Below, one piece after another: positions 1-26,646 of a DNA stretch of 26,646 bases; within the stretch, counting starts at the first letter, position 1, and every line of letters begins with the position of its first letter. The notes below the pieces were generated by a model that saw only the letters and a program-made list of their open reading frames with translations, was not told the origin of the DNA and did no database searches. The stretch is from IMG/VR virus record IMGVR_UViG_3300033076_000845, positions 1 through 26,646 of that record; one strand, written 5' to 3'. The DNA is from a virus. Its lineage: Duplodnaviria; Caudoviricetes. The position numbers were made by a program, and so were the translations under genes.

Positions 1-281
1 GCTCCTATGAAAGAAAGCGCCTCGCCCACGCAACTGACAACAGCGCACGGGCCACCGGTCCAGGCGACATGCCAATCGATCTGGTCCGGCGTGAGCTGGC
101 GGTCGCTGGGCGGTTTCTGACCGTCTTTGACTTCGAGCAGGTAGGTGGACTGGCGGAAGCCGACAAGAAGGTCGGGGACGCCCTTCCCTACTGCCGCAAG
201 CGTCACCACAGTGGCACCTACCTTGCGCAGCGCGGAGACAATCTCCGGCTGGTTAGCGTCGATCTTTGCGGCTCGCCTCAC
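1..281 (-). CDS. VRR-NUC-like PD-(D/E)XK nuclease, truncated at the window edge
   Basis: Not in the ORF track; translated by hand from GTG at 279-281, which overlaps the ninB stop: MRRAAKIDANQPEIVSALRKVG...GVPDLLVG...LLEVKDG...LTPDQ. Shows the PD...EVK motif and LT..Q helix typical of phage VRR-NUC proteins. Confidence 0.8.
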   Translation of the reverse strand, partial: MRRAAKIDANQPEIVSALRKVGATVVTLAAVGKGVPDLLVGFRQSTYLLEVKDGQKPPSDRQLTPDQIDWHVAWTGGPCAVVSCVGEALSFIG

Positions 282-694
282 ACCGCCTCCACCGCACTGA
301 ACCGAACCCCGCGCTCAGCGGCGAAGGCTTCCATCAACTCCTGAAGCTCTGCCATCTCACGGCGGCTCATCTTGGATGTGGACAGGCCCAGCGCAACGAA
401 GCCGGTGCCGTCAAGGTTTGGGACCACATCAAGCTTTCGCAGGCTTGCGGAGAAGACCATCTTCCAGTCGGTCGGCGTGAGGCGCTTGCCGTACCAGTCC
501 ACTTGCTGGCTGATCTCGGTCAACATCGCCCACAGTCTGGCGTTCTGCTCCAGGCTGCGCGTCTCAGGCTTGACCTCAACCACCATGCGCCGCCCGGCCA
601 TGAGATGCGCCTTGAGCTGGGTCCAGATTGCGCCGTCCAGAGCCTTCCTTGCCTGGACCGGCTCGAACATGCGGATGGATAGGCGGTCGGTCAT
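278..694 (-). CDS. ninB: NinB/Orf-family recombination protein
   Basis: RSLEQNARLWAMLTEISQQVDWYG...WK..F...STSKMS..EM.EL.E pattern; nin-region position downstream of replication genes. Confidence 0.85.
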   Translation of the reverse strand: MTDRLSIRMFEPVQARKALDGAIWTQLKAHLMAGRRMVVEVKPETRSLEQNARLWAMLTEISQQVDWYGKRLTPTDWKMVFSASLRKLDVVPNLDGTGFVALGLSTSKMSRREMAELQELMEAFAAERGVRFSAVEAV

Positions 695-867
695 TTGCCA
701 ACCACCCCATACTTGCGCACGCGGACGGAAAGAATGCCCATCTCACGCCGGCACCTAGCGCGCAGGCGAGCGGTGCCACGGTCGTAGGACGTTTCATGAG
801 GCACCGGATACCAGTGCTTGCCCGCCTTTTGTTCTACGACCCACACATGGTTCTTGCTCATGGTCAT
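691..867 (-). CDS. hypothetical phage protein (58 aa)
   Basis: ATG at 865-867 with AAGGAG just upstream; stop overlaps the ninB start (ATGA). Confidence 0.6.
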   Translation of the reverse strand: MTMSKNHVWVVEQKAGKHWYPVPHETSYDRGTARLRARCRREMGILSVRVRKYGVVGK

Positions 868-880
868 GCTCCTTGGTTGA

Positions 881-1105
881 TCACTGAATGCGCCAGACGC
901 GAGTACCACCCTCTTCCTTGCGGGAGGTGAACTTGCGGCCGATCACGGTGGAAGGCGATGTGAACTCGCCGTTTTTCTTGCCAGCGATGAAAACGCTGTC
1001 GCCGACTTCCATGGTCTTGAAGGTCCACATCAGGGTTCCTTCACCACGACGAGGGGGTGAAACACGCGCGGGAATTGGCACGCTCTTTTCGATTGCGTAG
1101 GTCAC
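881..1105 (-). CDS. small conserved-looking phage protein, possibly DNA-binding
   Basis: IEKSVPIP...MEVGDSVF...KFTSRK..GTRVWRI pattern seen in small phage proteins; coupled to the upstream gene. Confidence 0.65.
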   Translation of the reverse strand: MTYAIEKSVPIPARVSPPRRGEGTLMWTFKTMEVGDSVFIAGKKNGEFTSPSTVIGRKFTSRKEEGGTRVWRIQ

Positions 1106-1419
1106 GCCGTCACCTCTTGAGGCTTGCCAGCGATCAGAACCATCTCATCGGTTGCGTCGTCGCCAGGGTCTCGGACTGGCATTAGCACTCGGTCTTCAAG
1201 GACTGGGGCCACATCATCCGGAAGCTCAGATGAGCTTGAGTGGAAGTGCTTTTTGTTGTGCTCTCCATAGAAAGCGAGCGGGCGGGAGGCCTCCTTGAAG
1301 AGCCAGCAGAACTCACCGTCCAAGACGATGCACCTCACAACTCGCACCAGCGCGCCTACGTTTTCTGGCGCATCGATGCCATTGATGAGAATCGCGAGAT
1401 CGCCTTTTTGGCAGTTCAT
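1102..1419 (-). CDS. hypothetical phage protein
   Basis: Start/stop overlaps with both neighbours; GAGG RBS. Confidence 0.65.
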   Translation of the reverse strand: MNCQKGDLAILINGIDAPENVGALVRVVRCIVLDGEFCWLFKEASRPLAFYGEHNKKHFHSSSSELPDDVAPVLEDRVLMPVRDPGDDATDEMVLIAGKPQEVTA

Positions 1420-1598
1420 GGCTTCACCTCTTCCTTCATCTCGATCACAGGCAGAGTGATCAGGTCAACATCGTTTGCTTCGGCATAGACGTTCACATCG
1501 TCAATACCGGGAAGGTTGTAGGCCCGCTGCTCGATCAGCTTGGACAAGTGGGCTATCGGCTTCTTGTGGTCTATGACCAGCGTCAAGATCGTTCTCAT
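1416..1598 (-). CDS. hypothetical phage protein
   Basis: AAGGAG RBS; ATGA overlaps on both sides. Confidence 0.65.
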   Translation of the reverse strand: MRTILTLVIDHKKPIAHLSKLIEQRAYNLPGIDDVNVYAEANDVDLITLPVIEMKEEVKP

Positions 1599-2086
1599 GC
1601 AAACTCCTTTGTGGCGCTGGAGGCAAATCGACCAGCGGGTTTTGTCTTGGCCGCCTCTCTCGGTTCCGGCCTGGTCTTGCGAAGTCCGATCCGATGCAAA
1701 AGCTCATAGAGCATTCGGTCGCAGTACGGAGTGGCGCTCTCAAAAGGCCGTGGCTGGCAATACGGGTCAGAGTCGGCCCAGAAGCGCATGGCGAACTCGC
1801 GCCAACTCGGATGCGTCTGACCCTTTGGCAACGGGACTTCGTAGGCGCGCTCCATGCTCCTGATCTGTGCAACCAAACCGAGAATCCAGTCGTGCGAGCG
1901 CAGGCCCCGGGTGATGTCCGGCCAGCTATCCGCCGCAGCGAAGGCGTGCGCATAGCAAGCCCATCCACTGCCGGCAAGGTTCACAGTCGCACGGCATGGG
2001 CATCCGTAAGCCTTGCACTTCGACTGGTCTTGTTCGTCCTGCTTCGGCTCTTCAGTCGTCCGAGCGCGGGCTTTCATCAAGCTCAT
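1595..2086 (-). CDS. hypothetical protein in the replication P-gene position (Cys-containing N-terminus)
   Basis: AAGGAG RBS; ATGA overlap with the initiator stop; C...C.C...C..H cluster; no Walker A motif. Confidence 0.7.
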   Translation of the reverse strand: MSLMKARARTTEEPKQDEQDQSKCKAYGCPCRATVNLAGSGWACYAHAFAAADSWPDITRGLRSHDWILGLVAQIRSMERAYEVPLPKGQTHPSWREFAMRFWADSDPYCQPRPFESATPYCDRMLYELLHRIGLRKTRPEPREAAKTKPAGRFASSATKEFA

Positions 2087-2904
2087 GCGGTCTCCTTGTG
2101 GTAGTGACCCTCAATGACCTTGACGAACTTCGTCGGGGTCATCAGGAAATCGAGGTCGGCTCGCCAGTCCTTGGCTTTGCCGGTGAGGAATGGGCTTTTC
2201 GATGCGTGGTCGAAAAACCAATCGAAGAACTCAAGCGCTGACTCGCGCGGGGTCGGCGACTTGGCGATGTCAGGGTCTGCCAAAACCTCACGCCAGCGGG
2301 CGGCGATGTGGCGTTTGCGCGTGTCGTTCAAAACCTCAACCCGTGGGAGGGTGGGCAGTCGACGGTGGTACAGGTCGACAATCTGATCGTTCGGGCAGGC
2401 AGGAGGTCGATTCGCCGAAGGCGTGTCGACGAGAACCGAAGGTTCTTGTATTTCTTCTTCTCTTATCTTCTCTTCTCTTATCGGTTTCGCCTGGGTTGCC
2501 GATGGGTTCTCGCTGGGTTCGCCTTGGGTTACCGCTGGGTTACCCGTGGGTTTCCCATGGGTTTCCGTTGGGTTCTTTTCCTTGCGTGGACGGCCACCTG
2601 TCTTGCCGTTTTCCCATGCTGCGATCAGGGAAGCGTTCTTCTCTGCCCAACCGCAAACAATGATGTTGTCGCCATCACGCTCGATGAACCCGGCTTCGAT
2701 CAGCGCCTTCTCAAAGGCTTCTGCATCTCCCTGGAACTTGCATTGAGCCTTCAGGCCGCGCGTTGGCATGGCGAAGGTGTCGGACTTGCGCTCCTGGCAG
2801 TGAGCCCACAGGCGCAGGATGCACAGTGGGGCAGTAGGATCGCCCAGCGCATCTGTCACCATGCCGGTGCGCCAGTGATCGAGGAAGTCTGGATCAACGA
2901 TCAC
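2083..2904 (-). CDS. phage replication initiator (lambda O-like)
   Basis: N-terminal wHTH-like region (LRLWAHC), central NGKTGGRP plus a low-complexity iteron-encoded linker, C-terminal W.ADLDFL...F.KVIEG.Y motif; lies downstream of cro-cII. Confidence 0.85.
   Translation of the reverse strand: MIVDPDFLDHWRTGMVTDALGDPTAPLCILRLWAHCQERKSDTFAMPTRGLKAQCKFQGDAEAFEKALIEAGFIERDGDNIIVCGWAEKNASLIAAWENGKTGGRPRKEKNPTETHGKPTGNPAVTQGEPSENPSATQAKPIREEKIREEEIQEPSVLVDTPSANRPPACPNDQIVDLYHRRLPTLPRVEVLNDTRKRHIAARWREVLADPDIAKSPTPRESALEFFDWFFDHASKSPFLTGKAKDWRADLDFLMTPTKFVKVIEGHYHKETA
2481..2574. repeat. replication origin iteron array inside the initiator gene
   Basis: TGGGTT starts at 2492, 2503, 2514, 2525, 2536, 2547, 2558 and 2569 (exact 11-bp period), with a degenerate TCGGTT at 2481; next to a pyrimidine/AT-rich tract at about 2443-2480. 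Confidence 0.85.
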
Positions 2905-3041
2905 GCGGCCGCCTTCTGGCTCTGCCGAGCGCGTGCATAGATGCCGAACAAGCGAGGCTTGACAAGCTCTTGACCACGCTTGGAGAGCCCTTGGATGGGC
3001 TGTGCGCTGCGGTCGTCTGATTTGAGGGGTGGTGTGGTCAT
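2901..3041 (-). CDS. small hypothetical protein (46 aa)
   Basis: Hand-translated MTTPPLKSDD...QKAAA; GGAG RBS; stop overlaps the initiator GTG. Confidence 0.55.
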   Translation of the reverse strand: MTTPPLKSDDRSAQPIQGLSKRGQELVKPRLFGIYARARQSQKAAA

Positions 3042-3205
3042 GCGGGCTCCAAAGGAGGTAGCTGCGTGCTCACGATCTGGCGCATCTGCTCAACTTGAGC
3101 AGCATCCGCAGGCTCGCCATTCGTGGTTTTGAATTCGGCGAGGAACTGACGGTCTTCGTAGACTCGATAAGAGCCTTTGTTGGCGTCAATGACTACGAGC
3201 TTCAT
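3038..3205 (-). CDS. small hypothetical protein (55 aa)
   Basis: Hand-translated MKLVVIDANKGSYRVYEDRQF...LEPA; ATGA overlaps with the cII stop and the next gene. Confidence 0.55.
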   Translation of the reverse strand: MKLVVIDANKGSYRVYEDRQFLAEFKTTNGEPADAAQVEQMRQIVSTQLPPLEPA

Positions 3206-3564
3206 GCCAACCCCGCTTGCTTCATGAGCGCCTGGATCTGCTCAAGCGCGGCAAGCTTCTTGGCGGCTTCGTGGTCGCTTGTGTGGCTCTTGCTCAGGAA
3301 CTTCTCGACCAGATAGAAGATGGGCGTGTAGTCCTTGGTCTTCTCAAGGTACATCTCGAACTCATCCACACCGAACTTGCGCTGGCTCTCATCCGAAAGC
3401 TGGTTGCTCAGGTTGCCGGGCGACTCGTTGAGGTCAATCGCACAGGTGGACAGGCCACGGCGGTAGATGCCTGCTCCGATGCAGTCGCGCAGGTTGCGGT
3501 GACGCTCTGCAAGGCCCGGTTCAAAGTCGAGCGTCATCTGGTTTTTGGGGGCTGTGATACTCAC
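3202..3564 (-). CDS. cII: CII-like transcriptional activator
   Basis: HTH-like segment (LSTCAIDLNESPGNLSNQLS); directly downstream of cro; a TTGT-N6-TTGT site lies beside its start. Confidence 0.7.
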   Translation of the reverse strand: MSITAPKNQMTLDFEPGLAERHRNLRDCIGAGIYRRGLSTCAIDLNESPGNLSNQLSDESQRKFGVDEFEMYLEKTKDYTPIFYLVEKFLSKSHTSDHEAAKKLAALEQIQALMKQAGLA

Positions 3565-3576
3565 TGATAAAACCTC

Positions 3577-3609
3577 TTGTCAGTCGTTGTCACTGGGGGG
3601 CCGAAAAAT
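3577..3609 (+). promoter_or_regulatory. PRE-like CII-activated establishment promoter
   Basis: TTGT-cagtcg-TTGT at 3577-3590 (compare lambda CII TTGC-N6-TTGC), 17-bp spacer from the N6 hexamer, -10-like AAAAAT at 3604-3609; lies between cro and cII and points toward cI. Confidence 0.65.
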
Positions 3610-3649
3610 GCGAGGCATGAAACACGTTCATCACCTCGCACTGCTGGAA

Positions 3650-3880
3650 CTAGGTCGTTTGGTCTGCGGTCGGTACTGCATCGGCCAGCTCAGGCCAGAT
3701 GCGCGCCCAATCGTTGGGGCGGAGCTGTTGCCGGGTGATTTCCCGGCCGCTCTCACGCTCGATAAGGACGCAAAGCTCAGCGGAAGCTTCTCGGCGTCCA
3801 GAGAGGACTTGGTAGAGGTATTGGTCCGCGATCCGGCACTTCTGCGCCAGGACGGCACGCTTAGCGGGCGAGATAGTCAT
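3650..3880 (-). CDS. cro: Cro-like repressor (YdaS/Cro family)
   Basis: HTH LAQKCRIADQYLYQVLSGRR and C-terminal IE..SG..ITRQQLRP.DW..IWPEL signature; divergent from cI. Confidence 0.9.
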   Translation of the reverse strand: MTISPAKRAVLAQKCRIADQYLYQVLSGRREASAELCVLIERESGREITRQQLRPNDWARIWPELADAVPTADQTT

Positions 3881-3885
3881 GCCTC

Positions 3886-3926
3886 ATCATATCGAAACGC
3901 TAGGTCCGCTACAAGCGTTTCGCACT
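3886..3926 (-). promoter_or_regulatory. PR promoter with OR operator
   Basis: Minus strand: -35 TTGTAG (3914-3909), 17 bp, -10 TATGAT (3891-3886); overlapped by the inverted repeat CGAAACGCT (3893-3901) / AGCGTTTCG (3914-3922). Confidence 0.8.
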
Positions 3927-3933
3927 CCGTTCG

Positions 3934-3970
3934 TCGCCTACTCTCTCAATCTGCTAGTGACAATCGCCGG
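3934..3970 (+). promoter_or_regulatory. PRM-like maintenance promoter (leaderless cI)
   Basis: -10-like GACAAT at 3959-3964, 6 nt before the cI ATG; weak -35; no Shine-Dalgarno sequence. Confidence 0.55.
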
Positions 3971-4624
3971 ATGGACCCTCAAGTCGAAGCTCTCAAGCGT
4001 CTTTGCGACGCCCATGGCGGATACCAAGCTGTGGCCGATGCCATCCAGGCGAATCGCCAGACGATCTATCAAATCTATGCAGGGATAAAGCTCCCTAGCG
4101 GCAACCCGCGCGGCGTCGGCCCGGAGCTGCGCCGAAAGATCGCGGCCAGGTTCCCCAATTGGCTGGAGGATGGCCCCATGACAGCAAACATACAACCTGT
4201 TACAAGGAAGGGCCGGGTGCCTCTCATTTCGTGGGTCATCGCCGGGAACCTGGAGGAGATACAGGACATGTACCAGCCCGGCGAGGCGGATGAATGGATA
4301 GATGCATGGGAGACAAAACCAGGGGCAAACAGTTTCGCGCTGAAGGTCAGCGGTGACAGCATGACCAGCCCATACCCCGGAGAAAGATCATTTCCTGACG
4401 GAACCATCATCATTGTTGACCCAGGCCGGGCCTGCGATGCTGGTGATTACGTGGTTGCCAAAGACGTGGCAACACAACAGGCCACTTTTAAGCGGCTGGC
4501 ACATGACGGAGGACGCTGGTTTTTGAAGCCGCTGAACCCTACATACCCTATCCTTGAGATCGACGACCCGGCGCTGCGGGTAATCGGTCGCGTTATCGAG
4601 TTCCGATTTGGAGGAAAACTATGA
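3971..4624 (+). CDS. cI: CI repressor, LexA/S24 peptidase family (217 aa)
   Basis: N-terminal HTH (YQAVADAIQANRQTIYQI), cleavage site VIAG, catalytic GDSM serine and TFKRL lysine. The frame is also open upstream to 3545 (see findings). Confidence 0.93.
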   Translation: MDPQVEALKRLCDAHGGYQAVADAIQANRQTIYQIYAGIKLPSGNPRGVGPELRRKIAARFPNWLEDGPMTANIQPVTRKGRVPLISWVIAGNLEEIQDMYQPGEADEWIDAWETKPGANSFALKVSGDSMTSPYPGERSFPDGTIIIVDPGRACDAGDYVVAKDVATQQATFKRLAHDGGRWFLKPLNPTYPILEIDDPALRVIGRVIEFRFGGKL

Positions 4625-4986
4625 AGCTGGCGATTCTTGTTGCGGCCGTTGCACTGTCAGGATGTGCAGGATCTGCAATGCTGGTCAGAGATGGCAAGAC
4701 CTACCCTGCAGAGATCAGCAAGGCAACCAGGTCCATGACTGCGACCATTGATGGCGAGGTCTACAAAGGCGATCTGGCGCTGAATCAGACCTTCGGCTTT
4801 GGGACTGGCTTTAGCGCTGGCAGAGTCGGCTTCGGCACGGGCATTGGCATGGGCAATCAGGCCCGCGCTACGCTGCTTTCATCCACCAACAAGGTTCTGC
4901 GCTGCGACTTGACCTTGCTGTCATTCAGCGCGCAGGGGGTGTGCCAAGACCCCCAGGGGAACGTCTACGACGTAGTGGCCAAGTAA
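4621..4986 (+). CDS. lipoprotein co-transcribed with cI, putative superinfection exclusion or lysogenic conversion protein
   Basis: Signal peptide with lipobox LSGC (Cys15); ATGA overlap with the cI stop; followed by a terminator. Confidence 0.8.
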   Translation: MKLAILVAAVALSGCAGSAMLVRDGKTYPAEISKATRSMTATIDGEVYKGDLALNQTFGFGTGFSAGRVGFGTGIGMGNQARATLLSSTNKVLRCDLTLLSFSAQGVCQDPQGNVYDVVAK

Positions 4987-5003
4987 CCCCGCCACACCCA
5001 ACC

Positions 5004-5027
5004 AAGCCGCCTAAGGGCGGTTTTTTT
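5004..5027 (+). terminator. Rho-independent terminator of the immunity operon
   Basis: CCGCC-taag-GGCGG hairpin followed by T7. Confidence 0.85.
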
Positions 5028-5042
5028 ACGACCGTTTGTCGG

Positions 5043-5099
5043 GCGAAACGCTAGATCAGTGCGAAACGCTTGACGTTGCTTCTAGCGTTTTGATATGCT
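5043..5099 (+). promoter_or_regulatory. PL promoter with OL operators
   Basis: -35 TTGACG (5070-5075), 18 bp, -10 TATGCT (5094-5099); GCGAAACGCT at 5043 and 5061 and an inverted CTAGCGTTTTG at 5082; nearly identical to PR. Confidence 0.82.
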
Positions 5100-5143
5100 T
5101 CATCTCACGGCTTCACCGAAGCCTTTAACTAGGAGATGGGGCG

Positions 5144-5446
5144 ATGTCACTGGATCACGGAATGCTGAATGTCCCGCTGGCAAAGCGCGGCGACATCGAC
5201 GCACAGATCGACAAGTACCTGGCCAAACATGCCGCCGAAGCAAAGGCCGCTGCCAAGGCCAAAGCTGCTGAAACCACCGCACTGCGCGCACGTGCCAAGG
5301 CAATCGTGGCAGCGATGACAGATGAGCGCATCGCAGAACTCGCCGCCAAATGCGAGGCCACGCCAGCGGCCATTCGCAAGCTGATGACAAGCAATGCGCA
5401 CTGGCACCCGGCACTGGTCATCAAGGCGCATGGGGGTGCCGCATGA
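5144..5446 (+). CDS. first PL-operon gene, hypothetical protein
   Basis: AGGAG RBS at 5131-5135; Ala-rich helical protein; chained by an ATGA overlap. Confidence 0.7.
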   Translation: MSLDHGMLNVPLAKRGDIDAQIDKYLAKHAAEAKAAAKAKAAETTALRARAKAIVAAMTDERIAELAAKCEATPAAIRKLMTSNAHWHPALVIKAHGGAA

Positions 5447-5628
5447 ACCTCAACAACATCCCCCAGCCCGAAGCAGTCGAGCTTCGCGGCGACTTCGCAT
5501 GGTTCTTGTGGGACTGTGCAGTTCAAGAGCAAGACACGGGCTTTCTGTCGCTGGAGCCTGTTGAGCAGGAAGTGATGCGGGCCAAGCTGAGCGAGCGGTC
5601 TGCTTTCCGTGCGGAGGTGGTCGCATGA
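5443..5628 (+). CDS. hypothetical protein (61 aa, MNLNNIPQ...)
   Basis: ATGA overlaps at both ends; start revised from the ORF track's 5350. Confidence 0.6.
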   Translation: MNLNNIPQPEAVELRGDFAWFLWDCAVQEQDTGFLSLEPVEQEVMRAKLSERSAFRAEVVA

Positions 5629-6044
5629 GCGCGTTTTCCACCCACCTAAGCCTTGGGCAAAGGGCCTACGCAGTTCAGGCGTGCACACATCGGCCCGACT
5701 ACTGCGTTGTACGTCTGACAGTCGGTCAAATTCGCGTCACCGAGACGGCGCCAAGCGAACGGCCAAATTACGACACCGACCCTCTCTTCAAAGAAGAGTA
5801 CATGTGCATCGAAACCGGGGTCGGGAGCGGGACTATTTGGCAGTACGGCAAGAACATCTTTGCCACCGAGGCGGATGCCAAGGCCGGTGTCGTCGCACAT
5901 GAGCAGCGCGCACATAAACAACGCGCTGAGCACGACGCTCGCCAAGAAATAGAACGAGCACGCACGGAAGCCGAAGAGCGAGCGGAAATGCTGCGCTTGG
6001 CCGAAAAGTACGGGATCGCAGAAGCCATCTGGAGCGCGCAATGA
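5625..6044 (+). CDS. hypothetical phage protein
   Basis: GGAGG RBS; ATGA coupling. Confidence 0.7.
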   Translation: MSAFSTHLSLGQRAYAVQACTHRPDYCVVRLTVGQIRVTETAPSERPNYDTDPLFKEEYMCIETGVGSGTIWQYGKNIFATEADAKAGVVAHEQRAHKQRAEHDARQEIERARTEAEERAEMLRLAEKYGIAEAIWSAQ

Positions 6045-6295
6045 ACACCGTCGACAACGTAGAGCGCCGCGACTCTGACCCTCACGCATACAGCCGTCAG
6101 TTCGATCCCGGTCCTGACATGTACGAGCACCACATCAACGATGCATGCCGGGCTATTCAGCAGACGCCTTTTCGCCTGGTTGATGCGGCTTTCATCGGTC
6201 AGGTTCTGAGCACCTTGGCCTGCAAAGCACACGAAGCAACTCTGAACGAGATTGCTGATGAGCTGGACGTTATTGCATGCGAGGTCACACCATGA
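6041..6295 (+). CDS. hypothetical phage protein
   Basis: GGAG RBS; ATGA coupling. Confidence 0.65.
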   Translation: MNTVDNVERRDSDPHAYSRQFDPGPDMYEHHINDACRAIQQTPFRLVDAAFIGQVLSTLACKAHEATLNEIADELDVIACEVTP

Positions 6296-6681
6296 AATCA
6301 CACACGCCTGAATCCTTTGTGAAGGCTTCTGTCGCTGCTGAGCGTGAGCAGTGGACGGGGGTGAGCACGCAGCACACACCGGTCGAACAACGAGTCGGAT
6401 CGGTCGAGGGTCGTTTGGCACCGCGCCCGTATCGACACGGCGACCCTCTTCCCGCCGATGGCTCCATTTGCCTCGTGTCTGGCGCAAATTGCGACATCGA
6501 AAGCGACCAGCACCGCGCTTATCTGTGGAGGAGAGTAATTGGCTTTTCAGCAGACGATGAGTTCGTCTGTCTGCAAAAGCCCGGCTGCTGGCCCACGGTT
6601 GAACGAACTTCACATTGCTGGTTCGCGGAGATCCCAGATGCGCGTGCAGACGAATACGTCCCCACCGGAGAGCAATCATGA
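6292..6681 (+). CDS. hypothetical phage protein
   Basis: GAGG RBS before ATG 6292; ATGA coupling on both sides. Confidence 0.65.
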   Translation: MKSHTPESFVKASVAAEREQWTGVSTQHTPVEQRVGSVEGRLAPRPYRHGDPLPADGSICLVSGANCDIESDQHRAYLWRRVIGFSADDEFVCLQKPGCWPTVERTSHCWFAEIPDARADEYVPTGEQS

Positions 6682-6929
6682 ACCGCTACAACACCGCACC
6701 CAGCGAAGGCTTGTCGTCTGCTCGCCAGATTCTGAAGGTCGTCCCCATCGCAAGCACGTACTGCGTTGACACCGGAAAGGTCGTGATCGGTCGCGCTTAT
6801 GTGCCGCCATCGCCCCGCGTCATTTCGCGTGATGCCGAGATGGTGCAAACAGCTTTGCTTGAGCCGCGCACCGCCTACCCTCGTCCCGTGCTGGCTCGCG
6901 TGGCTGGCGCTCTCTGGAGCCTTGCATGA
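6678..6929 (+). CDS. hypothetical phage protein
   Basis: GGAG RBS before ATG 6678; ATGA coupling. Confidence 0.65.
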   Translation: MNRYNTAPSEGLSSARQILKVVPIASTYCVDTGKVVIGRAYVPPSPRVISRDAEMVQTALLEPRTAYPRPVLARVAGALWSLA

Positions 6930-7120
6930 CCAACCGCTACAGAGCAGGCCAGCCCTGCATACCTCAGATGCCCATCGACTTTGCTGGTGATGAGCCAGAA
7001 GACGCGGAAGACCTCGAACAGATGAGCGCTGATGTTCTCGCCATCACTGCTTGGTTTTTTCTTATCCCGCTGGTTGTCTTTCTCATCGCTGTTGTTGCCC
7101 TCTTCTGGAGCATGAAATGA
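6926..7120 (+). CDS. small membrane protein
   Basis: C-terminal hydrophobic helix (VLAITAWFFLIPLVVFLIAVVALFW); GGAG RBS. Confidence 0.65.
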   Translation: MTNRYRAGQPCIPQMPIDFAGDEPEDAEDLEQMSADVLAITAWFFLIPLVVFLIAVVALFWSMK

Positions 7121-7281
7121 GGATGAAAGAAAGCAATTGGCCGATTGAGCAAGAGCGCAGACCACGGCCAGTCATCCAGGCAATCGTCGTCGGCCTCCGT
7201 GAGGCAAAGCGCGAACTCAACCGGCAGAAGCAAGCGCAGAAGGTGCGCGATCTGCCTGATCCATTCAAGGAAAAAGCATGA
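7117..7281 (+). CDS. small hypothetical protein
   Basis: Fills the gap with ATGA overlaps at both ends; basic, helical. Confidence 0.55.
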   Translation: MRMKESNWPIEQERRPRPVIQAIVVGLREAKRELNRQKQAQKVRDLPDPFKEKA

Positions 7282-7829
7282 GCATTTACATGAAGTTGAA
7301 CGCGGCACGGAAGAAGTTCCACAGCCTCGAACTCAAGAAGACGGGCGAAAACAAGTTCGCCGGCTACAAGTATTTCGAGTTGGCCGACTTTCTGATCCCC
7401 GCGATGGATGTGTTCGCAGAGCACGACCTTTGCGCCATCGTCTCCTTTGACAAGGAGCTGGCAACGATGCGCATCGTGAGCTTGGTTGACGGCGCTGAAA
7501 TCGTCATCACCTCCCCCATGGGCAGCGCGGCGCTCAAGGGTTGCCACGAAGTGCAAAACATCGGCGCAGTTGAGACGTACCAACGTCGATACCTGTGGGT
7601 CGCAGCACTGGAAATCGTCGAGCACGACGCTGTTGATGCATCGGACGGCCCCGAGAAGAAGCCTGACGTGGCTGCGATCTTGAGGAGCATCAGCAACGCC
7701 AGCAGCCTGGAGGTTCTGCGGTCGAACTATGAGGCCGCGATCCAGATGCTTCCACCCGCTCACCACAAAGCCGTCAACAAAGCAACCAACGCTCGCAAGG
7801 CAGAACTTACCGAGAAAGAACCAGCATGA
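7278..7829 (+). CDS. erf: ERF-family single-strand annealing recombinase
   Basis: K.G.N.F.GYKY.EL.D and Q.IGA.ETY.RRY...AL.I.E.D..D motifs. Confidence 0.9.
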   Translation: MSIYMKLNAARKKFHSLELKKTGENKFAGYKYFELADFLIPAMDVFAEHDLCAIVSFDKELATMRIVSLVDGAEIVITSPMGSAALKGCHEVQNIGAVETYQRRYLWVAALEIVEHDAVDASDGPEKKPDVAAILRSISNASSLEVLRSNYEAAIQMLPPAHHKAVNKATNARKAELTEKEPA

Positions 7830-8158
7830 CCCAATACGACAACACCAACCGTGGCGTTCTCTTTGACAACGACCGCAAGGAGTCCGACAACCACCCGGAC
7901 ATGACCGGGAAGCTCAACGTCAACGGCGTTGACCACTGGTTCAGCGCGTGGTGGAAGGAAGGCAAGAACGGTGGCGAGTTCCTTTCGCTGAGCCTGGGCA
8001 AGGAATGCGACCAGCAACAAGGACAGCGCACCCAGCCGCAGCGGGAAGCGCCTCAACGTCGCGGGAATCGCCCGAGCAACAGCGCGCCACAGCAACGCCA
8101 AGCGCCTGCACGTCAGGGTGGCGGGTTCTCCGACATGGACGACGACGTGCCATGGTGA
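7826..8158 (+). CDS. single-stranded DNA-binding protein (short non-canonical type)
   Basis: G.LF.N..K....PD.TG...W.SAW...FLSLS core, Gln-rich linker, acidic tail MDDDVPW; adjacent to erf. Confidence 0.75.
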   Translation: MTQYDNTNRGVLFDNDRKESDNHPDMTGKLNVNGVDHWFSAWWKEGKNGGEFLSLSLGKECDQQQGQRTQPQREAPQRRGNRPSNSAPQQRQAPARQGGGFSDMDDDVPW

Positions 8159-8385
8159 CTTTGCCCGACCTGTCCGACGACAAGCGCATGGCCCAAGTAG
8201 GCCGGCTCTCGGTGTTGTTCAAAGCACGCCGAGAAGCCGCCCAAAAGGTCAGGGACAAGGTTGTCCCGATGTTGAACAGCATTGAAGGCGGTGGGGATGG
8301 ATGGGACGTGAACGGCCTGGTCGAGATGGTTGAGGAAATCCAAGCGCTCAACCGGGCTATCGCTGAAGTGAAGTCCAACCCTTAG
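8152..8385 (+). CDS. hypothetical protein
   Basis: ATG 8152 overlaps the SSB gene end; helical 77-aa product. Confidence 0.55.
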   Translation: MVTLPDLSDDKRMAQVGRLSVLFKARREAAQKVRDKVVPMLNSIEGGGDGWDVNGLVEMVEEIQALNRAIAEVKSNP

Positions 8386-8414
8386 CGCGCTGGTAGTCCG
8401 ATCCACCCGAACCC

Positions 8415-9194
8415 ATGACCGCTTACTACAACGAAATTGACCCCTATGCAGCTCAATGGCTCAGGAATCTCATCGACGCTGGACACATCGCTCCTGGAAT
8501 CGTGGACGAGCGAAGCATCGAGGACGTCTACCCCAGCGACCTCCGAGGCTTCACGCAATGCCATTTCTTTGCCGGCATTGGCGTCTGGTCCTACGCCCTT
8601 CGGTCTGCCGGATGGGGTGACGATCGACCTGTTTGGACTGGCTCCTGTCCTTGCCAACCTTTCTCCGAGGCAGGCTCGGGAGCTGGGTTTGCTGACCAGC
8701 GGCACCTCTGGCCGTTATGGCATCACCTCATCAAGGAGTGTCGGCCTCCAAGCCTCTTTGGAGAGCAGGTTTCGGGAAAGCGTGTCGAACCTTGGATCGA
8801 CCTTGTACAAGATGACTTGGAAGTCATGGGTTACGCCTTTGGGGCGCTCGCGTTCCCGGCTTGCAGCGTCGGCGCTCAGAACATCCGAGACCGCTTGTAT
8901 TGGGTTGCCCACTCCGGACAGCACGATCTCGCAGGCCAAGCCTCGCCCGCCTGTGACAGCTGGCAGAAAGCCTACGGACCCACAAATCAGCCTGGCCTGC
9001 ATTGCCTACTGGATGGTCGCTCCTGGCCAGTCGAGTGGGTCTATTGCCCCGATGGATTCCGCCGCCCAATTGAACCCGGACTACGCGCGGTGGTTGATGC
9101 GTATCCCTCGCGAGTGGAGCGCTTGCGCGCCTACGGCAATGCCATCAACGCGTCGGCGGCGCGCGTCTTCATCGAAGCGGTGATGACCGCCTAA
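8415..9194 (+). CDS. C5-cytosine DNA methyltransferase (alpha-type chain lacking motif IX)
   Basis: Motif I FFAGIG, IV GSCPCQPFS, VI GEQV, VIII RDRLYWVA, X RLRAYGNAI. Confidence 0.92.
   Translation: MTAYYNEIDPYAAQWLRNLIDAGHIAPGIVDERSIEDVYPSDLRGFTQCHFFAGIGVWSYALRSAGWGDDRPVWTGSCPCQPFSEAGSGAGFADQRHLWPLWHHLIKECRPPSLFGEQVSGKRVEPWIDLVQDDLEVMGYAFGALAFPACSVGAQNIRDRLYWVAHSGQHDLAGQASPACDSWQKAYGPTNQPGLHCLLDGRSWPVEWVYCPDGFRRPIEPGLRAVVDAYPSRVERLRAYGNAINASAARVFIEAVMTA
8437..9183 (+). CDS. putative methyltransferase beta subunit in an overlapping +1 frame (true start uncertain)
   Basis: 248-codon open frame nested in the MTase gene, carrying the motif IX-like LNPDYARWLMRIPREW (9070-9117) and a PTP segment. 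Confidence 0.62.
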   Translation: MTPMQLNGSGISSTLDTSLLESWTSEASRTSTPATSEASRNAISLPALASGPTPFGLPDGVTIDLFGLAPVLANLSPRQARELGLLTSGTSGRYGITSSRSVGLQASLESRFRESVSNLGSTLYKMTWKSWVTPLGRSRSRLAASALRTSETACIGLPTPDSTISQAKPRPPVTAGRKPTDPQISLACIAYWMVAPGQSSGSIAPMDSAAQLNPDYARWLMRIPREWSACAPTAMPSTRRRRASSSKR

Positions 9195-9222
9195 CCCCCT
9201 AAACAACCTACTGAGATTGAAC

Positions 9223-9786
9223 ATGAGCAGAGCAAATGAACTGCCGGACGGCGTTCCGGACCGTGGGCGCGATCTTCTGGACATGGCCTACATCAACAGC
9301 CTGCCGCAGCCGTTCCTCGCCCGGGCGCGTGGCGGCTGGGAGTGGGAAGTCCATGACATTGAGGTCGAAACCGGCCTTGTCCGCATCAACGTGTGCGGCC
9401 TGCTGAGCGTGAAGCACATCTGCGACTTCACTAGCTTTCGCGACATGAATGGCGTGTGGCACCCGTCCGAAGGCTTCTTCGTAGACGCCAACGAAGACGA
9501 GCGCGCCGCTCTCACCTCTTCTGGAGACACCTGTGATCAATACCAAACTGCCGGCGCTGCCCGGGAAAGGAGTGACGACATGAGCTGCAAACACGGTAAT
9601 TGGTCTCCCTGCGACCAATGCGATGAAGAGGATGCCGCATGGAATCGCGCATTTGCAGCAGGCAAGCAAGAGGCCTACGAAAACATCCGTGCAGCACTTG
9701 CCAGTGAGATCGAGTGCGAAGCCTTCGAGACACTTGTGCAGCCGGCGCTTCAACGAATTATCAGCGCACAGGGAGAGCCAAATTGA
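9223..9786 (+). CDS. hypothetical phage protein, possibly two in-frame modules
   Basis: ORF in the operon chain; internal AAGGAG plus ATG at 9580 begins a C.HG...C..C module. Confidence 0.6.
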   Translation: MSRANELPDGVPDRGRDLLDMAYINSLPQPFLARARGGWEWEVHDIEVETGLVRINVCGLLSVKHICDFTSFRDMNGVWHPSEGFFVDANEDERAALTSSGDTCDQYQTAGAARERSDDMSCKHGNWSPCDQCDEEDAAWNRAFAAGKQEAYENIRAALASEIECEAFETLVQPALQRIISAQGEPN

Positions 9787-10508
9787 CCCCAGAACAAAGA
9801 CAAGCCGTGTACCACGCATGGCTAAAGGCCCCAGGGCACTTCAACGAAATCGACCTGATCCGCATGGCCGAAGAAGCAACGCTCGCCGACCGAGAGCGGC
9901 AGGCCGGTGAGGCGGTGGCGTGGCCCGCAGAGCTGAGCAGCATCAGCCGCACGCAGCCTGTTCGCTTCAACGTCATCTACCGAGACGGCGGCGAGCCTGT
10001 GATCGACGACGATGACTTCAAGTTCGATGCGCTGATCAAGGTGCACGGCGACTTCGACAAAGGTGAAAAAGAAAAGTACGTCGCCGAGGTATGCAGGCGC
10101 TTGAATGGTGTCGCCTCCCTTCCTGCTCCCCAAGCAGTGCAGGCCGTACCCCAGTCGCTGATCGACGCGGTGCTGCGCTGGCACGACCCCAAGGGCGACA
10201 GCATGGGAGCGTGCGCCAACCTGAACAAAGAGATCGCGAACTGGCTCGCCGCCGCACCCTCTCCAGATGGCAAGGCCGAGCAGGCAGAAGCGCCGAGCGA
10301 GCACGACTTCGATGCATGGCACTGCGAGCGTTGCGACGGCACTGGCGAGCATTGGCAAGAGGAACAAGTTGGAGAGCGCCTGAGCGACAAGCAAACCATC
10401 AAGGTGGACTGTCAGAAGTGCGGCTGTCTCGGCTGGGAAGGCCCGGATGCGCAGAAGGCATACGACGCCCAAGAACGCGCCAAGCTGGCGCACAAGGAAA
10501 AATCATGA
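9783..10508 (+). CDS. mosaic early accessory protein with a C-terminal CxxCxGxG zinc finger
   Basis: TTG start overlapping the upstream stop, with a GGAG RBS; CERCDGTG...CQKCGCLG; Ala/Pro linkers. Confidence 0.65.
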   Translation: MTPEQRQAVYHAWLKAPGHFNEIDLIRMAEEATLADRERQAGEAVAWPAELSSISRTQPVRFNVIYRDGGEPVIDDDDFKFDALIKVHGDFDKGEKEKYVAEVCRRLNGVASLPAPQAVQAVPQSLIDAVLRWHDPKGDSMGACANLNKEIANWLAAAPSPDGKAEQAEAPSEHDFDAWHCERCDGTGEHWQEEQVGERLSDKQTIKVDCQKCGCLGWEGPDAQKAYDAQERAKLAHKEKS

Positions 10509-10888
10509 CCACTGAAAACACCATTGAGGCGTGGCTCTTCGAGCACGAAGACGGCCGGCACGCGGTGGGCGTCGGTGGCGGTTCACCAGATTTCACCCGT
10601 GGCGACCCGAAGTGGCATCGCGTCGGCCCCGTGGATGTATCGCGGGTCATTCAGGCCGCCACCCAGCCCACGGCCAGCCCTGAGCAGGCAGAAGCGCCGA
10701 GCGCCGTAAGCATCGTGCGACTCTCCCCGCTTCCCGCCCCAGACTTTTCCGAGCGGGTGTACGGGGGCCACGGCAATGAGATCGTTAACGATTACTTCGA
10801 AGCCCACACGGTGCGTGAATACGCGCGGCAGGAAGTCTATATGGCGGAGGAGGCCTGGAAAGCCCGCGCCACCCAGCCCACGGCCAGC
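10278..10888 (+). repeat. two pairs of 22-bp direct repeats in linker regions
   Basis: GAGCAGGCAGAAGCGCCGAGCG at 10278-10299 and 10682-10703; CGCCACCCAGCCCACGGCCAGC at 10657-10678 and 10867-10888. Confidence 0.9.
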
Positions 10889-11338
10889 AATGCGGGAGAG
10901 TTACCCGATCCGCAGGTCTTGCATGCGGTGGCCGATTACGAGTGCCCAAAGTGCAGAACGCGTATCCGGTACACCCCGCCGATCAAGCTCGGGTACACGG
11001 AAGAACAGATGCGCGCCGCCCTCGCCACCAAGCCGCCTGCCGGGGAGCAGAAGCCGGTGGGCGTAGTCGAGTCGGTTGCTCCTGGCGCTGGCGGATTCCA
11101 CGTTCGGCTGACCGGTGCGATGCCGCGCCTTGGCGATGCGCTGTACCTTGGGCCGCAGCCCGAGCAGGTGGCGCAGGACAAGATCGACGCGGAGCGGTGG
11201 CGAGTAGCTAGAGAAAGCCCGCTCCTGCTGTTCGAGCGGTGGGACAGCGTTGCGCTTCCGGCAGATGGTTGCGACGCCGCCGTTGACGAGGCCATCCGCG
11301 CAGCCCGCGCCCGGGGTGAGGGAGGGTCCAAGGGATGA
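10505..11338 (+). CDS. mosaic early accessory protein (Ea/Eaa-like modular)
   Basis: AAGGA RBS, ATG 10505; short modules separated by repeated ATQPTAS/EQAEAPS linkers; C-terminal DAERWR...D.A.D.A motif. Confidence 0.7.
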   Translation: MTTENTIEAWLFEHEDGRHAVGVGGGSPDFTRGDPKWHRVGPVDVSRVIQAATQPTASPEQAEAPSAVSIVRLSPLPAPDFSERVYGGHGNEIVNDYFEAHTVREYARQEVYMAEEAWKARATQPTASNAGELPDPQVLHAVADYECPKCRTRIRYTPPIKLGYTEEQMRAALATKPPAGEQKPVGVVESVAPGAGGFHVRLTGAMPRLGDALYLGPQPEQVAQDKIDAERWRVARESPLLLFERWDSVALPADGCDAAVDEAIRAARARGEGGSKG

Positions 11339-12084
11339 TCCATTACCACGGCCTGCCCATCACGCCAGAGACCGCTGCGGCTGTCGTCTTGCAGGGTGGG
11401 CACGGCTTCATCCCATTCACCGACGCTCGAAACACTGGGCTCGCAGCAGCGGCCTGTCAGTCGTTCGCCATCGATAACGGGGCGTTCACGGCCTGGAAGA
11501 AGGGAAACCCGATCCAAGACTGGCGCCCGTTCTACGAATGGGCCGGGCAATGCAAGCTGATCCCGTCCTGCGACTTTGCGGTGATCCCGGACGTGATCGA
11601 CGGCGACGAAGCGGCGAACGATGCGCTGGTCTCGGAGTGGCCGCTACCGCTCTGGTTTGGCGCGCCCGTCTGGCACATGCACGAAAGCCTGGCTCGGCTG
11701 GAACGCCTGGCCGCGAAGTTCCCACGCGTGTGTATCGGCAGCTCGGGCGAGTTCTCCAGCATCGGCACCGTTGCGTGGTGGGGCCAGATCGCCCGGGCCA
11801 TGCGCGTGGTCTGCGACGACGACGGCCGCCCACTGTGCAAGCTGCACGGCCTGCGCATGCTCGACCCCGCCATCTTCACCCGACTGCCGTTTTCATCGGC
11901 AGACAGCACCAACATCGGGCAGAACATCGGCATCGATCAAGCCTGGAAAGGCACGTATACCCCACCGACCAAAGAGGCGCGCGCCCAGGTCATGCGATCC
12001 CGCATCGAGTCTCAGAACGCGCCGGCACGGTGGGGCTTCATTGTCCCTGACGTGCCGCAACCAGAACAAGGAATCCTGCTGTGA
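11335..12084 (+). CDS. TGT/DpdA-like base-exchange transglycosylase
   Basis: DNGAF (D47; compare TGT DSGGF), PDVI (D86), PVWH (H114), CIGS, LHGL, SADST (D190), in TGT-barrel order; no CxCxxC zinc site. Confidence 0.75.
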   Translation: MIHYHGLPITPETAAAVVLQGGHGFIPFTDARNTGLAAAACQSFAIDNGAFTAWKKGNPIQDWRPFYEWAGQCKLIPSCDFAVIPDVIDGDEAANDALVSEWPLPLWFGAPVWHMHESLARLERLAAKFPRVCIGSSGEFSSIGTVAWWGQIARAMRVVCDDDGRPLCKLHGLRMLDPAIFTRLPFSSADSTNIGQNIGIDQAWKGTYTPPTKEARAQVMRSRIESQNAPARWGFIVPDVPQPEQGILL

Positions 12085-12332
12085 ACACCTACCGCACCCA
12101 GTTTGCCGCGACGTGCCCCTCCGATGGGCAGCGAATCATCTACAGCCTCGAAATGCGCACCGCCGAGACGGTCATGGTTGAGCAGATCAACGACGCCCTG
12201 GACGAGATCCGAGAGGACTACCAAGAGAACATCGCCACCCGTTTGGCTGAGTCGTTTCCTCAGTGCGCGATAAGCCTGCAGGGCGTTCACCAAGGCGTGG
12301 AAATCGTCAGCGAGATCGGGGCCACCCCATGA
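12081..12332 (+). CDS. minimal T-fold protein, QueF/QueF-L-like
   Basis: F...CP..G (C12), VE (E34), QE.IA (E49), HQGVEI; GTGA-coupled to the TGT-like gene. Confidence 0.62.
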   Translation: MNTYRTQFAATCPSDGQRIIYSLEMRTAETVMVEQINDALDEIREDYQENIATRLAESFPQCAISLQGVHQGVEIVSEIGATP

Positions 12333-12898
12333 CCACCCAATCCCACACCGAGCTGGCAGCGCGCGCACGCGACTACGCCGATCGCATCGACCCATTCAAA
12401 CGGGTCGGGCTGGACAACCTGACTTGTAGTTCTGCCGCCGATGCGCTTCGCCAGTGCGCCGCCGCCCTGGAGTCACCCGAGCGAGTGCAGGGGGATGGGG
12501 AAGACGTGTGGCTTGTGCGGAAGGCCGACACGGACGTGTTCCAGCATCCAGCATATGGCCCCGTGATCTTCTTCACCGAGGACGCTGCACTCGCCCCCAC
12601 CCCACCCACCGCACCGGCTCAAGATGCGCAGAGGGAGGCGACTGGCTGGAAGCGATGCGAAGCCTGCAACGGAAAGGGCGACTCAGCATCTGGTCGGACG
12701 GCTTGCGGGGGATGCCGTGGGTCCGGGCGAGTTTTTGCCACCCCATCCCCGCAGGCAGAGGTGGACGAGGGCGCCATTGACGACGTGATCGACAAGTACA
12801 TCGTCGAGGTCGCCAACACAAAGGCCGTTTTGAACCCGATGGCGTTTGCCAAGAGCGTGCTTGCTCTGGCTGGCATCGTCACCAAGGAGAGCACATGA
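12329..12898 (+). CDS. mosaic accessory protein with a DnaJ-type CxxCxGxG zinc finger
   Basis: CEACNGKG...CGGCRGSG; ATGA coupling at 12329. Confidence 0.65.
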   Translation: MTTQSHTELAARARDYADRIDPFKRVGLDNLTCSSAADALRQCAAALESPERVQGDGEDVWLVRKADTDVFQHPAYGPVIFFTEDAALAPTPPTAPAQDAQREATGWKRCEACNGKGDSASGRTACGGCRGSGRVFATPSPQAEVDEGAIDDVIDKYIVEVANTKAVLNPMAFAKSVLALAGIVTKEST

Positions 12899-13149
12899 GC
12901 GACGAAGCCGTGACATGGGTTGAAACAACCCGCGAGGTCTACGCCGCCATCTACCGACAGCACATCGGCCAACTCGGGGTGTTTGGCACGATTTCGCGCG
13001 GGGAGGATGACTGGTACGGCGAACGCCACATGATGACCGAATGGGGATTCAAAGGCGCAGATTTTCCGCTGATCAAACACGACGAACGTGGCACGCCTGC
13101 GGTTCACAGCTACTTCATCGCGTCTGTCAAGGAGACCAGCAATGTCTGA
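12895..13149 (+). CDS. hypothetical phage protein
   Basis: AAGGAG RBS; ATGA coupling. Confidence 0.7.
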   Translation: MSDEAVTWVETTREVYAAIYRQHIGQLGVFGTISRGEDDWYGERHMMTEWGFKGADFPLIKHDERGTPAVHSYFIASVKETSNV

Positions 13150-13501
13150 CACCACCCCCATTCCACCAGCAAGCGAGAGGGAGAGGTTTGAGGCGTGGGC
13201 CATTGAGCATCACGAGGATGTCCCCCAATGGACAGGGTCGAGATACCGCCAAGACGTATGGGAAGACCTCTGGATCGCCTGGCAAGCCCGTGCCGCCCTC
13301 TCCCACCCCAGCACTCCGCAAGGGTGGCAACCGATTGAGCCACTCGACCTGAACGTCTTTGCTGAGATTTGCCACAACGCTCACATCGACTTCGCGCTGG
13401 ACAAGTTCCCCAGCTACGAGCGGGCAATCGAGCATCACTACATCTGGATGCTGAACGCCATCAACGCTCAGCGCCCTCCAGAACAAGGAGGCAAGGGATG
13501 A
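13142..13501 (+). CDS. hypothetical phage protein (ERERFEAW...W.AWQARAAL module)
   Basis: AAGGAG RBS before ATG 13142; common early-region phage module followed by GWQPIE. Confidence 0.7.
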   Translation: MSDTTPIPPASERERFEAWAIEHHEDVPQWTGSRYRQDVWEDLWIAWQARAALSHPSTPQGWQPIEPLDLNVFAEICHNAHIDFALDKFPSYERAIEHHYIWMLNAINAQRPPEQGGKG

Positions 13502-13812
13502 GCACGCTGCACCTTTCTCTGAAGCGCGAGTACTTCGAGGCGATCCGCGATGGATCGAAGACCGAGGAATACCGGCTTTGCACGCCCTACTGGCAGAAGC
13601 GCCTTGCATCTCCGTTCGGCCTGTATGACCGCATCGTTCTCACGCTGGGCTACCCGGCCCGCGATGACCACTCGCGCCGTCTTGAGCGTCCATTCGAGGG
13701 CTACACGATCAAGACCATCACGCACCCGCACTTCGGGCCCGATCCTGTCACGGTCTACGCGATCAAGGTCAACCCTGTGCCCGCCCTTCATACAAAGGAA
13801 ACCTCACCATGA
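13498..13812 (+). CDS. ASCH-domain protein
   Basis: L.L...YFEAI.DG.KTEEYR (GxKxxExR) motif; AAGGAGG RBS before ATG 13498. Confidence 0.85.
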   Translation: MSTLHLSLKREYFEAIRDGSKTEEYRLCTPYWQKRLASPFGLYDRIVLTLGYPARDDHSRRLERPFEGYTIKTITHPHFGPDPVTVYAIKVNPVPALHTKETSP

Positions 13813-14318
13813 CCACAGCATTCGATGCAATGGTGTTTGCCCGCCACGTGCACGCCAACCAGAGGCGCAAGTACACCGGCAACCCTTACGCTGACCACTT
13901 GGCAGAAGTCGCCGGCATCGTCGCCACGGTCCAGCACGAATTCATGGTGCCACCTGGGGTGATTCTTGCAACAGCTTGGCTCCATGACTGCGTGGAAGAC
14001 CAGGGCGTTAGCCTGCAGACCATTGCGGACAAGTTCGGCAATATGGTCGCCATAGGCGTATCGGGCCTGTCCGACTTGGAGACGGGAAATCGCGCCGAGC
14101 GGAAAGCTGCCAGTCGAGAGAGGTTGGCAGCGTGCTCAAGCTGGATTCAGACCATCAAGTGCGCCGATCTGATCAGCAACACATCCAGCATTGTTGAGCA
14201 CGATCCAAAGTTCGCAGTGGTGTATCTCGAAGAGAAACGCATGCTGCTCGACGTTCTAACCAAAGCAGACCCGAGACTGAGGGCCATAGCAATGGACAAC
14301 ATGAGGGTTTCTCCATGA
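13809..14318 (+). CDS. HD-domain small alarmone hydrolase-like protein (RelA/SpoT HD, Mesh1-like)
   Basis: H..Q.RK....PY..H..EVA, LHDCVED, FG..VA..V..LSD, IK.AD.ISN motifs; no synthetase domain. Confidence 0.88.
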   Translation: MTTAFDAMVFARHVHANQRRKYTGNPYADHLAEVAGIVATVQHEFMVPPGVILATAWLHDCVEDQGVSLQTIADKFGNMVAIGVSGLSDLETGNRAERKAASRERLAACSSWIQTIKCADLISNTSSIVEHDPKFAVVYLEEKRMLLDVLTKADPRLRAIAMDNMRVSP

Positions 14319-14395
14319 ACCTCTCAAAACGCCGCCGAAAGTATCCAGACAAGCGAGACCCTAACCGTTGGCCTGATGAGGATGAACTGAAATGA
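14315..14395 (+). CDS. 26-aa peptide linking the HD gene to xis
   Basis: MNLSKRRRKYPDKRDPNRWPDEDELK; ATGA overlaps at both ends; GAGG upstream. Confidence 0.45.
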   Translation: MNLSKRRRKYPDKRDPNRWPDEDELK

Positions 14396-14604
14396 ACGAC
14401 GAAATTCTGACCATTGACGACATCGCCAGCATGTACAAGGTGAGCCGGGAGCGCGCCCGGGACAACATCGTCAAACAGCCCGGTTTTCCAGATTTGGCAC
14501 CCGGATCGACTTGGCGGCTACCTCGCTGGGTGGGGGCGGAAGTCCGAGCATACATCCGGCGACGGTCCCCGCAAAATTCCCCCAGGGTCCGGGAAGCCGC
14601 ATAA
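14392..14604 (+). CDS. xis: excisionase / recombination directionality factor (AlpA-like wHTH)
   Basis: ILTIDDIA..Y...R...PGFP...PRW...EV..YI; last gene of the early operon, next to att and int. Confidence 0.8.
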   Translation: MNDEILTIDDIASMYKVSRERARDNIVKQPGFPDLAPGSTWRLPRWVGAEVRAYIRRRSPQNSPRVREAA

Positions 14605-14623
14605 AGTCTCGTTGTTTGTTGCA

Positions 14624-14637
14624 GACCCCGGGCACCA
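14624..14637 (+). other. candidate attP core (3' end of a tRNA, Leu-like)
   Basis: GACCCCGGGCACCA ends in discriminator A plus CCA, in the only sizeable gap next to int, oriented as in tRNA-targeting elements. Confidence 0.6.
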
Positions 14638-14745
14638 TTCAATAGGTTTTCGCCTTTTCTCGTAGGCGCTCACCTATGGAGGAAATCCCCGATTTGCTAT
14701 CTTGCTGTACTCTTGGCCCCCCGAAAGTGAGCGCAGAGTCCCCTC

Positions 14746-15678
14746 ATGGCAAGAGCAGTCCAAACCCCGTCCGGCGCATGGCGCATCCAGCTCAAGATCA
14801 ACGGACAGAAGTTGTCCAAGACGCTCGACAAGAAGCGAGATGTCGAGCAATGGGCATTGGAGCAGCAGGCGCTGGGCAAGCGCCTCAAAGGCGGGTGGCG
14901 CACCTTCAAGGACGCTGCCGAGAAGTACATGGACGAAGTGTCTGCCAAGAAGGGCGGCGAGAAGTGGGAGCGCATCCGCATTGCCTATTTCATTGAGCAC
15001 TTCGGCAAAGTCCCCCTGGGGGAACTTGATTCCCCCCATATGGCCCACTGGCGGGATGCCCGGCTCAAGAGCGTCAGCGGCTCCACAGTCGTGCGAGAAG
15101 CCGCCCTACTGAAACACATCTTGAGCACTGCCCGGGATGAATGGCGGTGGATGGAGCACAACCCATTCAGGGGGGTGAAAATGCCTTCTGAGGCCGAGCC
15201 ACGGGATGCCCGGTGGAAATGGCACCAGATCAAAAAGGTGCTCCGACAAGGCCAAAGGGGCGGCCCAAAGATGCAGGAAGTGGCCGACGCCTTCCACATC
15301 GCACTGCGCACGGCAATGCGCCTGCAGGAGGTTCTAGCGGCTCCACAAGGCTTCGACAAGGCTCGAAGGGTGGTCACGCTGTCGCGGACTAAGACCGGCA
15401 AGGCGGTTGTGCCGGTAGGCAGGATTGCGGCCAAGCTGTTGGACAGGCCGGCGTTCACCGTAGGGGCAAACGAAGCCTCAACCCTGTTCGCCAGGATGAC
15501 CAAGCAGGTTCTGATCGACGGCCTGACTTTTCACGATTCCCGAGGAACCGCCCTCACCCACATGGCGAAGAAGGTGCCGGTGGAGATTTTGGCGAAGGTC
15601 TCCAGGCATCGCGACATATCCATGCTGGTGCGGACCTACTATCGGCCTACCCCGGAAGAGGTCGCCAAGAGGTTATGA
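14746..15678 (+). CDS. int: tyrosine integrase
   Basis: Catalytic set R (TAMRLQE), K (TKTG), HxxR (FHDSR), H (SRH), Y (RTYY). Confidence 0.95.
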   Translation: MARAVQTPSGAWRIQLKINGQKLSKTLDKKRDVEQWALEQQALGKRLKGGWRTFKDAAEKYMDEVSAKKGGEKWERIRIAYFIEHFGKVPLGELDSPHMAHWRDARLKSVSGSTVVREAALLKHILSTARDEWRWMEHNPFRGVKMPSEAEPRDARWKWHQIKKVLRQGQRGGPKMQEVADAFHIALRTAMRLQEVLAAPQGFDKARRVVTLSRTKTGKAVVPVGRIAAKLLDRPAFTVGANEASTLFARMTKQVLIDGLTFHDSRGTALTHMAKKVPVEILAKVSRHRDISMLVRTYYRPTPEEVAKRL

Positions 15679-15683
15679 AACGC

Positions 15684-15716
15684 AAAAAAGGCCCCTCCAC
15701 CCGAAGGCAGAGGGGC
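15684..15716 (-). terminator. terminator of the late/lysis operon
   Basis: Minus strand: GCCCCTCTGCC-TTCG-GGTGGAGGGGC followed by cTTTTTT; between convergent int and Rz1. Confidence 0.85.
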
Positions 15717-15760
15717 TAAGGATCAGGCAACTGCGAAGAAGCCTTGATCAGGAGACACGG

Positions 15761-16021
15761 TTACGGTGCGTCGGCCAGCGCAGCGGCCCGGCACTTGCGG
15801 TACTGTCCAGCAACCTCCACAAGCTTGAGCGTGGTATCGCCGAAGGTGTCAGCGCCCGGCGGGAGCGGCGTCAATTCTGGGCAGCTTGAGACCACCAGGG
15901 GGCTCGGCCCGACCCGTGATAGCGGTGTTGAGGTCTCGCAAGCCGCCAGCAGAATGCTTGCACTCACGATAGACAGTGTTCGTGCGAACCTCAGTGCGGA
16001 TGGGCTGGGTGATGGTGACAT
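15761..16021 (-). CDS. Rz1: o-spanin lipoprotein (Rz1-like), start uncertain
   Basis: Lipobox LAAC, Pro-rich mature part with CP...C; overlaps the 3' half of Rz in another frame. Confidence 0.75.
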   Translation of the reverse strand: MSPSPSPSALRFARTLSIVSASILLAACETSTPLSRVGPSPLVVSSCPELTPLPPGADTFGDTTLKLVEVAGQYRKCRAAALADAP

Positions 16022-16202
16022 TCTTGACCTCCATGGCGGCGATTGAATCGGCTGCGCCCTTCTGGGCCTTGTCGTACACGGCATCAACCAGCTCTTGCGT
16101 GGTCTTCTGCTTGGCAATGGCACGGTCTTCACCAACGTCCATGCCGTAGAAGAATGCCCCGGCTGCGGCGATCAGTGCGCCGATGATCAGATAGGGGTTC
16201 AT
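15849..16202 (-). CDS. Rz: i-spanin (Rz-like)
   Basis: N-terminal TM helix MNPYLIIGALIAAAGAFFYG, periplasmic helical region with a C-terminal Cys; ATGA overlap with the endolysin. Confidence 0.8.
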   Translation of the reverse strand: MNPYLIIGALIAAAGAFFYGMDVGEDRAIAKQKTTQELVDAVYDKAQKGAADSIAAMEVKNVTITQPIRTEVRTNTVYRECKHSAGGLRDLNTAITGRAEPPGGLKLPRIDAAPAGR

Positions 16203-16684
16203 GCTGCCATCGCCTCGGCGTACAGCGCCGGCCAAGTTTGAGGATGTGGCTTGCCAGGCCGCCAGGTGCGCGCGTAGAGGTTCCAAGCGCCCTTTTCGTC
16301 GCCGACCTCGGGCAGCTTCTTCGGGTCGGTGAACAACAGCAGCCGGGCAGCAGCAGCGGCCAGCACGTCGTCTGTCTCAATGGCGTTCCAGATTGCTGTA
16401 GCGTTAAAGTCAACCTTACGCTCTTGGCAAATTCGGCTCATCCAGAACCGAGAGGCTGGATGCTCGACGACGCCTTTGCAACCACCGCCGCGCTCGAACT
16501 GCCAGAACCCACGGGCTGGGCCTTTCGCGCCTGGACGTCCTTGCACCACCTGAAAGCGGTGCGTAAACCGGCTCTCTTGCAAACCGATGGCGTAGAGCAT
16601 CACCCGGGCCTGCGGGCTGGTCATGGCGGGCGGCAGCATAAACAGCGCCTTTGAAACGGCGTGCTTGACTTGTTCAGGGATCAT
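16199..16684 (-). CDS. endolysin, lysozyme-like/transglycosylase fold
   Basis: AIGLQES catalytic Glu and ARGFWQFE motif; located between holin and spanins. Confidence 0.8.
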   Translation of the reverse strand: MIPEQVKHAVSKALFMLPPAMTSPQARVMLYAIGLQESRFTHRFQVVQGRPGAKGPARGFWQFERGGGCKGVVEHPASRFWMSRICQERKVDFNATAIWNAIETDDVLAAAAARLLLFTDPKKLPEVGDEKGAWNLYARTWRPGKPHPQTWPALYAEAMAA

Positions 16685-16917
16685 TTCGAGCCTTCGCGCT
16701 TGTACTTGCCCGGGTTGCGGGCCTCGATCTGCATGTCGATCAACCGGCTGCGCTCTACGTACCGCATCCGTCGAAACTGCTCCAGCCGAGCGATGATTTC
16801 GTGCTCAGACCACGACTTGAGACAATGCTGTTGGATGCTTTCCAGCTCCATGTCCAGCGGGTCGGTTCTGTCTGGGACGGTGATCGTTGGAGGCACGTAT
16901 GGGATGCGGTCGGTCAC
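16681..16917 (-). CDS. hypothetical soluble protein within the lysis cassette (78 aa)
   Basis: GTG start overlaps the holin stop (GTGA) with an AAGGA RBS; its stop overlaps the endolysin start. Confidence 0.55.
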   Translation of the reverse strand: MTDRIPYVPPTITVPDRTDPLDMELESIQQHCLKSWSEHEIIARLEQFRRMRYVERSRLIDMQIEARNPGKYKREGSK

Positions 16918-17156
16918 TGGTCGTCTTTCGGGTGCAGCGCAGGCTGAGCCTTGATCCGGGCGGCAACCAGCGTGAGGAACATCACCGCCGCAGTAACCCC
17001 ACCCAACCACTCAGGAGGGATGCCAAGCAGCGACAACATGTCGTTGCGCTGGGCTTCAGTGAGCAACGGCCACACCGTAATGACTGCTGCCCATGCGGCG
17101 GCTACTTGGATGACCAGCATGCGCCACCACTGCTTTGCGTTCTCAATCAGCTTCAT
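16914..17156 (-). CDS. putative holin (2 TM helices)
   Basis: MKLIENAKQWWRM... two hydrophobic helices and a C-terminal AR.K.Q motif; GGAG RBS. Confidence 0.75.
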   Translation of the reverse strand: MKLIENAKQWWRMLVIQVAAAWAAVITVWPLLTEAQRNDMLSLLGIPPEWLGGVTAAVMFLTLVAARIKAQPALHPKDDQ

Positions 17157-17455
17157 TGCTTCTTCTCCATGCGTTCTGACACCTTCTCGACGTTGCGCTT
17201 GATGTCGTTCAACGATTCCCGGATCTGCTGCATGTTGTTGTAGACCGTCTGATCCTGATACCGGTCTGTCATCTCCTGAGCGCGGCGGCTTTCCTCCAGC
17301 ACCACCACACGCTTGTCGAGAACCGACCACATCCCAAGACCAGCCAGGAACATCGTGGCAATGGTCAGTACGTGGCCCAGGTTGATGGTCGGGTCAAAGT
17401 GCGGTTTGCGCGATGACTTGAGAGGGGCAAAGTCAGATTCGCTCATGCTCATCAC
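17153..17455 (-). CDS. single-TM membrane protein with coiled coil (holin/antiholin-like)
   Basis: INLGHVLTIATMFLAGLGMW followed by a helical tail; first gene of the lysis cassette. Confidence 0.65.
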   Translation of the reverse strand: MMSMSESDFAPLKSSRKPHFDPTINLGHVLTIATMFLAGLGMWSVLDKRVVVLEESRRAQEMTDRYQDQTVYNNMQQIRESLNDIKRNVEKVSERMEKKQ

Positions 17456-18012
17456 GCCTTCGGAATGCTGAAATTGATCTGCAGTTCGACTTCATACACA
17501 GTGACCGCAGAGCCATTCCCGCCGAGCTGAAAACCGATCTGCTTCATCACGCCAGCCGCTTGCAGTGCCTTGAGATGGTCCGTAATCCACACACCACCTG
17601 GTACAGGAGTGGCTAGGTTCGCCCCTTGGATGACGCCAAGAACTTGGATGTTCGACGGGCCATCGTCTGCGCTGGTGACGTTGATGTAGTTCGCGGCATT
17701 CCCTGGTGCCCATATCACTCGGACATAAGCCGAATGAATCGGGGCCATGGGAAGCTCAAAGTGCATCGGGTGGCAACTGCACGACAGAGCGTTGCCGATG
17801 AACTTCGGAGTTGTCGCGCTGTCCGTCACTGCGCCGTTTGCGTGCACAGGGCCGAAGAGTTGGACCGTCGTCGGGATGTACCAGCTACCAGGATCAGGCG
17901 CTGGCGAGGGAGCAGGAGCCGGAGGTGTTGCGGGGATAAGCTCCGACAGCTTCAGATCAACAAACGTGTGAATCTCTTGGAAGGCCTGTTGTACAAGTGC
18001 GTTTTCGATCAT
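17452..18012 (-). CDS. hypothetical beta-rich protein downstream of the tail fibre
   Basis: Short N-terminal helix, Pro-Ala linker (PATPPAPAPSPAP), beta-rich C-terminal domain; start at ATG 18012 or GTG 18018. Confidence 0.65.
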   Translation of the reverse strand: MIENALVQQAFQEIHTFVDLKLSELIPATPPAPAPSPAPDPGSWYIPTTVQLFGPVHANGAVTDSATTPKFIGNALSCSCHPMHFELPMAPIHSAYVRVIWAPGNAANYINVTSADDGPSNIQVLGVIQGANLATPVPGGVWITDHLKALQAAGVMKQIGFQLGGNGSAVTVYEVELQINFSIPKA

Positions 18013-18014
18013 GG

Positions 18015-19163
18015 TCACTCCCAAGAAATGTTCACGGAACCAGCGTCAAACTGATCGGTTCCACCTGATGTGGTCAACCGAATGCGATCAAGTGCGGCTG
18101 ATGTCGCCTTTGATCCACCAACCAAATTGGCCCCGGCAGAGTCAGAACGCGTGAGAACTCCGCTGGCTACCCACGTTGTGCCGGTCATCAAGGACAACGT
18201 GACAGCGCCTTGCATCACAACCGTGGCTGCTGCAGCGTTGATCAGCCCAATGCCGTTGGTGAACAGGGACGAAGCTGCAGTTGAAGCGCCAACCACGCCA
18301 GCGGAGCCGAGGTATCCGGTCGTCTCAATGCCGCCTGAGTCGCCGAACTGCAGAATTGGCGGAGAAGTTCCGTTGGTGCTGACCCCGGTGAACATCACCG
18401 TGATTCGCTTGGCCCACGATGGAATGCCGGTGAAGTCCACCGACGTTTGCGTGGTCAGGGTGACGGCAGTCCCAAGCTGTATCTGAGCTGCTTTCATGTT
18501 GGCCGCCGTGAGCGCTCGCGCCGTATCTAGGCCGGCTTGGGCTTCTGCATCGGTGGCAAGCTCGACAATGCCCCTAACAGTCGTGCTCGCGACCGGAAGA
18601 GAGCTATTGGTGACCGATGGAAGACCGTATGCCACCAAGGAAAGGCCAGCATCCAGCGACCCGCTGTCGTTCGCCAGGGTGACAGTGGTGATCCCGGCCG
18701 CAAATACAGAGTTGGTGATCGATGAGTAGATGAAGCCAGACGTGTTTGTCGTGCGCGTGCGCCTTCCGATCTGCAAAATGGGGGTCTGGTCACCCGGCAC
18801 GCTGAAAGAGGTCGCCCCGATGTAGGTCGGCACAAACCCTGACTCAACCCATTCCGATTGACTCACTGAGGCATCGTTGACGCCGGCAATGTCGTCGATG
18901 GTTCTTAGGGTTGACCCAGACGCATCCTTGATGATGAACTTGTACGAAACGCCCCCTGTGAGCCAGATCGGCCCCAGCGTTGGGTATCCCAAAGAGTTGA
19001 GAATGACCGGGTTTGACTGCGGCGTGGCACCCGAAGAGCTGGTGTACGTCGCGGCTGGCGTCGAAGACCCGGCGAGGTAGGTTTCTATCTGGCCGCCGCT
19101 AAGAGGGTCACCGTTGGCGTCGATGAACTGGTCATTCCCGATTGGGGATAGGTACTGTGGCAT
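18015..19163 (-). CDS. tail fibre / receptor-binding protein
   Basis: N-terminal podovirus head-binding pattern (QF.D.NG.PL.GG...Y.AG...P..TY...NPV.L...G) and the fibre repeat ASTTVRGIVELATDAEAQAG. Confidence 0.85.
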   Translation of the reverse strand: MPQYLSPIGNDQFIDANGDPLSGGQIETYLAGSSTPAATYTSSSGATPQSNPVILNSLGYPTLGPIWLTGGVSYKFIIKDASGSTLRTIDDIAGVNDASVSQSEWVESGFVPTYIGATSFSVPGDQTPILQIGRRTRTTNTSGFIYSSITNSVFAAGITTVTLANDSGSLDAGLSLVAYGLPSVTNSSLPVASTTVRGIVELATDAEAQAGLDTARALTAANMKAAQIQLGTAVTLTTQTSVDFTGIPSWAKRITVMFTGVSTNGTSPPILQFGDSGGIETTGYLGSAGVVGASTAASSLFTNGIGLINAAAATVVMQGAVTLSLMTGTTWVASGVLTRSDSAGANLVGGSKATSAALDRIRLTTSGGTDQFDAGSVNISWE

Positions 19164-19174
19164 TTCGTGGGTCC

Positions 19175-19208
19175 AAAGAAAAAGCCCCGCCGTTGCCGGA
19201 GGGGCTTT
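19175..19208 (-). terminator. terminator between the last ejection gene and the tail fibre gene
   Basis: Minus strand: AAAGCCCC-t-CCG-GCAA-CGG-c-GGGGCTTT followed by TTCTTT. Confidence 0.75.
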
Positions 19209-19219
19209 AGAATTTCGGG

Positions 19220-19381
19220 ATGAGTTTTGCTTTGGCTACGTTCTTGAAGCCATTTGTCTACTTCGTGATATTCGGCTTGATCTGCCTACCCGCGCGGCTG
19301 GCGGTGCAGAAGTGGATGCCCGAAGGCAGGTGGAAGCGCCTACTGCTGCGGCCGATTGGCAGCAAACCCGCCGGTCAATAG
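19220..19381 (+). CDS. 53-aa antisense membrane protein, putative superinfection exclusion (not in ORF track)
   Basis: MSFALATFLKPFVYFVIFGLICLPARLAVQKWMPEGRWKRLLLRPIGSKPAGQ; one TM helix plus a basic tail; TAGAAT 6 nt upstream of the ATG. Confidence 0.65.
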   Translation: MSFALATFLKPFVYFVIFGLICLPARLAVQKWMPEGRWKRLLLRPIGSKPAGQ

Positions 19382-21148
19382 CGCCGGCTGGGTCGCCATT
19401 CGTAGCAGCGTGTTCCCGTTTGCGGTCGGGGCCTGGAAAGTCCGCGCAGCCTGAAGAGCTGCCGCCGTCGCCTGTGGATCAAGCATCATCTCTGCAAGTC
19501 GGTTCTGAATGTTGGGGGTCGCCATTCGGCCGGCAAACTCTATTGGCCGCAAAAGCGTTCCTAGGACCGTGTTGTCAACCAGTCCTTCGGGCAATCCTGT
19601 TGGCCCCAGGAAACGGCGCAGCATGTTCTGGCTAACCATGTTCTGCGCGGTGTTAGATCCAACCGCCTTGCCGGCCTCTTGGGTGTACTGCTTTCGGGCC
19701 AGATCACGAGCCACGTTTTCCAAAGCCTGAACATCCCCGCCGCCCATGACCTCACGCAATGGTCTATCGATACCGGTTGAGCGACGGACAGAATCGCCCG
19801 CGTCGGTTAGCGCTCGCTGGTAGGCGTTAGCCATCTCCTTCGAGTTGTTGCCGTACTGAGCCGATACCGGTTCATAGCGCCGCAGAAGATCGCGTGCGAC
19901 CTCCATGCTATTCACCTGGCGTGACATTGCTGCATAGTTATCGTTCGCCGCCCTATAGGCAGGCGCGATGTCCTCTAGGACAGACATCAGATCGTTCTTG
20001 GTTTGCGTCAGCGCTCGAAGTTCGTTCTGCCCCAGAGATGAGCCCGGTCGAGAGGCGGCTGAAATCTGGTTGTCCAGCGCCTTTTTGAGCCAGTCCAGCC
20101 CTTGAATCGACCCGAAGTCATCAATGGCTTGGTCGCTTTCGGCCGCAAGCCTACGGGCGACGGCTTGAGCTTGCTGAATGGAGGGCCGAGCCATGAGGCT
20201 TTGAAGCTGCGGGGCTATGGCTTGCGCCATCGCAGGATCAATCCCTTCCTGCATCGCGCGTGCGTAGTCCTCATTGGCGAAGATTCTTCGGCCGTCACGG
20301 ATCGCATCAAAGTATTCATCAGTGCCGGCAACGTTGCGAATAGCTTGATTGCGAGCGGCCTGCTGCTCCATGAAGCGACGTTGCAGGGGGGCCGACATCT
20401 CCGGGTTGTTGAGCATGGTTCGCTCAAGCTGGGCAAGGCCGGGATCTCGAGCGGCTTGTGCGGCAGTTGGGGCACTGCCGGGAACGAGTGGCTGCGCACC
20501 TTGAAGATTTCGGATCGCATCATCCGCATTGGTCGCTGATGCTCGCAGAACATCCTGGGCGATGCGGTTTTGCCCGTTGCGGGTAAAGGTGTCGCGGACG
20601 GCCCCGAGCCCAGCAGCGCCTGCCTGGATGCCGCGCCCGGCCAAGATCGCGGCCGGTGCCAGTACGCCGCCAATCCCGATGTTGCGGAGCGTCTCTCCGG
20701 TGCTTTCGGATGGTTGGGCCAGCCCAGACGCAGCCCCGATCAATGCAGAGCCGCCAATGGTGTTGGCACCTGGGATGAACATCGTTGGTGCCAACGTGGC
20801 GATATTGCCAACCACGTTCCCAGCTACGCCTGCGCCTGTCTTCATCAAGGCCGCGTCTCGTTTACGAGATTCGGCGATGTCGTCCCGATCTACAGCCCCA
20901 ACCATCTGACCAACGCCGCGCGCAACGTCAGTCATCGCCTTTCCGGCGCCGGCCAAAAACTTGTCAACACCTGACATGCCCTTGGTTGGGTCGTACTGTT
21001 CTCGCATCCGCTTTTCTTCGGCTGCGACACGCTGCTCACGGCTACTTCCACCCTGGATTACGGCTGCGAGCTGTTCGGCAGTCGCCCCCTCGGGGCCCTC
21101 AATTCGATACTTCTTGCCGTCCGGGCCTTCAATCGTGTAGATCGGCAT
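19340..21148 (-). CDS. DNA ejection / internal virion protein (P22 gp16 position)
   Basis: 602 aa, Ala/Gly-rich helical, N-terminal Y.IEGPDGK.Y.IEGPEGAT motif, central hydrophobic Gly-rich segments; third of three ejection genes. Confidence 0.8.
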   Translation of the reverse strand: MPIYTIEGPDGKKYRIEGPEGATAEQLAAVIQGGSSREQRVAAEEKRMREQYDPTKGMSGVDKFLAGAGKAMTDVARGVGQMVGAVDRDDIAESRKRDAALMKTGAGVAGNVVGNIATLAPTMFIPGANTIGGSALIGAASGLAQPSESTGETLRNIGIGGVLAPAAILAGRGIQAGAAGLGAVRDTFTRNGQNRIAQDVLRASATNADDAIRNLQGAQPLVPGSAPTAAQAARDPGLAQLERTMLNNPEMSAPLQRRFMEQQAARNQAIRNVAGTDEYFDAIRDGRRIFANEDYARAMQEGIDPAMAQAIAPQLQSLMARPSIQQAQAVARRLAAESDQAIDDFGSIQGLDWLKKALDNQISAASRPGSSLGQNELRALTQTKNDLMSVLEDIAPAYRAANDNYAAMSRQVNSMEVARDLLRRYEPVSAQYGNNSKEMANAYQRALTDAGDSVRRSTGIDRPLREVMGGGDVQALENVARDLARKQYTQEAGKAVGSNTAQNMVSQNMLRRFLGPTGLPEGLVDNTVLGTLLRPIEFAGRMATPNIQNRLAEMMLDPQATAAALQAARTFQAPTANGNTLLRMATQPALLTGGFAANRPQQ

Positions 21149-21151
21149 GGG

Positions 21152-22420
21152 TTACTCCACCGAGAGGATCTTGAAGCCGCCGCTACCAGGGGGCGTTGCC
21201 GATCTTCCCGGCTTGTTTTGCGGCTGGCGCGCCTGGCCTGAAACCTGACCAATGCCCTGCATGATTCGATCAAGTTCCGACGCCTGCTTATCCAGTGCAT
21301 CTTTCGATGTGATAACGCCCTTCAACGACCTTGGGTCGGTGATGACCGCAGTCAAAATATCAAGGTCGGGGCCGTTTAGCACGCCAAGGTTGTATGCCTC
21401 TTTTGCTTGCAGCATCATGTTGTTGTACTTGGTGCCCATGGCGGCTCGCTTGTCCGGGCTTGCGGCGTCCAATGCACCGAATTTTTTTAGCTCTTCACGG
21501 TATTCGCTAATCGCATTCGACAGGTTGTTTACACCGACCACTTGCTTCTGCTGCGACTCGGGCAACTTATCTCCAGGCCCGCCAGGTATGGCCTCAAGAT
21601 TCGGTCCGTTCCAACGGTAGCCTGGGGGCGGCTTTCCGCCCATCTGAATCTCTTGTGCCTTCAGCGCGTTTGCTTCTCGGCCACGAGCATCCGTCATGTT
21701 TTGACCACGACGCGTCGTCTCGTTGCTTGCCACACTGTCAGGCGTCTGTTGTTTCTGGATCGGCGCGCCGCCCGTTGCCTGACCGTAGGTCGGGCTGTTC
21801 GGGTTCATGTCGCGGAAGCCGATTTGCTGGCCGTTGTCGATCTTCTCGGCCTTGGGTGCGAAGAACTCCAGAATCTTTTCAGGAGCCATCTGCCCCACCA
21901 CACCCTCACGCAGTCGCATGCGCAGCGCGTTGGGATCATCCGGCATGTTTGCAATGGATGCCTCGTACATCTGGGCGGGGATGATGCCGGCAGAGACCAA
22001 CTCTTGGCCGGCCTGCATCACCAGATCCTTGTTCAAGTCTTGTCGCTGCGAAAGTGCGCCAAGCGCCTTCTTGAACGCTCCATACCGCTCCGTCGCCAGC
22101 TTCTGGCGTGAGGAATCGATTTCAAGGTCTGACTTCTGGTTGGCGCGTCGATCAGTTCCTAGCTTAGTAGCCTCATCCATGAACCCGCCTTGCAGCAAAG
22201 CGGACTCACGGGCCTCCGGCGTGTCGTACTGGCCCTGAAGCAGTGCAGCCAGCTTGTTTCGGCGCTCACCAGCAGTACGGTACTCGTCCATCTTCATCTG
22301 GCCGAGCTGGTTCTGTTGCTGCAGTCCTTGGACTTGCATCATCTTCGCCAGGTTATTCACCGGGCTTTCGATCTGAGGCTGACGCGACTGGAGAATGATT
22401 GAGGGGTCGAGTTGTGCCAT
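21152..22420 (-). CDS. DNA ejection / internal virion protein (P22 gp20 position)
   Basis: Gln-rich helical protein with PPGYRW...LEAIPGGP motif; synteny. Confidence 0.78.
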   Translation of the reverse strand: MAQLDPSIILQSRQPQIESPVNNLAKMMQVQGLQQQNQLGQMKMDEYRTAGERRNKLAALLQGQYDTPEARESALLQGGFMDEATKLGTDRRANQKSDLEIDSSRQKLATERYGAFKKALGALSQRQDLNKDLVMQAGQELVSAGIIPAQMYEASIANMPDDPNALRMRLREGVVGQMAPEKILEFFAPKAEKIDNGQQIGFRDMNPNSPTYGQATGGAPIQKQQTPDSVASNETTRRGQNMTDARGREANALKAQEIQMGGKPPPGYRWNGPNLEAIPGGPGDKLPESQQKQVVGVNNLSNAISEYREELKKFGALDAASPDKRAAMGTKYNNMMLQAKEAYNLGVLNGPDLDILTAVITDPRSLKGVITSKDALDKQASELDRIMQGIGQVSGQARQPQNKPGRSATPPGSGGFKILSVE

Positions 22421-22421
22421 T

Positions 22422-23360
22422 TCAGCCGCCCATCCCAGAGTTGCCAGAGAAATACTGGTTGTTCAAGGTGCCCCAGCTAGAACCACCTCCGCCAGGGTTT
22501 CGGATCAGGTCCATCAACTGGTTTTGCTGGTAGAAGTTGGCAGCTTGCCCAAGACCGTTGTTCAAGGCATTCGCCTGACCCATGTAGCCAGCAGCCTGTG
22601 CGTTCCCGAAGGAGCCGAGCGCGTTGGCGTTGTTCTGCGCGAACTGCCCCGCTGTGTTGCTCATCTGGTTGGTTGCGCCTTGGCCCGAGTTCACCAGCCC
22701 TGCAAGACGGTTGTAATTGTTCGTCTTGTTGTTCTCGAAGCGGCTGTAGGCGTTGCCGTATTCCTGAGAGGCGAGCCCTTGGCCGTACTTCTGGATCGCC
22801 TTTTGAGCAGCGCCAGATAGCAATCCACCACGCGCTGCAGCAGATCCCTCTACACCGCGCATGCCCTCATCCATGCGGAATTGATAGCCCGGGTCGGCCT
22901 GGAAGTCCTCCATGCCGAAGTTCTTCATCAGCGACCCGTAGTCACCGCCTCGCGCGGAGGCATCCGGCTTGTACTGAAGCTTTGCAAGGCGTTTGGCTTC
23001 CTCGCGCAAACGGTCCTCGGTGGCGGCGATTTCGCCCTGAGCCCAACCAGGCGCACCGTCATAGGTGAAGCCAAATTGCGCGGCGTGCTCTTCGCTGTTC
23101 TTTTGACGAAGTTCTCGATAGATTTGATCGGCCACATCTTGCGAGTAGCCTAGATCCAGCCCCATCATCTCCATCAGTCGATTGTTCGCAGCGACACCGG
23201 TTTCCCGGAATGGGCGTTGAAGCTCCATCTGCTGTCGAGACATTGCCCGGTTCGTCGCATTGGTCTGGCTTGCGGCGTCCTTCTGAGCATCTGCGGCATT
23301 GCCCGCAGCGTCTGCAGCAATCACTGCACCGCCGATGGCGGCTACGGCTCCAAAGCTCAT
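22422..23360 (-). CDS. DNA ejection / pilot protein (P22 gp7-like)
   Basis: Ala/Gly-rich N-terminus, DPGYQFR..EG...SAAARGGLLSGA motif. Confidence 0.85.
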   Translation of the reverse strand: MSFGAVAAIGGAVIAADAAGNAADAQKDAASQTNATNRAMSRQQMELQRPFRETGVAANNRLMEMMGLDLGYSQDVADQIYRELRQKNSEEHAAQFGFTYDGAPGWAQGEIAATEDRLREEAKRLAKLQYKPDASARGGDYGSLMKNFGMEDFQADPGYQFRMDEGMRGVEGSAAARGGLLSGAAQKAIQKYGQGLASQEYGNAYSRFENNKTNNYNRLAGLVNSGQGATNQMSNTAGQFAQNNANALGSFGNAQAAGYMGQANALNNGLGQAANFYQQNQLMDLIRNPGGGGSSWGTLNNQYFSGNSGMGG

Positions 23361-23845
23361 ATTGCTTTCTCCAATGCTTGCAGCCTGGCGTTTTCCAGTA
23401 GCTGCGGGTTGTCTTTGCCGCCGAGCAGTTCGGAGGCTTTGGAATGCGTGAACACTTCGACCAGCTTGTCGGTGTCGGTCTCGTTGTCAGGGTTAGGGAG
23501 AAAGTTCGTCCACACCGCGTCTTCCAGCGCAAGAGCGGCGTTCTTCGTTCCCGGCTTCACCGTCACAGTGCAAGGCGCTTCAAGCGTCACAGTCCCTGCA
23601 TCAGTGACAAGCTCCAACTTGCCTTTGGACAAGATGGCCAAGTTCTCGGACTTGTGAACTGCGCCAATCAGCGTCACGCCCTTTGGAATCGTGATTTCCC
23701 GCGCATACATGCCGTTGGCGAAGTAGTGCCGCACAGGGCATTCAGCCTGCGGCATGGAGTACATGGACCGCTCCAACGTCTCGACCTTCTGGCGCATCGT
23801 TGTGACGGGCTTCATCGTCACCAGATCGAACTTGTAGGAGATCAA
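23357..23845 (-). CDS. cupin-fold protein in the virion morphogenesis module
   Basis: H.F..GMYAREI.IPKG...G.VHK...LSKG...PG.K pattern; start may be slightly downstream. Confidence 0.72.
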   Translation of the reverse strand: MISYKFDLVTMKPVTTMRQKVETLERSMYSMPQAECPVRHYFANGMYAREITIPKGVTLIGAVHKSENLAILSKGKLELVTDAGTVTLEAPCTVTVKPGTKNAALALEDAVWTNFLPNPDNETDTDKLVEVFTHSKASELLGGKDNPQLLENARLQALEKAI

Positions 23846-24093
23846 ACTACAGCCCCCGAAGCATCGCGCCAGACCGTCGGATTCACGGCAGACACATAAA
23901 CCGGCTTGTTCAACGATGTGTCATAGAACTGGCGACCGATCCATAGACCAGAGACGGGCCGATTCGAAGTTGAGCCGCTTTGAGGAATGCTCAGCACATA
24001 GTTGTGGGTCGTTGACTGCCATTGCATCCATGTCCGGTACGACATGCGGCGCTCATCAACAAGGGGATCATTGGATGGGAGTTCGTAGCTCAC
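23842..24093 (-). CDS. small virion protein (P22 gp26/gp14 position)
   Basis: P...PLVD...W.QW N-terminus and G.T..RP...G..FYDT.L.KP...W.DA.G C-terminal motif. Confidence 0.7.
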   Translation of the reverse strand: MSYELPSNDPLVDERRMSYRTWMQWQSTTHNYVLSIPQSGSTSNRPVSGLWIGRQFYDTSLNKPVYVSAVNPTVWRDASGAVV

Positions 24094-25718
24094 TTCGTCA
24101 CCCTCCCCCAGGCAGCGACAAAGACGACCTTCACAGGGTCAGTCACGCGGAACTTAAAGACCCAATCACGAGACCTGCCGAGTCGTCTCCAAACTGCTCG
24201 GTAGAGGTACTGGCCTACACGACCAAAAGACCTCCACAGTTCATTTCCCCAGGTGTGTCCACCATCGCGGGAGATTTGCATCATCACCTGCGGGTCGGCT
24301 CCTTGGCCCAACTGGAGGCCTACACCGGACTCCATCTCAAGCCAAAGCTCCGGGATGAATGTGAAATCGCCAACCGACTGATGCCGCGAGACGAACTCAC
24401 GAACAATCATCTGACCATCGTCTGTATAGATGTCGGGCTCAACCTTGTAGAGCTTTCCGTTCTGGAAATCCGCCCCGTAGATCGTTCCAAGCAACTGGAC
24501 CGTGCCTTGCACTCGATGCAGACCTCCATACGACTCCAGGCGGCTCCAAGAGCGCGATTGGCCGTCGTACAGCCAGGACTTACCAACGGTAGGGAAATTG
24601 ATCTGGTAGAACGGATGCCCATTGAGCATGTAGGCGAATCCCGTCGCGTTCGACGTGTCGCCATAGGTCGTGAATTCGGCTTCAACTTGTGGGTTGCTGA
24701 TCGGCTGAACTTGAGCGCCCGCCATCAGGCAAACCTGCACTTGACCAAGCCTGTTTCGGCCCAGGAAAGCCATGGAGTTCATGTACTTCGCCAAGCTCCA
24801 GCGAGCCTCAAGACCCCACTCAACAGCGCCACCGCCGACCTTTGCATAGGGGAAATCTGCAGCCCCAGAATCGCCCCAAATCTCCGTCGTCGTCACCCCG
24901 AACAGGTACAACTGCCCCGAGTCGGCCATGCATCTGACAAGGTTGTCAGGCGCGAACTCAGCAGTCGCAAAATCAAGCCCATCAAACGATGAACCATCAA
25001 TCAACTGAGAACACCAGAACTTGCCCGAATTGGGCTCGGTGATGATGAACCGCTGATTTAGGAAGGTGACGGTATCTGCACCGGGGAAATCCGCGTCAGA
25101 GATCCGCGCAAAGGCAGATGCAATGACATAAGAACCAACAGGTGAGGCAGACGACCCGGGATCGCTCGCCATCACATATGTCAGCGTACTGGCACCTGTG
25201 GCGGTGATTGTGAAAGTGCCGTTGTACTGAGCGGGGGACGCGCCAGACACCGTGATCTGCATTCCCGTCGAAAGAACATGCGGCTCTGCCGTGGTTAGCG
25301 TGGCCGTGGTGCCTACTCGGGTGATCGTGGAGATGGTCTTTGGCGTCAATTCCACGCCGTAGATGTACCCATTCGGGCCATCCACAATCATGATCTGAAC
25401 GCCGTTATCGGAGATGTCAACCCGACCAGAATCGGTGTTCAGCGTGCCAACTTGCGTGTAGCTACCATCGTTTGCCACACGGTAGAACTTGTCCCGGTTG
25501 ACGATGTAGTTGAAGTTGCCGAGCTGATACCAACCACGGGAGGGGAAAGCACCAAAGTCCACGAAAGCCAGAAGGCCAGGCGTCCCGTACATGGTCAGGA
25601 CATGCTTTTCCGGGTCTTCGTTCACCTCAACGTAGAGGTTCAGGCGCTCTTGATCGTTGACATTGACCGACTTGGCTTGGTTGCCAATGCCAAACAGAGG
25701 GATCGGGCGCAGATTCAC
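24090..25718 (-). CDS. tail hub / packaged-DNA stabilisation protein (P22 gp10-like)
   Basis: TPGL...G..P.RG, A.AE..PD, FG..TTE.W...G...FP, S.DGG.TW...G..G.Y...WRRLG motifs. Confidence 0.9.
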   Translation of the reverse strand: MNLRPIPLFGIGNQAKSVNVNDQERLNLYVEVNEDPEKHVLTMYGTPGLLAFVDFGAFPSRGWYQLGNFNYIVNRDKFYRVANDGSYTQVGTLNTDSGRVDISDNGVQIMIVDGPNGYIYGVELTPKTISTITRVGTTATLTTAEPHVLSTGMQITVSGASPAQYNGTFTITATGASTLTYVMASDPGSSASPVGSYVIASAFARISDADFPGADTVTFLNQRFIITEPNSGKFWCSQLIDGSSFDGLDFATAEFAPDNLVRCMADSGQLYLFGVTTTEIWGDSGAADFPYAKVGGGAVEWGLEARWSLAKYMNSMAFLGRNRLGQVQVCLMAGAQVQPISNPQVEAEFTTYGDTSNATGFAYMLNGHPFYQINFPTVGKSWLYDGQSRSWSRLESYGGLHRVQGTVQLLGTIYGADFQNGKLYKVEPDIYTDDGQMIVREFVSRHQSVGDFTFIPELWLEMESGVGLQLGQGADPQVMMQISRDGGHTWGNELWRSFGRVGQYLYRAVWRRLGRSRDWVFKFRVTDPVKVVFVAAWGRVTK

Positions 25719-26425
25719 AGCGGCTGGCCCGAGTAGATGTTGAACTGGCCGTTGTGCGGCAGGCTCGCGGCGGGGTAAGACATCTGCAGCGGGACGAAAT
25801 TCGTCCTTGCCAGCGTCTTGCGGGTCAGCATGGCGTGCTTTGCCACCGCCATCGGAACCTGTCGCTCGTACTCAGGCGCGAGGCGTTCGGCCAGGTTGAA
25901 ATCGATGAAATCCTTGTAGCCAGGAGGCAGCGGAAGGTCCGTCGTCAGCGCTGGGATCGACTGAAGAACCTTGGTAGACCACAACTTGACCGATATTGCC
26001 GTGGCTGGCGTGGGCCACAGGGTGATCGTGCTGTCCGGGAACGTGGGGTTGCACCAGATGTATTGCGGGATCGTGGTGTTCAGGCCCTTCAGCGAAATCT
26101 CGTTGTACTCATCGACAGAGATAGGCTCAAGCGGGTAGCTCACGTCGCCCCAATCGAAGTAGCAACTGGTCAGCAGAGAGACCGGACGCACCGTGGCGAC
26201 GGTCCCTGTCGGGCCGACGGTGTAGCTCGAAGTCGCCGGGGCCCAGGCGATGACATCCAACGACGGCGCATAGATAACCTGCTTGTCGTTGGCGAACGAG
26301 TCAAGCATGGCATTGAGCGCGGTCAATCCATCCGCTGCTTCGTCGTCAGAAGGCGTCTCACCAATGGAAAGAACACCAATCAGACGCATGGCCCGCTTGA
26401 TGCTGTCGAGCGCCGTTGCCATCAC
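25715..26425 (-). CDS. head-tail adaptor (P22 gp4-like)
   Basis: I..A.R.IGV...GE.P...E..D.L..LN.ML and P.GY......NLA.RLAPEY motifs. Confidence 0.85.
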   Translation of the reverse strand: MMATALDSIKRAMRLIGVLSIGETPSDDEAADGLTALNAMLDSFANDKQVIYAPSLDVIAWAPATSSYTVGPTGTVATVRPVSLLTSCYFDWGDVSYPLEPISVDEYNEISLKGLNTTIPQYIWCNPTFPDSTITLWPTPATAISVKLWSTKVLQSIPALTTDLPLPPGYKDFIDFNLAERLAPEYERQVPMAVAKHAMLTRKTLARTNFVPLQMSYPAASLPHNGQFNIYSGQPL

Positions 26426-26604
26426 TGAGCCTTTGCAGGACGACCGCGCTTCTTCGGTGCGTCAGCCACAGGCTTGTCAGGGTCGAGGTCTGCGACCTCA
26501 AAGCCTTCTGCAGCATCTTCCTGGGCTTCGTCGTGAACGATCACGTACTCTGCATGGATGTCGCCGCCTTTGTAGAGCAGCTTCGGGAATTCTTGGTGTT
26601 CCAT
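26422..26604 (-). CDS. small head-associated protein
   Basis: E.PK.LY...IV....E N-terminus and KKRGRP C-terminus; GGGG RBS; coupled to the adaptor gene. Confidence 0.7.
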   Translation of the reverse strand: MEHQEFPKLLYKGGDIHAEYVIVHDEAQEDAAEGFEVADLDPDKPVADAPKKRGRPAKAQ

Positions 26605-26620
26605 GGTGTCCCCAATGGAT

Positions 26621-26642
26621 GGCCCCAGCCGAAGCCGGGGCC
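26621..26642 (-). other. stable cUUCGg hairpin in the late mRNA
   Basis: Minus strand: GGCCCCGGC-TTCG-GCTGGGGCC; no U-tract follows. Confidence 0.6.
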
Positions 26643-26646
26643 TTGG

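Follow-up and report, generated by a model that had tools for sequence, protein, structure and literature searches.

The window analysed here is the whole 26,646-nucleotide stretch of virus record IMGVR_UViG_3300033076_000845 (Duplodnaviria; Caudoviricetes), a 26.6-kb fragment with an estimated completeness of 69%. Two adjacent genes, referred to as gene 1 and gene 2, lie on its plus strand with the following features:

11285..11324 (+): left junction stretch, common to related phages with other DNA replacing the pair (run X2 and X3 contigs)
11321..11325 (+): Shine-Dalgarno-like GGAGG for gene 1, from the sequence
11335-11338 (+): ATGA, in which the gene 1 ATG overlaps the upstream stop codon
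11335..12084 (+): gene 1, 249-aa ORF, putative compact phage DpdA of the DpdA-only group (D47, F51, D86, H114, H171, D190)
12068..12084 (+): Shine-Dalgarno-like AAGGA and the GTGA stop/start overlap of gene 1 and gene 2
12081..12332 (+): gene 2, 83-aa ORF with a GTG start, predicted single T-fold protein, QueF-L-like
12321..12364 (+): right junction stretch, comprising the gene 2 end and the start of the next gene (run X2 and X3 contigs)

The initial annotation had described two genes sharing a GTGA overlap, and both ORFs, with all the residues quoted for them, were found in place. The overlap had also been read as translational coupling. We have rejected such coupling as evidence of a module, since overlaps join nearly all early genes from 10505 to 14318 in the same manner; with 4-nt overlaps being common to the neighbours, the link between gene 1 and gene 2 rests on their co-occurrence. 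The third-position GC of the pair (0.80 and 0.81) was the highest among the 16 genes checked. The contig also encodes a repressor, Erf, SSB, a DNA methylase, an excisionase-like gene and an integrase, and judged from this gene content the pair sits within an accessory early operon of a temperate phage. Profiles for FolE, QueD, QueC, YhhQ and the radical-SAM protein QueE gave no match in the ~69% complete contig, in agreement with the earlier remark that folE, queD, queE and queC are missing. Among the annotated ORFs of the window there was no DpdB or DpdC, and the window likewise showed neither a cyclase nor a QueC-like Cap9.

A contig from run X1 spans 11390-12492 with zero differences to the window; this run may stem from the sample in which the record originated. 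The contigs from runs X2 and X3 match both junctions, with 229 or 126 different letters where the window has the pair, and run X1 shows the same joint as X2/X3. The slot of the pair might thus be an exchangeable one, but with matched junction sides of just 26-37 letters this is no more than a hint. Searches for empty-site relatives via the flanking genes were unsuccessful, and no RNA holder was present among those listed. Four-mer counts gave no target-motif signal, with just the usual CTAG and TATA lows.

The mosaic early genes contain two exact 22-nt direct repeats (10657-10678/10867-10888 and 10278-10299/10682-10703). Contigs of other runs were joined at such repeat places, which suggests that these are shuffling points for accessory segments. 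The C5 cytosine methylase (259 aa, Pfam PF00145; 8415-9194, +) contains, in the next frame, a nested ORF of 248 aa (8437-9183, +), the end of which resembles methylase motif IX; the arrangement is reminiscent of the two-frame organization of M.EcoHK31I. Just before the excisionase-like gene, the segment 13498-14318 (+) holds a phrog_625 protein ("unknown function") and an HD phosphohydrolase. In the region 14746-15678 to 16199, the integrase is directly followed by opposite-strand late genes, with an SU10 adaptor and a stabilisation protein further on, which is the gene order of an excised, attP-joined genome.

Gene 1 matched PHROG 887 (labelled queuine tRNA-ribosyltransferase) with an E-value of 9e-66, and at least 6904 relatives were present among the 8000 candidates scored. 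Its model (pLDDT 84) was an eight-stranded barrel. The top four matches among 48,161 chains all belonged to the TGT family, namely arcTGT (Z 15.2, rmsd 3.9, 233 aligned residues), Cap10 (Z 15.1), bacterial TGT (Z 14.4) and Salmonella DpdA (Z 14.0), which agreed with the TGT/DpdA barrel originally proposed. The first unrelated barrel, an aldolase, reached Z 13.8, with the TGT-family matches just 0.2-1.4 higher, and hence the fold on its own is a narrow call. In Foldseek, tryptophan synthase came first by E-value and Cap10 had the top TM-score (0.61). At the sequence level, it is the motifs that settle gene 1 as a member of the TGT/DpdA family. D47, F51, D86, H114 and D190 parallel the catalytic residues D95, F99, D130, H181 and D256 of Salmonella DpdA (PMC10164549, sections available) in a mapping by motif order and not by atomic superposition. 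D47 lies within DNGAF, D190 within SADST, and H171 opens an H-G-L motif; D47, D86, H114 and D190, the counterparts of three invariant Asp residues and of the His on the base edge, are conserved in at least 193/194 grouped sequences of the family. The CxCxxC zinc motif was absent from all 205 family sequences, as had been noted for gene 1 itself.

Pfam gave no match for gene 1 or for 37 of its relatives, and PDB sequence searches with gene 1, A2, A3 and A4 returned nothing significant, the cardiotoxin and nucleoporin rows (E 0.4-1.8) being dismissed as chance. Profile comparisons were likewise not significant for gene 1 against host TGT (probability 0.4%) and for gene 2 against host QueF (probability 0.2%); the assignments thus rest on structure, motifs and PHROG/tblastn kinship. 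In the ESM Atlas, gene 1 matched a cluster with 29% Pfam DpdA at 0.92. At two loci (L137 and L138), the DpdA match starts at residue 95, beside a full-length match to the small gene; these are probably broken DpdA copies.

Two characterized systems share features with gene 1. The Dpd system of Salmonella Montevideo (DpdA/B/C; 7ui4), whose end product is dADG, has a DpdA with the same catalytic residues; that protein has 413 aa versus 249 aa in gene 1, DpdB and DpdC are missing from the annotated ORFs of the window, and the amide step, if performed by gene 2, would use a fold unrelated to DpdC. Cap10 of type IV CBASS (9ntn) is a zinc-less TGT barrel that reads amido-deazaguanine and has a His beside the nucleophilic Asp, as in gene 1. 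In contrast to type IV CBASS, the window is devoid of a cyclase or Cap9, and the pair belongs to a phage early operon. According to the accessible text of bioRxiv 2025.04.06.647259, type IV CBASS uses an amido-deazaguanine conjugate, which keeps an anti-defence role open for the pair without lending it support.

Searching with gene 1 by tblastn retrieved 106 phage records. MED16 gp38, a DpdA, was 35% identical (E 1e-36), and phage 7-11 has a gene with 31% identity (E 2e-21) that we infer to be the published dpdA, the homology extending over 86-92% of gene 1. The window and MED16 DpdAs are identical at 23 of the 28 chosen active-site positions. MED16 and 7-11 share the active-site motifs and PHROG 887 with gene 1, and they do not carry the precursor pathway, no gene of which was matched in the ~69% complete contig of the window. 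On its kinship and motifs, gene 1 is a new member of this known DpdA-only phage group. The missing pathway genes and the compact zinc-less barrel had been regarded as unusual; the available sections of PMC6884629 had already presented in 2019 a group of 76 phages, 7-11 among them, with DpdA and without pathway genes. The proposed reliance on a host precursor was supported, and given the kinship of gene 1 with the MED16 and 7-11 DpdAs it is not new, being already known for DpdA-only phages. QueC as well as QueF was present in each of the five carrier genomes tested. MED16 and 7-11 are gamma-proteobacterial phages without the small T-fold, whereas the window DpdA falls in a betaproteobacterial prophage clade.

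DNA modification has already been measured in this group. The accessible part of PMC8306585 gives 354 dADG and 3 dPreQ0 per million nucleotides for MED16 DNA, or ~33 dADG sites per genome by our own arithmetic, and reports that, a methyl-adenine effect aside, the restriction enzymes tested did cut this DNA. In phage 7-11 DNA, 50 dADG were found and dPreQ0 was undetectable (PMC6884629, as available). The protection from restriction that had been suggested for the pair did not hold up: an anti-restriction benefit of dADG is unsupported, since at the MED16 level this base blocked none of the enzymes tested on MED16 DNA. In the accessible text of both papers, the origin and purpose of dADG in DpdA-only phages are posed as questions, and in that of the 7-11 paper the preQ0-to-ADG step on DNA is predicted to be performed by a protein of the phage. 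The small T-fold gene is absent from MED16, 7-11 and BTP1, and since MED16 and 7-11 have dADG, gene 2 is not required for this modification. The cultured phages Epa33 and Mae-JY30 do have the small gene beside DpdA, and the DNA of these two carriers is open to direct analysis.

Gene 2, and not gene 1, is the new part of the pair. Its model (pLDDT 95.7) followed the T-fold order strand-strand-helix-helix-strand-strand, and QueF-L of Pyrobaculum calidifontis (5jyx; Z 13.2, rmsd 1.4, 83 aligned residues) was the best structural match, followed by GTP cyclohydrolase I (Z 10.3) and the unimodular Bacillus subtilis QueF (4f8b; Z 10.0), which supported the QueF-L-like T-fold put forward initially. 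Residues 1-83 aligned with 10-103 of 5jyx, so that C12 falls on Cys21. Like this QueF-L, gene 2 would be a single T-fold with its Cys in register and no NADPH motif; it differs in being ~20 residues shorter, with 17% identity, no Asp at Cys+7, near-invariant His70 and Tyr21, an acidic character and a phage-borne position beside a DNA transglycosylase. By sequence, the catalytic Cys55 and the binding residues Glu78 and Glu97 of B. subtilis QueF have their counterparts in C12, E34 and E49, with the Cys, the Glu of MVE and that of F/Y-H-E coming in the same order in QueF; Asp62 and the E(S/L)K(S/A)hK(L/Y)(Y/F/W) motif of QueF have no counterpart in gene 2. C12-P13, D15, I19 and H70-x-G-V complete its motifs. 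Gene 2 matched phrog_37496, a family annotated as "unknown function", and had no family match in Pfam (QueF included) or NCBIfam. In the ESM Atlas, just unnamed clusters were matched at 0.9 or more, with QueF at 0.86 and 0.81 as leads.

A profile search yielded 677 clusters of gene 2 relatives at 50% identity, and conservation was counted over the best 150 of these 677 representatives. Within this set, C12 (149/150), E34 (148/150) and E49 (150/150) were accompanied by H70 (149/150), Y21 (147/150), N2 (147/150), Y4 (150/150) and F8 (150/150), and position 48 was His in 123 and Gln in 27, with Gln in the window. At position 19, the site of QueF Asp62, there was Ile in 125, Val in 24 and Met in one. 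The replacement of the Asp by Ile19 seen in the window thus turned out to be family-wide, the proton-donor Asp occurring in none of the best 150 of 677. We have also rejected D15 as a substitute acid, given that among the 150 relatives position 15 holds Asn 87 times and Asp 56 times. The NADPH-binding QueF motif was found in 0/151 rows. As far as these motifs tell, gene 2 is not a QueF by the criteria in the accessible text of PMC5372742 and is unable to reduce preQ0. The phage QueF proteins described in the available part of bioRxiv 2023.04.13.536721 retain the NADPH motif; the QueF/"QueF-L" proteins of phages Dp-1 and HVTV-1, grouped with unimodular QueF, have a T-fold like gene 2. The net charge of gene 2 is -8, and it is negative in 119 of the 150 relatives, with a family median of -2.

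A four-copy prediction of gene 2 scored 0.55, the best control being 0.01; the runs agreed in all contacts and pLDDT was at least 88. V33/E34 of one copy were placed against H70-G72 of the next, so that His70 would line a predicted shared pocket. The oligomer mark was reached by 20/30 solved pairs and 1/23 single chains in a calibration made with two copies only, and the four-copy pass may reflect likeness to solved T-folds. No DpdA fusion of the small protein was found among the long representatives. Separately, the small T-fold was fused to a QueD-like domain in three of 149 representatives by profile (P0186, P0172, P0200) and in a fourth by eye (P0207), in either order and with the cysteine of CxxxHGH missing from the QueD-like part. 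In the literature covered, with supplements and most subscription journals outside its scope, no description of the family was found, and some of its members may be listed in the phage tables that accompany the 2019 and 2023 papers. Gene 2 represents a widespread, apparently undescribed family that is an optional accessory on a known DNA-modifying enzyme.

The proposed co-occurrence of the two genes held from the side of the small gene. This had a DpdA relative within 544 bases in 80/80 loci (best 80 of 171 viral), with a gap of at most 120 bases in 76 of the 80 and in both gene orders, in a set that is redundant, seemingly dominated by one clade and overlapping with the DpdA locus set. It did not hold from the side of DpdA, which was accompanied by the small T-fold in 49/160 loci (best 80 of 597 viral plus best 80 of 142 genome loci) and stood without it in 111/160, as well as in MED16 and 7-11; an obligatory two-gene system is thus not supported. 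Within 2.5 kb of the viral DpdAs (best 80 of 597), the partners were YhhQ-like in 34 loci, the small T-fold in 23, QueD-like in 13, T-fold plus YhhQ in six, QueD-like plus QueC in one and YhhQ plus QueC in one, the two loci with no partner being both incomplete. The genome loci (best 80 of 142) had no partner in 47 cases, of which 10 extended less than 1.5 kb on one side by our own count, and otherwise T-fold (18), YhhQ (8), QueD-like (4), T-fold plus YhhQ (2) or QueD-like plus QueC (1). The YhhQ, QueD and QueC profiles behind these counts were built from six, five and two DpdA loci and may miss distant forms, and the partner Pfam names come from representatives.

Partners have moved between DpdA lineages. 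On a quick tree of 103 of the 205 DpdA sequences, the partner label needed 21 changes, compared with ~33 for shuffles, and at least nine of the 21 were forced by strong branches. DpdA and partner identities were correlated (Spearman 0.63, 102 distinct pairs), and in 312/5151 comparisons partners at least 80% alike accompanied DpdAs less than 60% alike. The DpdAs closest to that of the window (80-83%) had partners only 41-48% like gene 2. The DpdA pocket did not differ between 103 sequences from carriers, 52 with another partner and 39 standing alone, and no pocket residue distinguished DpdAs with the small partner from those without. Judged by these distributions, gene 2 is an optional, swappable accessory of DpdA. 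Exchange across DpdA clades together with an unchanged pocket is easier to reconcile with a diffusible product than with a fixed protein partner, the overall correlation of identities counting against it. Temperate phages combine DpdA with four or more deazaguanine accessory genes that can replace one another, and the slot of the small T-fold is otherwise occupied by genes of precursor-supply type (YhhQ, QueD-like, QueC).

We regard it as slightly less than an even call that in the gene 2 family the QueF/QueF-L site has been rebuilt, with His/Tyr in place of Asp, so that it either hydrates nitriles with no cofactor or leads to a DNA base that is not yet catalogued. The scheme that we tentatively favour is that gene 1 swaps DNA guanine for a host 7-deazaguanine and that gene 2 hydrates free preQ0 to ADG for DpdA. 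Gene 1 would likely cut guanine out at a small number of phage DNA sites, with D190 as the putative nucleophile and D47 as acid/base, and would insert a 7-deazaguanine taken from the host, with dADG as the most likely result. Gene 2 would assemble into a ring and bind free preQ0 between its subunits, with E34 and E49 gripping the base; C12 would attack the nitrile to form a thioimide, His70 and/or Tyr21 would replace the lost Asp, and water, rather than NADPH or ammonia, would resolve the thioimide to the amide, ADG. ADG, an intermediate of host QueC, would be the base accepted by this DpdA group, or its end point, and the DpdA accessories would raise precursor supply.

Several observations are consistent with this scheme. 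MED16 and 7-11 have dADG, almost no dPreQ0 and no small gene, and with the pocket being the same this suggests that the DpdA group takes ADG. The preserved Cys and base-holding Glu residues, the acidic charge and the swapping between clades would fit an enzyme acting on the free base, the charge argument being weak because the family median is only -2 and gene 1 is likewise slightly acidic (pI 5.85). We know of no precedent for a hydratase of the QueF fold, and it also counts against the scheme that QueF-L, the closest fold, uses ammonia and a tRNA-bound substrate. In the sections available, PMC5485725 reports that QueF-L turned over tRNA-bound preQ0 only and that G+ in its free form breaks down to preQ0. 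This speaks against an amidine being formed on the free base, and the simplest chemistry left for gene 2 would be hydration to ADG. E. coli QueF is inactive when Asp197 is varied (PMC13740343, accessible text), and thus the thioimide may never form in the Asp-less gene 2. Not being required for dADG, gene 2 might alter the product instead.

It is possible, if unlikely, that gene 2 binds a 7-deazaguanine (preQ0, ADG or CDG) without turnover, as a carrier shielding it from host QueF or as a sponge starving deazaguanine-using host defences such as type IV CBASS and QatABCD. The proton-donor Asp is gone in 150/150 relatives and Asp loss kills QueF, the Glu residues gripping the base are retained, and type IV CBASS relies on a 7-deazaguanine conjugate (bioRxiv 2025.04.06.647259, available part). 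However, the near-invariant Cys and the new near-invariant His and Tyr look catalytic, tight binding would lower DpdA supply, and a sponge would not need DpdA, yet this lies beside gene 2 in 80/80 loci (best 80 of 171). That gene 2 is a true QueF-L analogue, adding ammonia to DNA-bound preQ0 to give dG+ (archaeosine), seems to us distinctly unlikely. QueF-L has an active-site Asp (Asp28) seven residues after the Cys, which gene 2 has lost, and partners swap between DpdA clades and share their slot with supply genes. The relatives of gene 1 give dADG and almost no dPreQ0, the substrate needed, and the free G+ base is unstable (PMC5485725, as accessible); the acidic character of gene 2 is a weak argument in the same direction. 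These points have to be set against the clear top match to 5jyx (Z 13.2 versus 10.0 for QueF), the missing NADPH motif, as in QueF-L, and an optional presence that suits a tailoring step.

The product could also be made on DNA, with DpdA inserting preQ0 and gene 2, as a functional analogue of DpdC, hydrating DNA-bound dPreQ0 to dADG. Salmonella DpdC performs that step independently of DpdA/B (PMC10164549), QueF-L accepts nucleic-acid-bound preQ0 (PMC5485725) and the 7-11 paper predicted such a phage protein (PMC6884629), all according to the available text; we nevertheless consider it improbable, as MED16 and 7-11 reach dADG without gene 2, the surface of which is acidic. A slim chance is given to gene 2 making a base uncatalogued in DNA, by thioimide transfer to another nucleophile or from preQ1 or CDG, for insertion by DpdA. 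The rewiring of the active site, in which N-terminal N2/Y4 as well as Y21 and H70 are invariant, and the fusions to Cys-less QueD-like domains described above would be compatible with such chemistry, but the DpdA pocket is identical in carriers and non-carriers. Host tRNA in place of DNA, which the initial annotation had left as an alternative target, is highly improbable. While the top structural matches of gene 1 include arcTGT and TGT and QueF-L acts on tRNA (PMC5485725, sections available), His114 follows DpdA His181 where host TGT has Gln, the zinc domain is absent, and the relatives modify DNA according to the accessible reports.

The pair names a candidate enzyme for dADG supply in DpdA-only phages, together with specific residues. 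If true, the rebuilding of the site, whether into a hydratase or as a way to a new DNA base, would represent a third chemistry on the QueF/QueF-L scaffold, carried by a plug-in accessory of temperate-phage DpdA that diverts a host queuosine precursor, and a metal- and cofactor-free nitrile-acting T-fold would be of interest to QueF enzymologists.

Further deazaguanine genes were seen at the loci surveyed. The QueD-like genes directly beside DpdA at L005, L020, L040-L046, L048, L049, L051, L078, L174, L178 and L181 did not have the catalytic Cys four residues before HGH; together with the small T-fold, such genes occurred in none of the best 80 of 597 viral DpdA loci. Canonical Cys-bearing QueD genes were located 0.6-1.7 kb downstream of the pair at two loci (L110:5508-5624 and L112:6606-6917), possibly in host DNA at a prophage edge. 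Short QueC homologues of 174-178 aa directly follow DpdA at L015:4747-5280 and L034:1675-2196 and are possible ADG-synthase variants. In one carrier genome (G003:C23:75514-78270), a second QueC and a weak TGT-like match are 1.7 kb apart, in what is possibly a Dpd- or type IV CBASS-like island.
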